Positions 1-64,000 of a stretch of 64,000 bases of DNA are shown piece after piece. The notes below the pieces were generated by a model, which searched no databases, was not told the DNA's origin, and saw only the letters and a program-made list of their open reading frames with translations. Source of the stretch: an uncultured Gammaproteobacteria bacterium (GTDB lineage Bacteria > Patescibacteriota > Microgenomatia > UBA8517); contig CAZAXL010000006.1 of the NCBI GenBank assembly GCA_964489145.1, positions 1,614 through 65,613 of the forward strand. The letters are read 5' to 3'. The translations under genes were made by a program, and so were the position numbers. Numbering within the stretch: position 1 is the first letter of the stretch; every line of letters starts with the position of its first letter.

Positions 1-38
1 TGAACTGGAACGGGCCGCTAAATGGGTTAAATAAAGGG

Positions 39-503
39 TTATTTTTTCTTTGTTGAAGCTGTCTTTTTAACCACTTTCTTGACTTTCTCAGGTTTCACTT
101 CTTTTACCTCGACGGAGTCCTTTTTTACGATAGGTGCCGGGGCCAGAATGCTTAAAATTTTGTCAAGCTTGGCATTAACAGCATCAAGCTGAGCCTTGTT
201 TTGATCAAAACTTGGAGCGGGAGACCTAAAATTACCTCTTTCAGGCCTTCCTGAATCCGATCTTCCACCATTCATTTTTTCAAAACACTCACTGCAATAA
301 ACCGGCTTGCCGTTTGTCGGCTTGAAAGGTACCTGGCATTCTTTTCCGCAGTTGCTGCAGACTGTTTGGAACATTTCGCGTCTGCCTCTATCTTCACCAA
401 AAGAAGATCTTCCTCTTCCTGAAAATCCACCGCGTCCTCCGCCTCGGCCAAAGCCGCCACGGTATCCGCCGGATCTGTCATCATCTCTATTAAAATTTCC
501 CAT
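39..503 (-). CDS. RG/RGG-rich protein with CxxC-x16-CxxC zinc ribbon (zf-trcl-like) and lysine-rich tail; putative nucleic-acid-binding
   Basis: GGYRGGFGRGGGRGGFSGRGR repeats; CSNCGKEC...YCSECF zinc ribbon; KKVVKKTASTKKK tail. Confidence 0.5.
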   Translation of the reverse strand: MGNFNRDDDRSGGYRGGFGRGGGRGGFSGRGRSSFGEDRGRREMFQTVCSNCGKECQVPFKPTNGKPVYCSECFEKMNGGRSDSGRPERGNFRSPAPSFDQNKAQLDAVNAKLDKILSILAPAPIVKKDSVEVKEVKPEKVKKVVKKTASTKKK

Positions 504-552
504 AGTGTTTATTATATCACAGGTTGTGTTTTATTGTTGGGGCACTTTGTGG

Positions 553-948
553 CTATTTTTCCACTTCAAACCAGTCAATTGGAGATTGGTCTTCCGGTTC
601 GCCATTATAGTTGACAGTGATTTCTTCATCTTTTTTGATGGGTCTAATGGCGCGGTAAACCATACATTGGGTTTTAAAGTTTTGCTTCCAATCGGCATTG
701 GGAGAGTAGGAATGGTTATAGATTGATCCGTAACCAAAAGCCAGAGCGGCTCCGCGGGTACTTCGCCAGGGATAAATGTAATGGCTGAGCGGGGTTTTTT
801 CCAGATTTTTGCGGTCGGTTGGTGTGAAAACCAAAACCGGCGCACTTTCAACTATTTCTCCGTCTTTGATATCTCTGGCCGCAAAAACCCCAAGACCTTT
901 TTTGGAGGTTCTTTTTAGATAAACGTTTTTATTCATAGCTTTGATCAT
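553..948 (-). CDS. SET-domain protein (putative protein-lysine methyltransferase)
   Basis: GLGVFAARDIKDGEIV, YNHSYSPNADW (NHSxxPN) and C-terminal EEITVNYN motifs typical of SET domains. Confidence 0.75.
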   Translation of the reverse strand: MIKAMNKNVYLKRTSKKGLGVFAARDIKDGEIVESAPVLVFTPTDRKNLEKTPLSHYIYPWRSTRGAALAFGYGSIYNHSYSPNADWKQNFKTQCMVYRAIRPIKKDEEITVNYNGEPEDQSPIDWFEVEK

Positions 949-998
949 CCCTTCGATGTGTCTCGGGGTGCTCCTGAATACTGTTATAATACATCACT

Positions 999-1026
999 AT
1001 GAAAACTTGGCAAAGAATCAAAAACG
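999..1026 (+). repeat. 28-bp perfect direct-repeat copy of the epmA 5' end (atgaaaacttggcaaagaatcaaaaacg), preceded by a TATAAT; encodes a 16-aa remnant (MKTWQRIKNGKGLSFF*)
   Basis: Identical to 2452..2479; lies in the SET/AAA intergenic gap. Confidence 0.9.
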
Positions 1027-1035
1027 GTAAGGGGC

Positions 1036-2391
1036 TTAGCTTTTTTTGATCCAAGCTAAGTAATTATTCAAGGAAGGTGCATTAGTTACACTAGCTTCAT
1101 CTGAGATCAATTTTGAAGCCCAACTTCTTTCTGTCCTCTCGCAAAGATTTTTAATATCCCTTCCCGACAAACCCTCCGCTTCTTGAGCCAGCATTACCAG
1201 CCCCTCCTCGCTTAAATGGGTGGCATAATTTCCGAAAATAACCTGTCTTTCTTTTGTGTCTGGAAGCGGAAATTCAATATTTGTATCAAATCTGCTTAGA
1301 AGTGCCGGGTCCAAATCTTTTTTTCGGTTGGTAGCACCAATTAAAATTGTTTTTTCATTGGGATTAAAGCCGTCAATATTTCTTAATAAAACCGATAAGA
1401 CTCTTCTTGTTTCCTCATGGATATCTCCGTCTCTTGTAGTTGCTAAAGAATCAATTTCATCCAAAAAAAGCAAGGCGTTTCCCAGGCTCTTGCATTCATT
1501 GAAAATTGTTGCCAAATTATTTTCACTTTCTCCGTACCATTTAGACATAATACTTTCTATAGGTACATAAATTAAAGGCGCATCAACTTGCCCTGCAATT
1601 ATTCTTGCCATTGTCGTTTTTCCGGTTCCCGGCGGGCCTTCAAATAGAACTGCTTTTGGCCTATTAGATTCATAAATCCTTCTGGTTTTTTTGGCAATTT
1701 GTTCATAGATTTCCGGGTGCTTAAGAGTAAGAACTACGGTTTCTTTAACCTGCTCTTTTATGCTTTCATATCCTGCTAGGTAGTCCCAGTCGGGAGCATC
1801 CTCCGGATTAAAAATTGTTGCCCCCAAAGATTCGAGAACTTTTTTGGGATCGGATTTCTTTTCGGAAAAAGGATTAGCGAGTTTATAGGCGTTAATAAGT
1901 GCTTCTATCTCCTGTACCTCCAAATCGTTATCTTTCGAAAATTCTATTGACCCGGGAAGATAGGATTTGGGCATTCTTAACCAGATTTTTAAGCCATTCT
2001 TTTTATATAAGTGAATATGGTCAGAAAAGGTTGCATAGGATGACAGTTCCAAGTCTCCCACGGTTTTTGTTATCTCGATAAGAAGAGGGAACATGTCCAC
2101 CTTACCGGCTACATCGAACTTGATATTGGAAGAGTTCTTTTCTCTTGAAAAAGAAACCAGGGGCAAATCATTATTTCCTGTTTCTTCGCCGTACTTAAGC
2201 CTAGCAGTTTCGATAATGTCTTTTGTTTGATGATAGGTAAAAGGCTTTTCCGTCAGTTTTTCTACCGGTTCTGTTGACGGCTCTGGGAGAATTACCTCAT
2301 CGGCGCAAGCTGGGGGATTGGCGGCAGGCTTGTCACCTTGGAATTTTTCCTTTAACCTTTCCAACATATTATATAGAATTATATCATACAA
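1036..2391 (-). CDS. AAA+ ATPase (classic AAA family: Walker A/B plus SRH) with ~230-aa N-terminal domain of unknown function
   Basis: GPPGTGKTTMARIIAG, LLFLDEIDSL, ATNRKKDLDPALLSRFD; ORF starts at TTG 2391, first in-frame ATG at 2367. Confidence 0.8.
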   Translation of the reverse strand: MYDIILYNMLERLKEKFQGDKPAANPPACADEVILPEPSTEPVEKLTEKPFTYHQTKDIIETARLKYGEETGNNDLPLVSFSREKNSSNIKFDVAGKVDMFPLLIEITKTVGDLELSSYATFSDHIHLYKKNGLKIWLRMPKSYLPGSIEFSKDNDLEVQEIEALINAYKLANPFSEKKSDPKKVLESLGATIFNPEDAPDWDYLAGYESIKEQVKETVVLTLKHPEIYEQIAKKTRRIYESNRPKAVLFEGPPGTGKTTMARIIAGQVDAPLIYVPIESIMSKWYGESENNLATIFNECKSLGNALLFLDEIDSLATTRDGDIHEETRRVLSVLLRNIDGFNPNEKTILIGATNRKKDLDPALLSRFDTNIEFPLPDTKERQVIFGNYATHLSEEGLVMLAQEAEGLSGRDIKNLCERTERSWASKLISDEASVTNAPSLNNYLAWIKKS

Positions 2392-2451
2392 TATCAGTAC
2401 TGCCTACCATATCGTTTGTTTTTCTCCGGTTAATCAATATAATGATTAGAT

Positions 2452-3411
2452 ATGAAAACTTGGCAAAGAATCAAAAACGACCCAAACCTGATGGAGAAAT
2501 ATCTTGTTCGGGAAAGGGTTGTTGATACAATCCGTTCCTTTTTCAAAAATCAGGGTTTCCATGAGGTTTTTACGCCAATTTTGGTGCCCATCCCCTCGAT
2601 TGAACCCAACCTTGAAGTGTTTGAGTCAGAATTAAGAACTTCGAAAGGGGAAAAACGCAGAGCCTTTTTAATAATGAGCCCGGAGTTTTCTATTAAAAAA
2701 CTTTTGGCAGGAGGAATCGGAAATTGTTTTGAAATTACAAGATGTTTTAGAAATGAGGAAGAAACAAGCCGTCTCCATAATCCCGAATTTACCATGCTTG
2801 AATGGTATAGGATTAATGCCGGCTATAAGGATATTATGAAAGATTTTGAACACTTATTTTTGAAAATTATCGGTAAAGATAAATTGGAATATCAAGGTGA
2901 AGTTTACGATCTTTCTCTTCCCTGGCCGAAAATTAGGATTTCTGACGCCTTTAAAAAATATGCGGGAAAAGATGTTTTAAAAGTACAGGATGCGGACTTT
3001 TATAAAATCTATTTTAATGAAATAGAACCGGAACTTTTGAAAATGAAAAAGCCGTATTTTATTTACGATTATCCGATTTCTCAAGCATCTTTGTCTAAAC
3101 CCGCTAAAGATCCTAGATTTTCTGAAAGATTTGAGGTTTTTCTTGGCGGGGTTGAATTTGGAAATTGTTTTTCCGAACTGACTGATGCCAAGGAACAGAA
3201 AAAGAGATTTGAGACAGAGAAAAAAGACAGAGAAAGAATGAACAAGACAGAGTACCCGATAGACGAAGATTTAATTGAGGCTTTAAAGGAAGGCATCCCC
3301 GCCGTTTCCGGCATCGCCGTGGGTGTAGATAGGCTCGTCATGCTCGCTGCCGACGCTTCTTCAATTGAGGAAACACTGTTCTTTCCGGGAAAAGAGCTAT
3401 TTGACCTTTAG
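2452..3411 (+). CDS. epmA: EF-P--(R)-beta-lysine ligase (lysyl-tRNA synthetase class II paralog)
   Basis: RCFRNEE, HNPEFTMLEWY, GGVEFGNCFSELTD, GVDRLVMLAA motifs; immediately upstream of efp; TATAAT 10 nt upstream of ATG. Confidence 0.8.
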   Translation: MKTWQRIKNDPNLMEKYLVRERVVDTIRSFFKNQGFHEVFTPILVPIPSIEPNLEVFESELRTSKGEKRRAFLIMSPEFSIKKLLAGGIGNCFEITRCFRNEEETSRLHNPEFTMLEWYRINAGYKDIMKDFEHLFLKIIGKDKLEYQGEVYDLSLPWPKIRISDAFKKYAGKDVLKVQDADFYKIYFNEIEPELLKMKKPYFIYDYPISQASLSKPAKDPRFSERFEVFLGGVEFGNCFSELTDAKEQKKRFETEKKDRERMNKTEYPIDEDLIEALKEGIPAVSGIAVGVDRLVMLAADASSIEETLFFPGKELFDL

Positions 3412-3440
3412 TACCTCCTAAGCTTAGAATACGCATATCC

Positions 3441-4007
3441 ATGAACACAATTAACGCGGGCAACATTACAAAAGGGAGCTTTATTATTTTTAAAGGAGTG
3501 CCTGTTTTTATAACCAAGGCTGAGTTTATGTCTCCCGGAAAAGGCTCTCCCGTTATGAGAATCAAATTCAAAAATGTCCAAACAGGAGCCGCGGGGGAGT
3601 TTACCTATAAAACCGGAGAAAGCGTCGAGGTTGCAGAAATCGAGAAAAAAGAAATGGAATATCTATACCGGGATGGGGAAGAGTTGGTTTTTATGAATCC
3701 GAAATCATATGATCAGGTTAGTATCCCGATGGGTCTTATTGACGACCAGTTTGGCTATTTAACCCCAAATCTTAAATGTTGGATTGTTTGGTATAAAGGT
3801 AGCCCCATTGGCGCAACGCTCCCTTCCCATGTAACTTTAAAAGTGACGGAATCTCCTGATGAGGTTGTCGGGAATAGAATCAATGCTCCCAAAAAGACGG
3901 TGAAACTTGAAACAGGAATCGAAGCTCAAGTTCCATTGTTTATTAAAGTCGGAGAAAAAGTGCAGCTCGATACCACAACCGGAGAATATTTGGGAAGGGT
4001 TAAATAA
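3441..4007 (+). CDS. efp: Elongation factor P
   Basis: AEFMSPGKGSPVMRIKFKNVQTG aligns with the EF-P loop carrying the modified Lys (PGKG). Confidence 0.9.
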   Translation: MNTINAGNITKGSFIIFKGVPVFITKAEFMSPGKGSPVMRIKFKNVQTGAAGEFTYKTGESVEVAEIEKKEMEYLYRDGEELVFMNPKSYDQVSIPMGLIDDQFGYLTPNLKCWIVWYKGSPIGATLPSHVTLKVTESPDEVVGNRINAPKKTVKLETGIEAQVPLFIKVGEKVQLDTTTGEYLGRVK

Positions 4008-4025
4008 TAGGTTAAAATGTAGGGA

Positions 4026-5516
4026 ATGTCCCTTTTACCAATTATCCTGATAGCCGCCCCTTTTGTTCTATTTTTAATACTTCTTCTTTGGAAGAGAACA
4101 CCGCTTATTTGGGTTTCTCTGATTACATTAGTCCTGATAATTGTTTTAGCAATTTTCTATTGGCAAGTTTATCCAGCATATATTTTAGGGTCTCTGGCTA
4201 AAGGATTCTTTGTAGCCCTTGATATATTTTTTATTATTTTTGGCGCAATCCTTTTTTTGGAAATTATGCGGGAGACAAAAATTATCGAAAATATCGGCTA
4301 CCATTTGGAATCCATTTCGAGAGATCTTCGTGTACAGGTAATATTTCTGGCCTGGTTTTTTGAGAATTTTCTGGAAGGGACAGCCGGATTTGGAACCCCT
4401 TCGATAGTTGTTGCCCCTCTTCTGGTTGGCCTTGGAATTCCCCCTATTGATGCTGTAATAATTGCAATTTTGGGCAACAGCGCCTCGGGTGTTTTTGGCG
4501 CTGCGGGAACTCCTATTAAAGTTGGTTTTGGGGCTCTTGCCGGAGCCTCGGTTCCTTTCACTGCGGCACTTGTTAATTCGATTGGAATTTTGGTGCCGGT
4601 TTTTATGCTCTGGTTTTTAACTAGAAAAAAAGAGAACGGCAGGAAAGAATTTATTGAGGCACTTCCTTTTGCCGTTTGGGCAGGAGTTGCCTTTGCGGTT
4701 CCATCAATACTAACTGTTTTTATAGGTCAGGAATTTCCATCGATTTTGGGGGCGGTAATTGGCCTTGCCTTGGTGCTTTTAACTACAAAGTTGGGCATTT
4801 TTACACCGAAGGTGGAAAAAGAACTTGTGGATATACCGCGACCAGCCACGCTCTCATTGGGCAAGGTAATATTTCCTTATTTACTCCTAATAGTAATCTT
4901 GGTTGCTGGCAAGTTTATCCTCGGAACTTCAGGAATATCAATCCCAATCATTATTAAACATACATTTGCGTATTTTAATCCCGGTTTTGCCTTTATCATT
5001 GCAGGAATAGTGACTTTGTTAGCATTTAAAAAAGATATTAATTTTTTTGGATCTTCCGTAAAGTTGGCCTTTAAAAGATCGCTGGAACCGTTTTGGGTGA
5101 TAGTTTTTATGTCTGCAATCTCGCAGATAATGGTTACTTCAGTCAATAATTTAAACGCTTTTCCATCGATGATCGACTTTCTGGCAGTTTATTTTAGAAA
5201 CACTTTTCTTCCGCTTTGGGCTCCTGTCATAGGAGCTTTTGGGAGTTTTCTTACAGGAAGCATAACTGTTTCCAATCTGATGTTTGGCAACTTTTTTGTT
5301 GCTGCTGCAAACGATTTGAGTTTTGGCAGCGATAAAATTTTGGTACTTGCTCTTGTTGGGGCAGCAGCGGGAAACATGATTGCACTTGCCGATATAATGG
5401 CAGCGGAAGCTGCTGTAGGACTTAAAAACGAGGAAAGGAACGTATTAAAGGGGGTAATTTTACCGTGTTTAATTTATGTCGGATTGGTCGGTCTTGTAGG
5501 GATGTTTATTTTATAG
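4026..5516 (+). CDS. L-lactate permease family (LctP) transporter
   Basis: Polytopic membrane protein; ENFLEGTAGFGTPSIVVAPLLVGLG matches the LctP signature LEGAAGFGAPVAI. Confidence 0.65.
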   Translation: MSLLPIILIAAPFVLFLILLLWKRTPLIWVSLITLVLIIVLAIFYWQVYPAYILGSLAKGFFVALDIFFIIFGAILFLEIMRETKIIENIGYHLESISRDLRVQVIFLAWFFENFLEGTAGFGTPSIVVAPLLVGLGIPPIDAVIIAILGNSASGVFGAAGTPIKVGFGALAGASVPFTAALVNSIGILVPVFMLWFLTRKKENGRKEFIEALPFAVWAGVAFAVPSILTVFIGQEFPSILGAVIGLALVLLTTKLGIFTPKVEKELVDIPRPATLSLGKVIFPYLLLIVILVAGKFILGTSGISIPIIIKHTFAYFNPGFAFIIAGIVTLLAFKKDINFFGSSVKLAFKRSLEPFWVIVFMSAISQIMVTSVNNLNAFPSMIDFLAVYFRNTFLPLWAPVIGAFGSFLTGSITVSNLMFGNFFVAAANDLSFGSDKILVLALVGAAAGNMIALADIMAAEAAVGLKNEERNVLKGVILPCLIYVGLVGLVGMFIL

Positions 5517-5520
5517 ACGG

Positions 5521-6378
5521 TTAACACCTTACGTCTCCACCGCAATGTTGACAGTTGCTTATAAGCTGCCCAAAAGGCCTTGTATTTGCCCTTCCGCATT
5601 TGGGACAAGTAAAGCTAAGGGAACCATATTTATCCTCAAGTCCGGTTAAGTTCAAAGTTAAGGAACTGCTTTCAAGAGACGAAACGGATAGGGATCCGCT
5701 ACAACTGACAGAAGATTTACCGACAAGTCCTTTCTCCCGCATTTCGTCGGCAATAAACTTGGCATTAACTCCCGAATGAATCAAATCGACAAAATGGTGG
5801 ATCAATTCATGGTTTGGGAGAGGGATATTATTTGCTTTAGTGCCTATTAACTCTAAAAGATTTCCTAAATAAAAATCTCCATCAACTATAAAAAGTTTAT
5901 TTCTTAATACTTCAGGGTCTTTAATTCCGGCAAAAACAGGGTTTAACTTTGTTGCAACTTCCAAGGTGTGATCTTTGGCTGTGTCAAAAAGCACGGTCAC
6001 ATTAAAAGTGGTTTTTTCTCCCAAAGTGGTTTCTTCTATTTGGTACATGGTGATTTTGTTGCATGGGTAGACAGAGTCGTATGACGGACTGATCCAGAGG
6101 GCTGTGCCCGACGGATTTTCCGATACCCAGGACGTTAATGTGTTAAGAAGTTCCGCATCTTTTTGGCCAAGGTAGGAAGATGTGTTGATTTTAATCTCCG
6201 TGTCGGTTTGAAAATCGAGCAGTATTCCATTTTTATATCTGAATTTATATTCATCAGGTTTTCTATGGGTTTCGTTAAATGTACTTATTAGTTCTTCTCT
6301 TAAACGGTCCGGTTTGGTGTATCTCCAAGAGGGGATAAACTTTTCGATTGTTTTTGTTGGAGACTCTATATGTGACAT
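5521..6378 (-). CDS. Hypothetical protein with HExxH motif and C-terminal CxxC...CxxC zinc ribbon
   Basis: NHELIHHFVDLIH; CPKCGRANTRPFGQLISNCQHCGG. Confidence 0.4.
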   Translation of the reverse strand: MSHIESPTKTIEKFIPSWRYTKPDRLREELISTFNETHRKPDEYKFRYKNGILLDFQTDTEIKINTSSYLGQKDAELLNTLTSWVSENPSGTALWISPSYDSVYPCNKITMYQIEETTLGEKTTFNVTVLFDTAKDHTLEVATKLNPVFAGIKDPEVLRNKLFIVDGDFYLGNLLELIGTKANNIPLPNHELIHHFVDLIHSGVNAKFIADEMREKGLVGKSSVSCSGSLSVSSLESSSLTLNLTGLEDKYGSLSFTCPKCGRANTRPFGQLISNCQHCGGDVRC

Positions 6379-6579
6379 ATTCCTGCTCGGGTTTCTATTG
6401 TCCCTCGACTACGCTCGGGACTTTCAGTCCTTCGATGGTTCTAGGACTTTCAGGGCTCCGGGTATAACGGTAGCGGCACTCCTGCAGATTTACACTGCAA
6501 TTCACCAATTGGTTTAATGTACTTTTAACACGCCTTTCGGTCAAGTGGTATATTTATATTAGTAAGGGGGTGATGGTGC

Positions 6580-6753
6580 GTGTTAGGTAAAAGAAATAAA
6601 GAATTAACTTCTAAAATACTAATGTTTGGGGCGGTTGCCTCAGTTCTTTTTTCGATCGCCGGTTGGATAGGTACTGATATTTGGCTAGCCTCGACCCAGT
6701 GGCTATTGGTAGCAGCAGTTTTGGCCCTTTTTAGCATTTATTTAAAGCAATAA
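6580..6753 (+). CDS. Small (57 aa) membrane protein, below the ORF-track cutoff
   Basis: GTG start 6 nt after AAGGGGGTGA, the same SD used by other genes here; hydrophobic product ...MFGAVASVLFSIAGWIGTDIWLASTQWLLVAAVLALFSIYLKQ. Confidence 0.3.
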   Translation: MLGKRNKELTSKILMFGAVASVLFSIAGWIGTDIWLASTQWLLVAAVLALFSIYLKQ

Positions 6754-6849
6754 CAGTTTGACTGCGGGGAAAGCGCGTTAATTTTGCGGAAATTACTGCC
6801 ATGCCCCAGGCTTGACAATGGTGTGACTTAGTGTTAACTTTCGCTCAAG

Positions 6850-7293
6850 GTGAACATAAAGAGGGTAGTTATAGTATTTGTTGTATTGGCAATAATCATT
6901 GCGGGAGCACTTCTTGTTTCTCAAAAGATTAAAAATAATAGGACTTCTATCAGTCTTCCCGATGCAACCCCAACGGTTGAGCAGCAAATTGAGGAGAAAT
7001 TTAAAGGATTGGTGATACCGGATGATGCAGAAAAAATTGAGCTCAAAAATGTATCAGGGGAGGAAGGGATGGGCATAGCCACAAAGAATGAAATTTTGGC
7101 GGACCTTCCCGATTTACAAAAAGGCGAAAACTATCAGGTTCTACTGGGGAATGGAATAAAAACAGTTCTTTTAGGAAGCATGAGGCAGGCAAAAGGAGGC
7201 TATCTTTTGGAATATGATTCTTTAAAATACCCCGGGTACAACCAAATTGTTGTAGTAAGAGGCGCCAAGCATATATTGGAAGGCTCGTTTTAA
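6850..7293 (+). CDS. Hypothetical membrane-anchored protein
   Basis: N-terminal TM helix VIVFVVLAIIIAGALLV; no recognisable motif. Confidence 0.4.
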   Translation: MNIKRVVIVFVVLAIIIAGALLVSQKIKNNRTSISLPDATPTVEQQIEEKFKGLVIPDDAEKIELKNVSGEEGMGIATKNEILADLPDLQKGENYQVLLGNGIKTVLLGSMRQAKGGYLLEYDSLKYPGYNQIVVVRGAKHILEGSF

Positions 7294-7335
7294 TAATATA
7301 GACGGAAACAATCCGGTAGGTTAATATGAATAAGG

Positions 7336-7590
7336 ATGCAGATCACAATTTACTCCACAGCAACTTGCCCCTATTGCAAAATACTGAAAGATTATCTGAA
7401 GGAAAAAGGGGTGTCTTTTGTCGAAAAAAATATAGATTCGGATGAGAAGGCAAAAGAAGAGATGTCAAATCTTTCTGGAGGATTTTTTGGGGTACCTTTT
7501 ACTCTAATATCGTTTGATGACGGAAGAAAAGAAACGGTAATAGGCTTTGATAAAGGTAAAATTAATTCTATTTTGAATCTACAAGGATGA
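7336..7590 (+). CDS. Glutaredoxin-like protein (Grx/NrdH family)
   Basis: CPYC active site in an 84-aa thioredoxin-fold protein. Confidence 0.7.
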   Translation: MQITIYSTATCPYCKILKDYLKEKGVSFVEKNIDSDEKAKEEMSNLSGGFFGVPFTLISFDDGRKETVIGFDKGKINSILNLQG

Positions 7591-8246
7591 TATTTGTAAA
7601 CTACAAAACTTTTGAAGAAAGCTCCGGTGAAAAGGCGGTTACTCTGACCAAAAAAATCGAGGAGGCAGCTCATGAATCGCAAGTAAAGATAATTCCGGTG
7701 GTTCAGATAATTGATGCTGAGGCGGTTTTGGCCTCGACCACTCTTGAGGTTTGGATACAGCATGTAGATCCTCTTAATTACGGTCCGCATACTGGCTGGA
7801 CTCTACCTGAAGAGGTGGCAAAGATCGGCATTTCGGGAGTATTTCTAAACCACTCCGAGCATAAATTTAACGATTTTGAAGCCCTCCGTACGGCGAATGA
7901 AAAAGCAAAGAACGCAAATCTTAAAACACTGATTTTTGCAGGCGGTCTTGAGGAACTGAAAAATGTTGCGGCACTTAAACCAACCTTTGTTGCCTATGAA
8001 CCGCCGGAGCTGGTGGGTTCAACCGAAACATCAGTTGCCAGGGCGCAGCCGGAAATTATTTCTCAGGCGTATAATATTACTCAAAGCTCGGGCGAGCCTT
8101 TGATAGTGGGCGCAGGAGTAAGCTCTATGGAAGACATTAAAAAGAGTGTGGAACTTGGGGCGGTGGGTGTTGCTATTGCAACGGCGGTAGTTAAGGCTCC
8201 CGATCCCAAAGCAAAATTGTTAGAATTAACGGAGGGTTTTAAATGA
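7587..8246 (+). CDS. tpiA: Triosephosphate isomerase, archaeal-type (short, ~220 aa)
   Basis: N-terminus MIFVNYKTFEES and AYEPPELVGS resemble archaeal TIM (..VNYKTY.., EPPELIG); length 219 aa; ATGA overlap with the upstream gene. Confidence 0.7.
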   Translation: MIFVNYKTFEESSGEKAVTLTKKIEEAAHESQVKIIPVVQIIDAEAVLASTTLEVWIQHVDPLNYGPHTGWTLPEEVAKIGISGVFLNHSEHKFNDFEALRTANEKAKNANLKTLIFAGGLEELKNVAALKPTFVAYEPPELVGSTETSVARAQPEIISQAYNITQSSGEPLIVGAGVSSMEDIKKSVELGAVGVAIATAVVKAPDPKAKLLELTEGFK

Positions 8247-8692
8247 AAATTTTTATTGGGGCTGATCACAGGGGGTATGAGCTGAAGGAAAAAATTGCCA
8301 AATGGCTTTTTGATATGGAGTACCCCTATCAGGATCTTGGGGCAACCCATTTTGATCCGCACGACGACTATACAAAATACGCGGAGGATGTCGCATCGCT
8401 TGTTGCCAAAACGGGAGGATCGCGCGGAGTTCTTCTTTGCGGGAGTGGAGTCGGGGTTGACGTTGTTGCAAATAAATTCGACGGAGTAAGGGCGTCAATC
8501 GGAAAATCGGTTTTTCAGGTTGAAGCGGGAAGAAATGATGACGATATGAACATATTGGTCATTGCCGCCGACTTTACCGATGAAAGAGATACAAAGGCAA
8601 TGCTTATCGCTTTTCTGGAAACAAAATTTTCCGGTAAGGCAAGATATGAGCGGAGACTTCAGGAAATTACGGAAATAGAAGCAAATAATTAA
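8243..8692 (+). CDS. rpiB: Ribose-5-phosphate isomerase B
   Basis: MKIFIGADHRGYELKE, LLCGSGVGVDVVANKFDGVRAS. Confidence 0.85.
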   Translation: MKIFIGADHRGYELKEKIAKWLFDMEYPYQDLGATHFDPHDDYTKYAEDVASLVAKTGGSRGVLLCGSGVGVDVVANKFDGVRASIGKSVFQVEAGRNDDDMNILVIAADFTDERDTKAMLIAFLETKFSGKARYERRLQEITEIEANN

Positions 8693-8693
8693 G

Positions 8694-9653
8694 ATGGATC
8701 TGCCCAAACTAACCGATATTGATGTTGCCGGAAAAAAAGTTCTTCTCAGAGCCGATTTGGATATTGTCGGATCTGAGAATTATAGACTTGATGCAATTAC
8801 ACCTACTTTAGACTTCCTTTTCAATAAGGCCTCAAAAATAACAGTTATCGGACACAAGGGGAGGCCCGGAGGGGTATACGACGAGGGTTTAAGCACAAAA
8901 GGACTGCAGCTGTTTTTCGATAAATGGGGAGCGAAAGTTGAAGAAAATCTAAGGTTTGATCCCGGGGAAGAGGGTAATGACCCTGAATTCGCTAAAAAGT
9001 TGGCGGGTTTGGGTGATGTCTTTATTAATGAGGCATTTGCATCATCTCATCGGGATTCAGCCTCAATCACTTCGCTTCCAAAGTTGCTGCCTCACGCGGC
9101 CGGGATAAGATTTGCTCAAGAAGTAGAGAATCTAAATAAAGTTTTGGAAGACCCCAAAAGGCCGATTTTGTTTATTATCGGTGGGTCAAAAGACGACAAG
9201 GTCGACTATATAAAAAGTCTGGAACCCTTTGCAGACAAAATATTAGTTGGTGGGAGACTCCCCGAGTATTACGGGGATAGGGCTCTTGAAAGCGTAAGGG
9301 AACAAAAAGAAGGAGATAAACTGGTTATCGCAAATCTGGTGCAGGATAAAGAAGATATCACTCTGAACTCGATTGAGAGGTTTGAGAAAGAGATAGGGAA
9401 AGCGAAAACAATAGTTCTTGCCGGACCGATGGGAAAATATGAAGTAGAAGGCCACATGCAGGGAACTGAAAGGATTTTCAGGGCTGTTGCAAATTCTAAT
9501 ACATATAAAGTAACCGGAGGAGGAGATAGTCTTGTTGTTATTGATAAACTCGGCCTTACCCAAAAATTTGACTGGGTATCGGTTGGCGGAGGGGCAATGC
9601 TTGAGTTCCTGTCCAAAAAGACACTACCGGGCATCGAAGCTTTAGAACAGTGA
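8694..9653 (+). CDS. pgk: Phosphoglycerate kinase (unusually short, 319 aa)
   Basis: VLLRADLDI, IGHKGRPGG, TGGGDSLVVIDK, VSVGGGAMLEFLSKKTLPGIEAL. Confidence 0.8.
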   Translation: MDLPKLTDIDVAGKKVLLRADLDIVGSENYRLDAITPTLDFLFNKASKITVIGHKGRPGGVYDEGLSTKGLQLFFDKWGAKVEENLRFDPGEEGNDPEFAKKLAGLGDVFINEAFASSHRDSASITSLPKLLPHAAGIRFAQEVENLNKVLEDPKRPILFIIGGSKDDKVDYIKSLEPFADKILVGGRLPEYYGDRALESVREQKEGDKLVIANLVQDKEDITLNSIERFEKEIGKAKTIVLAGPMGKYEVEGHMQGTERIFRAVANSNTYKVTGGGDSLVVIDKLGLTQKFDWVSVGGGAMLEFLSKKTLPGIEALEQ

Positions 9654-9702
9654 TTTTTTAATGTGCTAATGTTAATAGAGGGATGAAGGGGGGTGAGAAT
9701 AA

Positions 9703-9900
9703 ATGAAACTAAAGACAATTTCTAAATGGTTGGTGGTAATCGGAGCAATAGAGTTGGGCTTAATGAGTGTTTTAAAATTTGATTTGATTGGAAGCCTAAT
9801 CGGAAGATGGCCTATGGTTGTGATGATCTTTTATGCGTTGGTTGGGATTTCCGGTTTTTGGGGAGCTTTTGCCATGCTTACCAAGAAAAAGAAGAAATAA
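9703..9900 (+). CDS. DUF378-like small membrane protein
   Basis: 65 aa, two TM segments; strong SD GGGGGGTGA. Confidence 0.55.
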   Translation: MKLKTISKWLVVIGAIELGLMSVLKFDLIGSLIGRWPMVVMIFYALVGISGFWGAFAMLTKKKKK

Positions 9901-9901
9901 A

Positions 9902-10588
9902 CTATTTTTTGTTATTTGCCAAGAGTGTTTTGACGACTCTGATTGGGTATTCCAGAAAGAAAGATTCCGGATGTTTTTTGAGTCTTCTTGCTGATATTCC
10001 CACGATCAGGGCGGGGTCGTATCCGATCCTGCCTCCGACTTTTGCAATTTTAAGCGATAAATCCATATCTTCATGAACTTTTTTATCATCCATTTCCACA
10101 ATGTCCTTTACCCGTATCCAGATTTTTTTGGTAATAACCATGTTGGGTCCGATCAAGTATTTTTTGCCGTTTGCTATCAATTTGAACGATTTCCAGGCTA
10201 AGTCCGCAGGAATGGTTGAAGTCGATTTAAGTATTTCCGAGTCGTTAAAGAAAACAGGTCCGGTAAGGGCGTCGATGTCTCCTTTTTCAAAATTGCTTTT
10301 AATCCTCTTGATCCAATCTTTGGGAACAACTGTATCCGCATCGCATCTGGCAATAATTTCGTATTTAGCTGAATTAAAACCCCTATTCCTGGCCGGAGTC
10401 ATACCCTGAACCTTTTCATTGACTATTCTTGCCCCAAACTTTCCGGCAACAGTCTCCGTTTTGTCCGTGGAGTTATTATTTATAACAATAATTTCATCTG
10501 CCGAAACCACCTGGTTGACGACGCTTATAAGACATTTTTTTATATATTTTTCCTCGTTGTAGGCGGGAATTATTACAGAAACCTTCAT
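9902..10588 (-). CDS. Glycosyltransferase family 2
   Basis: MKVSVIIPAYNEEKYIKKCL; DAD motif. Confidence 0.75.
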   Translation of the reverse strand: MKVSVIIPAYNEEKYIKKCLISVVNQVVSADEIIVINNNSTDKTETVAGKFGARIVNEKVQGMTPARNRGFNSAKYEIIARCDADTVVPKDWIKRIKSNFEKGDIDALTGPVFFNDSEILKSTSTIPADLAWKSFKLIANGKKYLIGPNMVITKKIWIRVKDIVEMDDKKVHEDMDLSLKIAKVGGRIGYDPALIVGISARRLKKHPESFFLEYPIRVVKTLLANNKK

Positions 10589-10728
10589 ATGGGTATATTA
10601 TGACACCCTCCTTACCTAAAAGGCCAGATTAAGGGGGTTCATGGTTTTATTGAATGCTGATATAATAAAATATAACTGCCATGATGAGTAAGTTCGTCAT
10701 GTGCTATCTGTAAAACAAAAAGAAGAAC

Positions 10729-11832
10729 ATGATTAAAGTAGGTATAAATGGTTTTGGAAGAATTGGAAGGATTGCCTTCAGGATCGGTGTTCTCAAACAT
10801 CTTGACGAGATTGAATTTGCTGCAATTAATACTTCGGGCAGTATGCCGGTAGGGAGTTGGGCGCACCTGACAAACTACGATACGATGTACCGACAGTTTG
10901 AACTGAAAGTTAAGGGCGAAGAGATAAAAGCTCCTAGTGAAGCCACAGATGAGGATCCTTTAATTGGTAATTTGACAATACCGGAAAGGAATGTCAAAGT
11001 TCCGGTTCTTGCTCAGAAAGATCCTGCAAAAATTCCCTGGGGGAAATACGGAGTGGATGTTGTTATCGAATCTACGGGTGTTTTTACCAATGAAGAGGGA
11101 GCAAAAAAACACGCAATTGGAGGAGCTAAAAAGGTTGTGATTTCGGCTCCCACCAAAGGGGGAAACGTGCCGACTTATATTATTGGTGTTAACGAAACTG
11201 ATAATCTTCCACAAATACTTTCAAATTCGTCCTGTACCACCAATTCTGTTGCTCCCATTGCTTCAATTATTCACTCAAAATTCGGAATTGAAAAAGCCCT
11301 ATTAACAACGGTTCACAGTTACACTGACGATCAAAATTTGCAGGACGGTTCCCATAAAGACTTAAGACGTGCCAGAGCGGCAGCGCAAAACATAATTCCT
11401 ACAAGTACCGGAGCTGCCATTTCTACAACGGAGACGATACCGGAACTTAGAGGTCTTTTTGACGGAGTGAGTTTAAGAGTTCCAACAACAACAGGATCTA
11501 TAACGGATTTTACGGTACTTCTTAAGAAAGACGTAACAGTAGAGGAGATAAATAATGTATTTAAAGAGGCAGTGGAAAATCCCTTGTATAAGGGAATAAT
11601 AGCGGTAACTGAGGAACCTTTTGTATCAAGTGATATTATTGGAAGAAGCGAATCTGCAATAGTAGATCTTTCTTTAACACAAGTTGTTGCGGGAAATCTT
11701 GTTAAAATTTTTGCATGGTATGACAACGAATGGGGTTATGCCAATAGACTTGTCGAGCAAGTAATTCGTGTGGGCAGAACATTAGAAGGAGGAGTAGCTC
11801 CTACCGATCCGATTTCCTTGTCATTCAAATAA
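10729..11832 (+). CDS. gap: Glyceraldehyde-3-phosphate dehydrogenase (367 aa, with insertions)
   Basis: MIKVGINGFGRIGR, SNSSCTTNSVAP (active-site Cys), WYDNEWGYANR. Confidence 0.9.
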   Translation: MIKVGINGFGRIGRIAFRIGVLKHLDEIEFAAINTSGSMPVGSWAHLTNYDTMYRQFELKVKGEEIKAPSEATDEDPLIGNLTIPERNVKVPVLAQKDPAKIPWGKYGVDVVIESTGVFTNEEGAKKHAIGGAKKVVISAPTKGGNVPTYIIGVNETDNLPQILSNSSCTTNSVAPIASIIHSKFGIEKALLTTVHSYTDDQNLQDGSHKDLRRARAAAQNIIPTSTGAAISTTETIPELRGLFDGVSLRVPTTTGSITDFTVLLKKDVTVEEINNVFKEAVENPLYKGIIAVTEEPFVSSDIIGRSESAIVDLSLTQVVAGNLVKIFAWYDNEWGYANRLVEQVIRVGRTLEGGVAPTDPISLSFK

Positions 11833-11835
11833 CAA

Positions 11836-12477
11836 ATGGAGGAATTAAAAAAATATTCCGGGAAAAAATTTATTAAAAATATTGCATTTTTTGGAGATGC
11901 AAATATCTCCGAAACAGATGAGGCATATGTGGAGGCTTTTGAAGTTGCCGAGGCTTTGGCCAAGAGGGGTTATGTGATAATTGATGGCGGTGGACCGGGT
12001 ATAATGGAGGCGGCCACGAGCGGTGCCAGAAAAGGGGGCGGAAAAACGGTTGCCATCACTTTTGATCCGGTCGGGGCGGTTGGATATGAAGGGCGCTACA
12101 TTAAAAATGTTACCGACACGGAAGTCGTAACCACAAATTATATTGATCGCATGTTTAAACTTCTGGAGTATGGCGATGTTTTTATCATTTTTAAGGGTGG
12201 AAGCGGAACGGTTTCCGAATTTGGTACTGCCTGGGTTCTGGCTAAACTTTATTTTGGACACCACAAACCGATTATTCTTTACGGACATTTTTGGGCTGAA
12301 ATTCTGGACGTTTTCAGGAAAAATATGAATATCGACAGCACCGAGATGAGTGTTTTCGAAATCTGTTCTACAAAAGATGAGGTTTTAAACGCCATTGATA
12401 GATTCGAAAACAAAATTTCCCAAAGGGATCATTCGGAAGACGGCGATGGTTCAATGGATAGTGCTTTTAAAGTATAA
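11836..12477 (+). CDS. LOG-family protein (TIGR00730; cytokinin riboside 5'-monophosphate phosphoribohydrolase-like)
   Basis: GGGPGIMEAATSGARKGGGKTVAI, IFKGGSGTVSE. Confidence 0.7.
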   Translation: MEELKKYSGKKFIKNIAFFGDANISETDEAYVEAFEVAEALAKRGYVIIDGGGPGIMEAATSGARKGGGKTVAITFDPVGAVGYEGRYIKNVTDTEVVTTNYIDRMFKLLEYGDVFIIFKGGSGTVSEFGTAWVLAKLYFGHHKPIILYGHFWAEILDVFRKNMNIDSTEMSVFEICSTKDEVLNAIDRFENKISQRDHSEDGDGSMDSAFKV

Positions 12478-12492
12478 AGCTCCTGAATTCTT

Positions 12493-13269
12493 ATGGACAT
12501 TGATATAAACAATTTGGAAAGTATCTCCGGGCGAGTGAGAAGATATATCCTTGAGATGATTTATAAGGCCGGATCGGGGCACCCCGGGGGATCACTTTCC
12601 GCAGTTGAAATTCTGGTCGCGCTTTATTTTGGAGTGTTGGAGAGTGATGATCACTTTTTTCTGTCGAATGGACACGTCTGCCCGGCGCTTTACTCTGTTA
12701 TGGCGGAAAAAGGGCTTATCGATAAAAACTTATTGGCAAGTTATACCGAGCTTGGATCTTCTCTTCAGGGACATCCCGAAAAGACAAAACTGAAAGGTAT
12801 AGAGAACACCTCCGGACCTCTGGGTTTGGGTCTGGCTCAAGCAGCCGGATTTGCGGCTATAAAGAAAGGTTCATATATTTATTGCATGACCAGCGATGGA
12901 GAACACGATGAAGGAAATCATTGGGAAGCGATAAATTTTGCGGCAAAATATAAACTCTCAAACCTGATTCAAATTGTTGATAAAAACGGAATTCAAATTG
13001 AGGGAACAGTTGAGGAAATAATGCCTTTAGGCAGCCTAAAGGAAAAGTATTTAGCTTCCGACTGGAATGTTTTTGAAATAGATGGACACAATTTTGATGA
13101 GATTTTTGATTCAATTAGTAAAGCCAAGGATAAAAAAGACAAACCAAGTGTAATTCTTGCAAACACGGTCTTTGGCAAAGGCATTTCTTTTATGGAGAGT
13201 AATCCCGATTGGCACGCAAAAGCACCAAATGAGGATGAGTTTAGAAAGGCAATGGAGGAACTAAAATGA
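12493..13269 (+). CDS. Transketolase, N-terminal (TPP-binding) subunit
   Basis: GSGHPGGSLSAVEILVALY, GPLGLGL. Confidence 0.85.
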   Translation: MDIDINNLESISGRVRRYILEMIYKAGSGHPGGSLSAVEILVALYFGVLESDDHFFLSNGHVCPALYSVMAEKGLIDKNLLASYTELGSSLQGHPEKTKLKGIENTSGPLGLGLAQAAGFAAIKKGSYIYCMTSDGEHDEGNHWEAINFAAKYKLSNLIQIVDKNGIQIEGTVEEIMPLGSLKEKYLASDWNVFEIDGHNFDEIFDSISKAKDKKDKPSVILANTVFGKGISFMESNPDWHAKAPNEDEFRKAMEELK

Positions 13270-14213
13270 TGAAATCGATGCGTGACGGATTCGGGGAGGC
13301 GCTGGTTGAATTGGGCAGGAAAAACCCCGACGTAGTTGTTTTAACAGCTGACCTGGCTGATTCAACAAGGGTAAAAAAGTTTGCGGAAGACTTTCCCGAC
13401 AGATTTTTCCAGGTTGGGGTAGCCGAACAGGCTCTCGTAACCGTTGCTGCCGGTATGGCTGGAGCCGGCAAAATTCCATTTATCACAAGTTATGCCGTTT
13501 TTTCCCCCGGAAGAACATTTGAACAGATAAAAGTAACGGCCGCACTTAGTGATCTGTCTGTCAAAATAGTTGGATCACATGCCGGATTTGGTGCTTCAAT
13601 GTACGGAGCAACACACCAAAGTTTGGAGGACATTGCTCTCATGCGGGTGATTCCCAATATGGTTGTTGTTTCTCCTTGTGACTATTTGGAAGCCAAGAAA
13701 GCCACTATTGCGATTGCCGAAAATGGAAAACCATCTTATTTGAGACTGGCCAGACAGGACTCGCCGGTTATTACGGATGAAAATTCAAAATTTGAAATAG
13801 GGAAAGTGAATATTCTAAGGGAGGGTAAGGATCCCCAAGTGGCCATAATCGGCTGTGGCCCTGTTCTTGCAGAAACCCTGGCAGCTGCCGATGAATTAAA
13901 AAATATTGGAATAGAAGTAATGGTTATAAATAACCACACAATTAAACCCGTTGATGATATTGCAATTACAAATGCTGCAAGAATTTGCGGAGCTATTGTA
14001 ACCGTTGAAGAACATCAGGTGATGGGGGGGTTGGGGAGCGCTGTTGCCGAAGTAATTGCTCAAGGTCATATTGTTCCGATGGAGTTTGTAGGAGTTAAAG
14101 ATGTTTTTGGTGAATCGGCAAAAACATATCAGGAACTCTGGAAAAAGTTTGGGTTAACTAAAGAAAATATCATTGAAGCCGTCAAGAAAGTAATTACAAG
14201 AAAGAATTATTAA
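13266..14213 (+). CDS. Transketolase, C-terminal (pyrimidine-binding) subunit
   Basis: Split-transketolase partner; ATGA overlap with the N-terminal subunit gene. Confidence 0.85.
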   Translation: MMKSMRDGFGEALVELGRKNPDVVVLTADLADSTRVKKFAEDFPDRFFQVGVAEQALVTVAAGMAGAGKIPFITSYAVFSPGRTFEQIKVTAALSDLSVKIVGSHAGFGASMYGATHQSLEDIALMRVIPNMVVVSPCDYLEAKKATIAIAENGKPSYLRLARQDSPVITDENSKFEIGKVNILREGKDPQVAIIGCGPVLAETLAAADELKNIGIEVMVINNHTIKPVDDIAITNAARICGAIVTVEEHQVMGGLGSAVAEVIAQGHIVPMEFVGVKDVFGESAKTYQELWKKFGLTKENIIEAVKKVITRKNY

Positions 14214-14893
14214 TTTTTTACACAAACCCCGCCCGCGTCCGGATATTTTCCATCAAGCTGACATTTATACCCCGCAGGACAAGAAACTCCTGCGAATCCG
14301 CCACAGAATTTTTCCTCAGTGTTTGATTGATCAGTGAATTTAAAAGTGGAGAGGATTTTGTAGAATTTAGAACCATCCCCATTATATTCATCCTCAGGAT
14401 AAGTAGCAGTAGTTAAAACAGCAATAATCTTGCTTTCTTTGGCTATGTAATAATGAGAAAAACTGCCGCCACCTTCGTCAAACTCCTCGGCCAGATAGGT
14501 GTTATAACCACTAATTTTTAGTGAACTCTCATTTTTATTATCTAAATCTTGAATATCTTTATAAAACGGGTTTGCAAAGTCAATTTCGATACTTGGAGTT
14601 GTTTCGTTATTAAGAATTGTTATTAAATCTTTATTAAAATTTATTCCATTAACCGTGGCTTTACCGGTATCCTCTGTTAATTCCCAGTTATTAGGATATT
14701 GAATTTGAAAATGGTGTTTGCTGTTGTTGTATGTTTCCCAATTTACAGTTGGGTCAGAAGTGGCTGAAGCAGTTGGGGAAGGGGTTGATGTGAAAGTTGG
14801 AGTTGGCCAGTAGTTTTTATAGCCGATATACCCAACTGCAACCAGAGCTGCAAAAAACAGAATTATTATTGGTGCAAAACCTCTTTGTTTCAT
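14210..14893 (-). CDS. Secreted/membrane-anchored paralog 1 (N-terminal TM, Ser/Thr/Pro linker, Cys-rich C-terminus)
   Basis: Shares ATSDPTVNWETY and ILSTFKFTD blocks with the downstream paralog; CGGFAGVSCPAGYKCQLDGKYPDAGGVCVKN tail. Confidence 0.5.
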   Translation of the reverse strand: MKQRGFAPIIILFFAALVAVGYIGYKNYWPTPTFTSTPSPTASATSDPTVNWETYNNSKHHFQIQYPNNWELTEDTGKATVNGINFNKDLITILNNETTPSIEIDFANPFYKDIQDLDNKNESSLKISGYNTYLAEEFDEGGGSFSHYYIAKESKIIAVLTTATYPEDEYNGDGSKFYKILSTFKFTDQSNTEEKFCGGFAGVSCPAGYKCQLDGKYPDAGGVCVKN

Positions 14894-15918
14894 TTATATA
14901 GTTGTTTGATTTGAGTTAAGGTGTCTTCACATTTCGGATTATCCGGTGCCATGCCAGTAGAACAAGCTGAAACCCAAATTATGTAGCTTTTGGCGGCGTG
15001 GAGAGGATAATAAGCGCCTGCCTCACAGGTCGTGAATTTAGCAATATCTCCCGCGGAAAAGAAGTCAAAACTGCCTGTATAAGCCAGGTGAACGCCATCA
15101 ATTTCCCTGACAAAGACGTCGGTTTCAGCTACTGCACTTTTTAGATTAACAGAAACGTCCGGTTCGTTTAAGCATTTACTCCAAGATAATCGAGATTGGC
15201 TTTTTTCGTATAACTCCAAGTCTTCAACCCGCGACTTTAGATTTGTTGTTTCGGGATCGGTGAACTTAAAAGTGGAGAGAATTTGAAGAATGGTAGACTT
15301 TTCTTTTTGATACTCCTCTAATGAGGCATCATCATCAGCGTTTACAGGATAACCACTCCCAAACATAACGGCGTAGGATATTCCACTAACATCGACATAC
15401 TGGTTCACATAAACTGAGTGATTTTCCACAATAGTCTCTACGGCGGAATATTCTTTTCCAACAAATGAGAATTTTATGGCATTCTTTATCGTCTTAGTGT
15501 TACCAGAAAACCCATACGTTGAAGAGAACGGTGTTACCTCAATAGAAACTACGCCGGTGGGGTTATCTATGGTTATTTCTTGACCTTCGAAGTAATCACT
15601 GTAATGTTCCCTAACACTCCAGCCGGAAGGGTATTTAAACTGGAACTCTTTACCGCTATGTGTTTCCCAATTTACAGTTGGGTCAGAAGTGGCTGAAACA
15701 GTTGGGGATGAGGTTGGTAGCGCGGCAATTTGTTTTTTAAGTTGAGAGTTCTGATAGAACAGGAATACGATAGTTCCCAAAAGCAAAACTATCAGGACAA
15801 ACATCAAAGTAACTAGTTTTGTGGAGCTCGACTTGACTGGCGTTGTGTTTTCGGGAATGTTATTTATCGGAGGAAAATTGCTGCTTGGTGTGGGTGTCTG
15901 GACGGGATTTTGCTCCAT
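14890..15918 (-). CDS. Secreted/membrane-anchored paralog 2
   Basis: SATSDPTVNWETH and ILSTFKFTD shared with paralog 1; ATGA overlap with 14210..14893. Confidence 0.5.
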   Translation of the reverse strand: MEQNPVQTPTPSSNFPPINNIPENTTPVKSSSTKLVTLMFVLIVLLLGTIVFLFYQNSQLKKQIAALPTSSPTVSATSDPTVNWETHSGKEFQFKYPSGWSVREHYSDYFEGQEITIDNPTGVVSIEVTPFSSTYGFSGNTKTIKNAIKFSFVGKEYSAVETIVENHSVYVNQYVDVSGISYAVMFGSGYPVNADDDASLEEYQKEKSTILQILSTFKFTDPETTNLKSRVEDLELYEKSQSRLSWSKCLNEPDVSVNLKSAVAETDVFVREIDGVHLAYTGSFDFFSAGDIAKFTTCEAGAYYPLHAAKSYIIWVSACSTGMAPDNPKCEDTLTQIKQLYK

Positions 15919-15936
15919 ACATTAAATGTACACCAT

Positions 15937-16509
15937 TTAGAAATTTATTGGAATCTCAAGAGTTTTTGAGTTTTCCGGAAGCCCGCTGGGATTGTCATTT
16001 TCCAAAACTAAAGTTCCGGAGCCCGTGGCGGCTCTGAATGTTAAAGTCGCAGTAAATTCAACAGGCTCTCCTGTCTGCCAGCTTCCCTTAATTATTTCTT
16101 TGGCTCCCACCTGAGCAATTATGTTTTGATCCAAATCAACAAGTTTTATAGGAAATGTCCCTTCAAACATCCATCCGGCGGGGACAGTGCCGGTAACCTT
16201 TAGAGGACTTTTCACTTTTGAGCCCGCGGAAGGCGATGAAACAATTGGTAAGTCGGCAGAGGGTGTGGGTGATGGGGTGGTAGTTAAAATCGGAGCGGGA
16301 GTTACCTGATAACCGGCCAATTTTTCTTTTAGAGTTTGGTTTTGATTATACAAAAAGACAATTGCGCCTAGAGCTAAAAGAACAAAAGCAGCAACGCTTA
16401 AAATTGTAACCAGACCACTTGAGGAATTCTGGTTTTTTGGTACGGAATTTTGGGGAATTATCACATGGGACGCTTCATCAACAGGGTTCATATGCAGAAA
16501 TTGTAGCAT
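15937..16509 (-). CDS. Membrane-anchored protein with Gmad2-like immunoglobulin-like domain
   Basis: TM helix, T/S/P linker, then VPAGWMFEGTFPIKLVDLD...TATLTF...GTLVLENDNPSGLPENSKTLEIPI (Gmad2-like, from memory). Confidence 0.4.
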   Translation of the reverse strand: MLQFLHMNPVDEASHVIIPQNSVPKNQNSSSGLVTILSVAAFVLLALGAIVFLYNQNQTLKEKLAGYQVTPAPILTTTPSPTPSADLPIVSSPSAGSKVKSPLKVTGTVPAGWMFEGTFPIKLVDLDQNIIAQVGAKEIIKGSWQTGEPVEFTATLTFRAATGSGTLVLENDNPSGLPENSKTLEIPINF

Positions 16510-16628
16510 AATCTGCTTTACTCATGAAACGATTAGCTCTAAACTGATAGGTACATATAAAATTCTGTCAGCAAATATTAAGCGATTCAAAGAATCTCTA
16601 AGGATGAATTTTATATGATGTAAACATC

Positions 16629-17606
16629 ATGAGAGAAACTGTCCAAAAACTACTTGCCGAAGGCCGTGGAATTCTGGCCGCTGATGAAAGCACACACACG
16701 ATAGACACAAGATTTAAATCTGCAGGGATTGAATCCACTCCGGAAACCCACAGAAAGTATAGAGAAATGCTTTTAACGACCCCCGAGATAGAAAACTTTC
16801 TGGGTGGGGTCATCTTTTTTGATGAGACTGTAAGACAAAAGGTGGGGGAGAAAACTTTTCCTGAGTATTTAACCGAACGTGGAATTGTACCCGGAATCAA
16901 AGTCGATGAAGGACTGGAACCGTTTAACGGAACGGAAGAAAAGGTAACCCGCGGAATTGAAAGTTTGGACGAACGGCTTAAGGAGTATCGGGGAATGGGT
17001 TTGAAGTTTACAAAGTGGAGAGCGGCGATTTCAATTTCTGATATTTTCCCGACGGATGCTTTTTTGGATGAGAATATGGATCGTTTGGCTGAATTTGCCG
17101 AAATTTCTCAAAAGAATGATTTTGTTCCGATAGTGGAACCCGAAATTCTTTTAACCGGTAATCACACCACAACGCGCTGTGATGAAATTGAAACAAAAGT
17201 CCTGCAAGTTCTTTTTGCCAAGCTCAAGTCAAAAAACATTGATTTGACGAATCTTCTTTTGAAAACCAGCATGGTTCTTCCCGGAAAAGACAGCGGTGTA
17301 AAAGCGGAACCTCTGGAAGTTGCCCATGCAACTCTTAGAGCACTGGGTAAATCGGTTCCTCCGGAGGTTGCCGGCGTAGTTTTTCTTTCAGGCGGACAGA
17401 CGCCGGATGAGGCAACAAACAACTTAAATGAGATAGTAAAATTGAAGGAGGACGCTCCTTGGAAAATTTCTTTTTCTTTCGCAAGAGCTTTGCAGGAAGA
17501 AGCCATGTCCGAATGGGGGGGGAAAGATGAAAACAAACTTTCGGCTCAAGAAGTATTTATAAAACGTTTAGAAAAGGTTTCAAATGCCCGAAATGGAAAA
17601 CTTTGA
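16629..17606 (+). CDS. fba: Fructose-bisphosphate aldolase, class I
   Basis: ILAADESTHTIDTRFKSAGIESTPETHRKYREMLLTTP matches class I FBA N-terminus. Confidence 0.8.
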   Translation: MRETVQKLLAEGRGILAADESTHTIDTRFKSAGIESTPETHRKYREMLLTTPEIENFLGGVIFFDETVRQKVGEKTFPEYLTERGIVPGIKVDEGLEPFNGTEEKVTRGIESLDERLKEYRGMGLKFTKWRAAISISDIFPTDAFLDENMDRLAEFAEISQKNDFVPIVEPEILLTGNHTTTRCDEIETKVLQVLFAKLKSKNIDLTNLLLKTSMVLPGKDSGVKAEPLEVAHATLRALGKSVPPEVAGVVFLSGGQTPDEATNNLNEIVKLKEDAPWKISFSFARALQEEAMSEWGGKDENKLSAQEVFIKRLEKVSNARNGKL

Positions 17607-18591
17607 TCTACTCTCCATAGGAGATTCTGCACTTGATGTTTTTATGACTCCTACGGAGAGCGAAACAGTTTGCAGAATCGACACAAAGGAATGTCTGATT
17701 GCTTTTTCCTATGGCGACAAGATTCCGGTTAAAAACCTCGAGTTTTCAATCGGGGGAAATGCTGCCAACAACGCAATCGGAGTGCGGAGGCTTGGAGTTT
17801 CAACCGGAATTGTTTTGACGCTGGGGGCGGACAATGTCGGGGACATGATTGTTAAAAGACTTAAAGATGAGTTGGTTGACGTTACATATGTAATTCAACA
17901 GCCGTCAACTTCATCAAATTATTCAACAATAATAAATTATTCCGGAGAAAGGACAATATTTGTATATCACGCCCCGAGGAGTTATGAATTTCCGGTTCAG
18001 CTTCCCGTCGCTCCCTGGGTGTACCTTACGAGCATGGGGGAAAGTTTCAGGCCTTTTTATATCCACCTGGTTGACTGGATAAAGAGAAACCCACAAATCA
18101 AGCTTGCTTTTAATCCGGGCAGCTGGCAGATGAGGGCAAATTTTGACGAGATAAAGGATGTAATGAGTCTGACATATGTAATTTTCGTAAACAGAAAAGA
18201 GGCGGAAAAGCTTACCGGTTTTGGGGATTCAACAAAGAGAGAAAGAGATCTTTTGATTTCTCTTTCCAAACTCGGACCAAAAATTTGTGTGATTACAGAC
18301 GGCTCGAAAGGATCCTTCGCTTACGACAGCATTAACGGCAAGTTTTTAAGTGCAGGAGTGCTCCCTGTTGACGCCTACGAAAGAACCGGAGCGGGGGATG
18401 CTTTTGGTTCCGGAACACTCTCCGCCTTAGTTCATGGAAAAACTCTTGATGAGGCTCTTCTTTGGGGAACTTGTAATTCAGCATCTGTTATTGGCTACAC
18501 AGGTTCCCAGAGGGGTCTTTTAAAATTCGAAGAAATGAACGCTTGGCTGGCTCGAGCCAAAAGCAGTGGAGTTTTGGTGCAACCTTTTTAG
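17584..18591 (+). CDS. PfkB-family carbohydrate kinase (ribokinase-like; candidate phosphofructokinase)
   Basis: GAGDAFGSG motif; overlaps the fba 3' end by 23 nt. Confidence 0.7.
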   Translation: MPEMENFDLLSIGDSALDVFMTPTESETVCRIDTKECLIAFSYGDKIPVKNLEFSIGGNAANNAIGVRRLGVSTGIVLTLGADNVGDMIVKRLKDELVDVTYVIQQPSTSSNYSTIINYSGERTIFVYHAPRSYEFPVQLPVAPWVYLTSMGESFRPFYIHLVDWIKRNPQIKLAFNPGSWQMRANFDEIKDVMSLTYVIFVNRKEAEKLTGFGDSTKRERDLLISLSKLGPKICVITDGSKGSFAYDSINGKFLSAGVLPVDAYERTGAGDAFGSGTLSALVHGKTLDEALLWGTCNSASVIGYTGSQRGLLKFEEMNAWLARAKSSGVLVQPF

Positions 18592-18602
18592 ACTTTAATC
18601 AT

Positions 18603-19613
18603 ATGGCAAAAATTTTTGTTACCAGAAAAATTCCGGGAAACAGTCTGGAAAAACTTAAAGAAAGCGAGAATGAAGTTGTGATATCGGAATTTGACAGGCC
18701 TTTAACCGCAGAGGAACTTTTAGAGAAATCAAAGGGCGTTGATTGCCTTCTTTCACTTCTAACAGACCGGATTGATGCCGATGTAATGGATGCAATTGGA
18801 CCGCAACTTAAGATAATAAGTAATTATGCCGTAGGCTTTGACAATATTGACGTAAAAGCTGCGGGGGACAGGGGAATAATTGTAACCAACACTCCCAGTG
18901 ATGAAGTTAACGAGGCCGTTGCGGAGCATACCTGGGCTCTGATTCTTGCTTTAGCCAGAAGAATTGTCGAATCCGACGAGTTTGTCAGGAATCAAGGTTA
19001 TTTTGCCGCTTCGGGCGGATATAAGGGTTGGGAACCGGACTCGTTCCTTGGTCCTTCCGTAAAAGGTAAAACGTTAGGGATTATTGGACTGGGGAGAATT
19101 GGTTCCATGGTAGCCAGACGTGCCAAAGGGTATGAGCTTACAGTTCTTTACAATAAACACAGCAGGGAGTTGGAAATAGAGAAGGAGATGGGGATTAGAT
19201 TTTGTGAATTGGATGAACTTTTGGCTTCGTCAGACTTTGTAACCCTGCATGTCCCCCTGACTGATGAAACCCGGGGAATGATCAACAAAGAAACTTTGGG
19301 CAGGATGAAGCAAGGATCCTATTTGGTTAATACCGCCAGAGGCCCGATTGTAGATGAAAGCGATTTGATAGAGGCACTGGACAGCGGAAAATTGGCAGGG
19401 GCGGCACTGGACGTTTTTGAAAGCGAACCTACTATCAGTCCGAAACTAATATCCATGCCAAATGTTATTATGACTCCGCATATTGCGAGTGCCACCTGGG
19501 AGGCAAGAAATAAAATGGGGGAGCAAGCAGTTGCCGCAATTATCGATGTTGTAAACGGCATCAAACCTCAAAATATGGTTGACGAGAAAGTCTGGAATGT
19601 CCGAAGAAAATAA
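18603..19613 (+). CDS. D-isomer-specific 2-hydroxyacid dehydrogenase (glyoxylate/hydroxypyruvate reductase-like)
   Basis: GIIGLGRIGSMVARRAKG NAD-binding motif; start moved to MAKIFVTRK (ATG 18603). Confidence 0.8.
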   Translation: MAKIFVTRKIPGNSLEKLKESENEVVISEFDRPLTAEELLEKSKGVDCLLSLLTDRIDADVMDAIGPQLKIISNYAVGFDNIDVKAAGDRGIIVTNTPSDEVNEAVAEHTWALILALARRIVESDEFVRNQGYFAASGGYKGWEPDSFLGPSVKGKTLGIIGLGRIGSMVARRAKGYELTVLYNKHSRELEIEKEMGIRFCELDELLASSDFVTLHVPLTDETRGMINKETLGRMKQGSYLVNTARGPIVDESDLIEALDSGKLAGAALDVFESEPTISPKLISMPNVIMTPHIASATWEARNKMGEQAVAAIIDVVNGIKPQNMVDEKVWNVRRK

Positions 19614-19635
19614 ACTTCTTATATAGAATAAATTT

Positions 19636-19953
19636 ATGGCAATTTTTGGAAAAAAAGAAGACGAATTTGAAGAAGAGGAAGATTTTAAATCCGGTAGAAA
19701 AATTACCAGGAAGTTTAAAGATCTAAACCCTGAAAATAAAAAAAGGAGAAAAGAACCTCCGAAACCCTGGGGTAAAAAAGAGAGGCTGATTGTGCTGATT
19801 GTTCTTCTTGTTTCGACTTTAACTTCGGTTATACTGCTATTTAGCAACTCTTTTAAAATTAAGTTTGCCGAATTCCGTATTGGAGTACCCGAGTTTAATC
19901 TGAATTCGATAAATATCTTTAAAGGTGAGACAATAGTTATCGAGAAAAAATAA
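19636..19953 (+). CDS. Hypothetical membrane protein, charged N-terminus
   Basis: ORF with a single TM segment. Confidence 0.35.
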   Translation: MAIFGKKEDEFEEEEDFKSGRKITRKFKDLNPENKKRRKEPPKPWGKKERLIVLIVLLVSTLTSVILLFSNSFKIKFAEFRIGVPEFNLNSINIFKGETIVIEKK

Positions 19954-19961
19954 CATTCAAT

Positions 19962-20627
19962 ATGAAAAAACTTACTTCGCCATTCACACTTATTAAAAAA
20001 TCACTGGAAATATTTACTAAAAAGGAAAATTTTCTTTTTCTAATCAAAATTTATCTGCCGGTTTCGGCTTTATCATTAATTTCATTGGCTTTTATAAACA
20101 TTCCCTTTTTGTCTAAAACGTTGGACGCTTCTTTGGGGAACGCCGTAGATATAGTAGTCAGCATACTCTTCCTTGTTCTCTCGGTTTTTATGAGCATAGC
20201 CGGAATAATGGCTGTTATCAGGATAATCGACGGTAAAAACCTGCGGATAAAAGAGGTTTATAAAGAAGCTTTTTCAAAATTTGGAATTTTCTTCTTGCTG
20301 ACAATTACCATTTATTTAATAAATCTCCTGGGACTGGTTTTGTTGATCGTTCCGTTTGTTCTCGTAATTGTTTGGTTTGCATTCAGTAAATTTGTAATGG
20401 TTGATAAAGGCGTCGGAATCAAAGTATCACTTCTCGAAAGCAGGAGCATGGTGAAAGGAATTTTTTGGCAAGTTCTTGGCAGATTGCTTGCTTTCGGACT
20501 CTTTTGGTTTTTCTCGCAGATGGTATTGTCAATTTTACCTTTCGGAATAGGAACTGTTATTTATGGTCTTTGCGGAGGGCTTTTTGTAATTCCGTCGTTT
20601 CTTCTCTACAGGGAAATTAACGGGTAA
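19962..20627 (+). CDS. Hypothetical polytopic membrane protein
   Basis: Multiple hydrophobic segments. Confidence 0.4.
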   Translation: MKKLTSPFTLIKKSLEIFTKKENFLFLIKIYLPVSALSLISLAFINIPFLSKTLDASLGNAVDIVVSILFLVLSVFMSIAGIMAVIRIIDGKNLRIKEVYKEAFSKFGIFFLLTITIYLINLLGLVLLIVPFVLVIVWFAFSKFVMVDKGVGIKVSLLESRSMVKGIFWQVLGRLLAFGLFWFFSQMVLSILPFGIGTVIYGLCGGLFVIPSFLLYREING

Positions 20628-22920
20628 ACTCTGTACTGGCTCCCGTGTCGAGGATTTTGTTTTTCCTATTTTTCTTATCGTCATCTAACCGTTTTTGATC
20701 AAAATTGCAGTGTTTGGTTGGACGGTTCTCATCTAGAAACCATTCTTGCCTGGTGGGACAATTATCGCAGGGAAGTGTGCCCGATAGAGAACAGATATTT
20801 ACTTTACTGATGCCGTCCGGAACTTTCCAATCGATAGATGGCTGCCCGTTTAAAACTGCCATCATGATTTTATTCCAGATAGGAGAGGCTCCGGTTATAC
20901 CTGAGGCAACACGGCTCATGGGAGAGTTGTCATTATTTCCGACCCAGGTTAGCACCAAATAGTTTTGGTTATAGCCCACCGTCCAATTATCCCTGAGGTC
21001 ATTACTGGTTCCTGTTTTGACTGCTATCTCAGGGTGGTCTTTTACCGCCAGGTAGGAGTTGTATCCGAATTCAGGCGCTCTGGCACCGTTATCTTTAAGA
21101 ATGTCTGTCAAAAGAAACGCAACTCTCTCGTCAATTACCTGGGTTACCACCGGATCATTTTTTTCTAAGATTTGTCCCTTGTAATTTTTAACTTCTAAAA
21201 TTGGCATAAAATCGGGTCTTTTACCCGAACCCGCCAGCGTCGCATAGACTTTAGATAAATCAAGGGCTGTAACGGCACCTCCTCCGAGTGTTAAGGAAAG
21301 TCCATAATCGGAGGGATTTTTCCAAGTTGTGATTCCCATTTTTCGGCCCTCCTCAATCATTTTTGGAACACCATACGAAGCAAGAATTTTTACTGCTGGA
21401 ATATTTCTACTTTGGGCAAGTGCGCTTCTCAGGGTAATTTGTCCCCGATATTGCCCATCGTAGTTTACCGGGGCGTAGGGTGTGGTTCCGGGTGTGTAAA
21501 AGGTAATTGGGGAGTCATCGATAATCGAGGCGGGTGTAAATCCGTTAGAAAGCGCGTAAGCATAATTTACAACTTTAATTGAGCTTCCGGGTTGTCTTAC
21601 ACTTGTAATAACATTTACATTTCCATCATTTTCGGTATCGAAATAATTTTTCGAGCCTACCATTGCTAAAATTTCTCCGGTTTGGGGATTCATAACAAGC
21701 GCTGCACCGTTTCCAACATGAAGCCTGTCCAGTTTGTCTACTTCGGTTTTAACAACTTGTTCTGCGGCTTCTTGTATGAGCAAGTCCAGGCTGGTTGTGA
21801 CCTCAAGCCCTCCTTTTTCGACAACACTTTCCCCATATTTATCGACAAGAAGCTGCCTGATATACATCACAAAATGAGGAGCTTTGATTTCCGTTTTTCT
21901 CGAAACAAAATGCAGTTTCTCGGCGGCGGCTGCGCTTGCCTGACTTTGAGAAATATATTTATTTATCACCATTAAACGCAAGACTTCCCTTTGTCTTTCA
22001 AAAGCAAGTTCCGGGTTTGATCCGAATGGTGAGAAAGTTGTCGGGCTTTTAGGAAGGCCTGCCAGAAGCGCAGCTTCCGATAGAGAAATGTCTTCAACGT
22101 TTTTTCCAAAATATGACTCGGATGCTTCCTGGATTCCATATGCGGTGCCGCCATAACTCACCTCATTCAAATACATTTCAAATATTTGATCTTTGGTATA
22201 AATCGTTTCAATTTCGACGGAAAGAATTAATTCACGGATTTTACGTGTTATTGTTTTTTCGGGGGAGAGGAGGGTATTTTTAACAAGCTGTTGAGTAATA
22301 GTCGAACCTCCCTGAACCGAGCCGGTTTTAATATCTTGTACTATTGCTCTAAAAATTCCTCTCAGAGAAAATCCGGGGTGGGAATAAAACTCGGCGTCTT
22401 CAGCAGCCAAAGTTGCCAGTTTGACGCTGTCCGGAATTTGAGTTAGGGGAATTATGGTCCTGTTTTTATCCTTATATATTTTGTAGAGGAGATTGCCGTT
22501 TCGGTCATAAATTTTAGTTGAAACTTCGGGAACCCTTGACTCAAGTTCTCCGGGGGACGGCATGTCGCGGATGATGAAAAAGTAAAAAGCAGAACTAAGA
22601 AATAAAATCAGGATCAATGTTGCAAAAAAAGACCAGGCTTTACGGCGCGGGCGGCGTTTTCGTTTCTTCTTGTCGGATTTGGCAAAAAAGTTTTTAAAAC
22701 GTGTGGAAATTTTTATGAAAATCAATCCCAGACGGAGTTCCTCAAGTCTCAGGGAAAATTTGGAAAACACAGATCTCTTTGCTTTGCCTTTTCTTTTCTT
22801 TTTAACTTTAATTGATCCTATTTTATTTGTGATTACGACCGGCAAAAGAAGTAAACCGGCAAGAAAAAAATATATAGGCTTGCCGACTAGGCTGAGAATC
22901 CGTTTAATTGCTTTAATCAT
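20617..22920 (-). CDS. Class A penicillin-binding protein (PBP1A family; transglycosylase plus transpeptidase)
   Basis: AAEDAEFYSHPGF (GT51), RQPGSSIKV, SRN, KTGTSND. Confidence 0.85.
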   Translation of the reverse strand: MIKAIKRILSLVGKPIYFFLAGLLLLPVVITNKIGSIKVKKKRKGKAKRSVFSKFSLRLEELRLGLIFIKISTRFKNFFAKSDKKKRKRRPRRKAWSFFATLILILFLSSAFYFFIIRDMPSPGELESRVPEVSTKIYDRNGNLLYKIYKDKNRTIIPLTQIPDSVKLATLAAEDAEFYSHPGFSLRGIFRAIVQDIKTGSVQGGSTITQQLVKNTLLSPEKTITRKIRELILSVEIETIYTKDQIFEMYLNEVSYGGTAYGIQEASESYFGKNVEDISLSEAALLAGLPKSPTTFSPFGSNPELAFERQREVLRLMVINKYISQSQASAAAAEKLHFVSRKTEIKAPHFVMYIRQLLVDKYGESVVEKGGLEVTTSLDLLIQEAAEQVVKTEVDKLDRLHVGNGAALVMNPQTGEILAMVGSKNYFDTENDGNVNVITSVRQPGSSIKVVNYAYALSNGFTPASIIDDSPITFYTPGTTPYAPVNYDGQYRGQITLRSALAQSRNIPAVKILASYGVPKMIEEGRKMGITTWKNPSDYGLSLTLGGGAVTALDLSKVYATLAGSGKRPDFMPILEVKNYKGQILEKNDPVVTQVIDERVAFLLTDILKDNGARAPEFGYNSYLAVKDHPEIAVKTGTSNDLRDNWTVGYNQNYLVLTWVGNNDNSPMSRVASGITGASPIWNKIMMAVLNGQPSIDWKVPDGISKVNICSLSGTLPCDNCPTRQEWFLDENRPTKHCNFDQKRLDDDKKNRKNKILDTGASTEFTR

Positions 22921-23028
22921 TTTCCGCGAATTTTAACCCCACACCAAACTTAATGCAATGGAGAATGATATGGGCACAACATTATTGATGTGGGGTTATA
23001 CAGTAAAGCCGTAAAAATAAAAGCTAAA

Positions 23029-25266
23029 TCAGCGTAGTGGGTAGTTTATGGTTGCCGATGCCGAAGCAATGACGCAGGTTAGACAGAATAGTGTTCCGTC
23101 AGGATCCATATAAGTGGGTTTATTTTCCGTATGAACTTGATCCGGTGGATCAGAGACGGAAGCCATCTGACCGGTGGTGTTATTTATAAGAATATCCTGA
23201 AATATAACATTTGATGTTGCCGGAATGGTTCCTGTAAGAAAATACTCAAATCTTGTCGGACATCCGGGATTTCCCGGATCTTGAGATGGAGGAGCACCTC
23301 CAGTATCGGCACAAATTGTTGCTCCAACCACGCCGTCCGGTTGTTTTGGCCAAGCGTGTCCTTTCTCATTGGGGTCATAATCTCCGGCCTCAGCTTTAGC
23401 AAGCACTGCTTTCATAATTTTGTTCCATATGGGAGAGGCTCCGGATACCCCAGAAACCGCGCCACCCATTGAACTGTTATCGTTGTTTCCTACCCAAGTA
23501 ACAACAACAGCATCTGCCGTGTAGCCAACAGTCCAGTTATCACGTCTATCGTTTGTTGTACCGGTTTTAACCGAAACTTCTGGATGTCCCGCTACATTCA
23601 GGAAAGAACTTGGACCAAACGCTCCCGTTCTGGCGTTGTTATCCAAAAGTATGTGGGATGTTAAAAATGTAACACTGGGTTCTAAAATTCGGTTTCCCGT
23701 TAACACATTTTTAGAAGGATCATATTCAGATAGTGTGTTTCCTTTCCAATCGGTAACCTTTGTTATCGCGACAAGAGGCTGCTCAATTCCTTGATTAGCA
23801 AAGACTCCGTAGGCAACTGCCATATCATAAGGCCGGACTAAAATTCCGCCTAAAGTTGCGGAAAGTCCGTAATCCTTTGGATCGGTAAGGGTGGTTAAAC
23901 CCATTTTTTTCCCAAAATCGATGAAATTTTCCAGCCCGTTTATCGCCAGCACCCTTACGGCGGGAATATTGTATGAATTTCCCAGCACGAATCTTGTCTG
24001 AACCAAACCATGAAAAGTTCCGTCATAATTTACCGGACAGTAATCGGGTTGACCCCGTACTCTAAAACAGGTCGGAACATCCGCAAAAGCCGTTGCCAAA
24101 GTTATTTTTTGATCCCTGATGGCCAGAGCATAATTCAAAGGTTTGATGGAGCTTCCCGGTTGCCTTTGTGAAAGAACTACGTTTACCTTGCCGTCCTCAT
24201 CCGTGGCAAAATAATCTTTTGAACCTACCATTGCCAAAATCTCACCGGTAGATGGCCTTGTAACAATTGCAGCGCCATTTCCAACCTTCTGTTTTTTAAG
24301 CTTGGCAACCTCTGTTGCAACGGCCTGCTGAGCCAGGTTTTGTATGTCCAAGTCCAGCGTTGTGTAAACTCTTAAGCCGCCCTGTTCTACGATTTTTTCG
24401 CCGTATTTTTCGGCAAGCTGTTCTTTGATCCAAAGCGCAAAATGGGGCGCTTGTGTGGGATTAATATTTGCGTAATTAAGCCCCTCTTTACTTGCCTGAT
24501 CAGCCTCTTCTTTTGTGATGTATTTATTCGCAATCATTTGTCTCAAAACTTCTTCCTGCCTATCCTTTGCAAGTTCCGGATGGGCTCCGAATGGCGAATA
24601 GGTGGAGGGTCTTTGTGGCAATCCTGCCAAAAGAGCCGACTCGGCGAGACTTAAATCTTTTGTGGATTTATCAAAATACGTCTCGCTGGCGGACTCAATT
24701 CCATAAGCAGTCCCGCCGTAGGGGATTGTGTTTAGGTACATTTCCAGAATTTGATCTTTGGAATAGATAGACTCAATAACAATCGTCAAAACCAACTCCT
24801 GAGCTTTTCGTCTGACAGTTCTCTCACTGGTTAGAAGCGAATTTTTTACAAGTTGCTGGGTGATGGTTGAGCCTCCTTGAACTTGGTGTTTAAAAATTGT
24901 GTTATAAAGTGCGCGGGTAATTCCCGTATACGAGAATCCCTGGTGTTTATAAAAGTCTTTATCTTCAATTGAAACAGTCGCGTTTTTTACATAGATCGGA
25001 ATTTCTTTAAGTTTAATAGGCGTCCTTTTTCTGTCGGTATAAATTTCGTAAATTAACCTGCTCTCTCTGTCAAATATTTTTGTTGAAACGGGTAATGTTT
25101 CGGAAATAAGCTTTGTAGGAAGGGGAATTCCCCAAAAAAGATAAACTCCGATTATCGTTACGAATCCCCAGTAAATCGTAGCCTTAATTCCACGCCTGGT
25201 GGTAAGTAGATATCTGGTTTTTTTGCCGATTAATTTAGATAGCCTTTTCATCCGAAAGGAAACCAT
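23029..25266 (-). CDS. Class A penicillin-binding protein (PBP1A family), paralog
   Basis: EDKDFYKHQGF, RQPGSSIKP, KTGTTND. Confidence 0.85.
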   Translation of the reverse strand: MVSFRMKRLSKLIGKKTRYLLTTRRGIKATIYWGFVTIIGVYLFWGIPLPTKLISETLPVSTKIFDRESRLIYEIYTDRKRTPIKLKEIPIYVKNATVSIEDKDFYKHQGFSYTGITRALYNTIFKHQVQGGSTITQQLVKNSLLTSERTVRRKAQELVLTIVIESIYSKDQILEMYLNTIPYGGTAYGIESASETYFDKSTKDLSLAESALLAGLPQRPSTYSPFGAHPELAKDRQEEVLRQMIANKYITKEEADQASKEGLNYANINPTQAPHFALWIKEQLAEKYGEKIVEQGGLRVYTTLDLDIQNLAQQAVATEVAKLKKQKVGNGAAIVTRPSTGEILAMVGSKDYFATDEDGKVNVVLSQRQPGSSIKPLNYALAIRDQKITLATAFADVPTCFRVRGQPDYCPVNYDGTFHGLVQTRFVLGNSYNIPAVRVLAINGLENFIDFGKKMGLTTLTDPKDYGLSATLGGILVRPYDMAVAYGVFANQGIEQPLVAITKVTDWKGNTLSEYDPSKNVLTGNRILEPSVTFLTSHILLDNNARTGAFGPSSFLNVAGHPEVSVKTGTTNDRRDNWTVGYTADAVVVTWVGNNDNSSMGGAVSGVSGASPIWNKIMKAVLAKAEAGDYDPNEKGHAWPKQPDGVVGATICADTGGAPPSQDPGNPGCPTRFEYFLTGTIPATSNVIFQDILINNTTGQMASVSDPPDQVHTENKPTYMDPDGTLFCLTCVIASASATINYPLR

Positions 25267-25345
25267 ATTACATTATATTACAGATGGTGTAATCTGTTAT
25301 TGTGAAGAGCATAAGTTAAACTTTTTGGTACAATATATCTTATTA

Positions 25346-25855
25346 ATGGAAACCCTCAAACAACTTGAATCAAGATCCTGGTGGAAATACCTTGGTGAGG
25401 ATATTCAGAAACTTCTTTCAACATCGGAATTTCTTTATGATGTTGTTGAAAGTTGGGGAGCGGATCTGCCGGGTGGAAAAGAGAAGTTTCATGATTATTC
25501 TTTTGTGCTTTTTCCCGCGGCGAAAGCTTACGAAGGTTTTTTGAAGAAAATGTTTTTGGATATGGGATTTATCACTGAAGAGGATTATTTTGGTAAGCAT
25601 TTTAGAATCGGTAAGGCACTTAACCCCTCTCTACCCAGAGAACTGAGAAATGAAAGCGTATATGACAAAATTGTCAATTATTGCCGCGGAGAAGCTCTGG
25701 CAGATCACCTTTGGGAGACATGGAGGCTCTGCAGGAATTTAATTTTTCACTGGTTTCCGAATGAAAAAAATGCAATTACCTTGCCCGAGGCAAGGCAGAG
25801 AATAGAAATGATAATAAATGCAATTGATGAAGCTTTTGAAGGGTGTAAGATATAA
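25346..25855 (+). CDS. Hypothetical all-alpha protein with HEPN-like RNxxxH motif
   Basis: CRNLIFHWF (R-x4-H) near the C-terminus; start moved to METLKQLES (ATG 25346). Confidence 0.35.
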   Translation: METLKQLESRSWWKYLGEDIQKLLSTSEFLYDVVESWGADLPGGKEKFHDYSFVLFPAAKAYEGFLKKMFLDMGFITEEDYFGKHFRIGKALNPSLPRELRNESVYDKIVNYCRGEALADHLWETWRLCRNLIFHWFPNEKNAITLPEARQRIEMIINAIDEAFEGCKI

Positions 25856-25905
25856 GATATACCTTGCATCTCGTGAACTCGATGTAAAATAAAACAGAAG
25901 GAAAA

Positions 25906-26556
25906 ATGACTGCCAAGACGACAGTAGTAAAACACGTAACTATTTATTCAATCTATCTTCTTTTGGTTTGGACTGCCTACCGTTTTTTGCGGCTCCAATT
26001 TCCGGATCAGGTTGAAGAACTTATTATTAAACCCATTATCTGGCTGCTACCCATATTCTGGTTTACAACTAAAGAAAAATTTCCCTTGTCGTCGCTTGGA
26101 ATAACTTTCAAAAACCTATTTCCAGCAATTTATCTTTCATTGGGACTTGGGGCGATCTTTGTAATTGAAGCGGTATTAACCAATTTCTTTAAATATGGGC
26201 ATTTTAATTTCGGGGCAAATATAGGTAACATGCCGATACTTTCTTCGCTCGGTCTTTCTTTCGCGACCGCCTTTTCGGAAGAAACGGCCTTTAGGGGATA
26301 TATTTTCGGAAGGCTTTGGTTTACTTTGAAAGACGAATGGTCCGCGAATGTCGCCAGTTCGATTATTTGGACGATTGTGCATATTCCGATAGCGTTTTTG
26401 GTTTGGAAATTAAATCTCGCCTCAGGAATTCTATACCTGCTCCTTACAGCGGCGTTTGGAATAGGATCTGCCTTTGTCTTTGGGAGAACTAAGAACATTT
26501 TCGGTTCGATCCTGCTTCACGTACTTTGGGAATGGCCGATTATTCTTTTCAGGTAA
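25906..26556 (+). CDS. CPBP-family (CAAX/Abi) intramembrane metalloprotease
   Basis: EETAFRGYIFGRL, WTIVHIP, ILLHVLWEW. Confidence 0.7.
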   Translation: MTAKTTVVKHVTIYSIYLLLVWTAYRFLRLQFPDQVEELIIKPIIWLLPIFWFTTKEKFPLSSLGITFKNLFPAIYLSLGLGAIFVIEAVLTNFFKYGHFNFGANIGNMPILSSLGLSFATAFSEETAFRGYIFGRLWFTLKDEWSANVASSIIWTIVHIPIAFLVWKLNLASGILYLLLTAAFGIGSAFVFGRTKNIFGSILLHVLWEWPIILFR

Positions 26557-26600
26557 CTTGACACAAGGAAAGTGTCCGAAGTAGGATTGTATTTGTCCCG

Positions 26601-27221
26601 ATGAAAAATTTTTTACTCGCCGCCGCTATTTTTGTCTTCGCTTTTGCTGTTCTTTTCATTTCAATTTTTGATTCATCGGCTATAAATTATCCCACTTCCC
26701 AGTCTCCGTACCAGCCGCTTGTGGGTCCAAAAGCACCGGAAATTAACTATCCTCTTCCTTATTCCGGAAATGTTTTGCCGGATAGCCCTTTATGGCCCCT
26801 TAAGGCATTAAGGGATAAAGTCTGGATTGGGGTGACAACCTCCCATCTTAGAAGAGCCGAACTTGCCCTGCTTTTTTCCGATAAAAGATTGGTTATGACA
26901 CAGAAACTTTTTGAAAAAGGGGAACCGGATATTGCTATATCCACTTTAACAAAAGGGGAGATGTATTTTCCGATTGCCGTGGAGGAAGAAAAAATTGCTA
27001 GATCCCAGGGGGTGGATACCTCTATATTTTTAAGCAAATTGGCCTTATCGGCTTTGAAACACAGAGAGGTTGCAGAGGATTTGATACAGTTAGCACCGGA
27101 AGATATAAGGCCACTTATTATCAAGGCGGAAAATTATGCAAAAGACACATATGAACTAGCAAAAGACCTGTTAAATTCAAAAGGATTGCCGGTTCCGAAA
27201 GATCCATTTGTTGGGGATTAA
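26601..27221 (+). CDS. Hypothetical secreted protein
   Basis: N-terminal signal/TM segment; no recognised motif. Confidence 0.35.
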   Translation: MKNFLLAAAIFVFAFAVLFISIFDSSAINYPTSQSPYQPLVGPKAPEINYPLPYSGNVLPDSPLWPLKALRDKVWIGVTTSHLRRAELALLFSDKRLVMTQKLFEKGEPDIAISTLTKGEMYFPIAVEEEKIARSQGVDTSIFLSKLALSALKHREVAEDLIQLAPEDIRPLIIKAENYAKDTYELAKDLLNSKGLPVPKDPFVGD

Positions 27222-27371
27222 ATGCCTTAATCGCCTCATTTTTTTATACTATTTTTTGGTTCTCCAAAAGCCCGAAAAAATTATTTCCGCAAAAACTACA
27301 GGAATTGTAAAAATATCAGGCTTAGCACACGCCTGAGATGATATATTTTGAACAAAAGCTTACTAGTTGAC

Positions 27372-27419
27372 AGTCTACAGGTAGTGTTTAACAATCAATA
27401 CTGTCACTATTTGTAGAGC
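27372..27419 (+). promoter_or_regulatory. Two NrdR-box-like degenerate palindromes (centres 32 bp apart) overlapping a TTGACA promoter upstream of nrdR
   Basis: agtctacaggtagtgt (27372..27387) and tcactatttgtagagc (27404..27419) compared with the NrdR box recalled as acaCwAtATaTwGtgt; TTGACA at 27366. Confidence 0.35.
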
Positions 27420-27479
27420 ATTTACTTTACATGCGTGAAACGCATGCAAAAGCTTTAGCTTTTTCCAAGAGTGAAACTT

Positions 27480-27917
27480 ATGAAATGTCCTTTTTGCGGT
27501 ACAGCCGAGACAAGTGTTTTAGAGAGTAGGACTGCTGAGGACGGTTCAATAAGAAGGAGAAGAGAATGTGGTAAGTGCGGAAAGAGATTTACAACGGTAG
27601 AACAGGTAAAAAGAAGTTTTCTCTGGGTCATTAAGAAAAACGGTAGACGGGAGGTTTTTGATAAAGAAAAGATAAAAAGGGGAATACTTAGGGCAATTGA
27701 AAAGCGTCCCGTTTCGTTGGATCTTGTTGATGACGTTACCGATCAGGTGGAAATGGAAATGCTGAGAAGTGAAAAACAGGAAATTTCCACGGGAGTCATA
27801 GGAAGCGCAGTCTTGAAAAAATTGAAAAAAATAGATAAAGTCGCCTGGCTCAGATTTGCAAGCGTTTACCTTGAATTTGAAGATTTAAGCGATTTTGAAA
27901 AATTAATCGAAAAATAA
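27480..27917 (+). CDS. nrdR: Transcriptional repressor NrdR
   Basis: MKCPFCGTAETSVLESR...RRRECGKCGKRFTTVE zinc ribbon plus ATP-cone; start taken at ATG 27480. Confidence 0.9.
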   Translation: MKCPFCGTAETSVLESRTAEDGSIRRRRECGKCGKRFTTVEQVKRSFLWVIKKNGRREVFDKEKIKRGILRAIEKRPVSLDLVDDVTDQVEMEMLRSEKQEISTGVIGSAVLKKLKKIDKVAWLRFASVYLEFEDLSDFEKLIEK

Positions 27918-27919
27918 AA

Positions 27920-30373
27920 ATGGCATTACAAACAATAAAGACCAAAAAAACACTCAAAGCTAAACAAAAGAAAGTTGTTTACAAAAATGGTGAAACAAAA
28001 GTAACTCTTGATGATTTGATCGCACCCTCATATGAAGAAATAATGTCCGAGGTAAAGAAAAAGGTGGGGGAACGGCCCGAAAGAGATTCGGCATTGCCGG
28101 CAGGAATCTGGACGAAACAGGCACTAAAAGTATTGGAGGAGAGATATCTGGTAAAAGATGGCAAGCTGGAGCCTATCGAAAGCCCCGAAGATATGGTTTG
28201 GAGAGTTTCCTGGGAGATGGCCTCAGCCGAGGCCAGATGGGGAAGTAAAAGAAAAGAAATTGAGGCTCTTGCGAAAGAATTTTACAATCTTTTAATTTCA
28301 AGAGAGTTCTTACCAAATTCTCCAACTTTGATGAATGCCGGGACTGGTAACGGTCTCCAATATTCGGCTTGTTTTGTTTTACCGGTTGAGGACTCTATGG
28401 AGGGAATCTTTGATGCTCTGAAATATCAGGCCTTAATCCATAAAACAGGAGGGGGAACCGGATTTTCTTTCAGCAGGCTTAGGGAGGGAGGTTCCATTGT
28501 CAGGACTTCTTCAGGAATTGCTTCCGGGCCGGTTTCATTCATGAGAATTTTTGATGCGGCAACCAATGAGGTTAAACAGGGCGGAAAAAGAAGGGGTGCG
28601 AATATGGGAATTCTGAGGGTCGACCACCCAGATGTTTTAGAATTTATTCACTGCAAAGAGAACGGGGGGATAACCAATTTTAATATTTCTGTTGCCATTA
28701 CGGATAAGTTTATAGATGCATATTATAAGGATGAAGAATACGAACTGATTAGTCCAAAAACCAAAAGCATGGTTGGAACCCTTTCTGCCAGGCGGGTTTT
28801 TGATGAGATTGCGGAATTGGCGTGGAAAACCGGGGATCCGGGACTTATCTTTATCGATAGAGTTAATCAGGGAACTGCCAATCCAATTCCTGCTTTAGGC
28901 CCCATTGAATCCACAAATCCGTGCGGAGAACAGCCCCTTTATCCTTTCGATGTCTGCAACCTGGGCAGCATCTTTTTGACCTATTTTATTAAAGAAGAAA
29001 ACGGCAAAAAAGAAGTCGATTGGGAAAAACTCAAAAGAGTCACACATCAGGCAACCAGATTTTTGGACAATGTTATTGAGGTTAATCCGTTTCCACTTCC
29101 CGAAATAAGAAAAGTGGCATTTAATATCAGAAGAATCGGTCTTGGGGTGGGAGGATGGAGTGATATGCTTGTTGGTCTGGGGATTCCTTATGACAGTGAA
29201 GAGGCAATGGTGCTGGCCGAAAAAGTGATGAAATTTATTCAGGATGAGGCGGTTTTGGCATCCGAGGAGCTGGCAAAAAAAAGAGGACCTTTCTTCCTTT
29301 GGCCGGTTTCAATTTACAGGGAAGGTACTCCAAGAAGACACTCTACCGTTACGACAATTGCCCCAACCGGGACAATTTCAATCCTTGCGGGCGCCAGCAG
29401 CGGAATTGAACCGATGTTTGCGATTGCATATCAGCATATCGTTAAAGATAAACACCTCAATAGAAAACTTTCTTTTGTTAACCCTGATTTTGAAAAAATT
29501 GCCAAAGAGCGTGGTTTCTGGTCAGAGGATCTGATGGCAAAAGTTGCCGAAAAAGGAGTAGTAAGGGATATAGAGGAAGTTCCGGAAGACGTCAGAAAAA
29601 TTTTTGGGACGGCTCACGAGATAGATATAGATTGGCATATAAGAACACAAACAGCTTTCCAAAAATACACTGAAAATGCGGTCAGTAAGACAATTAATTT
29701 GAGGCATGATGCAACCGTCGACGATGTTAAAAAAGCATATTTGGCAGCCTGGGAGGGCAGCTGTAAAGGAATTACCATCTTTAGAGATGGTAGCAAGAGT
29801 GAACAAGTACTTAACCTTGGACTTAACAAAAAAGAGGAGAAAAAGAATGATGCAGCTCCCACACAAGTAATTATGGAAAGACCGGTAAAAGTTGAAGGAG
29901 CAACATATAGAATTGTTACACCTCTTGGTAGTGCATTTATTACCGTTAATCAGGACTCTGAAGGAAATCCGTTTGAATTATTTATTACAATCGGAAAGGC
30001 GGGAAGTGAAGTGGCGGCTATGGCGGAGGCTCTGGGTCGTATGATTTCTACAACCCTAAGATTTGGAAATCATAAACCGCCGATTGAAAGAGCACGCGAA
30101 ATAGTTGAACAACTAAAAGGTATCGGTGGGGGAAGGTCAGTGGGTTTTGGACCAAATAAAGTTAGATCCTTGCCCGATGCTGTAGCTAAGGCAATTTCAC
30201 TTCATTTTGGATTTAATAATGTAAGCCACGATGCTCCTGAGGTGATAGAAGCCGCTTCAGATAAAGAAGAAACCAAAGTTGTTGGCGATATTTGTCCTGC
30301 CTGCGGATCTCCCGCCCTTGTTTATCAGGAAGGTTGTTCCAAATGTCATGCATGCGGGCACTCCGAGTGTTAA
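27920..30373 (+). CDS. nrdJ: Ribonucleotide reductase class II (adenosylcobalamin-dependent)
   Basis: ESTNPCGEQPLYPFDVCNLGSI, C-terminal CPACGS...CSKCHACGH zinc ribbon. Confidence 0.9.
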   Translation: MALQTIKTKKTLKAKQKKVVYKNGETKVTLDDLIAPSYEEIMSEVKKKVGERPERDSALPAGIWTKQALKVLEERYLVKDGKLEPIESPEDMVWRVSWEMASAEARWGSKRKEIEALAKEFYNLLISREFLPNSPTLMNAGTGNGLQYSACFVLPVEDSMEGIFDALKYQALIHKTGGGTGFSFSRLREGGSIVRTSSGIASGPVSFMRIFDAATNEVKQGGKRRGANMGILRVDHPDVLEFIHCKENGGITNFNISVAITDKFIDAYYKDEEYELISPKTKSMVGTLSARRVFDEIAELAWKTGDPGLIFIDRVNQGTANPIPALGPIESTNPCGEQPLYPFDVCNLGSIFLTYFIKEENGKKEVDWEKLKRVTHQATRFLDNVIEVNPFPLPEIRKVAFNIRRIGLGVGGWSDMLVGLGIPYDSEEAMVLAEKVMKFIQDEAVLASEELAKKRGPFFLWPVSIYREGTPRRHSTVTTIAPTGTISILAGASSGIEPMFAIAYQHIVKDKHLNRKLSFVNPDFEKIAKERGFWSEDLMAKVAEKGVVRDIEEVPEDVRKIFGTAHEIDIDWHIRTQTAFQKYTENAVSKTINLRHDATVDDVKKAYLAAWEGSCKGITIFRDGSKSEQVLNLGLNKKEEKKNDAAPTQVIMERPVKVEGATYRIVTPLGSAFITVNQDSEGNPFELFITIGKAGSEVAAMAEALGRMISTTLRFGNHKPPIERAREIVEQLKGIGGGRSVGFGPNKVRSLPDAVAKAISLHFGFNNVSHDAPEVIEAASDKEETKVVGDICPACGSPALVYQEGCSKCHACGHSEC

Positions 30374-30384
30374 AATGACGCCGA

Positions 30385-30921
30385 ATGGCTATCTATACAA
30401 AAACAGGTGATAAAGGGGAAACGGGTCTTTTTTCCTCCGATAAATCCAAAAAAATCCGAATTAGTAAGGCTTCTTTGAGAGTTGAGGCAATTGGATCAGT
30501 AGATGAGGCAAATACTTTTTTGGGATTGGCGGCATCTTTTGTAAAAAACAGGGAAATTAATCTCAAGGTAATTGAAATTCAGAAACATCTTTTTGAAGTT
30601 GGGGCCATCTTGGCAGGTGCAAAAATTGATATGGATGAAGATTTACCCCAAGAAATGGAAAAAGAGATTGATGAAATGGATAAAACTCTTCCCAAGTTAA
30701 TCTACTTTATACTTCCGGGAGGTGGGCACGGGGGAAGCTTTCTTTTTATGGCCAGAACATTTATCAGACGGGCCGAGAGAAGAGTAGTTTCCATTTCCAA
30801 GAAAGAAAAAGTTGATACAAATCTAATAATTTATCTTAATAGACTCTCCGATTATGTTTATACACTGGCGAGATATTCAAACTTCAAAGAAGGGATAAAG
30901 GAAAAGTCTTGGAGAGGGTAG
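30385..30921 (+). CDS. ATP:cob(I)alamin adenosyltransferase, PduO-type
   Basis: MAIYTKTGDKGETGLFSS...RVEAIGSVDEANTFLG. Confidence 0.85.
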   Translation: MAIYTKTGDKGETGLFSSDKSKKIRISKASLRVEAIGSVDEANTFLGLAASFVKNREINLKVIEIQKHLFEVGAILAGAKIDMDEDLPQEMEKEIDEMDKTLPKLIYFILPGGGHGGSFLFMARTFIRRAERRVVSISKKEKVDTNLIIYLNRLSDYVYTLARYSNFKEGIKEKSWRG

Positions 30922-30946
30922 CTAACTGTTATACAATGATTGATAT

Positions 30947-31300
30947 ATGGCTGCCACACCTGAGGTTCTAAAACCAAGTCAACCCGAGGTTCAGGAGATA
31001 AGTAAAGAAGCCGAATTTATTGTACCCGAAACATTACGGCAAAGCACGGGTATCCAAGTCGTCCAAAAAAACTTTAAATCGCAAGTTAAAGACGACCATG
31101 GACAGCCTCTAGTCCAAACTCCGCCGACTCAGGTAATTGAAGTAAACCCTCCGGCAGACTTGGAAACACTTACCGACTGGTCAAAAGGTTCCGTAGATTC
31201 CTCTCAAACATGGTTGGGAATGTTTTGGAAGAGAATTTTTCTGAAAGCCTTGTATTTTGGTTGGAAAATAATTGGAAAGGAAAAAGTAAATGCCGCTTGA
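30947..31300 (+). CDS. Hypothetical protein; 11-nt overlap with the downstream ATPase gene
   Basis: No motif; hydrophobic C-terminus. Confidence 0.4.
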   Translation: MAATPEVLKPSQPEVQEISKEAEFIVPETLRQSTGIQVVQKNFKSQVKDDHGQPLVQTPPTQVIEVNPPADLETLTDWSKGSVDSSQTWLGMFWKRIFLKALYFGWKIIGKEKVNAA

Positions 31301-33623
31301 TTCAATAAACTACGCAAATATGCTTTTTATAGCGGTTTTGGCCGTGTTTTTTATTTTTCTTTTGGTTGCTTTCGGGTATTCTGTTTTTATTTATTTTAAA
31401 AACAGGGATCGTGAGAAGAAATCTATAGAGTCGGTGCTTTTACAGGTTGCGGTTCCAAGGCACAACGAAACAAAAATAGACGTAATGGAACAGCTTATTT
31501 CCGGCCTTTATTCAATAAAAAAAGGAGGTTGGAAACAAAAATTTTCAGTGCAACCGGCGATTTCTTTTGAAATAGTTGCCAGACAGGAGGATATCCGTTT
31601 TTATGTTTGGGTTCCCAAGAAGCTTAAGGATTTGGTTGAAAAACAAATAAATGGAGCATATTCGGATGCCGAGGTGATTGAGGTTGATGAATACAATGTT
31701 TTTGACAGTAAAGGTAAAGTTGCCTACAAAACGTTTCAATTGGGGAAAAATAATTTTTATCCCCTTAAAACTTTTAAAGATTTGGCAACGGATCCAATGC
31801 TTGGAATTACCTCGGCTCTCGCAAAAATGGGATCAGGGGATGCTGCCGTGATTCAAATTATTATTTCTCCGGCAGAGAGTGATTGGCAAAAAGAGGGGGG
31901 TCATTTTGTGAGCGACACTAAAAAACAGGAAAGTGATGCCGAAAAAGCAAAGTTTTCGACTTCAGCTAAAACCCTAGAAGCGGTTGAATCAAAAATCAGC
32001 AAACCGGGTTTTGAGACCTCCATAAGAATTATTGCCGTGTCGGAAGATGAAGAAACTGCCAAAGGAACCGTGACGAATATTGCCGGATCTTTTGCCCAGT
32101 TTGCGGGAGAGCTGAACAGTCTTAAAGGAAGAAAGATCTACAGAAAATCTTCATTTATGGAGGACTTTTTGTACAGATACCAGCCAATGTTTAATATTTT
32201 TGGCAATCATGTTTCTATTCTTAATTCCGAAGAGTTGGCTACAATTTTTCATTTTCCAAATAAACAAATTACAACCCCGCACATTCACTGGCTTAATGCT
32301 AAAACGGCCCCTGCTCCTTCCCAGATTCCCACCGAAGGGCTTCATTTGGGAGTTAGTGCTTATAGGGGAATCAAAAGATCGGTTTACATTAGCAATGAAG
32401 ATAGGATGCGTCACATTTATATAATCGGAAAAACGGGTACTGGAAAGTCTGAACTTCTTAAGGATCTTGTTCTGCAGGATATCAGGGAGGGAAAAGGAGT
32501 TTGCTTTATGGATCCGCATGGAGACGCAGTTGAAGATATCCTGAAACTTATTCCGCCGGAGAGGGCTGAGGACGTAATTTATTTTAATCCGAGCGATACG
32601 GAACGCCCTCTGGGAATGAACCTCCTTGAAGCAAGAACCGAGGATGAAAAACATTTTGCGGCTACCTCGGTAATTAATCTTATGTATAAGCTTTTTGATC
32701 CTTATAAAACCGGAATTGTGGGACCAAGGTTTGAGCATGGTATCAGAAATGCCATGCTTACGGTAATGGCAGAGCCGGGAAATACTTTTGTTGAGCTTAT
32801 GAGGGCAATGACCGATTCCAGATATGTTCAGGAACTTTTACCAAGGGTTACCGACCCTATCATTAGAAGATATTGGACCGATCAAATTGCCCAGACTTCA
32901 GACTTTCATAAATCTGAGGTTTTGGATTACACTGTCTCAAAATTTGGCCGCTTTGTTACAAATAAGCTTATAAGAAACATCATTGGACAATCTCAAAGCT
33001 CTTTTGACATGAGGAAAGTTATGGACGAGGGTAAAATTCTCCTAATCAATCTTGCAAAAGGTCCACTGGGGGAGGAAAACAGCAACTTTTTAGGTCTTCT
33101 TCTTGTCCCGAGGATTTTGATGGCAGCGATGAGCAGAGCCAATGTTCCGATGGCCCAAAGACGCGATTTTTACTTTTATGTTGATGAATTCCAGAATTTT
33201 GCCACGCCGGATTTTGCGGTGATTTTATCCGAAGCCAGAAAATACCGGCTTGGACTTTGTGTTGCCAACCAATTTATCGGACAGGTTGAAGAGGAAGTTA
33301 AAAATGCGGTTTTTGGCAATGTTGGAACACTTGTCGCTTTCAGGGTGGGGGTATCCGATGCAAACTATCTCCAGCATGAATTTACACCGACCTTTGGGGA
33401 AGACGACCTTCTTAATGTTGAGCGCTACCATGCTTTCTGTAAAACAATTGTCAACAACGAACCTGTTCCTCCTTTTTCAATGGATATGAGTAAGGATATG
33501 AATAAACAAAAAGCGGCGGAAAGCCAGCGGGTTGCCGAAATAATAAAAGAAATGAGCAGACTTAAATACGGACGTGACGAAAAATTGGTTGAGGCGGAAA
33601 TTCAAAGAAGATCCAACCTTTAG
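31290..33623 (+). CDS. VirD4/TraD/TraG-like type IV coupling-protein-family P-loop ATPase with N-terminal TM segment
   Basis: N-terminal TM helix; HIYIIGKTGTGKSELL (Walker A, TrwB-like); FYFYVDEFQNF (Walker B); C-terminal TraG-D_C-like region. Confidence 0.6.
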   Translation: MPLDSINYANMLFIAVLAVFFIFLLVAFGYSVFIYFKNRDREKKSIESVLLQVAVPRHNETKIDVMEQLISGLYSIKKGGWKQKFSVQPAISFEIVARQEDIRFYVWVPKKLKDLVEKQINGAYSDAEVIEVDEYNVFDSKGKVAYKTFQLGKNNFYPLKTFKDLATDPMLGITSALAKMGSGDAAVIQIIISPAESDWQKEGGHFVSDTKKQESDAEKAKFSTSAKTLEAVESKISKPGFETSIRIIAVSEDEETAKGTVTNIAGSFAQFAGELNSLKGRKIYRKSSFMEDFLYRYQPMFNIFGNHVSILNSEELATIFHFPNKQITTPHIHWLNAKTAPAPSQIPTEGLHLGVSAYRGIKRSVYISNEDRMRHIYIIGKTGTGKSELLKDLVLQDIREGKGVCFMDPHGDAVEDILKLIPPERAEDVIYFNPSDTERPLGMNLLEARTEDEKHFAATSVINLMYKLFDPYKTGIVGPRFEHGIRNAMLTVMAEPGNTFVELMRAMTDSRYVQELLPRVTDPIIRRYWTDQIAQTSDFHKSEVLDYTVSKFGRFVTNKLIRNIIGQSQSSFDMRKVMDEGKILLINLAKGPLGEENSNFLGLLLVPRILMAAMSRANVPMAQRRDFYFYVDEFQNFATPDFAVILSEARKYRLGLCVANQFIGQVEEEVKNAVFGNVGTLVAFRVGVSDANYLQHEFTPTFGEDDLLNVERYHAFCKTIVNNEPVPPFSMDMSKDMNKQKAAESQRVAEIIKEMSRLKYGRDEKLVEAEIQRRSNL

Positions 33624-33703
33624 GGAACAGATATAAAGTGATTGGTGCCGGTTGTTTTTTCTAAATTTATATCTTAATATCAATTCACTTAATATCTAAA
33701 AAT

Positions 33704-34546
33704 ATGAATATCGGTATTATCGGCAACGGATATGTGGGCGGTGCTACAGGAGCGGGATTTTCCACTAACCCTGATAATAAAATTTTTTGGTACGATAAAT
33801 ATAAGGAAAGCCCCAACACACTAGACGAAGTGATCGAAAAGTCAGAATTCATTTTTATCTGTGTTCCAACCCCCATCTTTTCCAATTATTCAGGAATGGA
33901 TATGAGCATAGTCGAAGAAGTTGTAGGGGGGGTTGCAGAAAAAATCAAAAATTCGGAAAAGATTGTCATCATTAAATCAACTTCGCTTCCCGGAACCACC
34001 AAGAAAATGGCAAAAAAATACCCTCATGTAAATTTTGTCATGAATCCTGAATTTCTAACCCAGAAAAACGCAAATGCTGATTTTCTTAAACCATTTAGGA
34101 CTGTGATTGGCTGTGAGGCGTCTGATGTGGGGGATAGAGTTAAGAAACTCTACGAAACAATTTTACCCGGGGATCAAAAATACATAATTACGGACACAAC
34201 CAGCGCCGAGGTAATTAAATATATGAGTAACCTGATGCTTGCCAGTAAAGTTCTTCTGGCAAATGAATTTTATGAGCTTTCTAAAAAGGTTGGGGCAAAC
34301 TATTTGGATGTACAAAAAGGAGTTGAGTCGGATCCAAGGATAGGAACCCATTTGGGTGTTCCCGGGCCGGACGGCGATGTTGGATTCGGAGGGGCGTGTT
34401 TCCCGAAAGATATGGTGGGAATATTGGGTTTGGCCAAAAAACTTGATGTTGATATGAATGCTCTAAAGACTATTTGGGAGGAAAACCTCAGGATAAGGAA
34501 ACACAGGGATTGGGAAGAAATGCCTCAGGCCTTCAAGAAAAAATAA
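33704..34546 (+). CDS. Nucleotide-sugar dehydrogenase (UDP-glucose/GDP-mannose dehydrogenase family), lacking the C-terminal UDP-binding domain
   Basis: MNIGIIGNGYVGGATGAG Rossmann; GGACFPKD catalytic Cys; ends ~45 aa after the catalytic Cys, 280 aa versus ~390-440 typical. Confidence 0.6.
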   Translation: MNIGIIGNGYVGGATGAGFSTNPDNKIFWYDKYKESPNTLDEVIEKSEFIFICVPTPIFSNYSGMDMSIVEEVVGGVAEKIKNSEKIVIIKSTSLPGTTKKMAKKYPHVNFVMNPEFLTQKNANADFLKPFRTVIGCEASDVGDRVKKLYETILPGDQKYIITDTTSAEVIKYMSNLMLASKVLLANEFYELSKKVGANYLDVQKGVESDPRIGTHLGVPGPDGDVGFGGACFPKDMVGILGLAKKLDVDMNALKTIWEENLRIRKHRDWEEMPQAFKKK

Positions 34547-34645
34547 CCAGCGGGCTCGCATGTCATGACCCTGAGAGTATCAAAGGGGAATTGAATCATG
34601 ACATCGACTTTATGACAGATTCTTCGAACCTGACATGCCAAAACT

Positions 34646-34720
34646 TGGTGGAGCCGGATAGAGTCGAACTATCCTCCGTACTTTATAAGAGTACTGTCCT
34701 AACCGATGAACGACGGCTCC
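34646..34720 (-). tRNA. tRNA-Ile, anticodon UAU (gene TAT), CCA encoded
   Basis: Cloverleaf GGAGCCG/CGGCTCC acceptor, D-arm GTTC-ATCGGTTA-GGAC, anticodon stem GTACT/AGTAC with loop CTTATAA, T-arm GATAG-TTCGACT-CTATC, A73 then CCA. Confidence 0.7.
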
Positions 34721-34835
34721 CCAAGTTTCGTCATAAAAGCGTGTCTTACCATCCGATGGCAAGCCTTGCTTATCATTAAACGACAAGCCCGTTACTATTA
34801 AAGTCTAAGCGTATTATATCAGAAGCAAAGCTAAA

Positions 34836-35699
34836 TTATAGTTCGATGAGGGTTTGTTTTTTGCCCGGGTCAGTAATCTGGGCAAGCTCAAGATAGCGCT
34901 CGGTTGTCGAAAGGCGCTTGTGTCCCGAAACTTGTGAGAGAAGAACGATATCAACTCCGGCCTTAAGATTTTCAATAATAAATGTGGTCCTCAAGTCATT
35001 GACAGAGTAGTTTGGAAGTTCTGCCCTTTGGATATATCTGGCAATTGATGCCCTGATATTTCTAACTGCCAGAGGCTTTCCGTTTTTGCTGATAAATACA
35101 TACGGCGAATCTGCTTTCGGACGGATTGTCAGATAGGCATTTAATACTTCAGAGGCGGGTTTATTGAGAGGAATAGTTCTTTCGGGTTGAGTTGCATAGG
35201 CCTCAATTTTTAAAGAATCCTTCCCGACATTTTCAGTCTTTAAACCGGCGACCTCGGAAATTCTAAGTCCGCTTTGGAGAATTAGCTCAGTGATAGCGGC
35301 GATTCTGGTATCATTTCTGACGACATCCCTGAGGGCTCTATACTCAAGAGGGGAAAGAAACTTGGGAAGCGCACTTTCAATTTTTGGATGTGCTACCGAA
35401 GCTGAAACATCGGACGTAATAATGTTTTCCGAAATCATCCATCTAAAGAAAGTCTTAACAGCGTTAAGTTTGCGGCTAACCGATTTCGGGGTATATTTAT
35501 CGGCCAAAAGAGTATCACGAAAAGAGTCGAGATCATCCGGTCTCACCTGTTCGGGTAAGACTTTTTCGCGTCTGACCAAAAAATCCACTAGCTGAGTCAA
35601 GTCGCTTCGGTAGGCCAAAATAGTTGCCGGTGAGCGCCTTTTCTCGGTTAACGAATTTATAAATTTCGGGAGCAGGTTTTTAATAGGTTCTTGTGCCAT
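34836..35699 (-). CDS. Tyrosine recombinase, XerC/XerD family (~287 aa)
   Basis: N-terminal core-binding domain (ILAYRSDLTQLVDFL), LRISEV, HKRLSTTERY catalytic region; start moved to MAQEPIKN (ATG 35699). Confidence 0.8.
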   Translation of the reverse strand: MAQEPIKNLLPKFINSLTEKRRSPATILAYRSDLTQLVDFLVRREKVLPEQVRPDDLDSFRDTLLADKYTPKSVSRKLNAVKTFFRWMISENIITSDVSASVAHPKIESALPKFLSPLEYRALRDVVRNDTRIAAITELILQSGLRISEVAGLKTENVGKDSLKIEAYATQPERTIPLNKPASEVLNAYLTIRPKADSPYVFISKNGKPLAVRNIRASIARYIQRAELPNYSVNDLRTTFIIENLKAGVDIVLLSQVSGHKRLSTTERYLELAQITDPGKKQTLIEL

Positions 35700-35792
35700 A
35701 ATATTATTCGTAGATGGGCATCTTTTGTCTATTGCTTTGCAATTATAGTGCAAATTTAAAAATAGTCAATGCATTACAGGATATAATTAATT

Positions 35793-36182
35793 ATGAAAAA
35801 CAAAAAATTAGGGCTCCTGGAAGTTAAGTTTAAAAGTGTTTTGGGATACACAATATGGTTTTTGATAGTACTTCTTTTGATTTCCACCGTCAGGAATATA
35901 GGTAGAGTAATAAACATCAGAAAGCAGGTGGAGGTGGAGAGACAAAAAGTCGAAAAAATGCAGGCAGATAACGTAAAACTTCAAGTTCAAATTGCTGAGG
36001 CGCAAGGCCAGGATTTTATTGAAAAGCAAATCCGGAATAAGCTCGGACTTACCAAAGAAGGGGAAGCCATGGTTGTGCTTCCGGACGAATCGATAGTCAG
36101 AAGCCTTGCCCCTTCTCTAACTTCCGAGGAAGAAACACTTCCTGATCCAAACTGGAAGAAATGGGAAAAACTCTTTTTCTAA
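35793..36182 (+). CDS. FtsB/DivIC-like septum formation initiator family protein
   Basis: N-terminal TM, coiled coil, then IEKQIRNKLGLTKEGEAMVV, the conserved FtsB C-terminal motif. Confidence 0.5.
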   Translation: MKNKKLGLLEVKFKSVLGYTIWFLIVLLLISTVRNIGRVINIRKQVEVERQKVEKMQADNVKLQVQIAEAQGQDFIEKQIRNKLGLTKEGEAMVVLPDESIVRSLAPSLTSEEETLPDPNWKKWEKLFF

Positions 36183-36200
36183 TTTCTTTTACAAATTTAG

Positions 36201-36274
36201 TGGCTGAGGAGAGACTCGGACTCTCGACCTCGGCGTTATGAATGCCGCGCTCTTACCGACTGAGCTACCCAGCC
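36201..36274 (-). tRNA. tRNA-Met (anticodon CAU), elongator-like (G1-C72 pair); CCA not encoded
   Basis: GGCTGGG-TA-GCTC..GAGC-CGGCA-TTCATAA-CGCCG-..-GAGAG-TCCGAGT-CTCTC-CTCAGCC-A; A31.C39 mismatch; T-loop has C at position 55. Confidence 0.65.
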
Positions 36275-36284
36275 AACAAATTTA

Positions 36285-36326
36285 CGTCATGATTGCCGTG
36301 CTCTAACCAAATGAGCTACGTAGCCC
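36285..36326 (-). pseudogene. 5'-half tRNA-Met-like fragment (acceptor 5' strand, D-arm, anticodon-stem 5' strand, loop ATCATGA) with no 3' half
   Basis: GGGCTACGTAGCTCATTTGGTTAGAGCACGGCAATCATGACG resembles an elongator tRNA-Met 5' half; sits 10 nt upstream of the intact tRNA-Met. Confidence 0.5.
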
Positions 36327-36400
36327 TGACCCAAGCGTATTTTATCACGAGGCGGTATTTTTTGCCGAGTGGCGCTTTGTTTATGACCTTAGCAAGCTCT

Positions 36401-36433
36401 TTGCTTACCATTTTTAGCCTCCTGTGTTATAAT
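36401..36433 (+). promoter_or_regulatory. Candidate sigma70-type promoter for the plus-strand tRNA (TTGCTT-N18-TGtTATAAT)
   Basis: -10 TATAAT at 36427..36433, ~18 nt before the tRNA 5' end. Confidence 0.35.
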
Positions 36434-36450
36434 TGCCTCGCTAGTCTATA

Positions 36451-36520
36451 TGCGGGGTAGTGTACGGCTGCACGTGAGGCTCATAATCTCACAGGCTGGG
36501 TTCAACTCCCAGCCCCGCAA
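36451..36520 (+). tRNA. tRNA with CAU anticodon and initiator-like acceptor stem (GCGGGG/CCCCGC, A73); Met/fMet candidate
   Basis: Acceptor (T)GCGGGG..CCCCGCA-A as in bacterial tRNA-fMet, but T1-A72 would pair and the anticodon stem lacks three G-C pairs; short D-loop; normal T-loop TTCAACT. Confidence 0.55.
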
Positions 36521-36681
36521 CAAGAGTCAGAATGTAAATTTCAGTTAAATAAAGGCTTTGATCCGGAGGGATGGAACCGGTGAGCTGAGGTCTAAATCAC
36601 CTACAGAGGCGAAACTGTAAAAAGACTGCAACGAGTGTCGGAAACGGAGCTCGTCAAGAATAAGGTTTCCTTATCTTAACG

Positions 36682-36704
36682 ATCTCGCTTTGGCGAGATT
36701 TTTG
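36682..36704 (+). terminator. Candidate intrinsic terminator (atctcgc-tttg-gcgagat plus ttttg)
   Basis: 7-bp perfect stem, 4-nt loop, T-tract. Confidence 0.4.
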
Positions 36705-36744
36705 TTGATAAGGCTACAAAGTCAAGGTGGCACAGCCCTTAAAG

Positions 36745-36795
36745 GCCCTTGTAAGTTAATCACTTTTTTGTGGTTATCTTGCAAGGGCTTTTTTA
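36745..36795 (+). terminator. Candidate intrinsic terminator (11-bp stem gcccttgtaag/cttgcaagggc, long loop, tttttt)
   Basis: Inverted repeat with one mismatch followed by T6. Confidence 0.5.
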
Positions 36796-36818
36796 TTTGA
36801 AAAAAGCCAGGAAAGGGG

Positions 36819-37088
36819 GTGAGAAATATGAAAGAAAATAACATAAATCAAAGCATTAATTACGATAGTATTTTAGATAAACTTCCAAATATGGAGAAGG
36901 CGGCTGAAATCTTCCAACACATGGAGGGATGCTTGCAAACGGTTCCATTAAGGCAATCAGAAGCCAGGGAAATAACTGAAACGATGCCTGGACCATACGG
37001 TATCCGATTTGGGCCAAGATTTGTCAGGGAAGTCAAGAAATATCTGGTATGCGAAGAATGTCATACACAGGAGAGATATTATGATTAA
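36819..37088 (+). CDS. Hypothetical small protein (Cys/His-containing)
   Basis: Strong SD AAGGGGGTGA 5 nt upstream of ATG. Confidence 0.45.
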   Translation: MRNMKENNINQSINYDSILDKLPNMEKAAEIFQHMEGCLQTVPLRQSEAREITETMPGPYGIRFGPRFVREVKKYLVCEECHTQERYYD

Positions 37089-37122
37089 CCTAAATATAGT
37101 CTAATTTATGCTAAACTAAGCC

Positions 37123-38112
37123 ATGCCAAAGAAACGGGTATTTTCCGGCACAAGGGCCACGGGAAGGTTGCATTTGGGCAACTATCTTGGGGCAGTGAAG
37201 GGATATTTGGAATTACAAAATAACCCCGATTATGAAACCATTTATATGGTTATGGATTTGCATGCCATAACGACCCCCTATGATAAGGCAAAATTGTCGG
37301 AAAACACCAGAAATGTAATTATGGATTATCTTGCCTGCGGACTTGATCCTGAAAAGTCCATAATTACAGCACAATCTTTAGTTCCGGAACACACGTATCT
37401 TGCCCACATTCTTTCGTCCGAAATTACTGTTGCCAGAATGCAGCACCTCCCCACATTTAAAGAAAAAGTTAAACAGCACCCCGATCACGTAACCATGGCG
37501 CTTCTTAATTACCCGGTTTTAATGGCTTCCGACATCCTCCTTTATAAAGCAAGTCTGGTTCCTGTTGGTATCGATCAGGAACCGCATTTGGAGATTGCCC
37601 GCGAAATTGCCAGAAAAATGAATGAAAAATACGGCACAGATTTCCCCGAGCCAAAACGTTTTGCCACGCAAGGAGAATATGTTCCGTCCCTGACAGGGGA
37701 GGGAAAAATGAGCAAAAGCGTGGAGGGAAGCTATATAGGTTTGACGGATAGTTTGGATGAGATTAAAAAGAAACTCTCGGGAGCTCCCACAGATTCAGGG
37801 AAAGGCGAGGCTATTCCGGAAAAGGGAGGAGTCGCCAATCTTTTTAAGCTAGTTGAATTATTTGAAGGTTCTGAAAAAAGAAAAGAATACGAAGAAAAAT
37901 ATCTCGGTGGTGGGGTAAGATACGGCGAGTTGAAAGCGGAACTTGCTGAGGCTATTTTTAAAGAAATTGAGCCTATCCAAAAGCAAAGAAAAATCTATGA
38001 GAACGATCCGTCTTTGGTTGACAGGATTATCAAGGAAGGAGCCGAAAAAGCAGGGGTAATTGCCGGAAAAACAATAGAAGAGATAAGAGATAAAATTGGG
38101 CTAATCAAATAA
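37123..38112 (+). CDS. trpS: Tryptophan--tRNA ligase
   Basis: HIGH-class motif (TGRLHLGNYLGA), KMSKS (GKMSKSVEGS). Confidence 0.9.
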   Translation: MPKKRVFSGTRATGRLHLGNYLGAVKGYLELQNNPDYETIYMVMDLHAITTPYDKAKLSENTRNVIMDYLACGLDPEKSIITAQSLVPEHTYLAHILSSEITVARMQHLPTFKEKVKQHPDHVTMALLNYPVLMASDILLYKASLVPVGIDQEPHLEIAREIARKMNEKYGTDFPEPKRFATQGEYVPSLTGEGKMSKSVEGSYIGLTDSLDEIKKKLSGAPTDSGKGEAIPEKGGVANLFKLVELFEGSEKRKEYEEKYLGGGVRYGELKAELAEAIFKEIEPIQKQRKIYENDPSLVDRIIKEGAEKAGVIAGKTIEEIRDKIGLIK

Positions 38113-38480
38113 TGGACAACATTTCTTTTGACGATTTTGAAAAGGTCGATATCAGAATTGGTACGGTTACTTCTGCCGAGGTGCCTGAGTGGAGTCATTG
38201 GGTAATGAAGCTAAAGGTCAACTTTGGTTCCGAAATTGGAGAAAAGCAGTGTTTTTCGGGAATTATGAAATTCTACAAGCCCGAAGAATTGGTTGGCAAA
38301 CAGTTTCCGTTTGTTATCAACCTGGAGCCCAGAAAAATGGGGCCGGAAAAAGAGGCCAGTGAAGCAATGATGATAATGGCCGCCCCCGGGGACAATCTTC
38401 CGGAAGAAGAAGCAGAAAATGTTGCCCCTGTCATTTTTCAGCTTCAAAACAAAGTTGACGACGGGACAAAAGTACGTTAA
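38112..38480 (+). CDS. tRNA-binding protein (CsaA/Trbp111/EMAP-like domain)
   Basis: FEKVDIRIGTVTSAE...KLKVNFG. Confidence 0.7.
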   Translation: MDNISFDDFEKVDIRIGTVTSAEVPEWSHWVMKLKVNFGSEIGEKQCFSGIMKFYKPEELVGKQFPFVINLEPRKMGPEKEASEAMMIMAAPGDNLPEEEAENVAPVIFQLQNKVDDGTKVR

Positions 38481-38501
38481 AGGTGTATTATTGACACTCA
38501 T

Positions 38502-40388
38502 ATGGATCCAACTAAGTTTTTTAGTCAAAACTCAACCGGTAAAAAAGCATCAAAAAATGGCCAGAAGCAGGTTAAAGTCAAACTTCGCATCAACCTTTGG
38601 ACAATTGCGGCAACGATCCTGATTGTATTTTTCATAATTCCTGGATTTATTGCAGCCGTACAAACATTCGGCAATTCCTCAAAAGAAAACATCTCCCAAT
38701 TGATGACGGATATAAAAGGAGGAAATGTGGACAAGGTGAGTGTTGAAGGATCAAAACTTCTTGTAACTTATAAGGACGAGTCGGTTAAGATTTCAACAAA
38801 AGAAGATACGGAAAACTTTTCCGACCTTCTAAAAAATTACGAAATCGATCCTGCAAGCGTGAATTATGAAATCGTCGACCAATCGGCTGCCAAAGTAATC
38901 GGGGACATTATCGGAATTGTGCTGCCGCTCATTCTTATGGTTGGATTTTTCTACTATATAATGCGTGCCCAAAACAAGGGAGCTCAGGATATCTTCTCTT
39001 TTGGCAGAAGTAAGGCAAAAATTTTTGCCAAGGGTAAACAGAGCATAACTTTTGTTGATGTTGCCGGGGTTGATGAAGCTAAAAAAGAACTTGAAGAGCT
39101 TGTGGATTTTCTTAAAAATCCGGCTAAATATAGAAAAATCGGAGCAAGAACCCCCAAAGGGGCGCTTTTGGTCGGGCCATCCGGTGTGGGGAAGACTCTT
39201 TTGGCTAAAGCTGTTGCCGGAGAGGCCGGTGTCCCATTTTTCTCAATGGCGGGAAGTGAATTTATGGAAATGCTTGTAGGAGTAGGAGCTTCTAGAGCCC
39301 GCGATCTTTTTGCTCAGGCAAAGGCGGCAGCCCCTTCAATCATTTTTATTGATGAAATTGATGCAATAGGGCGTCAAAGAGGCAGGGGAATGATGGGTGG
39401 ACATGACGAAAGGGAACAGACACTAAACCAAATTTTGGTTGAAATGGATGGTTTCACTCCGAACGATAACGTAATTGTTATAGCGGCTACCAACAGAGGG
39501 GATTTACTCGATCCGGCACTTCTCAGGCCGGGGAGGTTTGACAGAAGAATAGTTCTTGATATGCCTGATAAAGAAGGCAGGTTGGCAATCTTACATATTC
39601 ATGCACAGGGTAAGAAGTTTGCCAAAGGAGTTGACTGGAGTAAAGTCGCTGATAGAACTGTTGGTTTTTCAGGGGCCGATATTGAGAACATGCTAAACGA
39701 GGCCGCAATCGGGGCCGCGAGAAACGGCAATAGTGAAATTTCAATGGCTGACCTTGAAGAATCTTCAACTAAGGTTAAACTCGGACCTGCCAAAAAGAGG
39801 CTTCAAAGCGATGAAGATAAAAAATTGACTGCCTATCATGAGGCAGGACACGCCATTGTCACGCATTTTTTGAAAAATATGGACCCGGTTCATCGAATTT
39901 CCATAGTTGCCCGCGGAATGAGTTTGGGGCACACTTTGATTCCTCCTGTGGGAGATAGAACTCACGAAACAAAATCCCGTTTATTAGAGCAGATTACGGC
40001 CATGCTTGGGGGACGGGCCGCGGAAGAAGTCATATTTAATGAAATGACCAGTGGAGCGGCAAACGATATTGCCCAAGCCACAAAAATTTCTAAAGCAATG
40101 GTCGTGGAATTTGGAATGAGCGAACTTGGACCCATTAACTTCGGACCCGATATGGGAATGGGGGATTTTGGACAAATGGAATGGTACGAACAGGCCCAGA
40201 ATTCACCTTCCTTTATGGAAAAAATAGATACCGAAACCAAAAAATTCTTAGATATGGGCTACAAAGCCGCCGTAAAACTTATTAAAGAGAAAAGAAAATT
40301 GCTGGATAAAGTAAGCAAAGCTTTGATTGAAAAAGAAACTCTTGATCGGGACGACTTCGAAAAGATTGTTGGTAGGAAGATATCCTGA
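38502..40388 (+). CDS. ftsH: ATP-dependent zinc metalloprotease FtsH
   Basis: GPSGVGKTLLAKAVAGEA, AAA SRH, HEAGHAIV zinc-binding motif. Confidence 0.9.
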   Translation: MDPTKFFSQNSTGKKASKNGQKQVKVKLRINLWTIAATILIVFFIIPGFIAAVQTFGNSSKENISQLMTDIKGGNVDKVSVEGSKLLVTYKDESVKISTKEDTENFSDLLKNYEIDPASVNYEIVDQSAAKVIGDIIGIVLPLILMVGFFYYIMRAQNKGAQDIFSFGRSKAKIFAKGKQSITFVDVAGVDEAKKELEELVDFLKNPAKYRKIGARTPKGALLVGPSGVGKTLLAKAVAGEAGVPFFSMAGSEFMEMLVGVGASRARDLFAQAKAAAPSIIFIDEIDAIGRQRGRGMMGGHDEREQTLNQILVEMDGFTPNDNVIVIAATNRGDLLDPALLRPGRFDRRIVLDMPDKEGRLAILHIHAQGKKFAKGVDWSKVADRTVGFSGADIENMLNEAAIGAARNGNSEISMADLEESSTKVKLGPAKKRLQSDEDKKLTAYHEAGHAIVTHFLKNMDPVHRISIVARGMSLGHTLIPPVGDRTHETKSRLLEQITAMLGGRAAEEVIFNEMTSGAANDIAQATKISKAMVVEFGMSELGPINFGPDMGMGDFGQMEWYEQAQNSPSFMEKIDTETKKFLDMGYKAAVKLIKEKRKLLDKVSKALIEKETLDRDDFEKIVGRKIS

Positions 40389-40417
40389 AAACTTCAGACG
40401 GTTTAAGGTAAAATACT

Positions 40418-41350
40418 GTGTATATGTCTAAATTGGTAATAATTGATGGAAATGCCATTCTTCATAGGGCTTTCCATGCCATGCCACCCCTAACTACGAG
40501 AAGCGGTGAGCCCATCAATGCCGTCTATGGGCTTGTTTCAATGTTTTTACGGGTTATCCAGGATCTTAAGCCGGATTCCATTGCTGTGGCCTTTGACGAG
40601 AAGGAAAAGACATTCAGACATAAGGAATTTGAAAAATATCAATCTCAGCGCCCTCCTACGGCGGACGAACTCTCGTCACAGTTTGGAAAAGCCAGAGATT
40701 TTTTTAAAGCGGTGGGTGTTCCAATTTATTCAAAGCCCGGTTTTGAGGCGGATGATGTAATTGGAACAATTGCTACGCGAAGTTTCGATAAATTAAAAAT
40801 TAAAAATTTAAAATTAAAAATTGATGAGGTAATAATCATTACGGGAGATAGAGATATTCTCCAACTGGTGGACGACAAAACAAAACTCTATATGCCCATC
40901 GTCGGACTTGCTAACGCCAAGCTTTACGACGCCGCCGCGGCGACGGAAAGGATGGGAGTGCCCCCTGAGGAGATTCCAGATTATAAAGCACTGGTTGGAG
41001 ACGCTTCAGATAACTATCCCGGGGTAGGGGGTATCGGACCAAAGACTGCGGAAAAACTTTTAGAGAAGTATGGAAGTATAGATAATATTTATGCTCATTT
41101 ACAGGATATTGAGCCGAAAACAAGGCAAAAGTTGACTGATGGTAAAAAGGACGCAAAATTATTTTACAGGCTTGCTACAATAGTCAAAGATGTTCCCATA
41201 GAAATTGATTTCCCGCAAATGGAAAAGTGGAAAATTGACAGTCCCGAGGTGTTTAATCTTTTTGAAAAGTTTGGTTTTAAGACCTTAATGGATAGAATTA
41301 AGAAAGTTGGCAAATCAATTGACGAAAGTAAGCAAAATACTTTATTTTGA
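40418..41350 (+). CDS. 5'-3' exonuclease (FEN/Pol I N-terminal domain family)
   Basis: LVIIDGNAILHRAFHA, FEADDVIGT, GDRDILQL, helix-hairpin-helix (GIGPKTAEKLL). Confidence 0.8.
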   Translation: MYMSKLVIIDGNAILHRAFHAMPPLTTRSGEPINAVYGLVSMFLRVIQDLKPDSIAVAFDEKEKTFRHKEFEKYQSQRPPTADELSSQFGKARDFFKAVGVPIYSKPGFEADDVIGTIATRSFDKLKIKNLKLKIDEVIIITGDRDILQLVDDKTKLYMPIVGLANAKLYDAAAATERMGVPPEEIPDYKALVGDASDNYPGVGGIGPKTAEKLLEKYGSIDNIYAHLQDIEPKTRQKLTDGKKDAKLFYRLATIVKDVPIEIDFPQMEKWKIDSPEVFNLFEKFGFKTLMDRIKKVGKSIDESKQNTLF

Positions 41351-41356
41351 CAATAT

Positions 41357-42472
41357 ATGAAAATTGCAATAGTTCATGATTATTTAAAAGAGTATGGCGG
41401 GGCGGAGAGGGTGTTGGAAACTTTTTTGGAAATTTGGCCGGATGCCGATATTTACACAACTGTTTTCCTACCCGAATTTGCCGGGCCACACAAAGGCCGT
41501 GTTGAAAAATGGAACGTAAAGACTTCATTTTTACAGTACGTACCATTTAAAGCAAAATTAATAAGCATGTTTAGATTTGTGGCCCCTCTGGTTTTTAGAA
41601 GCTTTAATTTATCCGACTATGATGTGGTTATTACTTCTACGGCAGGAACCTATACAAGCCCCAATTTTGTCAGGATAGGCAAAAAAACCACTCTAATTTG
41701 TTATTGTCACACACCTCCAAGATACCTTTACGGGTATCCTGTTGCCAACGATTGGAGAAGCAACTGGTTTAGAAGAATACTTTTATTTTTGGGTAAATTG
41801 CCGATGTATTTTTTGCGAAAGTTGGATTATGGGTCGGCTCAACTTCCCGATTATATTATTGCCAACTCTAGGGAAGTGGCTGGAAGGATAAGAAGATTCT
41901 ACCGCCGGGAATCGACTGTAATTTACCCTCCGGTTGAAATTCCAAAACTGGACGGATTGCCACAAAAGGGTGACTATTATTTGATTGGGGGCAGGGTTTC
42001 GAGGCACAAAGGGCACGGTATCGCTGTAAAAGCGTTTACTGAATTGGGACTTCCCCTTAAAGTTTTTGGTGGTACTTTTGCCTCGTATGGACTTAATCAG
42101 TTTAAAAAATTTGCTGGAAGAAATATTGAATTTCTGGGTGAGGTTAGTGAAAGCGATAAATGGAAACTAATGAAAGGTGCAAAAGCTTTTATTTTTCCAT
42201 CGGAACAGGAAGATTTTGGAATTATTCCGGTTGAAGCAATGGCGGCGGGAACTCCCGTTATTGCTCTAAACCAGGGTGGGGTAAAAGAAACAGTGATAGA
42301 TGGTAAAACAGGTTTGTTTTTCAATGAAAGAACACCGGAAGCCCTAGCTGAAGCGGTTAAGAAATTTGAAAAGATGAAATTTAATCCTGAAGATTGTATA
42401 AATCAGGCCAAAAAGTTTTCAAAAAAGCGTTTCAAAAAAGAAATAGTGGAGTTTGTAAATAATTATGCCTGA
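41357..42472 (+). CDS. Glycosyltransferase family 4 (GT-B)
   Basis: EQEDFGIIPVEAMAAGTPVIA (E-x7-E motif). Confidence 0.75.
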   Translation: MKIAIVHDYLKEYGGAERVLETFLEIWPDADIYTTVFLPEFAGPHKGRVEKWNVKTSFLQYVPFKAKLISMFRFVAPLVFRSFNLSDYDVVITSTAGTYTSPNFVRIGKKTTLICYCHTPPRYLYGYPVANDWRSNWFRRILLFLGKLPMYFLRKLDYGSAQLPDYIIANSREVAGRIRRFYRRESTVIYPPVEIPKLDGLPQKGDYYLIGGRVSRHKGHGIAVKAFTELGLPLKVFGGTFASYGLNQFKKFAGRNIEFLGEVSESDKWKLMKGAKAFIFPSEQEDFGIIPVEAMAAGTPVIALNQGGVKETVIDGKTGLFFNERTPEALAEAVKKFEKMKFNPEDCINQAKKFSKKRFKKEIVEFVNNYA

Positions 42473-43313
42473 ATTACCTGAAGTTGAGACAATGCGGTTG
42501 CAGTTAAAAAAGTTCCTCGTGGGCCATAAAATTACATCTGTTGAAGTCAAAAGCCGCAAAACTTTTCAAGGGGATGAGAAAAAAGTCATTGGCGGAAAAA
42601 TTACCGATGTAAGACGGTTCGGAAAGGTTTCTGTAATCGATTTAGATAATAATTATTCGATTTTGACCCACGTAAAGCTCACCGGTCAGTATATTTACAG
42701 AGGACTAAATCTTCCAGACCCAAGAGAATTGTCTAAAAAAGTGACCGGAGGAATTCCGGGTCTCCACACATTGGTCATTTTCAATTTCGATAAAGGAGGA
42801 GTGCTTTACTACAACGATGTCAGACGATTTGGTTGGATCAGGATAGAAAAGACAGGAGACGTTAAGAATGAAAAGTTTATTGTTAAGCTTGGACCAGAAC
42901 CATTTAAAGGCCTAACTCTGCAGGTATTTCAAGAAATTCTTTCAAAAACTTTCAGTATGATTAAAGTTGTCCTAATGGATCAGGAAAAGATTGGTGGAGT
43001 GGGGAATATTTATGCGAACGACGCACTTTGGCTTTCTAAAGTTAATCCTAAAACTCCGGCAAAAAGTTTGGATCCCGAATCTGTAAAAAAACTGTATGAA
43101 GCAATTGTCACGGTTCTTAAGGCAGGAATAAAATATGGCGGGGCGAGTGAGCTGGCCTTTGTTACCCCCGACGGGGGCGAGGGGAAATATCAAAATCACA
43201 CTTTGGTTTACGGACATGAGGGAGAACCATGTGAGAGGTGTCACAAATCGGTTATTAAAAAATTCTTTTTAGGAGGGCGGGGAACTTATTTTTGTCCCAA
43301 ATGTCAAAAGTGA
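42465..43313 (+). CDS. mutM: Formamidopyrimidine-DNA glycosylase (Fpg/Nei family)
   Basis: MPELPEVE N-terminus; C-terminal CERC...CPKC zinc finger. Confidence 0.85.
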   Translation: MPELPEVETMRLQLKKFLVGHKITSVEVKSRKTFQGDEKKVIGGKITDVRRFGKVSVIDLDNNYSILTHVKLTGQYIYRGLNLPDPRELSKKVTGGIPGLHTLVIFNFDKGGVLYYNDVRRFGWIRIEKTGDVKNEKFIVKLGPEPFKGLTLQVFQEILSKTFSMIKVVLMDQEKIGGVGNIYANDALWLSKVNPKTPAKSLDPESVKKLYEAIVTVLKAGIKYGGASELAFVTPDGGEGKYQNHTLVYGHEGEPCERCHKSVIKKFFLGGRGTYFCPKCQK

Positions 43314-43325
43314 CATAATTAATTT

Positions 43326-43934
43326 ATGAATGAAAAACTAAGTGAGGAAACTTATAAGGAAATAAAGGTATATGCGCTTTCCCAAATGGCTAAATTAAAA
43401 AAAGCCAGCCACAACGATGAACATGTTATCCGTGTAAAGGATAATGCCTTGAAAATAATAAAACTTCTGGATAAAGAACGCGAAGTTGATAAAAATCTTT
43501 TGAAGGCAGTTTGCCTGCTTCATGATTTTACCTATACTGTGAGAAAACCGGGTATATACACCTACATTTTTGAAGGACACATAGAAAGAAGAGTAATCCG
43601 TTCGGTTTTGGAAAAGTTTGATTTATCGGAGGGTGCCAAAGAAATAATTGTCGATGCAGTGTTTCATCATGCACACAGTTTTCCCTTCAGGAGATTAAAT
43701 AAAAGCCACAGCACTTATACAAAGGTTCTTCAAGACGCCGATACGTTGGATTTTTTTGATTGCTTAAGGATAAAAATGTATATAAGTGAACATGATAAGG
43801 GTATGTTTAGAAATGTCAGGAGGTTTTGGAGCATTAAATTAATAGAGTACGGGGTAAATAATTTGAGAGAATTTTTAAATTACCCGACACTCGCAAAATC
43901 TTTTTTTGCGGATTCCTCTATGAGTTGTCTATAG
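43326..43934 (+). CDS. HD-domain phosphohydrolase
   Basis: H...HD (LLHDFTY) ... D pattern. Confidence 0.55.
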   Translation: MNEKLSEETYKEIKVYALSQMAKLKKASHNDEHVIRVKDNALKIIKLLDKEREVDKNLLKAVCLLHDFTYTVRKPGIYTYIFEGHIERRVIRSVLEKFDLSEGAKEIIVDAVFHHAHSFPFRRLNKSHSTYTKVLQDADTLDFFDCLRIKMYISEHDKGMFRNVRRFWSIKLIEYGVNNLREFLNYPTLAKSFFADSSMSCL

Positions 43935-43946
43935 CCAAAACGGTTT

Positions 43947-44762
43947 ATGTACAAAAAAATAGTAAATAAAAAAAACATTGAGTTCCACTATTACGAATAT
44001 GGCGCCGTGAATAAAAAGATACTGCTTTTCCTGCCAGGCTACGCGGACAGTGCCTTGATGTATGGGAAACTTGGGAGAAGTTTAGCTAAAGAGTATAGAG
44101 TGATTGCGCTTGATTTTCCGATGATACACAGTTCGGAAAAAATCTACGACCTTAAGATGCTTACGGATTTTATCGAAGACTTTGTTAGAGAAATAAATAT
44201 AAATGATTTTACAATTGCCGGTTTTTCCTCATGCGGACTTGCTGCTATTAATTATGCTCACCATAATCCCGATAAAGTTAAGGAGCTTGTACTTCTAAAT
44301 TCCGTACCGAGATTTATCTTGTCAAAGAGGAATCGCAGAATTTATAAATTTCTGACACCACTGTTTTTATCAAGGCCAATACTTTTCATTTATTCAAGGC
44401 TCAACTCATCAAAAAGACTTAGAAAGACTTTCAAATTACCCCAGATATCCTCCTTTACCATATGCAGGATGAGGAACTATTATTATTCGGTTTTTGGTAC
44501 GGCAGTAAATTTGTTGGGTGAATCGGTTTTAGTAAGGTTCAAAAATACAAAAGCACCGAAGAAAATAATATTTTTTAAAGATGACACGATAATTCCATGG
44601 GCGCGTTATCAATATTTTGTTGAAAAACTTGATTGCGAAGTTGTAGTTTTCTCGGAAGGGCTGCATGCCGACAAAAGAATTTATTGGGAAAAATTAAAAA
44701 CTTTGTGGCTAAAGACTCCAAAGATAGAATTTCAGGATGTTAGTATTGAAAAAAGCAAATAA
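43947..44762 (+). CDS. Alpha/beta hydrolase
   Basis: GFSSCG nucleophile elbow (GxSxG). Confidence 0.6.
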   Translation: MYKKIVNKKNIEFHYYEYGAVNKKILLFLPGYADSALMYGKLGRSLAKEYRVIALDFPMIHSSEKIYDLKMLTDFIEDFVREININDFTIAGFSSCGLAAINYAHHNPDKVKELVLLNSVPRFILSKRNRRIYKFLTPLFLSRPILFIYSRLNSSKRLRKTFKLPQISSFTICRMRNYYYSVFGTAVNLLGESVLVRFKNTKAPKKIIFFKDDTIIPWARYQYFVEKLDCEVVVFSEGLHADKRIYWEKLKTLWLKTPKIEFQDVSIEKSK

Positions 44763-44774
44763 ATTGTCTTTGTT

Positions 44775-45839
44775 ATGATTAAAAAGATTGAACTTCAGAA
44801 TTTTAGAAATTTTAAGAAGATAATTTTTGAATTTTCGCCAAAAATAACCGTTATAGTTGGTCCCAACGCGTCTGGGAAAACGAACGTTCTTGAAAGTTTG
44901 CACCTTCTTTCTACGGGTAAAAGTTTTAAGGCAAAACTTGAAGAAGAGGTAATTCAGTATGACGCGGACATAGGTAGAGTGGGAGGCGTTGTTGTCGGAG
45001 AAGAGGAAACATCCACCACTTTGGAGGCAGTTATAACCAGGGGTAAAATTAATATAGGTGCGGCACGACCCGAGATAGTACCCCGCAAAAAACTCCTCGT
45101 AAACGGAGTACCAAGGCGGATGATTGATTTTTCGGGTAACTTTAGAACTGTGCTTTTTGGGCCTTGGGACCTGGATTTGGTTACAGAATCTCCCTCAATC
45201 AGGAGAAAATTTTTGGATACGGTTTTGGGACAAGTGGATAGGGAATATCGAAGATCAGCCCTTTCTTACGAAAAAGGCCTAAGGCAAAGAAACCGTGTAC
45301 TTTGGGATATGAGGGAGGGTAATATCGGACCCGACAGGCTTCTTTTTTGGAACCAGCTGCTTATTAAAAATGGCAACTATATTACGGAAAAAAGAGGGGA
45401 GTTTATTGATTTTGTAAATAGTTTGGAATTTGAAATTAATGGTTTGAAGCTTAATATTTCTTATGATAAAAGCGTGATTTCCGAAAGCAGACTTGAACAA
45501 TATAAAGAAGAGGAAGTTAGTGCCGCAACAACTCTGGTTGGCCCCCATAGAGATGATTTTGCCTTCAATAAAGGGGAAAGAAGCTTGTCCAGCTACGGTT
45601 CCAGGGGGGAGCAAAGGATGGGTGTTCTCTGGTTGAAGATGGCGGAGCTTTCTTTTATTGAAGAAAAAAATTCTGCCCGGCCGACGCTCCTCCTAGACGA
45701 CATTTTTTCAGAACTTGATGAAGAACATAAAAAAGTCGTGATGGACATTGCCCTGAAACAGCAAACAATTATCACGTCGGTTGATGATGAATTCGCAAAA
45801 GAACTGAAAAAAGTGGAGAGAATTGAGTTGATGGGTTAA
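44775..45839 (+). CDS. recF: DNA replication and repair protein RecF
   Basis: IELQNFRNF...VGPNASGKTNVLESL (Walker A), LLLDDIFSELD (Walker B). Confidence 0.85.
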   Translation: MIKKIELQNFRNFKKIIFEFSPKITVIVGPNASGKTNVLESLHLLSTGKSFKAKLEEEVIQYDADIGRVGGVVVGEEETSTTLEAVITRGKINIGAARPEIVPRKKLLVNGVPRRMIDFSGNFRTVLFGPWDLDLVTESPSIRRKFLDTVLGQVDREYRRSALSYEKGLRQRNRVLWDMREGNIGPDRLLFWNQLLIKNGNYITEKRGEFIDFVNSLEFEINGLKLNISYDKSVISESRLEQYKEEEVSAATTLVGPHRDDFAFNKGERSLSSYGSRGEQRMGVLWLKMAELSFIEEKNSARPTLLLDDIFSELDEEHKKVVMDIALKQQTIITSVDDEFAKELKKVERIELMG

Positions 45840-45842
45840 AAT

Positions 45843-46121
45843 ATGGATATGGAAAATGGTGAAGGCAAACCTAAGCCTAGATACGAATATAAGAGCGTCT
45901 TTATCGGAAAAAATCCCGATACCGGAGTGCCTTATTTTGAAAAAAGAAGGGTGCGCATAGTGGATATCAATGAGCCGCCGGAAGATCCTCCAAATGAGGA
46001 TTTATCTGCGATAGGAAATACGAGAAATGAATCGATACATTCATCTAAACGGTACGGAAATTACAATGCGGATATTGTTTCAAAAGCGATGGACGATAAA
46101 GCGGACGCGGACAAGGATTAA
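45843..46121 (+). CDS. Hypothetical acidic protein
   Basis: ORF only. Confidence 0.3.
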   Translation: MDMENGEGKPKPRYEYKSVFIGKNPDTGVPYFEKRRVRIVDINEPPEDPPNEDLSAIGNTRNESIHSSKRYGNYNADIVSKAMDDKADADKD

Positions 46122-46387
46122 TTCTTATTAATAATTCGTGTCAAATTGTAAGTTACGAGTACGGCAAGAACTGTAACAACAAGTGCGTAGATAAGAAGTG
46201 AGATAATTCCGGAAGCTCCTCCCACGAGCGGCTTAATATATTGGCTTACGAGCTCCTGAATAAGTGCATTCCAAGCTAAGGCTGCCACAAGTCCGAGGCC
46301 GCCCGTTGAAAGAGTCAGCATTTGTTTTAAAACCTCTTTTTTTACTTCAGACGCGTTTTTCCTGAGTCTGTGAATCTTTTTTGGCAT
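46118..46387 (-). CDS. Hypothetical small membrane protein
   Basis: Two hydrophobic segments; overlaps the annotated 5' extension of the next gene. Confidence 0.35.
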   Translation of the reverse strand: MPKKIHRLRKNASEVKKEVLKQMLTLSTGGLGLVAALAWNALIQELVSQYIKPLVGGASGIISLLIYALVVTVLAVLVTYNLTRIINKN

Positions 46388-46408
46388 ATACTTAAGTTAT
46401 TATACCCC

Positions 46409-47218
46409 ATGGACATGTTCAGCTCAAAAATATTGGAAAGTCTGGTGATGCCGCAGGCTGATTCTTCAAAGGGGCAAAACGGCCAGATTACAGTTATCGG
46501 CGGATCAAAGCTTTTCCATGGCGCCCCGCTTTTGGCGCTTACCACCGCCTCAAGACTTGTCGATATGACGTTTTTTGCCTCACCCGAGCCCTCCGTCGGA
46601 AGCATTGCCGAAAAGGCAAAATCGGAACTTTTTTCTTTTATTTGGATCCCATGGGAAGAAAAGGAAAATTATATTGAAAAATCAGATGCCATCCTAATCG
46701 GCTCCGGAATGATGCGCTATAAAAAAGAGTGGAACGATGGAGGAGGTGATGAAACAAGAGAAATAACCCGCGACCTTCTTTTGAAATTCCCTGACAAGAA
46801 ATGGGTAATTGATGCCGGAAGCTTGCAAATGATTGAGCCCCAGTGGATTCCAGCCGGTTCAGTTTTAACTCCTAATCAAAAAGAATACCAAAGACTCTTT
46901 GGGGATATGGATTCCTCAGTTGCCGCCAAAAAGTTCAATTGCGTTATTGTCTACAAGTTGCCTTTAACTACGGTTTGCTCGCCGGATAGATGCATTGAGA
47001 TCAGGGGCGGAAATGCAGGTCTTACTAAAGGAGGGACCGGAGATGTGCAGGCAGGGCTTACAGTTGGACTTTTGGCAAAAAACGATCCTTTTCTGGCAGC
47101 ATCCGCGGCATCATTTATTGTTAAAAAAGCTGCCGATAAGCTTTATAAAAGAGTTGGCACTGTTTATAACGCGGACGATCTTGCGATAGAAATTCCAAAG
47201 GTTTTTTCCGGAATATAA
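46409..47218 (+). CDS. ADP-dependent NAD(P)H-hydrate dehydratase (YjeF C-terminal domain)
   Basis: GQITVIGGSKLFHGAPLLA, GGTGDVQAGL; start taken at a downstream ATG to avoid overlap. Confidence 0.7.
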   Translation: MDMFSSKILESLVMPQADSSKGQNGQITVIGGSKLFHGAPLLALTTASRLVDMTFFASPEPSVGSIAEKAKSELFSFIWIPWEEKENYIEKSDAILIGSGMMRYKKEWNDGGGDETREITRDLLLKFPDKKWVIDAGSLQMIEPQWIPAGSVLTPNQKEYQRLFGDMDSSVAAKKFNCVIVYKLPLTTVCSPDRCIEIRGGNAGLTKGGTGDVQAGLTVGLLAKNDPFLAASAASFIVKKAADKLYKRVGTVYNADDLAIEIPKVFSGI

Positions 47219-47263
47219 ATCCTATTGTATTTTCCGCAATTTTTGCGTTAATATAGACATAAT

Positions 47264-48328
47264 ATGTACTCTCCCAAATATGTGGTTTCGAATAGAGTTC
47301 TTAAAAATATCGGCTCTATTGAAGCAAGCAAGGAAGTTATTGAGAATGCTCCTTTAGTCCCTTCTTTTGCAAAGCAATTTCAATCGGACGCTGTTGTCCG
47401 CACCATTCATCACGGTACCCATATAGAGGGGAACGACCTGACCCTTTATCAGACTAAAAAGATTTTGGAGGGGGCCGAGGTTTATGCCAGGGCACGCGAC
47501 ATCCAGGAAGTAATAAATTACAGGAATGTTATGCAGCTTCTGGATGAACTCGCAGTTAAGCGTGGAGGATACGAGACCGACATGCTTAAGGATATTCATA
47601 GAGCAACGGTTGATAGGATTATTGTGCCGGAAAAAATCGGAGTTTTCAGGACAACTGAGGTTGTAATAAAAGAAGAAGGAACCGGTAAAGTTATTTTTCA
47701 ACCACCTCCATCACACGAAGTTCCGTATCTGCTCGATGATTTCTTTGAATGGTTGAATGATCCAACAGCCCGGGATACCCATCCGATAATCAGATCCGGC
47801 ATCGCGCACTACATTTTGGTTGCAATCCACCCTTTTGTTGAAGGAAACGGCAGAACGGTCAGGGCCTTTTCGAATCTGGTTTTGATGAGGGAGGGGTATA
47901 ACATCAAAAAGTTTTTCTCCATTGAAGAGCGTTTTGACGCGGACCCCAGAGCCTATTATGAAGCTTTAGGGGAGGTTGATAAAGGGTCTCCCAATCTGGG
48001 TACAAGAGATGTAACCGTCTGGTTGGAATATTTTACCGGAGTGGTTGCGGCGGAGCTCGAGAAGGTTAAAGACAAGGTTAGAAAGCTTTCTGTTGATTCA
48101 CGCCTCAAGGTAAAGTTTGGAGAACAGGTTGCGCTAAGCGAGAGGCAAATGCGTCTTATTGAATATATCTCTGACCAAGGTTCGGGTGGAATGGCTGAAC
48201 TGAAAAAAGTACTATCGATGGTTTCTGAGGATACGATTTTAAGAGAGCTTAAGGATCTTTTGAGTAAGGGGATAATCAAAAAGCAGGGCAGTACAAAAGC
48301 CAGTAAGTATGTGATAGCCAATAAATAA
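47264..48328 (+). CDS. Fic-family protein (putative AMPylase) with C-terminal winged-helix-like region
   Basis: Complete Fic motif HPFVEGNGRTVR. Confidence 0.8.
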   Translation: MYSPKYVVSNRVLKNIGSIEASKEVIENAPLVPSFAKQFQSDAVVRTIHHGTHIEGNDLTLYQTKKILEGAEVYARARDIQEVINYRNVMQLLDELAVKRGGYETDMLKDIHRATVDRIIVPEKIGVFRTTEVVIKEEGTGKVIFQPPPSHEVPYLLDDFFEWLNDPTARDTHPIIRSGIAHYILVAIHPFVEGNGRTVRAFSNLVLMREGYNIKKFFSIEERFDADPRAYYEALGEVDKGSPNLGTRDVTVWLEYFTGVVAAELEKVKDKVRKLSVDSRLKVKFGEQVALSERQMRLIEYISDQGSGGMAELKKVLSMVSEDTILRELKDLLSKGIIKKQGSTKASKYVIANK

Positions 48329-48340
48329 TTAATTACCAAA

Positions 48341-48547
48341 ATGCTAGCAAATGATCCGCAAATTTTGTACATGATTTTAGTTGTCCCGTGTCTTTTCGGG
48401 CTTACGCTGGTGGGGGAAGGCATCAGTAAGCTTGTGCACGAGGAGTCAAACGGTTTAGTCTCCATTATTTTCGGATTCTTGTTTATCGGACTTGTTATTT
48501 TCGCCTACGTTTTCTTCTCAAGTTATCTGGTTTTAGGCAAAGGATAA
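48341..48547 (+). CDS. Hypothetical small membrane protein
   Basis: Two TM segments. Confidence 0.3.
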   Translation: MLANDPQILYMILVVPCLFGLTLVGEGISKLVHEESNGLVSIIFGFLFIGLVIFAYVFFSSYLVLGKG

Positions 48548-48587
48548 TTACCATTTTTTCCCCAAACGCAATATAATCTGAATTGAT

Positions 48588-50279
48588 ATGCAGTTAAACA
48601 AATTCGCAGGCTATCTGGAAAAACTGGAAAAAACTTCAAGTAGACTTGAAATTACCTCAATTTTGACGGATTTGTTCAAAAAAACCGATACAGATGAAAT
48701 TCAAAAAACGGTTTATCTTACTCTCGGAATTTTAGCTCCCAATTATGAAGGAGTTCTTCTTAACTTGGCAGAAAAAATGGTTATTAAAGCAATTGTCTTA
48801 GCCTACAGTGCAGAACCTGGAGCAGTCATCAAGTTGTATAAAGAAAAAGGTGATGTAGGAGACACAGCAGAGTTGTTAGCCACGAGTACTAAACAGTCGG
48901 AGGGACAAAGATTAACCGTCTCTGATATTTACGAAAAGCTTTTGGCAATAGCTAAAGATTCGGGTGGGGGATCACAAGACAGGAAAATTAAGAAAATGGC
49001 CCAAATCCTGACCGAAATAGACCCGCTTTCTGCCCGCTACATTGCCAGAATTCCGGTTGGCAGGCTTAGACTTGGATTTTCGGAAAAAACAATAATTGAT
49101 GCACTAGCCGGTCACGATAAGAAAATTCAGAAAGATATTGAAAAGGCATATAACATAAGACCCGATATTGGTTATATTGCAAAACTGGTTAAAGAGGGAA
49201 ATATAAAGGCTGCAAAACCAGCTGTTGGAGTTCCGATTGTACCCATGTTGGCCCAAAGATTGAATTCAACAACCGAAATGATTAAAAAGATGGGGGAAGT
49301 TTCGGTTGAGCCCAAATTTGACGGTCTCAGGATTTTTATTCACTACAAAAAACCTGATTTCATTAGGATTTTTACAAGAAATATGAATGTGCTTGATCCC
49401 AACATCTTTCCAGAACTGAAAGAAATCAGGAAATATATAAAGGCAGAAAGTGTGGTATTAGATACTGAAGCTGTCGGACTGGACGAAAAAAGGGAGAGGT
49501 TTGTTGATTTCCAAAAAACAATACAAAGGAGAAGAAAACACGATATAGTCAAAAGTTCCGAAAACACCCCGCTTCAATTTCAAGTCTTTGACGTACTTAT
49601 TCTTAATGGAGAAAGCTTTATTAACACTCCTTATACTGAAAGAAGAAAGATTTTGGAAAAAGAAGTGGTTAACGGGAAGCTTTTCAGAGTTGACGAAAAT
49701 ACAATTACAAAAGACCCAGAAGTGATAAAAAACCTACATCAAAAGTATCTCAAGATGGGACTTGAAGGTGTGGTTGTTAAAAAAGCTAATGGTGGATATG
49801 TTAGTGGTAGAACAGGTTGGAATTGGGTGAAAATGAAAGAAGTTGAAGGAAAAAGGGGAAAACTTTCCGACACGGTCGACTGTGTAGTCATGGGATACAC
49901 CACAGGTAAAGGAAAAAGAGCTGGTTTTGGAATGGGCCAGTTTTTGGCGGGAGTAAGAGACGGAGAAACGTTTAAAAGTGTTACAAAAGTCGGAACGGGA
50001 CTATCTGACGAACAATTTAGGGAATTGAAGGCTCGTTTAACCAAAATTCAGGTGAAGGAAAAACCGAAGGAATATGTCGTAAATAAAGACCTGCATCCCG
50101 ATTTTTGGGTTACCCCCTCGGTTGTAATTGAGCTTGCGGCGGACGAAATAACGGTAAGTCCCAAACATACGGCCGGCCTTGCTCTCAGATTTCCACGGCT
50201 AATTCGATTCCGTGACGATAGAAGCGCCATAGATGTAACAACTGTAAACGAACTTCACGATCTTTTGAAGCTACAGTAA
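48588..50279 (+). CDS. ATP-dependent DNA ligase (archaeal/eukaryotic-type)
   Basis: VEPKFDGLR (KxDG adenylation motif), EGVVVKK, C-terminal OB-fold region. Confidence 0.85.
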   Translation: MQLNKFAGYLEKLEKTSSRLEITSILTDLFKKTDTDEIQKTVYLTLGILAPNYEGVLLNLAEKMVIKAIVLAYSAEPGAVIKLYKEKGDVGDTAELLATSTKQSEGQRLTVSDIYEKLLAIAKDSGGGSQDRKIKKMAQILTEIDPLSARYIARIPVGRLRLGFSEKTIIDALAGHDKKIQKDIEKAYNIRPDIGYIAKLVKEGNIKAAKPAVGVPIVPMLAQRLNSTTEMIKKMGEVSVEPKFDGLRIFIHYKKPDFIRIFTRNMNVLDPNIFPELKEIRKYIKAESVVLDTEAVGLDEKRERFVDFQKTIQRRRKHDIVKSSENTPLQFQVFDVLILNGESFINTPYTERRKILEKEVVNGKLFRVDENTITKDPEVIKNLHQKYLKMGLEGVVVKKANGGYVSGRTGWNWVKMKEVEGKRGKLSDTVDCVVMGYTTGKGKRAGFGMGQFLAGVRDGETFKSVTKVGTGLSDEQFRELKARLTKIQVKEKPKEYVVNKDLHPDFWVTPSVVIELAADEITVSPKHTAGLALRFPRLIRFRDDRSAIDVTTVNELHDLLKLQ

Positions 50280-50346
50280 CTTACCAGTTGCCTAAAAACT
50301 TCATCTGTGAAAAAATGAATTGATAAGAGAAAGGTGGTGAATATTT

Positions 50347-50676
50347 ATGGCGGAAAAAGAAAAAGGTTTCAAAAAAGAAACGGCAGGAGCATTTGCTTAT
50401 GTTTTGGGTCCGATTACGGGAATATTCTTTTTGGTGACGAGTAAAGACCCCTTTGTCAGATTCCATGCAATGCAGTCAATAGTTGTATTCATCGCCCTTT
50501 TTGTAGTGCAATGGATACTCGGAATAACAATCATACTTTTCCCATTGTCGGCACTTATCGGTCTTGTTACTTTTGCCCTTTGGTTAATTTTGATTTATAA
50601 AGCCTGGCAGGGAGAAGAGTGGGAAGTACCTGTTCTTGGAAAAGTTGCCAGAGACTTTCTGAAAAAAGTAAAGTAA
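50347..50676 (+). CDS. DUF4870-like small membrane protein
   Basis: AGAFAYVLGPITGIFFLV...RFHAMQSI pattern. Confidence 0.5.
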   Translation: MAEKEKGFKKETAGAFAYVLGPITGIFFLVTSKDPFVRFHAMQSIVVFIALFVVQWILGITIILFPLSALIGLVTFALWLILIYKAWQGEEWEVPVLGKVARDFLKKVK

Positions 50677-50732
50677 GACAAAGCCGAGGCGGGGAGGGTT
50701 TGGTGTGGATCATGAGGTGATACAATTGCTTC

Positions 50733-51215
50733 ATGGGCAAAATGAAATTAATAATAGGTTTAGGTAATCCCGGCGTCGATTATACTGAAACACGCCACAA
50801 TGTTGGCTACAAGGTCGTTGATGAACTTCTTAGAAGAATCAAACCCTCAAAGAATATTTTGGCCAGAAAAACCAATGTATTTATGAACCAGTCGGGAAAA
50901 TTTGTTGAATCTCAGACTTCCGAATATCAAACAAAAGAGGAAAACTTGTACATTGTTCATGATGACCTGGATATCCCACTGGGTGACTATAAAATTCAAT
51001 TTGGTAAGGGTCCTAAGGATCACAATGGCCTGAAGTCAATCGACGACGCGTTGGGAACTGGTGAGTATTGGCACGTAAGAATCGGAATAGACAATAGACC
51101 AGGCGACTCCCGTCCGATGGGAGAAGAGTATGTACTGCAAAACTTTTCCGACGAGGAAAAGGTGATAATTGGAAAAACAATTAAAGAAGTATGCAAAAAA
51201 TTGGAGACATTGTAG
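50733..51215 (+). CDS. pth: Peptidyl-tRNA hydrolase
   Basis: MKLIIGLGNPGVDYTETRHNVGY. Confidence 0.85.
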   Translation: MGKMKLIIGLGNPGVDYTETRHNVGYKVVDELLRRIKPSKNILARKTNVFMNQSGKFVESQTSEYQTKEENLYIVHDDLDIPLGDYKIQFGKGPKDHNGLKSIDDALGTGEYWHVRIGIDNRPGDSRPMGEEYVLQNFSDEEKVIIGKTIKEVCKKLETL

Positions 51216-51472
51216 GGAAATATAAATTGGAGGATAGAGATAAGTATGTAAGCCGTGAGTTCCAAAAATATGCTTACGACCTTGCGGTTGAACTCAGGGA
51301 CTTGCCCCACAAGTCACTTTACATGAAACTTGCCAAGGTAACTCCCAGGATTTTTCTTGAAAAAGCCAGAAGTTTTGTTAAAGATGCAACGAATGCGAAA
51401 TCAAAAGGAAGGCTCTTCATGTGGAAGCTGAAGCAGCTCAAAGATGAAGCAGAACTCAAGAAGACAAAATAA
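51191..51472 (+). CDS. Hypothetical basic protein (25-nt overlap with pth)
   Basis: ORF only. Confidence 0.35.
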   Translation: MQKIGDIVGKYKLEDRDKYVSREFQKYAYDLAVELRDLPHKSLYMKLAKVTPRIFLEKARSFVKDATNAKSKGRLFMWKLKQLKDEAELKKTK

Positions 51473-51770
51473 AGGATTTTTTGAGAGGATTTACGCTGTG
51501 GCAAAGGGTATCCCGAGAGGTAAGGTTATGACCTACGGACAGATTGCCGAAATTTTAGGATCAAAAGACGCAAGAAAGGTTGGGTGGGCGCTTCATGCCA
51601 ATAAAGATGTAAATTGCCCGTGCCATAGGGTTGTAAATAAGGAGGGCAAGGTTTCCCGTTCGTATGCATTTGGGGGCTATATGGAACAGAAAGATAAACT
51701 TTTGGGAGAGGGAGTTATCTTTTTGGACGAGTCAAGAGTCGATTTGGGCAAATGCAAATACGCGGATTAA
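51444..51770 (+). CDS. MGMT-family (O6-alkylguanine-DNA alkyltransferase DNA-binding domain) protein
   Basis: PCHRVV active-site motif; single-domain 108 aa. Confidence 0.7.
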   Translation: MKQNSRRQNKGFFERIYAVAKGIPRGKVMTYGQIAEILGSKDARKVGWALHANKDVNCPCHRVVNKEGKVSRSYAFGGYMEQKDKLLGEGVIFLDESRVDLGKCKYAD

Positions 51771-51795
51771 TGCTAGAATAATCTGAGGTATTGCC

Positions 51796-52329
51796 ATGAA
51801 GCGCGAACTTTTTGTCCATTTTGCATTTTGGTTGTCATTTTTTGTCCTGATCTCTATTTTAAGAAACTATTTATCCTTTGCCTACTGGCCTTTTTGGGTT
51901 GGAGGACTAATCGGTACGGCTCTGCCGGATGTAGACCACCTTATTTATGTTTTCTTTCTAAATCCGCAGGAACTGACATCTCAAAGAGTGAACTTTCTTC
52001 TTAAAAAGAGGGGAATTCTCAGAATAATAGCGCTTTTATACGAAACCAGGAGGGAAAGAAAAAACTTGGTCTTTCATACATTTTTCTTCCAGATAATTTT
52101 CTTAATTCTAACATTTTTTATAGTAAGCTCTTCAGCGTCGCTTCTGGTTCGAGGAATAGTGCTGGCATTCTCCCTTCATCTCTCAACTGACCAGCTTGCG
52201 GACATACTTGATCTTAAAAATCTGAACGGTTGGGGATCGCTTTTGTCTTCTGAATTGGACTACCGTAAATCGATTCTTTATTTTTCCGCTTTGTTATTTT
52301 TGTTGCTTTTAATGGGGTTTTTGATGTAA
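51796..52329 (+). CDS. Hypothetical polytopic membrane protein
   Basis: Hydrophobic segments. Confidence 0.4.
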   Translation: MKRELFVHFAFWLSFFVLISILRNYLSFAYWPFWVGGLIGTALPDVDHLIYVFFLNPQELTSQRVNFLLKKRGILRIIALLYETRRERKNLVFHTFFFQIIFLILTFFIVSSSASLLVRGIVLAFSLHLSTDQLADILDLKNLNGWGSLLSSELDYRKSILYFSALLFLLLLMGFLM

Positions 52330-52336
52330 CCGGATA

Positions 52337-52867
52337 TCATTCCTTACAGCAATCGATGGCTTTCTGGACTATTGACCCGAATCTTGAAAAAACAGATTCT
52401 GAAGTTGTTTTGCTACCCCCGTCATCGGTAAATTGGACCTTACTTGTATTTTGGTTTTTAGCGTTTGGGATTTTGCTTAAATTAAGCGCCCAAAACAGGG
52501 TATAAAGCTTATAAGATTTCGCAAAGAGTTCATCGGCCTTTTTCTTGTCGCCCTTTTTAAGTTCCTTGGTTCCAACCTCCATCATTCTCATCGATGAGGA
52601 GAGCAAGTGCTTGCTGATGCACCAGACCTCACCTTCAGGATCCTTTACAATGTTTTTCATTAGATCTGTTCTCATTAAACGAACTTCATTCAGAAGGTCC
52701 AGATATCTTTTGTCACCGGTTTTTTGAGATGTAAAAAATAGATGCTCTTCGATGGAGATCAGGTTCATTATCCCAATCGACAAGTCCTCACCCGAGGAGA
52801 GATCAACGTTTTTATCAATCTCAAATTCTTTAACTTTATTTATAAGATCTTTATAAGTTTTTATCAT
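52337..52867 (-). CDS. Hypothetical protein
   Basis: ORF only. Confidence 0.4.
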   Translation of the reverse strand: MIKTYKDLINKVKEFEIDKNVDLSSGEDLSIGIMNLISIEEHLFFTSQKTGDKRYLDLLNEVRLMRTDLMKNIVKDPEGEVWCISKHLLSSSMRMMEVGTKELKKGDKKKADELFAKSYKLYTLFWALNLSKIPNAKNQNTSKVQFTDDGGSKTTSESVFSRFGSIVQKAIDCCKE

Positions 52868-52900
52868 GATGTTGTAGAGTGAAAAGCTTTGCTTACCATA

Positions 52901-53344
52901 TTAATTTTTAGTCAGAAAGAAAAAGGCGACACTTGCTAGTATAAGCGACAAAACCGGAAATACAACCTTCTGATATGAAAAAAGCTGTTTGTTGCGCACT
53001 TTCCTGACTTTTTTATCTGCCCAGATGCCTATCAAGAAAAATATCGAACCCACGGCGGTACCCAGTATCACTTTATCTATTTCCCAAAGCCGGTTGCCCG
53101 CGATCCCGATTGAATTATTAATTTTCAGGGGGATAAGAACCAGAAGATATAGTAGGGCGATAACGGGTAATCTGTATCTCTGTACTTTTAATCCGGGCCA
53201 TTTTTTATCGATCCAGCTAATTGTTATGAAAGAGAAAGACAAAATAAATCCGCCGATCCAGAGCGATGTCACAGCATCATCTATCCCCAGGAACCTTGAA
53301 ATTCCTAGTCCTGCAATCACAGTTACTGTACAAACAGGGCACAT
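52901..53344 (-). CDS. Hypothetical membrane protein
   Basis: Four hydrophobic segments. Confidence 0.4.
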   Translation of the reverse strand: MCPVCTVTVIAGLGISRFLGIDDAVTSLWIGGFILSFSFITISWIDKKWPGLKVQRYRLPVIALLYLLVLIPLKINNSIGIAGNRLWEIDKVILGTAVGSIFFLIGIWADKKVRKVRNKQLFSYQKVVFPVLSLILASVAFFFLTKN

Positions 53345-53415
53345 ATTAGTTATCTAGTACTGTATCCTGATTTTTTATTTGTTTCAATGACTTTTGTGAT
53401 AATCAATTAGACTAT

Positions 53416-53446
53416 TGACGTAAAGTCTTGTGAAAAGGTATATTGG
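53416..53446 (+). promoter_or_regulatory. Candidate promoter of trxA (TTGACG-N18-TATATT)
   Basis: Near-consensus hexamers ~25 nt upstream of the trxA ATG. Confidence 0.35.
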
Positions 53447-53470
53447 TTTCTAGTTACAACAAAGATAAAT

Positions 53471-53791
53471 ATGGCAAGCATTGATATTGTAGATCAAAAT
53501 TTTGATGCCCAGGTTTTACAGAATAAACTTCCAGTGTTGGTTGATTTTTGGGCAGAATGGTGCGGACCGTGCAAAATGGCGGGACCGGTTTTGGATGAAC
53601 TTTCGGAGGTTTATAAGGACAAACTACTGATAGTAAAGCTGAATGTTGACCAAAACCCGGTTAATTCACAGAAATATGGAATAATGTCGATTCCGACCAC
53701 GATTCTCTTTAAGAATGGTAAAGAAATAGATCGTCAGGTTGGTTTTTCAGGAAAAGAAGCATACGAGACATTAATGAAGAAAGGTCTCTGA
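53471..53791 (+). CDS. trxA: Thioredoxin
   Basis: WAEWCGPCKM. Confidence 0.9.
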   Translation: MASIDIVDQNFDAQVLQNKLPVLVDFWAEWCGPCKMAGPVLDELSEVYKDKLLIVKLNVDQNPVNSQKYGIMSIPTTILFKNGKEIDRQVGFSGKEAYETLMKKGL

Positions 53792-53816
53792 GTATAGGGA
53801 AGGGGGTGACTAATTT

Positions 53817-54086
53817 ATGGATCCAAATCAAGTAAATCAAAATCCAACACCAGCAGGTGATGTTGGTATGGGAGTGCCTGCTGTTGATCCTAATGTAGGA
53901 GTACAGGTACCACCAGTAGAGCCGACGATGCCAACACCTCCTCCGGCAATGCCGGTTGAGCCAGTTGCACCGGTTGCACCGACTGTTGAAGAACAACCGG
54001 CAGCTCCGGAAGTACCGGTTGCGCCTCAGGGTGGCGACATGGGTGGAGGACAAATGCCTCCGACGATGCCTCCGGCAGCCGTATAA
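53817..54086 (+). CDS. Proline-rich low-complexity (likely disordered) protein
   Basis: Strong SD AAGGGGGTGA; PVxP repeats. Confidence 0.4.
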   Translation: MDPNQVNQNPTPAGDVGMGVPAVDPNVGVQVPPVEPTMPTPPPAMPVEPVAPVAPTVEEQPAAPEVPVAPQGGDMGGGQMPPTMPPAAV

Positions 54087-54155
54087 GATCGAATTTCGAA
54101 ATGAGTAACCAAATCGGAGTCGATTTGTCTAAATCCGAAACAAAGCTTTTATGTT

Positions 54156-55151
54156 TTGTCTTTCGGATTTAGCACTTCGAGATTAATTATGGATAAAGAT
54201 GTTTTTGCACCAAAACCCGAGAGTCCAATGGGTCCCTGGGACGTCGTTGTTATTGGCTCCGGTCCTTCGGGGCTTACTGCCGCTATTTATACAACCCGCG
54301 GAGCAGCCTCGACCCTGATTTTCGGGGGAGAAGTTTGGGGAGGCCAGCTGATGCTGACCACAATGGTTGATAATTTTCCGGGATTTCCGGAGGGAATTCT
54401 TGGTCCTGAGTTGATGGAAAAGATGAAGAAGCAGGCAGAAAGGTTTGGAGCTGAATTTGTCGGAGCAAATGTAGACTCGATAGATGTCACGAAAAAACCG
54501 TTTAAGATCAAATCCGGCGGAAAAACCTATCTGGCCAGATCTGTTATAGTTGCGACCGGTGCGGAAACTGTATGGTTGGACGCGCCTGGGATTAAAAAAT
54601 TAATTGGAAAGGGTATTTCTTCCTGTGCTCCATGCGACGCCCCGTTTTTTAGAGGCAAAAAAGTGGCGGTTGTTGGTGGGGGCGATAGTGCGATGGAAGA
54701 GGCTTCGGTTTTAACAAAATACGCGTCTGAAGTAACCCTGATCCATAGGCGTGATGAGTTTAAGGCTTCTGCTGCAATGCAGGAAAAAGTTAAAAATGAC
54801 CCTAAAGTAAAAATAATGTGGAATTCTGAAGTTGTAGAGGCTATTGGGGAGACAAAATTGGAAAAATTAGTCATTAAAAACAACAAAACAGGAGAGGCCG
54901 CAGAGATTCCTTTTGACGGTCTTTTTATAGCGATAGGCCATAAGCCAACCAGCGACATTTTTGCCGGGCAGATCGAAAGAGACGAAAGAGGGTATATTTT
55001 GAAAAAAACATGGCATAGCGGTACCTCCTCTAGAGGGATTTTTGTCGCGGGGGACGTGATGGATAAACATTTCAAGCAAGCTGTAGTTTCAACGGGAATG
55101 GGATGTATGGCGGCCATGGAAGCCCTGGAATATTTAGAAGAAGATAAATAA
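54156..55151 (+). CDS. trxB: Thioredoxin-disulfide reductase
   Basis: VVVIGSGPSGLTAAIY (FAD), CAPCD redox-active disulfide, VVGGGDSAMEEA (NADPH). Confidence 0.85.
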   Translation: MSFGFSTSRLIMDKDVFAPKPESPMGPWDVVVIGSGPSGLTAAIYTTRGAASTLIFGGEVWGGQLMLTTMVDNFPGFPEGILGPELMEKMKKQAERFGAEFVGANVDSIDVTKKPFKIKSGGKTYLARSVIVATGAETVWLDAPGIKKLIGKGISSCAPCDAPFFRGKKVAVVGGGDSAMEEASVLTKYASEVTLIHRRDEFKASAAMQEKVKNDPKVKIMWNSEVVEAIGETKLEKLVIKNNKTGEAAEIPFDGLFIAIGHKPTSDIFAGQIERDERGYILKKTWHSGTSSRGIFVAGDVMDKHFKQAVVSTGMGCMAAMEALEYLEEDK

Positions 55152-55169
55152 TTCCCGCTTGTCGAAAGA

Positions 55170-56966
55170 ATGAATCAAGAAAAGACGGCTCCGGATAAAA
55201 TTAAAACAAGTTCCAAACTATTTCCCAAAAATCTTTCCATAAAAACCATCATATTTTCAGCAATCGTTTTGTTTTTGTGTATTGTTGTTTTTGGTATTTC
55301 ACTTATTGTTGCCACAGGTGGCTTCAGAGGACAGGTAGATTCAACAAATTTTGGCAACTCCAATCTCTTTACAGATATCCTTATTGGCTCGATTGGAATA
55401 GGTGTCCTATCGTTTACTGTGGCAGTACTGTCAATGGCTGCTGCCCTCCTTTCGTTTTTTAAACTTATAACTTTTCATAAAAGTTTGTTGGAAATAATAT
55501 TTTTTGTGCCTAAGTTTTTTTTGGTCATGGCGACATTGCCACTGATTTTAATTTGGCGGATATTCAGGCAACCCAAAATAAGATTTGAAAAAAAATTCCT
55601 ATTGGCGGTGGTTGTGGGAGCAACTCTTTTACCGATGTGGGTTGGGGGTTATGTTGTCATGGGAAACCTTGGAGCGTATCAGTTAGGATATATTCCTGAA
55701 GATACAACCATTGTCGGAACAGGTTCGATGTATCCGACGTGGCCAAAAGGCGATGCAGGAAAAACTCCGGCGGAGTTAACAAAACAAATAGTTGGTACTG
55801 CCGGTTTTTTGCGGTATCCCAATGGCTTGGTGGTGTTTGAAAAACGAATCTTCGGTCACGATATTGGGAGGGGTGACATCATAACCTTTCGCAACTTAGC
55901 TACAGAAGAGCTGACCGAGAAAACTTCCGGCGATCCTGCGGGTTTGTTAAAAAGAGTTATTGCTCTTGCCGGGGACACAATAGAACTCCGTGATGGTCTG
56001 GTTTATCTAAATGATACTCCGATTAAGGAACAATACGTTGCAAAACCCCATACAACTTTTGGAGAGGCATTTTTAAAAGAGTGTCAAAAGGTTACAGTTC
56101 CCGAAAATAATGTTTTTACGATGGGAGATAACAGAATGGGGAGTGCAGATTCAAGAGAGATAGGGTTTGTGCCAATCTCAGATATTGATTACGTATTGCC
56201 TTACAGAGACCAAAAAGGAAAATTAGATAAAAATTGGCATGATACAACAAATGACTTGAATAATTCCTCGAAGCCAAAAATTGACAGAAATCAATTTGTA
56301 GAACTGCTTAACGCTAAAAGAAAAGAAAATGGTGCCGGTAAAATTGAATATGACACCAAACTTGAAAAATCTGCGGAGTTGAGAGGAAAGGCAATATTGA
56401 AATTTGATGATTATACATATGAAGCAACGAAAAGTGGCTACCCAATGGAAAAATCTATGGCGGGTGCAGGATATTGGAATTCTTACTGGTGGGAAGTGAT
56501 AATCCCCGGATATTACGATGCAGACGGACTAATTGAGGATTATCTGGATCGTGATACAAGCGATGCCAAGAAAAACTGGTTTGACAAAAAGTTTCAGGAT
56601 ATTGGAATCGCGGAAGTGGAAGGAGCGGTAAACGGCTGCCCGACACAGGTAATTGTCGTTCAAGTTACAGGATACATACCGGCTACATACGACCCCGATG
56701 TCGTACAGAGTTGGAGGGATGCACTAAACAATTTAAACGACATCATTCCTTCATGGGAGAAAGCTAAAGACTGGGATTATATAAATCAACAGGATCTGGC
56801 ACACCTTCTAGACCTTCTTTATAGAGAAAGAGTAATTGCATCAAACATTTTGGCAAAAGAAGATGCACGCCAGTGGTTGAGTAAAGCTGACAATGATTCA
56901 ATTGATGAATATAATAAATTGGCAAACGAGAGTTTTTCCTTGGCAAATAAACTAAACGGGAGATAG
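55170..56966 (+). CDS. lepB: Signal peptidase I (S26) with N-terminal polytopic membrane region and ~250-aa C-terminal extension
   Basis: IVGTGSMYPTWPKGD (Ser box), VFTMGDNRMGSADSRE. Confidence 0.7.
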   Translation: MNQEKTAPDKIKTSSKLFPKNLSIKTIIFSAIVLFLCIVVFGISLIVATGGFRGQVDSTNFGNSNLFTDILIGSIGIGVLSFTVAVLSMAAALLSFFKLITFHKSLLEIIFFVPKFFLVMATLPLILIWRIFRQPKIRFEKKFLLAVVVGATLLPMWVGGYVVMGNLGAYQLGYIPEDTTIVGTGSMYPTWPKGDAGKTPAELTKQIVGTAGFLRYPNGLVVFEKRIFGHDIGRGDIITFRNLATEELTEKTSGDPAGLLKRVIALAGDTIELRDGLVYLNDTPIKEQYVAKPHTTFGEAFLKECQKVTVPENNVFTMGDNRMGSADSREIGFVPISDIDYVLPYRDQKGKLDKNWHDTTNDLNNSSKPKIDRNQFVELLNAKRKENGAGKIEYDTKLEKSAELRGKAILKFDDYTYEATKSGYPMEKSMAGAGYWNSYWWEVIIPGYYDADGLIEDYLDRDTSDAKKNWFDKKFQDIGIAEVEGAVNGCPTQVIVVQVTGYIPATYDPDVVQSWRDALNNLNDIIPSWEKAKDWDYINQQDLAHLLDLLYRERVIASNILAKEDARQWLSKADNDSIDEYNKLANESFSLANKLNGR

Positions 56967-56980
56967 TATCATCATCGTTT

Positions 56981-57826
56981 ATGTGTATTGACTTTTTTAT
57001 TACTGAAGTAGAAAATGGGCACATGTCAGGAAAAACAAAATCCCCAAAAAACATCCAGCAGTTTCTTGTTCCAGCGCTTGCAATTGTGGCGATAGGCTTA
57101 GCTTTCCTGTCGGGAACACTTCTCCAAAAGGTAAAAAATTATGAAAAAGACGGAAATGCCGGCACAGCCACAAAAGAAACTACTCAGGTAGAACCCTCAG
57201 TATCACTGGATACAATCAAAGGTCTTTTTGATAAGGATTTGGTTAAATTCGGAGATGTCGATCGCAAAGTCCTGTTTGTTGAGATGGCAGACCCTTCTTG
57301 CCCTTACTGTGCCGCGGCCGACGGAAAAAATCGCTCGATATATACAAGTGTTGGAGAAACCTTTCGGCTTACTGCGGATGGAGGACAGTATGTCGCACCC
57401 GGGACAGAGATTCAAAAATTGGTTAATTCAGGACAGGCATCCTACGTTTACATTTATTATCCCGGACACGGCAATGGGGAAATGGGGATGAAAGCTCTTT
57501 ATTGTGCCAATGAGAAAGGTAAATTCTGGGAAGCACACGACCTCATTATGAGCGATGCTGGTTATACTTTAGTGAACACCACGGTTAAAAATGATAAAAC
57601 AAAATCAGGCATAGTTGCTGATTTTCTGAAAAGTGTAATCGACCCAAATTTTACGAAATCGTGTCTGGATAGCGGTAAATATGACGCGAGACTGCAAAGT
57701 GATCAGAGTTTAGCAACAAGTCTGGGAATCCAGGGGACTCCTACTTTTTACGTGAACGCAACCAGTTTCCCCGGTGCATATAACTACACCGATATGAAAT
57801 CCGCAGTTGACTCCGCTTTGAAGTAA
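56981..57826 (+). CDS. DsbA-like thiol:disulfide oxidoreductase
   Basis: TM anchor then CPYC; alternative start ATG 57023. Confidence 0.6.
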   Translation: MCIDFFITEVENGHMSGKTKSPKNIQQFLVPALAIVAIGLAFLSGTLLQKVKNYEKDGNAGTATKETTQVEPSVSLDTIKGLFDKDLVKFGDVDRKVLFVEMADPSCPYCAAADGKNRSIYTSVGETFRLTADGGQYVAPGTEIQKLVNSGQASYVYIYYPGHGNGEMGMKALYCANEKGKFWEAHDLIMSDAGYTLVNTTVKNDKTKSGIVADFLKSVIDPNFTKSCLDSGKYDARLQSDQSLATSLGIQGTPTFYVNATSFPGAYNYTDMKSAVDSALK

Positions 57827-57830
57827 GTAA

Positions 57831-58652
57831 ATGAGGAAACAAGGAAGTAAAATCAGCGAAGCTTCGATTTCGCAAATAAAAATTAATGTTCCTGTAAAGG
57901 GAAATATCATCTTGGAAAAAATTCTTGACATGGTTAATTCAAACAGGGAATTGAAGACTCTTTGGAGAATAATGAATGTAAACGCGATTGAACGGCTTGG
58001 ATATACGGATCACGGGCCAATGCATTTTAACTTTGTCGCCAATTATGCTTTACAAATCGCACGGATTTTTGAAAACAAGGGGATCCCGTTTTCAATCGTA
58101 AAAGATTTTAGCCTGACGAATAACCATGCCGAAGTGGTAATTTTTTTGGCCTCCCTAATGCATGACCTTGGAATGAGCATCCATAGAGTCAACCATGAAA
58201 TGTTCAGCCTTTTTATTGCCCGCGATTTTTTGAAAGAAATGCTGGATTTTATGCCAATCGAAGAAAAAACAGTTGTCCTGAGCGAAACACTGCACGCGAT
58301 TATTAGCCATAGCCATGGAAGTGCCGGCAAGACCTCTACTGTCGAAGGGGGAATTGTCAGAATCGCGGACGCGCTTGATATGAGTAAAGGTAGAAGCAGG
58401 ATTCCGTACCAAATGGGAAAAATCGATATTCACTCGGTATCCGCCAACGCCATTGAAAGCGTTAAAGTTACCGAGGGCAAAGACAAACCGGTTGAGGTCA
58501 GGATTGTTATGACGACCGAAGCGGGAGTTTTTCAGGTAGATGACTTTATTGAGGAAAAACTGGAAGTTTCAGGGCTTACCAAATACATCGATGTAAAGTC
58601 TTTCTTAAAAGAAAATGGCACAGAGAGGGTTTATAAGCATTACTCTTCCTGA
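57831..58652 (+). CDS. HD-domain phosphohydrolase
   Basis: H...HDLG...H...D pattern (LMHDLGMSIH, RIADALD). Confidence 0.55.
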   Translation: MRKQGSKISEASISQIKINVPVKGNIILEKILDMVNSNRELKTLWRIMNVNAIERLGYTDHGPMHFNFVANYALQIARIFENKGIPFSIVKDFSLTNNHAEVVIFLASLMHDLGMSIHRVNHEMFSLFIARDFLKEMLDFMPIEEKTVVLSETLHAIISHSHGSAGKTSTVEGGIVRIADALDMSKGRSRIPYQMGKIDIHSVSANAIESVKVTEGKDKPVEVRIVMTTEAGVFQVDDFIEEKLEVSGLTKYIDVKSFLKENGTERVYKHYSS

Positions 58653-59179
58653 ATTGACTCCAGAACCTTGTAGACGATAACAGCTGCAGATCCCCAAACG
58701 TTGAGGGACTTGTTTACACCAAACATAGGAAGCTCAACTATTACGTCTGCCAAGTCCAGTACTTCTTTTGAAATTCCGTCAGTTTCGTTGCCAACAACTA
58801 TCGCGACAGGAAACCCCACCTTGGTACTTAGTACAGAGTAGGGAGTACTCAGTGGGGACTGTTCTACGGCAATGATCTGTACCCCTTTCTGTTTTAACTC
58901 TTTCACCAAATCTATCGTATTTTCCTTTTTTTCCCAAGGAACCCATTCTTCGGTTCCAACAGCCGCTTTATGGATTCGGCTGTTTGGGGGGTACTCGGTA
59001 TCATCGCAGATGTACATTTTTTCAGCGGCAATTGCATCGGCAAGACGGAATAAAGAACCAATATTGTAGGTATCTATTACTCGATCTAAAACCAAATAAA
59101 TTGGTTTTCTTTTTATTGTTGAATACGTTTCCGGAGTAGGGCGGGTACGTCTCAAATCTTTTGCACCAAGCTTAAACAT
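58640..59179 (-). CDS. TrmH/SpoU-family RNA 2'-O-methyltransferase
   Basis: NIGSLFRLADA, VGNETDGIS, SLNVWGSAAV; start moved to ATG 59179 because the ORF-track start (59191) lies inside tRNA-Glu. Confidence 0.7.
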   Translation of the reverse strand: MFKLGAKDLRRTRPTPETYSTIKRKPIYLVLDRVIDTYNIGSLFRLADAIAAEKMYICDDTEYPPNSRIHKAAVGTEEWVPWEKKENTIDLVKELKQKGVQIIAVEQSPLSTPYSVLSTKVGFPVAIVVGNETDGISKEVLDLADVIVELPMFGVNKSLNVWGSAAVIVYKVLESIQEE

Positions 59180-59182
59180 AAG

Positions 59183-59256
59183 TGACCCCATTGGGATTCG
59201 GACCCAAGATTTCTGGGATGAAAACCCAGCGTCCTAGACCACTAGACGATGGGGCC
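59183..59256 (-). tRNA. tRNA-Glu (anticodon UUC); CCA not encoded
   Basis: GGCCCCA-TC-GTCT..GGAC-CTGGG-TTTTCAT-CCCAG-..-TTGGG-TCCGAAT-CCCAA-TGGGGTC-A; T-loop has C at position 55. Confidence 0.8.
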
Positions 59257-59267
59257 ATGTTGATATG

Positions 59268-59339
59268 TGAGCCCTCTGGGACTCGAACCCAGAACCGCTT
59301 CCTTAAAAGGGAATTGCTCTACCATTGAGCTAAGGGCCC
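59268..59339 (-). tRNA. tRNA-Lys (anticodon UUU); CCA not encoded
   Basis: GGGCCCT-TA-GCTC-AATGGTA-GAGC-ATTCC-CTTTTAA-GGAAG-..-CTGGG-TTCGAGT-CCCAG-AGGGCTC-A. Confidence 0.8.
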
Positions 59340-59358
59340 TCATGGGGCACCTTGGATA

Positions 59359-59394
59359 AATGGCAAGATATTCTTACCATTGAGCTAAGGGCCC
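59359..59394 (-). other. tRNA-Lys 5' fragment (20-22 nt identical to the tRNA-Lys 5' end) fused to a 9-bp hairpin (AATGGTAAG/CTTGCCATT), ~20 nt upstream of tRNA-Lys
   Basis: GGGCCCTTAGCTCAATGGTA-AGAATATCTTGCCATT in tRNA orientation. Confidence 0.6.
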
Positions 59395-59443
59395 GCGTAA
59401 GCTCATATTTTACTCGTTTAGAGGTAATTCCTCAAGCTGGAGG

Positions 59444-60088
59444 TTAGACTCTTTCTTTTGATAGCCGTGTGGAAGTTTCTAATTCGATCTCAGGAATGGT
59501 TTTTTCAGCATTAACTACTATCAATCTGTCCTCGATTGCCAGCCTTTCTATTAGTGGTCTGGTTAACTCATGGAAAGTTCTTAACTTTTTCTCGACCGAT
59601 TCCGGCCTGTCATCGTCCCTGGGAAGTAGGCCACTGGCTTTGGCAATATCATTTCTCATTTTAGATCTTTCTCTGGTAGTTTCATCGGAAACCGGATAAT
59701 AAATATAGTGGGGGATTATTTCAAAATCTTTGGACATTTCGATGAACATATCATCCACCAGATTTAACTGAGTAACAGTTCTGGGAAATCCTGTAAACAG
59801 GAAAGTGGTAATGCCGTTTTCGGTCTTTTCCAGAAGTACCTCTTTTACTATTTTGACGATTGGCTCATCCGGAATATAGCCTCCGGAATCGACATTGGCA
59901 ATATAAGGTTCCAAAACGCTGTGATATTTGGCAAAATCTCCGACACAATCTCTTGCCCCTCTATAAATTTCCCCCGTGGAGAGTTTTATGGAGTCTTGCA
60001 ACTTTTCAAGCAGAAGATTCGCCTGTGTATCTTTGCCAGACCCACCCTTGCCGATAAAAAAGATAAATTTTAGAGGTGCTCTTTCCAT
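59444..60088 (-). CDS. adk: Adenylate kinase family nucleoside-monophosphate kinase
   Basis: GKGGSGKDTQA P-loop, LFTGFPRTVTQ; start moved to MERAPLKF (ATG 60088). Confidence 0.75.
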   Translation of the reverse strand: MERAPLKFIFFIGKGGSGKDTQANLLLEKLQDSIKLSTGEIYRGARDCVGDFAKYHSVLEPYIANVDSGGYIPDEPIVKIVKEVLLEKTENGITTFLFTGFPRTVTQLNLVDDMFIEMSKDFEIIPHYIYYPVSDETTRERSKMRNDIAKASGLLPRDDDRPESVEKKLRTFHELTRPLIERLAIEDRLIVVNAEKTIPEIELETSTRLSKERV

Positions 60089-60184
60089 AATGGGAATATA
60101 GCGGGGAAGTCCAAAATAATCAAGATGAGACAAGCTCGCGGTTTTTGGAAAACTGGTATAAAATACACATGCCAGACAGAACAT

Positions 60185-60219
60185 TGGGGAGTCGTCTAAT
60201 GGTAAGGAAACCTTGCCAT
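60185..60219 (+). other. tRNA-Gln 5' fragment (20 nt identical to the tRNA-Gln 5' end) fused to a hairpin (AATGGTAAG..CTTGCCAT), 27 nt upstream of tRNA-Gln
   Basis: TGGGGAGTCGTCTAATGGTA-AGGAAACCTTGCCAT; tail homologous to the Lys fragment tail. Confidence 0.6.
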
Positions 60220-60245
60220 CAGCCTTCCAGTTTTAGTTTTAATAT

Positions 60246-60317
60246 TGGGGAGTCGTCTAATGGTAGGACAGCAGCCTTTGAAGCTGTTTATTCTAGGTTC
60301 GAATCCTAGCTCCCCAG
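60246..60317 (+). tRNA. tRNA-Gln (anticodon UUG); U1-A72, G73; CCA not encoded
   Basis: TGGGGAG-TC-GTCT-AATGGTA-GGAC-GCAGC-CTTTGAA-GCTGT-TTATT-CTAGG-TTCGAAT-CCTAG-CTCCCCA-G. Confidence 0.8.
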
Positions 60318-60358
60318 CAAAACTTGGAGGCTTACACGCTAGTTAATTTCAAAAAATC

Positions 60359-60829
60359 ATGGCAGTAAATCTTAATAACTATTTTGAAATCAAAGATATT
60401 TTAGACAAAGACGGCATAGACTCTATTTTATACGGTTCTCTTGGTGTTTCAGTTTACCTCGGCAATTTCAGAGAATTTGACGATGTCGACCTTCTTGTTA
60501 ACAAGGATTTTGTAGAAAGTCGATGGCAGGAATTAAAAGAAATAATGACAAGGGAAGGTTTCTCAGTTTTAGATGAGAAGGAGCATGAATTTATTAATTC
60601 TAAAGGAGTCAAAATCGCTTTTGCTGGAAATAATGTTTTAGAAAGAGATGAAATATGTACTTTAGATACAGGTGTGATTGAGGTTGAAAAAGACGGTAAG
60701 AAAATCAGAACAATAACCAAAGATGCATTTATAAATGCATATCTTTTTAGTTCTACTGATGGCTATAGAAAAGAAAAAAGGGGGAGAAGTGATTTAGATA
60801 TTGTAGATAGTTTAAAAAAATTACAATAA
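60359..60829 (+). CDS. Nucleotidyltransferase-fold protein (minimal Pol-beta-type NTase)
   Basis: YGSLGVSVYLGNFREFDDVDLLV (GS...DxD). Confidence 0.45.
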   Translation: MAVNLNNYFEIKDILDKDGIDSILYGSLGVSVYLGNFREFDDVDLLVNKDFVESRWQELKEIMTREGFSVLDEKEHEFINSKGVKIAFAGNNVLERDEICTLDTGVIEVEKDGKKIRTITKDAFINAYLFSSTDGYRKEKRGRSDLDIVDSLKKLQ

Positions 60830-60933
60830 CAAAAAAGTTCTGATATAGTTCCAGATGCTCAGCCATTCAACTTGTCGAATTCACTCATGGTCTTCGGCCA
60901 TTCGACAAAAACACAATTGCAATATAATTAGTT

Positions 60934-61197
60934 ATGTCTTATTTCGTTTATATTCTCCGTACATCTTCAGATACGCTTTATATTGGTCAAACAAATAATC
61001 TAGAGAAAAGGTTAAAAGAACACAAAAATAAATCTACTAAATCCGCCAAGTATATTCGGTATTTTGACTCGGTGGACTTGGTTTATTCAGAAACACACAC
61101 AACCAGAAAAGAGGCAATGCAAAGAGAATCAAAACTTAAGAAATTGACCAAGGTCAAAAAGGAAGCGCTGATATCCGGAAAAGGGGAGTGTTTATAA
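60934..61197 (+). CDS. GIY-YIG nuclease family protein
   Basis: YFVYIL..SDTLYIGQTNNLEKRLKEH. Confidence 0.75.
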   Translation: MSYFVYILRTSSDTLYIGQTNNLEKRLKEHKNKSTKSAKYIRYFDSVDLVYSETHTTRKEAMQRESKLKKLTKVKKEALISGKGECL

Positions 61198-61205
61198 GCT
61201 TAACT

Positions 61206-61982
61206 TCACAGTTTTTTGGCTTTGATTGCCATGAATAGGGGAATTTCGTTTCTGCTTCTGTTTTCCATCCGCGCTGCTTTTCCTTCACTTTCTTTGTCAG
61301 AGGTCCATTCCTCGATAAGCTCAATTACAAACCCGGCATCTTTTAACATCTTGGAATAAGAAGAGAGGGGAAAGTGATAGCTCATTGTAATTTCACTTCC
61401 TCTGTCACTCGGATTCATATTAATTGGAATATCCATAGGGCTCATGTATTTATCAATTCTTCTGTATTGAATTTTTCTGTCCGCATCCAGTCCCCAGGAA
61501 GATTGTCTGGGAATTCTAAAGGCAGGGTGGTTTAGAACCACAACTAAATCCCCGTTTTTTGTGAGATGTTGCGATACGTTTTGGAGCGCTTTGACAGGAC
61601 TTTTGATGTTTTGTAGGGCAAGAATGATTGCAGCGTGAGTAAAATCGTTGGAAGCTTGTAAGGGTTTTGTAACATCGGATACCAGATATTTATGTTTCGG
61701 ATTCCGATCATTTCGTTTGGCGGAGTTAACGAGGGACAGCGCCATATCAATACCCAGGTATTCGACACTTTGCGGCAGCGACTTTGCCAAAACTCCGTTT
61801 CCACAGGCCAAATCCAATAATTTATAATTAATGGCTGATGGTTGAGAACTAATATCCAGAAGGCGGAGAACGCCGGGGATTACTACGTGTTGATGGTAAT
61901 AATGTCCGCGGCCTTGTTCGGTAACCCGGTTGTACCACGGAGCAACTTTTTGCCAAGAACTCCTTGAAAAGTTTTTGCGCAT
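61206..61982 (-). CDS. Class I SAM-dependent methyltransferase
   Basis: LLDLACGNGVL motif I; start moved to MRKNFSRSSWQK (ATG 61982). Confidence 0.7.
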   Translation of the reverse strand: MRKNFSRSSWQKVAPWYNRVTEQGRGHYYHQHVVIPGVLRLLDISSQPSAINYKLLDLACGNGVLAKSLPQSVEYLGIDMALSLVNSAKRNDRNPKHKYLVSDVTKPLQASNDFTHAAIILALQNIKSPVKALQNVSQHLTKNGDLVVVLNHPAFRIPRQSSWGLDADRKIQYRRIDKYMSPMDIPINMNPSDRGSEITMSYHFPLSSYSKMLKDAGFVIELIEEWTSDKESEGKAARMENRSRNEIPLFMAIKAKKL

Positions 61983-62025
61983 AAAACAATTATACATAAA
62001 TAGTGTAAAATGTTTTTCAAGCTCG

Positions 62026-62304
62026 ATGCGTTGCGAAATTCTCTCCCTGGCCAGAAGTTTGAGAAAATATCCCAATTTAACATGCAACGAGGAGTGCGAG
62101 ATAAAACACGAGTGCGTTTTTTCCACTGACGACTTGATTTTCCCTAAGGTAGACATAAAAGAGGGCCCCCACAACGAAAATATAATTGATGGTACAAACA
62201 TGAATTTAGAAGATATTCTCAAGAGTCTAGGCAGTGACAACGGCAGGAAAAATTTACCTAAAGATATGCTTCAGCTAATAAATGACGACAGCGGCGAAAT
62301 ATAG
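62026..62304 (+). CDS. Hypothetical Cys-rich small protein
   Basis: ORF only; start chosen downstream of the overlap with the methyltransferase. Confidence 0.25.
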   Translation: MRCEILSLARSLRKYPNLTCNEECEIKHECVFSTDDLIFPKVDIKEGPHNENIIDGTNMNLEDILKSLGSDNGRKNLPKDMLQLINDDSGEI

Positions 62305-62375
62305 GAGTATAATTCGCGGTAGTTAGCACATTTCGGCTTAATAAATTCCATTTTTAGACAAAAAGGAGACCAAAG

Positions 62376-62675
62376 ATGGCTGAACAGATGGAAGCACTGG
62401 TTAAGGAACTCGAAAGATCACTCGAGTTCTATTCGTCAGACGATGATACTGTAAAATTGGTTACAGTTGAAATCGAGAAACACCATTATTTTTTTGGGAA
62501 CCCCCGTGTCAGCAAGCCTCATAATCGAAGAATTTCCATAAATGGGTTCAGAGATTACCGTAGCACAAATAGCTGTGCGGGGTGGATTAAAGAGCAATTG
62601 CTCTTGGATGGATGGTCGATAGACCAGAGAAAAGGGGTTGCCCATAACGAGAAGTGGTTTAAAAAACCAAAATAA
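62376..62675 (+). CDS. Hypothetical 99-aa protein (family A, copy 1)
   Basis: Shares I.G[FY]...S...A.W[IL]...L...GW...W[FY][KR]K pattern with 62865..63161. Confidence 0.4.
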   Translation: MAEQMEALVKELERSLEFYSSDDDTVKLVTVEIEKHHYFFGNPRVSKPHNRRISINGFRDYRSTNSCAGWIKEQLLLDGWSIDQRKGVAHNEKWFKKPK

Positions 62676-62699
62676 AAAAGGAAACAATAAGGCCGAAAA

Positions 62700-62734
62700 A
62701 AGGCACAACTTTCAAAATAAGCTGTGCCTTTTTT
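62700..62734 (+). terminator. Candidate intrinsic terminator
   Basis: aaggcacaac/gctgtgcctt stem then T6. Confidence 0.5.
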
Positions 62735-62864
62735 ATTGGTATTCAGAAAAATCCAAACTTAAAAATTGACCGATAGTGGTACAATTGTAGCCAAGATTAG
62801 CCAAATGCGGCAAAATCAAAAGTTTTCGGTTCGCAAATTAACATAAACCCAAGAGAGGAGAGAT

Positions 62865-63161
62865 ATGTCAATACACAGCATGATTTTTGTTCGTGTAACT
62901 GGCAGTACCGTTCAAATCATGACGTCTCATGACGATATCATGACGTGGATCAGTAATTCCATTGAGGCGCATAAGACCAGAAATAGTCTTAAAATTGACA
63001 GTTCAAACAAGAATTGGCTGACAATATGCGGCTACAGTGGGCGCGAAAGTGCTATTCTGTATGCATCCTGGCTGGTCAGGTTCCTTAGTAGCAACGGTTG
63101 GCGAGAAGTAACCTACAATGAATATATTGATGGGCATTGGTATAGAAAGGAGGCGGAATAG
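62865..63161 (+). CDS. Hypothetical 98-aa protein (family A, copy 2)
   Basis: Distant paralog of 62376..62675. Confidence 0.4.
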   Translation: MSIHSMIFVRVTGSTVQIMTSHDDIMTWISNSIEAHKTRNSLKIDSSNKNWLTICGYSGRESAILYASWLVRFLSSNGWREVTYNEYIDGHWYRKEAE

Positions 63162-63179
63162 AAAAAGGGTTTAAGAACA

Positions 63180-63226
63180 AAGACCACTCTAGTAAGTGAA
63201 TAAACAAGAGTGGTCTTTTCTTTTGG
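63180..63226 (+). terminator. Candidate intrinsic terminator
   Basis: Perfect 11-bp stem aagaccactct/agagtggtctt then ttcttttg. Confidence 0.55.
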
Positions 63227-63276
63227 GAAAAAAGTGTGTTTGACATTAAATTTTATAACTGTTATTTTTTCCTTGT

Positions 63277-63816
63277 ATGACTCCTGATAGAAAAATTTTG
63301 AAAGTCGATAAGCCTTTCACTGGGTGTAAGGTTTATTTCTCCAATTCCATTTCAGTATTGGCCAACCAAGAGGCCGGTCTGGGGTCTAGGGTTATTGAGT
63401 ACATGGTTGAAAACGGAGCACACGTGTTGGACCGGCACGTTGGAGGAAAAGATGAGGCAGAAAGAATTATGATATTTAAAAAAGAATTCGGATTTGACTA
63501 TAACGATAAAGAAAACCCTAAAAGTGCGCTGGAGCAGAAGGATATTGAGTTGGTCGATCGGGCAACCCATGTAATTGCTTTTGTTGACGGACCAAGCCAT
63601 GGAGTGGGGAATGAAATTCAAAGAGCAATCGATAGATATGAATTTAAAGGGGAAAGTGTCCAAATTCTTTGCTTAATCAGTGAAGAAAATGCCAAAAAAC
63701 TTTCTTGGATGATAAGTGGAAAGGACAACCCCAAGTACCCGATGTTTCATCTGAGAACGTATAGAAGTGTTGAGGATGCCAAAACTCAGATTTTTGGGTT
63801 TTTGATGATGGGGTAA
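63277..63816 (+). CDS. Nucleoside 2-deoxyribosyltransferase-like fold protein
   Basis: VIAFVDGPSHGVGNEIQRA resembles the NDT D-x-G-x-x-E-x-G-x-A catalytic region. Confidence 0.4.
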   Translation: MTPDRKILKVDKPFTGCKVYFSNSISVLANQEAGLGSRVIEYMVENGAHVLDRHVGGKDEAERIMIFKKEFGFDYNDKENPKSALEQKDIELVDRATHVIAFVDGPSHGVGNEIQRAIDRYEFKGESVQILCLISEENAKKLSWMISGKDNPKYPMFHLRTYRSVEDAKTQIFGFLMMG

Positions 63817-64000
63817 CTCCAAAACTTTTTTGCCTCTCCACACAAAAAGGAAATGAATGATGGTTGATGATTTATGATTAAAATTTCAGGAGCGTATTCA
63901 ATGGGGATTATAAGACTTTAGCCTTAAAAATACCTAGTTGTGCTCAAAGCCCTATAAAACCTTTCGCTTTTTGATAAATTATCAGTAAAGTTTCTCTCTA

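Follow-up and report, generated by a model that had tools for sequence, protein, structure and literature searches.

Results

The tRNA-Ile(UAU) gene

The window, i.e., the whole stretch of 64,000 nucleotides that was analysed, contains on its minus strand a tRNA-Ile gene with an encoded UAU anticodon (34646..34720), which comprises 72 nt and an encoded CCA (34646-34648). ARAGORN reported it as a 75-nt tRNA-Ile with anticodon (tat), and the Rfam family RF00005 matched 34649-34720 over the full length of the model with 55.4 bits (gathering score, 29; E-value over the window, 3.4e-9) and flagged none of its pairs as non-canonical. Read along the minus strand, its 5' part is GGAGCCG-UC-GUUC-AUCGGUUA-GGAC-A-GUACU-CUUAUAA-AGUAC-GGAG, and the 3' part after GGAG continues as GAUAG-UUCGACU-CUAUC-CGGCUCC-A-CCA. 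The acceptor stem is formed by 7 pairs, all Watson-Crick, the D stem by 4 pairs including one U12-G23 wobble, and the anticodon and T stems by 5 Watson-Crick pairs each. The nucleotides U8, G18G19, U33, A37, A38, and A73 are in place, the anticodon loop has 7 nt, and the T-loop UUCGA conforms to the UUCRA that characterizes members of RF00005.

The anticodon, which ARAGORN places from tRNA position 34 onward, occupies 34685..34687 in the loop CUUAUAA (34683-34689). An earlier sequence-only reading of this DNA had described a clean cloverleaf with paired stems, G18G19, a TTCGA T-loop, A37, and CCA, as well as a UAU anticodon in the loop CTTATAA. The cloverleaf was recovered here by ARAGORN, Rfam, and direct reading, with the gene assigned to the minus strand, and ARAGORN and the Rfam alignment gave the same anticodon call. 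Neither program offered an alternative stem register, which would have spoken against this call. Position 34 is encoded as T (34687, minus strand) and not as the C34 of the lysidine pathway, so that lysidine is impossible on this tRNA. The locus 34646..34720 is thus a genuine tRNA gene with a UAU anticodon and is necessarily AUA-decoding.

Genomic setting

The window has a G+C content of about 41%, its genes lie mainly on the plus strand, and its gene content is typical of a small-genome bacterium, e.g., glycolytic enzymes, two class A PBPs, ribonucleotide reductase, TrpRS, and FtsH, next to EpmA/EF-P and a DUF8128/TrwB-like ATPase. Relatives of its TrpRS, at 97% down to 57% identity, are named Candidatus Woesebacteria, Microgenomates, or Patescibacteria, and contigs with an identical TrpRS are present in ENA and JGI metagenome assemblies. 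Judged by these protein relationships, the host chromosome is that of a member of Candidatus Woesebacteria (Microgenomates, CPR/Patescibacteria), which are uncultured bacteria of ultra-small size.

Directly upstream of the tRNA lies a gene for an Xer-like tyrosine recombinase (34836..35753, minus strand; Pfam PF00589 and PF02899), for which the NCBIfam matches are XerC/XerD/XerA-like and all fall below the curated cut-offs. The recombinase gene is syntenic in L007 and L010-L014, and its retention at the same position in these relatives indicates a chromosomal context. A role as the integrase of a mobile element was considered for it and ruled out on both grounds, its Xer-like nature and its synteny.

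Remnants of an older allele

In the closest relative (L007), the flanks are 93% identical to those in the window, yet the stems of the tRNA-Ile(UAU) differ throughout; the window tRNA is most like the alleles of L010 and L014 (about 80%). It is also the only one of the six window tRNAs with an encoded CCA. On either side of it, alignment revealed pieces of an ancestral allele of the type found in L007 and L013, all on the minus strand. The 5' remnant (34762..34790) corresponds to tRNA positions 1-30, and its first 17 nt, GGGCTTGTCGTTTAATG, are identical to that allele. In local alignments, a partial copy (34733..34752) covers positions 15-35, i.e., the D arm and the 5' strand of the anticodon stem, and a 3' remnant (34552..34571) covers positions 50-70, i.e., the T arm and the 3' acceptor strand. 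A further, degenerate copy (34587..34644; positions 10-60), likewise found by local alignment, has its anticodon mutated to CAT and is a pseudogene; neither ARAGORN nor Rfam (E <= 1) found a tRNA match there.

The intact gene is hence located between pieces of the older allele, and the rearranged stretch spans about 220 bp. These alignments indicate that a tRNA-Ile(UAU) gene gave way to a second one in the same place, the window copy being the diverged replacement allele; all genomes examined retain an intact copy. That the resident allele was broken up and an intact, diverged copy was nevertheless kept is consistent with selection to retain the function. Upstream of the tRNA locus, a TATAAT -10-like box is present at 34813..34818 (minus strand), and its columns T23-T28 do not vary when the window is aligned with L007 and L013; a consensus scan found no -35 box paired with it. 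The box is probably the promoter of the ancestral gene and, via read-through, of the present tRNA.

Copies of 5' tRNA parts also occur upstream of the tRNA-Lys and tRNA-Gln genes. An interpretation of these copies as conserved leaders was ruled out, as slightly more distant relatives lack them.

Neighboring CAU tRNAs

Three CAU tRNAs had been counted near the gene in the sequence-only reading. Two of them are intact, namely, an elongator tRNA-Met(CAU)-like gene (36200..36274, minus strand; ARAGORN; Rfam 61.8 bits) and an initiator tRNA-fMet(CAU) (36451..36521, plus strand; ARAGORN; Rfam 49.3 bits), whereas the third is a 42-nt fragment of the 5' half of a tRNA-Met (36285..36326, minus strand). 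The fragment, identified by direct reading and by BLAST matches to tRNA-Met in L011 and L012, runs through the CAT anticodon and ends after the anticodon loop; ARAGORN and Rfam called no tRNA at this position.

The acceptor stem of the initiator, UGCGGGG/CCCCGCA-A, matches that of E. coli metZ. Its family is nearly invariant, with the diagnostic C1xA72 mismatch in outgroup relatives and U1-A72 in Woesebacteria, and its members share 54-64% identity with E. coli metZ and no more than 49% with other reference tRNAs, the exception being the divergent L017 (46%). The gene at 36200-36274 is 67% identical to E. coli metT versus 60% to ileY, and members of its family mostly show identities of 0.59-0.75 to E. 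coli tRNA-Met versus 0.54-0.65 to tRNA-Ile2, an assignment of CAU classes by identity to E. coli references that is crude, with margins of 0.05-0.15; five of the 28 members are marginally closer to the initiator or tRNA-Ile2 reference. This family is variable, and one member has exactly the acceptor stem of E. coli tRNA-Met. Positions 32 and 38 vary as well, with U38 in three members, a state unlike any tRNA-Ile.

A third CAU class of the tRNA-Ile2 type was not found in the window or in the 40 related loci. Collectively, the nearby CAU tRNAs suggest nothing that points to tRNA-Ile2(CAU). The earlier proposal that they signal the coexistence of both AUA systems is not supported, since they are an initiator, an elongator-Met-like gene, and a truncated half.

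Conservation in related genomes

Of the 40 related loci, 15 (L007, L010-L016, L019, L021, L024, L033, L038, L039, and L040) have a tRNA-Ile(tat) gene, detected with ARAGORN, that lies upstream of trpS at a distance of 1.5-8 kb; among them are all eight loci that have a TrpRS at least 76% identical and enough upstream sequence. The tRNA sequences are diverse. An alignment of 15 sequences, i.e., 14 relatives and the window gene, with L013 identical to L007, showed zero variation in the loop CUUAUAA and the discriminator A73, and compensatory changes on both sides in 16 of the 20 stem pairs (covariation term -6.8 kcal/mol). The invariance of the loop and A73 together with the compensated stems indicates long selection specifically as a tRNA with a UAU anticodon. 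The Ile identity elements A35, U36, A37 (the t6A site), A38, and A73 are invariant in 15/15 sequences, and the pairs C4-G69, U12-A23, and C29-G41, which contribute to Ile identity in E. coli, are not conserved among them. By this comparison, an entire CPR lineage shares the conserved tRNA-Ile(UAU) gene in a syntenic position.

Usage and meaning of AUA

AUA accounts for 375 of the 18,320 codons in 62 window ORFs, i.e., 20.5 per 1000 and 26% of the Ile codons, and is commoner than AUC or AUG in these ORFs. A usage above 10 per 1000 is classified as 'high', and E. coli has 4.9 (PMC12514573). The earlier statement that AUA is frequent was therefore borne out by the count; the description of the genome as AT-rich needs tempering, since at about 41% G+C it is only moderately so.

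The meaning of the codon was assessed from alignments of 18 window proteins with the related loci, in which the residues opposite each codon were tallied. Opposite window AUA, Ile was found in 54%, Val in 19%, Leu in 11%, and Met in 2.7% of cases, and opposite AUU in 58%, 16%, 12%, and 2.8%, respectively; the profile of AUC is also like that of AUA, and window AUG stands opposite Met in 58%. At the DNA level, the codons most commonly found opposite AUA are AUU (29%), AUA (16%), and AUC (10%). Since AUA aligns like AUU and AUC, the genetic code is standard and AUA is an ordinary Ile codon, for which a dedicated decoder is needed. Reassignment of AUA is ruled out by the same alignment, given the nearly equal share of Met opposite AUA and AUU. 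With AUA making up about a quarter of the Ile codons, the decoding load on tRNA-Ile(UAU) is heavy.

Search for TilS and IleRS

Approximately 46 window ORFs were searched with Pfam, and every related locus was scanned for PP-loop motifs. Neither the window nor its flanks (about 15 kb) nor the related loci (about 675 kb) contained an ORF with a PP-loop (SGGxDS) or a TilS domain (PF01171). The flanks are represented by the loci L057 and L060, which extend about 6 kb beyond the right end of the window and about 7.5 kb beyond the left end. Together, the window and flanks cover about 80 kb, in a genome with a size of roughly 0.8 Mb, and the relatives were inspected as 21-kb slices. Among the 120 matches listed for E. 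coli TilS in a set of 5.8 billion proteins, all are from Enterobacteria, and this query did not reach CPR.

In many bacteria, tilS is located beside ftsH. In all relatives, ftsH is preceded by trpS and a small gene with a tRNA-binding domain, and the missing tilS next to ftsH in 40 loci hints at TilS loss. The gene ileS was sought for its residue equivalent to E. coli Trp905, where Arg or Lys would indicate adaptation to U34, but no ileS and no Pfam IleRS match was found in the window, the flanks, or the related loci; the large class I synthetases encoded there are LeuRS and TrpRS (a fusion).

Discussion

The distinction between AUA (Ile) and AUG (Met) is one of the classic problems posed by the genetic code. 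The solution regarded as almost universal among bacteria is TilS with lysidine, and TilS has been proposed as an antibiotic target. In 2013, nine tilS-less species, others with both systems, and 371 distinct metagenomic tDNA-Ile(TAT) sequences were described (PMC3575796). Nineteen species with tRNA-Ile(UAU) are reported from tRNADB-CE (PMC4013482) and seventeen genomes in the tRNAscan-SE 2.0 survey, where the class is named tRNA-Ile3(UAU) (PMC8450103), and a preprint of 2026 still refers to 'rare cases' (10.64898/2026.02.03.703510). Papers of 2025-2026 still treat tRNA-Ile(UAU) as exceptional and rare, with a few dozen genomes on record. The initial view that such a tRNA is rare and tied to the loss or redundancy of TilS agrees with this literature (PMC3575796, PMC8450103). 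Within the open-access literature, no paper was found that joins lysidine with the candidate phyla radiation, and where 'tilS' and 'Patescibacteria' occur in one paper, the enzyme is never its subject.

The Woesebacteria gene is a lineage-level addition to the known tRNA-Ile(UAU) class, and the mechanism is not new. Its structure and conservation make it very probably a functional, AUA-decoding tRNA-Ile(UAU). In the reading preferred here, to which a probability of about 0.75 is assigned, it is the principal and probably the sole decoder of AUA, replacing tRNA-Ile2(CAU) and TilS, whose absence is inferred. The stricter form, in which the tRNA is the only AUA decoder and TilS is absent, is rated as about as probable as its opposite or somewhat more so, and a lineage without TilS is rated likewise. 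For Woesebacteria, and perhaps much of Microgenomates, there is about an even chance that TilS was lost or never present throughout the clade and that AUA is read solely via tRNA-Ile(UAU).

In such a system, AUA would be read by a U34-A pair of a minor tRNA-Ile with an encoded UAU anticodon. IleRS would have to accept U34, with A35, U36, A37 (as t6A), A38, and A73 as presumed identity elements, and the invariance of A37, A38, and A73 is compatible with IleRS recognition and a predicted t6A37. On the model of Mycoplasma mobile and of the Bacillus subtilis suppressor discussed below, the tRNA may be charged by IleRS, and U34 may be unmodified, or modified for poor pairing with G. Competition by tRNA-Met and/or discrimination by the ribosome would likewise be needed to keep AUG from being misread.

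A less probable alternative is that the tRNA is functional and redundant, i.e., that it works alongside tilS and a tRNA-Ile2(CAU) encoded elsewhere in the genome, as in Lactobacillus casei and Lactobacillus plantarum or in a proposed evolutionary 'transition state'. Several bacteria are documented to have both systems (PMC3575796), high conservation of TilS across bacteria has been described (PMC12514573), and the inspected sequence covers about a tenth of the host genome plus slices of its relatives. However, a TilS-like ORF and a third CAU class are both missing from all inspected sequence, and the UAU tRNA has stayed intact, with an invariant loop, over a deep divergence (TrpRS identity down to 57%). 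It has also survived a gene replacement, and the high AUA usage places a large load on it.

It is unlikely that the tRNA is foreign, i.e., recently acquired with an integrating element and accessory to core translation. The encoded CCA, found in this window tRNA only, its strong difference from the L007 allele despite flanks that are 93% identical, its greater similarity to L010 and L014, and its position amid fragments of an older allele and adjoining a tyrosine recombinase gene speak for recent acquisition. The replaced gene was, however, itself a tRNA-Ile(UAU) at the same position, which makes the function an ancestral trait of this locus in 15 genomes; the recombinase is of the Xer-like kind and has a syntenic place in all relatives, and the small rearranged stretch holds no element-sized insertion. 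As a full explanation, foreign origin is refuted by the conserved synteny. Finally, a pseudogene or tRNA-like sequence, or a tRNA of other identity with AUA reassigned, e.g., to Met, is highly improbable, for although tRNA fragments litter the locus and decay is active there, the gene has a complete cloverleaf, all standard tertiary-interaction nucleotides, and a score well above the gathering value, its homologues show strong covariation and an invariant anticodon loop, and AUA aligns with Ile, Val, and Leu.

The finding derives its value from the breadth of the clade and from the TilS question. A conserved, syntenic tRNA-Ile(UAU) in an abundant uncultured clade with high AUA usage widens the known range of the alternative to lysidine. 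It gives annotators a reason not to expect tRNA-Ile2(CAU) or tilS when the completeness of these genomes is scored, and it points to adaptations of IleRS and the ribosome that are worth seeking in CPR bacteria. If TilS is indeed absent throughout the clade, the clade would far exceed, in size and depth, every other bacterial group known to decode AUA in this way, and it would offer a natural test of a UAU tRNA-Ile as the ancestral AUA decoder, a proposal discussed in PMC3575796.

Comparison with known systems

The closest parallel is found in M. mobile, in which U34 is unmodified, Arg865 of IleRS replaces a Trp that stacks on the wobble base, and the ribosome binds tRNA-Ile2(UAU) on AUA and not on AUG (PMC3575796). 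Both lineages share an encoded UAU on a dedicated minor tRNA-Ile, a reduced genome, frequent AUA, and A37 with A38; tilS was not detected within the sequence searched here. The state of U34, the role of IleRS, and the rejection of AUG are proven by experiment in M. mobile, whereas the Woesebacteria gene is known here from sequence. Moreover, M. mobile is one Tenericutes species with relatives that retain tilS, whereas here the tRNA is common to a deep clade. In Bifidobacterium and Neorickettsia, tRNA-Ile(UAU) occurs together with a eukaryote-type IleRS (PMC3575796; see also the seventeen genomes in PMC8450103). There, as in Woesebacteria, the tRNA is present at the clade level and is not a one-off, and it replaces tRNA-Ile2(CAU), as it probably does in Woesebacteria; these lineages are, however, defined by a horizontally acquired type-2 IleRS, and Woesebacteria are compared with them by the tRNA only.

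The canonical pathway of TilS and tRNA-Ile2(CAU) performs the same task by means of an AUA-specific minor tRNA-Ile with A37, A38, and A73. It differs in that the Woesebacteria gene has T at position 34 and that TilS and a CAU tRNA of the Ile2 type were not seen in the searched sequence. Both tilS and tRNA-Ile(UAU) are present in L. casei, L. plantarum, Cyanothece PCC 7424, and Ferrimonas balearica (PMC3575796); these dual-system bacteria demonstrably have tilS, whereas the Woesebacteria sequence searched showed no sign of it.

In a B. subtilis tilS-deletion suppressor, tRNA-Ile1(G34U), unmodified U34 binds AUA strongly and AUG weakly, and growth is normal (PMC3919564). Its behavior shows that a bacterium can rely on U34 with no special machinery. 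This suppressor derives from the major tRNA-Ile by mutation in the laboratory, whereas the gene described here is a naturally conserved, separate one. Lastly, the tRNA-Ile(UAU) of Nanoarchaeum equitans and Korarchaeum and the eukaryotic tRNA-Ile(pseudoU-A-pseudoU) resemble it in having a U-type wobble base and not a modified C, and Nanoarchaeum is also an ultra-small symbiont. These systems belong to other domains with other IleRS and modification enzymes, whereas the Woesebacteria tRNA-Ile(UAU) gene, the accompanying initiator tRNA, and their context are bacterial.

tRNA gene remnants and partial copies

The tRNA-Ile(UAU) gene is not the only tRNA gene of the window with a fragment beside it. 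Upstream of the intact tRNA-Met(CAU) gene, at a distance of 10 nt, the 5' half of another tRNA-Met allele remains (36285-36326, minus strand), and in the window the intact gene is itself flanked by the 9-nt sequence TAAATTTGT, with one copy on each side. Comparable 5' remnants are found in related loci from other genomes, namely, ahead of tRNA-Met in L039 (~8825-8872) and ahead of the initiator tRNA in L033 (~9449-9564). Replacement-type turnover of tRNA genes seems to be common in this clade.

Shorter partial copies were found just upstream of two further complete tRNA genes in the window. The tRNA-Lys(UUU) gene is preceded by a 22-nt copy of its 5' end (59373-59394) and a 33-nt spacer, which together occupy 59340-59394 on the minus strand, and the tRNA-Gln(UUG) gene by a 23-nt copy (60185-60207) and a 38-nt spacer (together 60185-60245, plus strand). 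Both copies end in the D-loop, and each is followed by an inverted repeat of the copy (AATGGTAAG...CTTGCCAT), giving rise to a 9-bp hairpin; the CTTGCCAT motif is also present at 34756-34763, after the tRNA-Ile remnant. Among the compared loci, the tRNA-Lys insertion is shared by L063 and L064, in which the neighboring adenylate-kinase-like protein is 89% identical, and is missing in L066-L068; the tRNA-Gln copy is present in the strain of the window only. The two copies resemble recent duplications of the fold-back or template-switch kind, or the footprints of a process that targets tRNA genes. As a separate observation, one metagenome contig (L065, ~3840-3890) carries a tRNA-Lys gene with an internal deletion (…AATGGTAGAGC|CCCAGAGGGCTCAC). 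The deletion represents a variant in the population or else an artefact of assembly.

The 3' CCA is encoded in only one of the six tRNA genes in the window, that for tRNA-Ile(UAU). Since the other five (Met, fMet, Lys, Glu, and Gln) lack it, a CCA-adding enzyme must exist in the organism. In relatives, unlike in the window, the tRNA-Gln gene does encode CCA.

Protein-coding genes and features beyond the window ends

An EpmA gene (EF-P lysine aminoacylase), whose product scores above the NCBIfam cut-off, is located directly upstream of the EF-P gene (2452-4007, plus strand), and EF-P beta-lysylation is therefore retained in this reduced CPR genome. A membrane ATPase of 777 aa (31290-33623, plus strand), which combines DUF8128 with a TrwB/TraG-like coupling-protein domain, fits the type IV secretion or competence-like machinery of Patescibacteria. 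A nucleotide-sugar dehydrogenase homologue (33704-34546, plus strand) comprises only 280 aa. Its N-terminal domain is short of the first ~68 profile positions, and the C-terminal domain is missing altogether. A fresh pseudogene was ruled out because the 280-aa length is conserved in relatives. Furthermore, this bacterial chromosome encodes an archaeal/eukaryotic-type ATP-dependent DNA ligase (48588-50279, plus strand) that has N, adenylation, and OB domains.

To the left, at ~7-9 kb from the start of the window, lies a possible CBASS-like defence locus (L060, 511-2227), in which a gene for a SMODS nucleotidyltransferase adjoins an ORF of unknown function; an N6/N4 DNA methylase gene is located next to it. 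Roughly 3-6 kb past the right end, a 16S rRNA gene is accompanied by a LAGLIDADG ORF just downstream of or inside it (L057, 13417-16316), an rRNA-intron arrangement that is typical of CPR bacteria.

Initiator tRNA

The initiator tRNA (36451-36521, plus strand), which hardly varies across the clade, is unconventional in three features: U1-A72 stands in place of the C1xA72 mismatch, positions 11 and 24 form U11-A24, and the anticodon stem contains A29-U41, G30-C40, and G31-U39 where three G-C pairs are usual. Such AU/GC/GU initiator stems are known in some Mycoplasma and Rhizobium species.

Follow-up and report, generated by a model that had tools for sequence, protein, structure and literature searches.

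The tRNA-derived fragments that lie upstream of tRNA-Lys and tRNA-Gln in the 64,000-nt stretch of Woesebacteria (CPR) DNA analysed here (the window) are units of a Microgenomates-specific repeat family, which we named the tRNA 5′-end fold-back leader repeat. In these units the first 20–21 nt of a tRNA are present twice in direct orientation, with a short insert between the two copies. A small repeat family was among the possibilities offered in the original prediction, which had named a lack of other copies and of conservation in relatives as evidence against itself; since the same architecture recurs and is conserved in relatives, the outcome was the opposite. No description of the element was found in the literature searched, in agreement with the earlier statement that it was not recognised as a described one.

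The Lys and Gln units and other tRNA relics in the window

On the minus strand, the first 20 nt of the intact tRNA-Lys(UUU) gene (59267–59339; ARAGORN and Rfam, 68.1 bits) are repeated without a mismatch 55 nt upstream of the gene, as a copy of tRNA-Lys nt 1–21 at 59394→59375 (GGGCCCTTAGCTCAATGGTA) with 20/20 identity; tRNA-Glu(UUC) (59182–59256) starts 10 nt past tRNA-Lys(UUU). The insert AGAATATCTTGCCATTTATCCAAGGTGCCCCATGA (59374→59340), which directly follows the fragment, starts with the core AG-A-ATA-T-CTTG; the fragment then recurs in inverted form (CCATT..AAGGTGCCCC), and a spacer of 4 nt completes the insert. Positions 59359–59381 make up the upper hairpin. The predicted folding energy of the unit is −23.5 kcal/mol (z = −3.6), and covariance model R1 gave it 46.2 bits (E = 2e-09). 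A consensus scan placed a promoter-like site, TTGAGG-17-TAAAAT (59407–59435, minus strand), upstream, the −10 hexamer of which ends 12 nt before the fragment, and the ..gagtaaaatatgagcttacgc leader is kept in relatives both with and without the module. Because the fragment adjoins the leader ..gagcttacgc, where the intact tRNA begins at the empty sites of the related loci L003 and L011, it is, as judged from these alignments, the ancestral 5′ end of tRNA-Lys.

The Gln unit lies on the plus strand. Its upstream copy of tRNA-Gln nt 1–21 (60185–60204, TGGGGAGTCGTCTAATGGTA; 20 nt, 20/20 identity, the match continuing for two more bases upstream) is placed 61 nt upstream of the intact tRNA-Gln(UUG) gene (60246–60318; ARAGORN and Rfam, 66.6 bits) and is directly followed by the insert AGGAAACCTTGCCATCAGCCTTCCAGTTTTAGTTTTAATAT (60205–60245), in which the core AG-G-AAA-C-CTTG, the inverted sequence CCATCAG..CTTCC and an AT-rich spacer of 17 nt follow one another. 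Here the upper hairpin runs from 60198 to 60219; the predicted fold of the unit is −17.5 kcal/mol (z = −2.6) and R1 gave 48.1 bits (E = 6.5e-10). An extended −10 promoter element read from the sequence, TGGTATAAAAT (60154–60164, plus strand), is located 20 nt upstream of the fragment, and at the empty sites of L010 and L013 tRNA-Gln itself begins 19–20 nt after the same element. Orthologous inserts, here called alpha-type, are present in L009, L011, L014, L033, L085 and L091. Between the Lys and Gln modules lies, as context only, adk (59444–60088, minus strand; 214 aa; Pfam ADK, 6e-19), whose protein is identical to the adenylate kinase of Candidatus Woesebacteria GW2011_GWC2_40_30 and GWD2_40_19. 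The modules flank adk as described and are independent loci; in relatives, either one can be present or absent by itself.

Both copies were correctly described as lying upstream of their own tRNA and as ending exactly after ..AATGGTA, the 3′ edge of the D-loop. The proposed 9-bp hairpin of AATGGTAAG with CTTGCCATT, which contains one U·G, was recovered as well, and the next pair (A-U or G-C) extends it to 10 bp. The Lys and Gln tails are homologous (12/16 identical), and the relation of the two units therefore extends past their tRNA-derived parts. Their description as non-tRNA sequence is right for a short constant core but not for the remainder, which is an inverted copy of the 5′ segment of the same tRNA. 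The motif AATGGTAAGRAWAYCTTGCCAT occurs twice in the window against 0.03 expected, a count that none of 100 shuffles reached. Neither ARAGORN nor Rfam called the window fragments, which end at nt 21 and form no cloverleaf, and Rfam at gathering thresholds had no hits other than tRNA and rRNA, either in the window or in 20 loci with modules. Reading the modules as intrinsic terminators or attenuators was rejected on the grounds that the terminator scan gave nothing at 59340–59396 or 60185–60245; where a terminator would have a U tract directly after a GC-rich hairpin, Lys-type units carry only 1–3 extra T.

A third, decayed module, absent from the list of the original prediction, was found at 34755–34790 on the minus strand (GGGCTTGTCGTTTAATGATA followed by AGCAAGGCTTGCCATC; R1 24 bits, E = 0.0011), 34 nt upstream of tRNA-Ile(UAU) (34646–34720) and 22 nt downstream of the promoter element TGATATAAT. 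Its 5′ part is a tRNA-Ala(GGC)-type fragment with GGTA changed to GATA, which matches the Ala(GGC) modules of L048, L060 and L090. The tRNA-Met-like 5′ half that had been counted as a third case (nt 1–38; 36285–36325, minus strand) does exist, 10 nt upstream of tRNA-Met (36200–36274) and 13 nt downstream of TGATAAAAT, but it does not belong to the family: it is diverged, with two mismatches to its neighbour in the first 14 nt, and has neither the AG/CTTG core nor the GGTA|AG hairpin (fold z = −1.6). It is a related phenomenon, an old 5′ part kept at the promoter, outside the hairpin family.

Extent, anatomy and turnover of the family

Pattern scans were carried out over species-representative genomes, metagenomes and viral contigs. 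Modules were present at 24 of 43 genomic loci and made up 57 of 83 metagenomic matches, while neither of the two matches in viral contigs was a module, both lying in coding DNA without tRNAs; on this result a phage or other mobile-genetic-element origin was rejected. Altogether 71 distinct units at ~15 tRNA types were collected, almost all from Woesebacteria, Microgenomates or Patescibacteria records. The types comprise Gln UUG/CUG, Lys UUU/CUU, Gly UCC/GCC, His, Ala GGC, Trp, Pro CGG and Leu CAG, to which unbiased 14-mer and covariance-model searches added Thr CGU, Arg UCU/UCG and Phe. Carriers are limited to tRNAs whose D-loop ends in GGTA or GATA (mostly a 7-nt AAYGGTA loop) and to TGGTAAAAT promoters, and 170 core occurrences include 118 with TGGT, 15 with CGGT and 6 with TGAT. 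The suggestion of a D-loop-targeted insertion fits too, and that of processing or decoy structures may hold; the target is the ..(T/C)GGTA motif and not the tRNA per se, as the TGGTAAAAT promoters are hit too.

The insert (30–47 nt in the general layout of the unit, 35–41 nt in the window, 30–56 nt across the 71 units; no ORF) always starts right after ..GGTA, which ends at tRNA nt 21. Its core reads AG, a base N, an A-rich loop of 2–5 nt, the partner N′ and then CTTG(G)CC, the window form being AG-N-loop-N′-CTTGCCAT. Past the core comes an inverted copy of the D-loop and D-stem of that tRNA, often of its acceptor strand too, and the insert closes with a spacer of 0–25 nt. Only ~12 nt of the unit is constant, and the arms match the adjacent tRNA. 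In 63 of 71 units the fragment is identical to the tRNA that it precedes, also where lineages differ in that tRNA (TGCGGGA..AACGG in L009 and A7 in L013 are examples). The D-loops AATGG, AACGG, ACTGG, AGTGG and AGTTGG stand opposite CCATT, CCGTT, CCAGT, CCACT and CCAACT, respectively, and the D-stem complements in the arms are tRNA-specific, from which the arm is, on sequence grounds, templated by the insertion site.

Covariation and folding are consistent with this pairing. The U20·G next to the junction is present in 65/65 units, and the N-N′ pair is seen as C-G, A-U, G-C and U-A, also within the orthologous Lys and Gln sets. Changes on both sides of the stem were counted in 63 cells compared with 30.9 in shuffles, and 0/500 shuffles reached 63. 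Against shuffled tails, the mean energy z was −2.3, with 42 of 68 units below −2, and pairing past the upper stem is, in these models, real. Ungapped acceptor pairing is weak (5.07 versus 4.79 in composition-matched shuffles). Of 69 units, 51 fold more stably in the sense than in the antisense orientation. Wobble pairs outside U20·G in the sense strand show no excess (0.083 versus 0.088 per site), and since lower-arm wobble is at background, RNA-level selection on the lower arm is supported neither way. A D-loop T→C change is compensated in the arm in one of four lineages (yes in L033; no in L009, L011 and L093). In 9 of 11 contigs, counted by hand, units at different tRNAs share the same state of an optional bulged G, which suggests a lineage-specific trans-acting partner.

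Two simple sources of the unit were rejected. Identity upstream of the copy extends over only 0–3 nt in 26 of the 31 units of the first set, which argues against simple tandem duplication; longer upstream identity was seen in L018 (15 nt), L094 and true arrays. Derivation of the tail from the 3′ acceptor strand or T-arm of the tRNA itself is contradicted by the Lys tails, which read ..CCC (Watson-Crick) where the tRNA has ..CTC. By eye, a G3·U70-type strand is kept only in the Ala unit of L090.

Filled and empty sites among relatives define the insertion. The tRNA-Lys site is filled in the window, L047 and L033 and empty in L003 and L011, the insert being absent from L009 as well; the tRNA-Gln site is filled in the window, L009 and L011 and empty in L047, L010 and L013. 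Empty sites are precise, filled sites are bounded by 20-nt direct repeats with the gene rebuilt at one end, and in the alignments the fragment is always at the ancestral tRNA position. From these empty sites, the upstream fragment is the ancestral 5′ end, and tRNA nt 21 and 22 are separated by an insert of 55–61 nt. Turnover is high: L047, 90–94% identical to the window, has the Lys unit and lacks the Gln unit, and copy number is 0, 1 or 2 and differs between close relatives. Arrays hold two identical units (L052, L084, L084-Thr) or two different units in either order (L031, L091), and orphan or decayed copies occur in L053, L035 and at 34755–34790 of the window. Units that are orthologous by spacer sequence nevertheless persist across relatives whose adk is only 58–74% identical to that of the window; as precise loss should be easy, this retention across distant relatives hints at selection for it. 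The variation in presence, absence and copy number between close relatives also offers easy strain-level markers.

Promoters lie upstream of the first fragment, and the upstream copy keeps the native distance from the promoter. Hairpins of the same type are also found at promoter −10 regions reading TGGTAAAAT, and at three promoters (L014, L021 and L140) the CTTGGCC arm is, by our own count, exactly 17 nt upstream of the −10 box; a −35/−10 arrangement is found only in these three promoter-associated hairpins. A promoter inside the insert, with TTGCCA/TTGGCC as the −35 and a −10 hexamer 16–18 nt further on, was rejected, since −10 hexamers are barely enriched (mean best score 3.13 versus 2.68 in shuffles) and usually too near +1: only 12 of 70 units have a good hexamer, most 0–2 nt from +1, and the window Lys unit has ATGAGG.

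Origin and possible function of the units

Our preferred reading, held tentatively and at somewhat below even confidence, is that the units form a lineage-specific family of fold-back duplications, which are seeded at ..GGTA, are transcribed within the leader of the pre-tRNA and are cut off along with that leader. From the promoter positions, the whole array would be transcribed within the leader or an inter-tRNA spacer. The upstream fragment and the inverted copy are predicted to fold into a bipartite hairpin, which may keep the antisense segment off the 5′ half of the real tRNA, and RNase P would presumably cut the hairpin away together with the leader. Recombination or slippage between the 20-nt direct repeats probably deletes and duplicates units precisely, and the same process may keep the fragment identical to the tRNA, a form of concerted evolution. 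The weakest step is the birth of new units, for which copy choice or folding back at ..(T/C)GGTA sites might account: an existing unit would pass on its constant core, and the new site would serve as the template for the arms. Such a birth would explain the restriction to GGTA/GATA D-loops and TGGTAAAAT promoters, the site-specific arms and the constant core. Most units would then be neutral or selfish passengers and some would have been co-opted, as at the three promoters with 17-nt spacing. Against the fold-back reading, the constant core (AG..CTTG(G), the U·G and the optional bulged G) could equally be the signature of a dedicated enzyme or the result of selection; the persistence of spacer-orthologous units and the shared bulge state within contigs weigh against it as well.

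Selection is central to a second reading, which we consider possible though doubtful, in which the pre-tRNA leader contains a functional cis-acting RNA element, the hairpin, that mimics the acceptor and D region. Three segments would compete: the upstream fragment, the tail antisense to it and the 5′ half of the intact tRNA. Modelled alternative folds in which the fragment replaces the 5′ strand of the tRNA are energetically competitive. The hairpin might recruit RNase P or be an additional substrate of it, switch folding or maturation, stabilise the 5′ end, or give rise to a small hairpin RNA that a lineage-specific factor recognises. In favour of this, units stand without exception on the strand of the tRNA, either between its promoter and the tRNA gene or in an inter-tRNA spacer; U20·G pairs only in the sense RNA, whose fold is usually the more stable; N-N′ and the D-loop variants covary; alpha-type Gln units, spacers included, are conserved to relatives with adk only 58% identical; the bulge state is concordant within genomes; and the RNase P RNAs of Microgenomatia are reportedly unusually reduced (PMC8172020). 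A functional role is harder to reconcile with a unit that is dispensable, being missing at the same tRNA in close relatives, that has a copy number of 0–2 with orphan and decayed copies, and whose lower arm lacks wobble bias and follows the D-loop T→C change in only the one lineage. The same hairpins also stand upstream of −10 boxes, where they would lie outside the tRNA transcript.

It is less probable, and on balance unlikely, that the units are footprints or miniature non-autonomous derivatives of an enzyme-driven mobile element, whose tyrosine recombinase, HUH/Y1 transposase or nuclease would recognise ..TGGTA in the D-arms of tRNAs and restore the gene that it interrupts, in the way of att-site duplications. 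As with integrative elements, the ancestral copy is the outer one and the inner one comes in with the insert, at the sequence-specific target described above, and D-stem/D-loop/D-stem would form a symmetric site with a 7-nt centre resembling a recombinase core. The constant core, of a type concordant within a genome, recalls REP-RAYT pairs, and a 5′ fragment left by an integrating element has an archaeal precedent (PMC3293823). Relatives also carry a separate 3′ family with its junction at the T-loop, the mirror image of the 5′ units, which could reflect the same process at the other end of the tRNA: an intact tRNA is followed by an insert of 48–115 nt with conserved ends and an inverted T-stem copy and then by a duplicate of nt ~56–76. 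CCA is present in this outer duplicate in 5 of 17 cases and never in the copy within the tRNA.

What speaks against a mobile element is the tiny, ORF-less insert, of which no kb-sized version was found among ~140 loci, together with the module-free viral contigs and the lack of linkage to an integrase or transposase: the L060 module adjoins bacA, a racemase gene and typA. The window has a XerC-like gene at 34836–35753, near the Ile and Met loci, which is not conserved beside Ala-type modules in relatives, and an 87-aa GIY-YIG gene at 60934–61197; GIY-YIG genes stand at varying places in L009, L010 and L011 regardless of module presence. A linked integrase or GIY-YIG nuclease was rejected, as the positions of these genes do not track the modules and L060 is without both. 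Moreover, a fixed element cannot carry arms that match ~15 tRNAs, so target templating must be added to any mobile-element model.

A bolder joint proposition, to which we give appreciable but clearly minority weight, is that the units are either self-templating miniature mobile insertions with 3′ (T-loop) counterparts or functional tRNA-mimic leader hairpins. The mobile variant would home to ..TGGTA exposed in highly transcribed tRNA genes and promoters, template its arms there and duplicate the gene end; in the functional variant the hairpins would evolve together with a processing factor particular to the Microgenomatia, for example the reduced RNase P.

The hairpin could also be taken for the P1 helix of a degraded group I intron once located at nt 20/21, the 5′ exon pairing with an internal guide. 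An invariant U·G one base before tRNA identity ends, an arm that covaries with the 'exon' and the group I introns carried by Patescibacteria tRNA genes (PMC8172020; bioRxiv 10.1101/2025.07.03.662931) agree with it. Yet Rfam found no catalytic core (P3–P9; RF00028) in the window and the 20 module loci, the insert is only 30–47 nt, the reported Patescibacteria tRNA introns are in the anticodon loop (bioRxiv 10.1101/2025.07.03.662931), complementarity of up to 13–20 nt and direct duplication are not intron features, and the hairpins also occur at promoters; this very improbable reading is close to refuted. Chance duplication debris without any family, for which small unit size alone speaks, is refuted by the twofold occurrence of AATGGTAAGRAWAYCTTGCCAT and by 71 distinct units sharing junction and core in independent genomes, and has next to no probability left.

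Comparison with known systems and implications

The units share with the att-site duplications of tyrosine-recombinase islands, of which the Caldiarchaeum tRNA-Thr 5′ fragment (PMC3293823) is an archaeal example, a direct repeat of a tRNA end, a displaced original outside and a gene rebuilt from the insert. In att duplications, however, the 3′ end is duplicated (anticodon loop or T-loop to the 3′ end) and the element bears an integrase, whereas here nt 1–21 of the 5′ end are duplicated around a gene-less insert that holds an inverted copy of the target, a constant mini-hairpin core and arms matched at each of the ~15 tRNA types. REP, BIME, REPIN and MITE-like repeats are likewise short, imperfect, non-coding hairpins in many copies, with lineage types, high turnover and occasional co-option. 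They have the same arms at many loci, whereas the units are constant only in the AG..CTTG(G)CC core, copy their arms locally, occupy one defined position in or before tRNA genes and create a 20-nt direct duplication; REP/REPIN have RAYT, and no RAYT-like partner of the units was identified within windows of 8–20 kb.

Rearrangements from replication template switching (quasi-palindromes or fold-back copy choice) have the same direct-inverted-direct layout, microhomology at the boundaries and expansion or contraction between direct repeats, but are normally sporadic, whereas the units return again and again to a single motif, keep their core and extend over an entire class of bacteria. To a group I P1 helix there is a bare resemblance, in that sequence flanking the junction pairs with a downstream guide and a U·G lies by the junction; the units differ in having no catalytic core, an uninterrupted functional gene copy and far longer complementarity. 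In archaeal split or BHB tRNA genes, the 5′ half is complementary to the leader of a separate 3′ half in a bulge-helix-bulge, whereas here an intact bacterial-type tRNA follows and the tail pairs with its own fragment. The spacers transcribed within tRNA operons can have a role of their own, the E. coli 3′ETS-leuZ spacer being a sponge of sRNAs; sequence removed during maturation could likewise have one here, although the units differ in being tRNA-derived.

Such fragments can mislead tRNA and promoter prediction in annotation. CPR bacteria also have reduced RNase P and many intron-bearing RNA genes. The repeat supplies a testable model for the fragmentation, duplication and rebuilding of tRNA genes, which bears on the origin of split and disrupted ones. 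If either of the two strong readings, the mobile or the functional, is true, the largest uncultivated bacterial radiation would harbour a tRNA-gene-associated element of a new class, at loci that are among the most conserved and most targeted in genomes. A class-wide system of self-templated hairpin insertion, which repeatedly hits the same nucleotide position in many different tRNAs and every time leaves a working gene, would amount either to a new way in which genomes change or to an additional layer of pre-tRNA biology in CPR bacteria.

The Lys and Gln modules and their family

The window is bacterial and derives from a member of Candidatus Woesebacteria (CPR/Patescibacteria); its adk product, a 214-aa adenylate kinase encoded between the two modules, is identical in Woesebacteria GW2011_GWC2_40_30 and GWD2_40_19. 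Genes for SpoU, HD, thioredoxin and signal peptidase proteins lie near the modules, and ARAGORN and Rfam identified six tRNAs (Ile-UAU, two Met, Glu, Lys-UUU and Gln-UUG). As originally noted, exact copies of the first 20 nt of tRNA-Lys (minus strand, 59394->59375) and tRNA-Gln (plus strand, 60185-60204) precede the intact genes, each matching at 20/20 nt and ending after ..AATGGTA (tRNA nt 21). The tails that follow, AGAATATCTTGCCATT and AGGAAACCTTGCCATC respectively, proved homologous as well (12/16 identical), and each module is predicted to form a hairpin. The span 59359-60219 holds two units, which are independent and have adk between them. A stand-alone GIY-YIG nuclease gene (82-88 aa) was found near the adk/tRNA-Gln/tRNA-Lys cluster, at 60934-61197 (+) in the window and at 4691-4957, 9461-9718 and 2114-2362 in the related loci L009, L010 and L011; its position differs in every relative, and it occurs with and without modules.

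Three collections were scanned for further copies with the pattern G-Y-Y-Y-A-A-Y-GGTAAG, 4-7 nt, CTTG, 0-1 nt, CCAT. Species-representative genomes gave 43 loci, 24 of them with module architecture, and the remaining matches were chance occurrences in coding DNA of unrelated phyla, their number close to expectation. The true matches were titled Woesebacteria, Microgenomates, Levyibacteriota or Patescibacteria, together with some 'uncultured Gammaproteobacteria' MAGs. Among the metagenome matches 57/83 were true modules, and neither of the two matches in viral contigs was one. Removal of duplicates left 71 distinct units, located upstream of Gln-UUG/CUG, Lys-UUU/CUU, Gly-UCC/GCC, His, Ala-GGC, Trp, Pro-CGG and Leu-CAG tRNAs. 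Pattern-independent searches (14-mer self-match, and R1, a covariance model for which 65 hairpins were used) added Thr-CGU and Arg-UCU/UCG (junction between GGATA and AG), as well as Phe and Lys-CUU units in L050 with the junction after U8-A9; R1 scored the window's Gln and Lys modules at 48.1 and 46.2 bits, respectively. With this many units in relatives, and a degenerate module motif present twice in the window against 0.03 expected, the Lys and Gln modules are local representatives of a widespread repeat family and not chance debris. Ten TPA assemblies titled 'uncultured Gammaproteobacteria' (L018, L031, L032, L034, L035, L038, L040, L048, L050 and L059) carry typical Microgenomates-type modules and tRNAs, and these titles are probably wrong.

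Filled and empty sites, identity and turnover

Syntenic loci were retrieved via adk homologues, 58-90% identical. In L003 and L011, tRNA-Lys starts directly after the conserved leader ..GAGTAAAATATGAGCTTACGC, exactly the point at which the window's fragment starts; in L010 and L013, tRNA-Gln starts 19-20 nt past a TG-extended -10 element, the position held by the fragment in the window. Because the empty-site tRNAs begin where the window fragment begins, the upstream fragment is the ancestral tRNA 5′ end. Relative to an empty site, the filled Lys site is longer by 55 nt and the filled Gln site by 61 nt; this insertion separates nt 21 from nt 22 and is composed of new sequence and a second copy of nt 1-21. 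The relatives also contain modules, varying between filled and empty at both loci: L009, L011 and L014 carry the Gln unit, and L013, L033 and L047 carry the Lys unit. L047, with 90-94% DNA identity to the window, lacks the Gln unit, and other relatives are also without units.

L002 (1092-1389), from a strain almost identical to the window organism, has tRNA-Glu duplicated in full as a tandem with a 223-nt period; only one copy is found in the window and in L001, which shows that rearrangement of tRNA loci is ongoing within the population. The metagenome contig L118 (~4330-4400) equals the window's Lys locus apart from an internal deletion in tRNA-Lys, joining ..GGTAGAGC to CCCAGAGGGCTCA; the allele is broken, or the deletion arose in assembly as an artefact.

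The fragment equals its own tRNA exactly in 63/71 units, also in lineages that diverge from one another at 1-4 positions (L009, L011, L013, L033, L138), and the other 8 units have 1-4 mismatches. In L035/L115 and at the window's Ile locus the fragment no longer matches the downstream tRNA, and the L053 unit is an orphan within 550 nt of sequence. Identical units form tandem pairs in L052, L084-Gln and L084-Thr (a 42-nt unit, without spacer), L031 and L091 combine differing 'alpha' and 'beta' Gln units, whose order can be either, and L050 and L049 have arrays that are longer and decayed. Precise loss, expansion and concerted evolution would all follow from slippage or unequal recombination between the 20-nt repeats, and selection on the fragment is therefore not needed to explain turnover. 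As to the birth of units, we tentatively lean towards a conjecture of recurrent fold-back (direct-inverted-direct) duplication, which would be initiated at ..GGTA, would take over its core from pre-existing units, and would leave a product carried within the leader as a segment that can be removed.

Pairing within the unit

The tRNA identity of the fragment stops after ..GGTA, which is followed by AG in every GGTA-junction unit inspected except L142 Lys-CUU, where AAC follows. One base N, an A-rich loop of 2-5 nt and the partner N′ come next; N-N′ is a Watson-Crick pair in 61/70 units (C-G 42, A-U 12, G-C 6, U-A 1). CTTG or CTTGG follows, with a G always opposite U20 and the second G bulged in 34/70 units, then CC and a complement of the D-loop that tracks the tRNA (AATGG/CCATT, ACTGG/CCAGT, AGTGG/CCACT, AGTTGG/CCAACT). 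An AACGG D-loop is faced by CCGTT in L033, but compensation is missing in L009, L011 and L093. In many units the D-stem is complemented throughout as well (His CCATTGAGC, Gly/Trp CCATTGAAC, Gln CCATTAGAC).

In the hairpin alignment, the proportion of paired cells is 78.9%; shuffles give 74.1%, and sliding the partner by 1-3 columns gives 14-46%. Two-sided changes occupy 63 cells against 30.9 in shuffles, a value reached by 0/500. For most units an internal loop is predicted across from D-stem nt 10-13, together with a lower stem in which the acceptor strand takes part. Shuffling the part of the tail beyond the upper stem raises the energy (mean z = -2.3; 42/68 units < -2), the simple ungapped pairing test for that part is weak, and no wobble bias of the sense strand was found outside U20·G. 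The state of the bulged G (CTTGGCC versus CTTGCC) is shared by the different tRNAs of a contig in 9/11 cases; the contigs compared, with at least two modules each, include the window, L029, L031, L033, L046, L084, L111, L136, L139 and L142. Orthologous units differ between lineages, the window's Lys and Gln units both lacking the bulge and those of L033 both having it. The invariant U·G, the covariation, this concordance within genomes and the deep conservation of orthologous units support one of the main rival readings, an RNA element under selection, which we rate as rather unlikely.

Transcription context and related tRNA-derived elements

In the window, as in many loci, the first fragment is preceded at a distance of 12-33 nt by an extended -10 element (TGnTAAAAT or TGnTATAAT), and units also occur in inter-tRNA spacers of single operons (L036, L038, L046, L052), so the units should be part of the primary transcript, from which RNase P would remove them. 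Full-length folds keep the fragment-tail hairpin compatible with the cloverleaf, and folds in which the fragment replaces the tRNA's own 5′ strand are energetically competitive. Diverged RNase P RNAs and intron-bearing tRNAs are known from CPR genomes (PMC8172020).

Across all fetched DNA the core occurs 170 times, 118 times after TGGT(A), 15 after CGGT(A) and 6 after TGAT(A), and the target is a motif rather than the tRNA as such. Hairpins of the same build occur at promoters with the -10 region TGGTAAAAT in L014 (~5390-5440), L021 (1812-1870), L140 (8330-8389), L075 (10200-10242) and L046 (minus strand, offset ~2579). By manual count, the CTTGGCC arm in L014, L021 and L140 lies exactly 17 nt upstream of TAAAAT; because this spacing is constant despite differing arm, junction and repeat lengths, the arm may be used there as a -35 box. 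A promoter role of the tRNA-proximal units was not supported.

A decayed third unit (34755-34790, minus; R1 match 34749-34783, 24 bits, E = 0.0011) belongs with the Lys and Gln modules. It comprises a tRNA-Ala(GGC)-type fragment, GGGCTTGTCGTTTAATGATA, then AGCAAGGCTTGCCATC, and is placed between the TGATATAAT promoter and tRNA-Ile(UAU) (34646-34720), where the tRNA may have been replaced or remodelled. The tRNA read as Ile-UAU encodes CCA; the window's Lys, Gln, Glu and Met genes are without it. A XerC-like integrase gene (34836-35753) lies directly upstream. The tRNA-Met 5′ half (36285-36325, minus; nt 1-38 of a diverged tRNA-Met-like gene), originally counted as the third case, lacks the fold-back core and has to be separated from the modules. 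Situated 13 nt past the TGATAAAAT promoter and 10 nt ahead of intact tRNA-Met, it follows the module logic in that the old 5′ part remains at the promoter. Further tRNA-derived leader units lie upstream of tRNA-Gln in L112 and L119, at ~300-480 in L084, and upstream of tRNA-Glu in L077; one kind, the 'mini-tRNA', is a 96-nt unit in tandem that joins nt 1-13 to a structured insert of 41 nt, nt 16-26 and a GAAA-tetraloop hairpin, and another, a Glu unit, has its junction after nt 14.

Relatives also contain a mirror-image 3′ family, in which an insert of 48-115 nt stands between an intact tRNA and a downstream copy of its nt ~56-76 (T-loop to 3′ end). Both ends of the insert are conserved (TCG..CTCGC ... 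TTTGCACACGA, or ACTTCGACAGGCTCAGTG...), and it contains an inverted T-stem copy. This family was found at 19/200 distinct tRNA loci (L011 3358-3450, L013, L014, L032, L033, L034, L080, L094, L098, L111, L119, L139, L140 and L142 among them) and at none of the window tRNAs; CCA is present in 5/17 downstream copies and never in the copy inside the tRNA. Together with the att-like polarity of the units, the 3′ family would suit enzyme-driven miniature mobile elements or integration scars, the other main rival, which we rate as slightly less likely still; in archaea, an element with a recombinase has left a tRNA-Thr 5′ fragment 1.8 kb upstream (PMC3293823). Group I introns of Patescibacteria occupy anticodon position 35/36 (bioRxiv 10.1101/2025.07.03.662931), and both an intron remnant of this group and chance are essentially excluded as explanations of the units.

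In the full-text literature searched, which lacks most subscription journals, no account of hairpin-bearing tRNA 5′ fragments in CPR leaders was found, and we provisionally regard the family as undescribed. The closest published cases were the archaeal tRNA-Thr fragment, the diverged RNase P RNAs and intron-bearing tRNAs of CPR genomes, and the Patescibacteria group I introns cited above. Its regularity and breadth would come as a surprise to specialists in tRNA or CPR biology.
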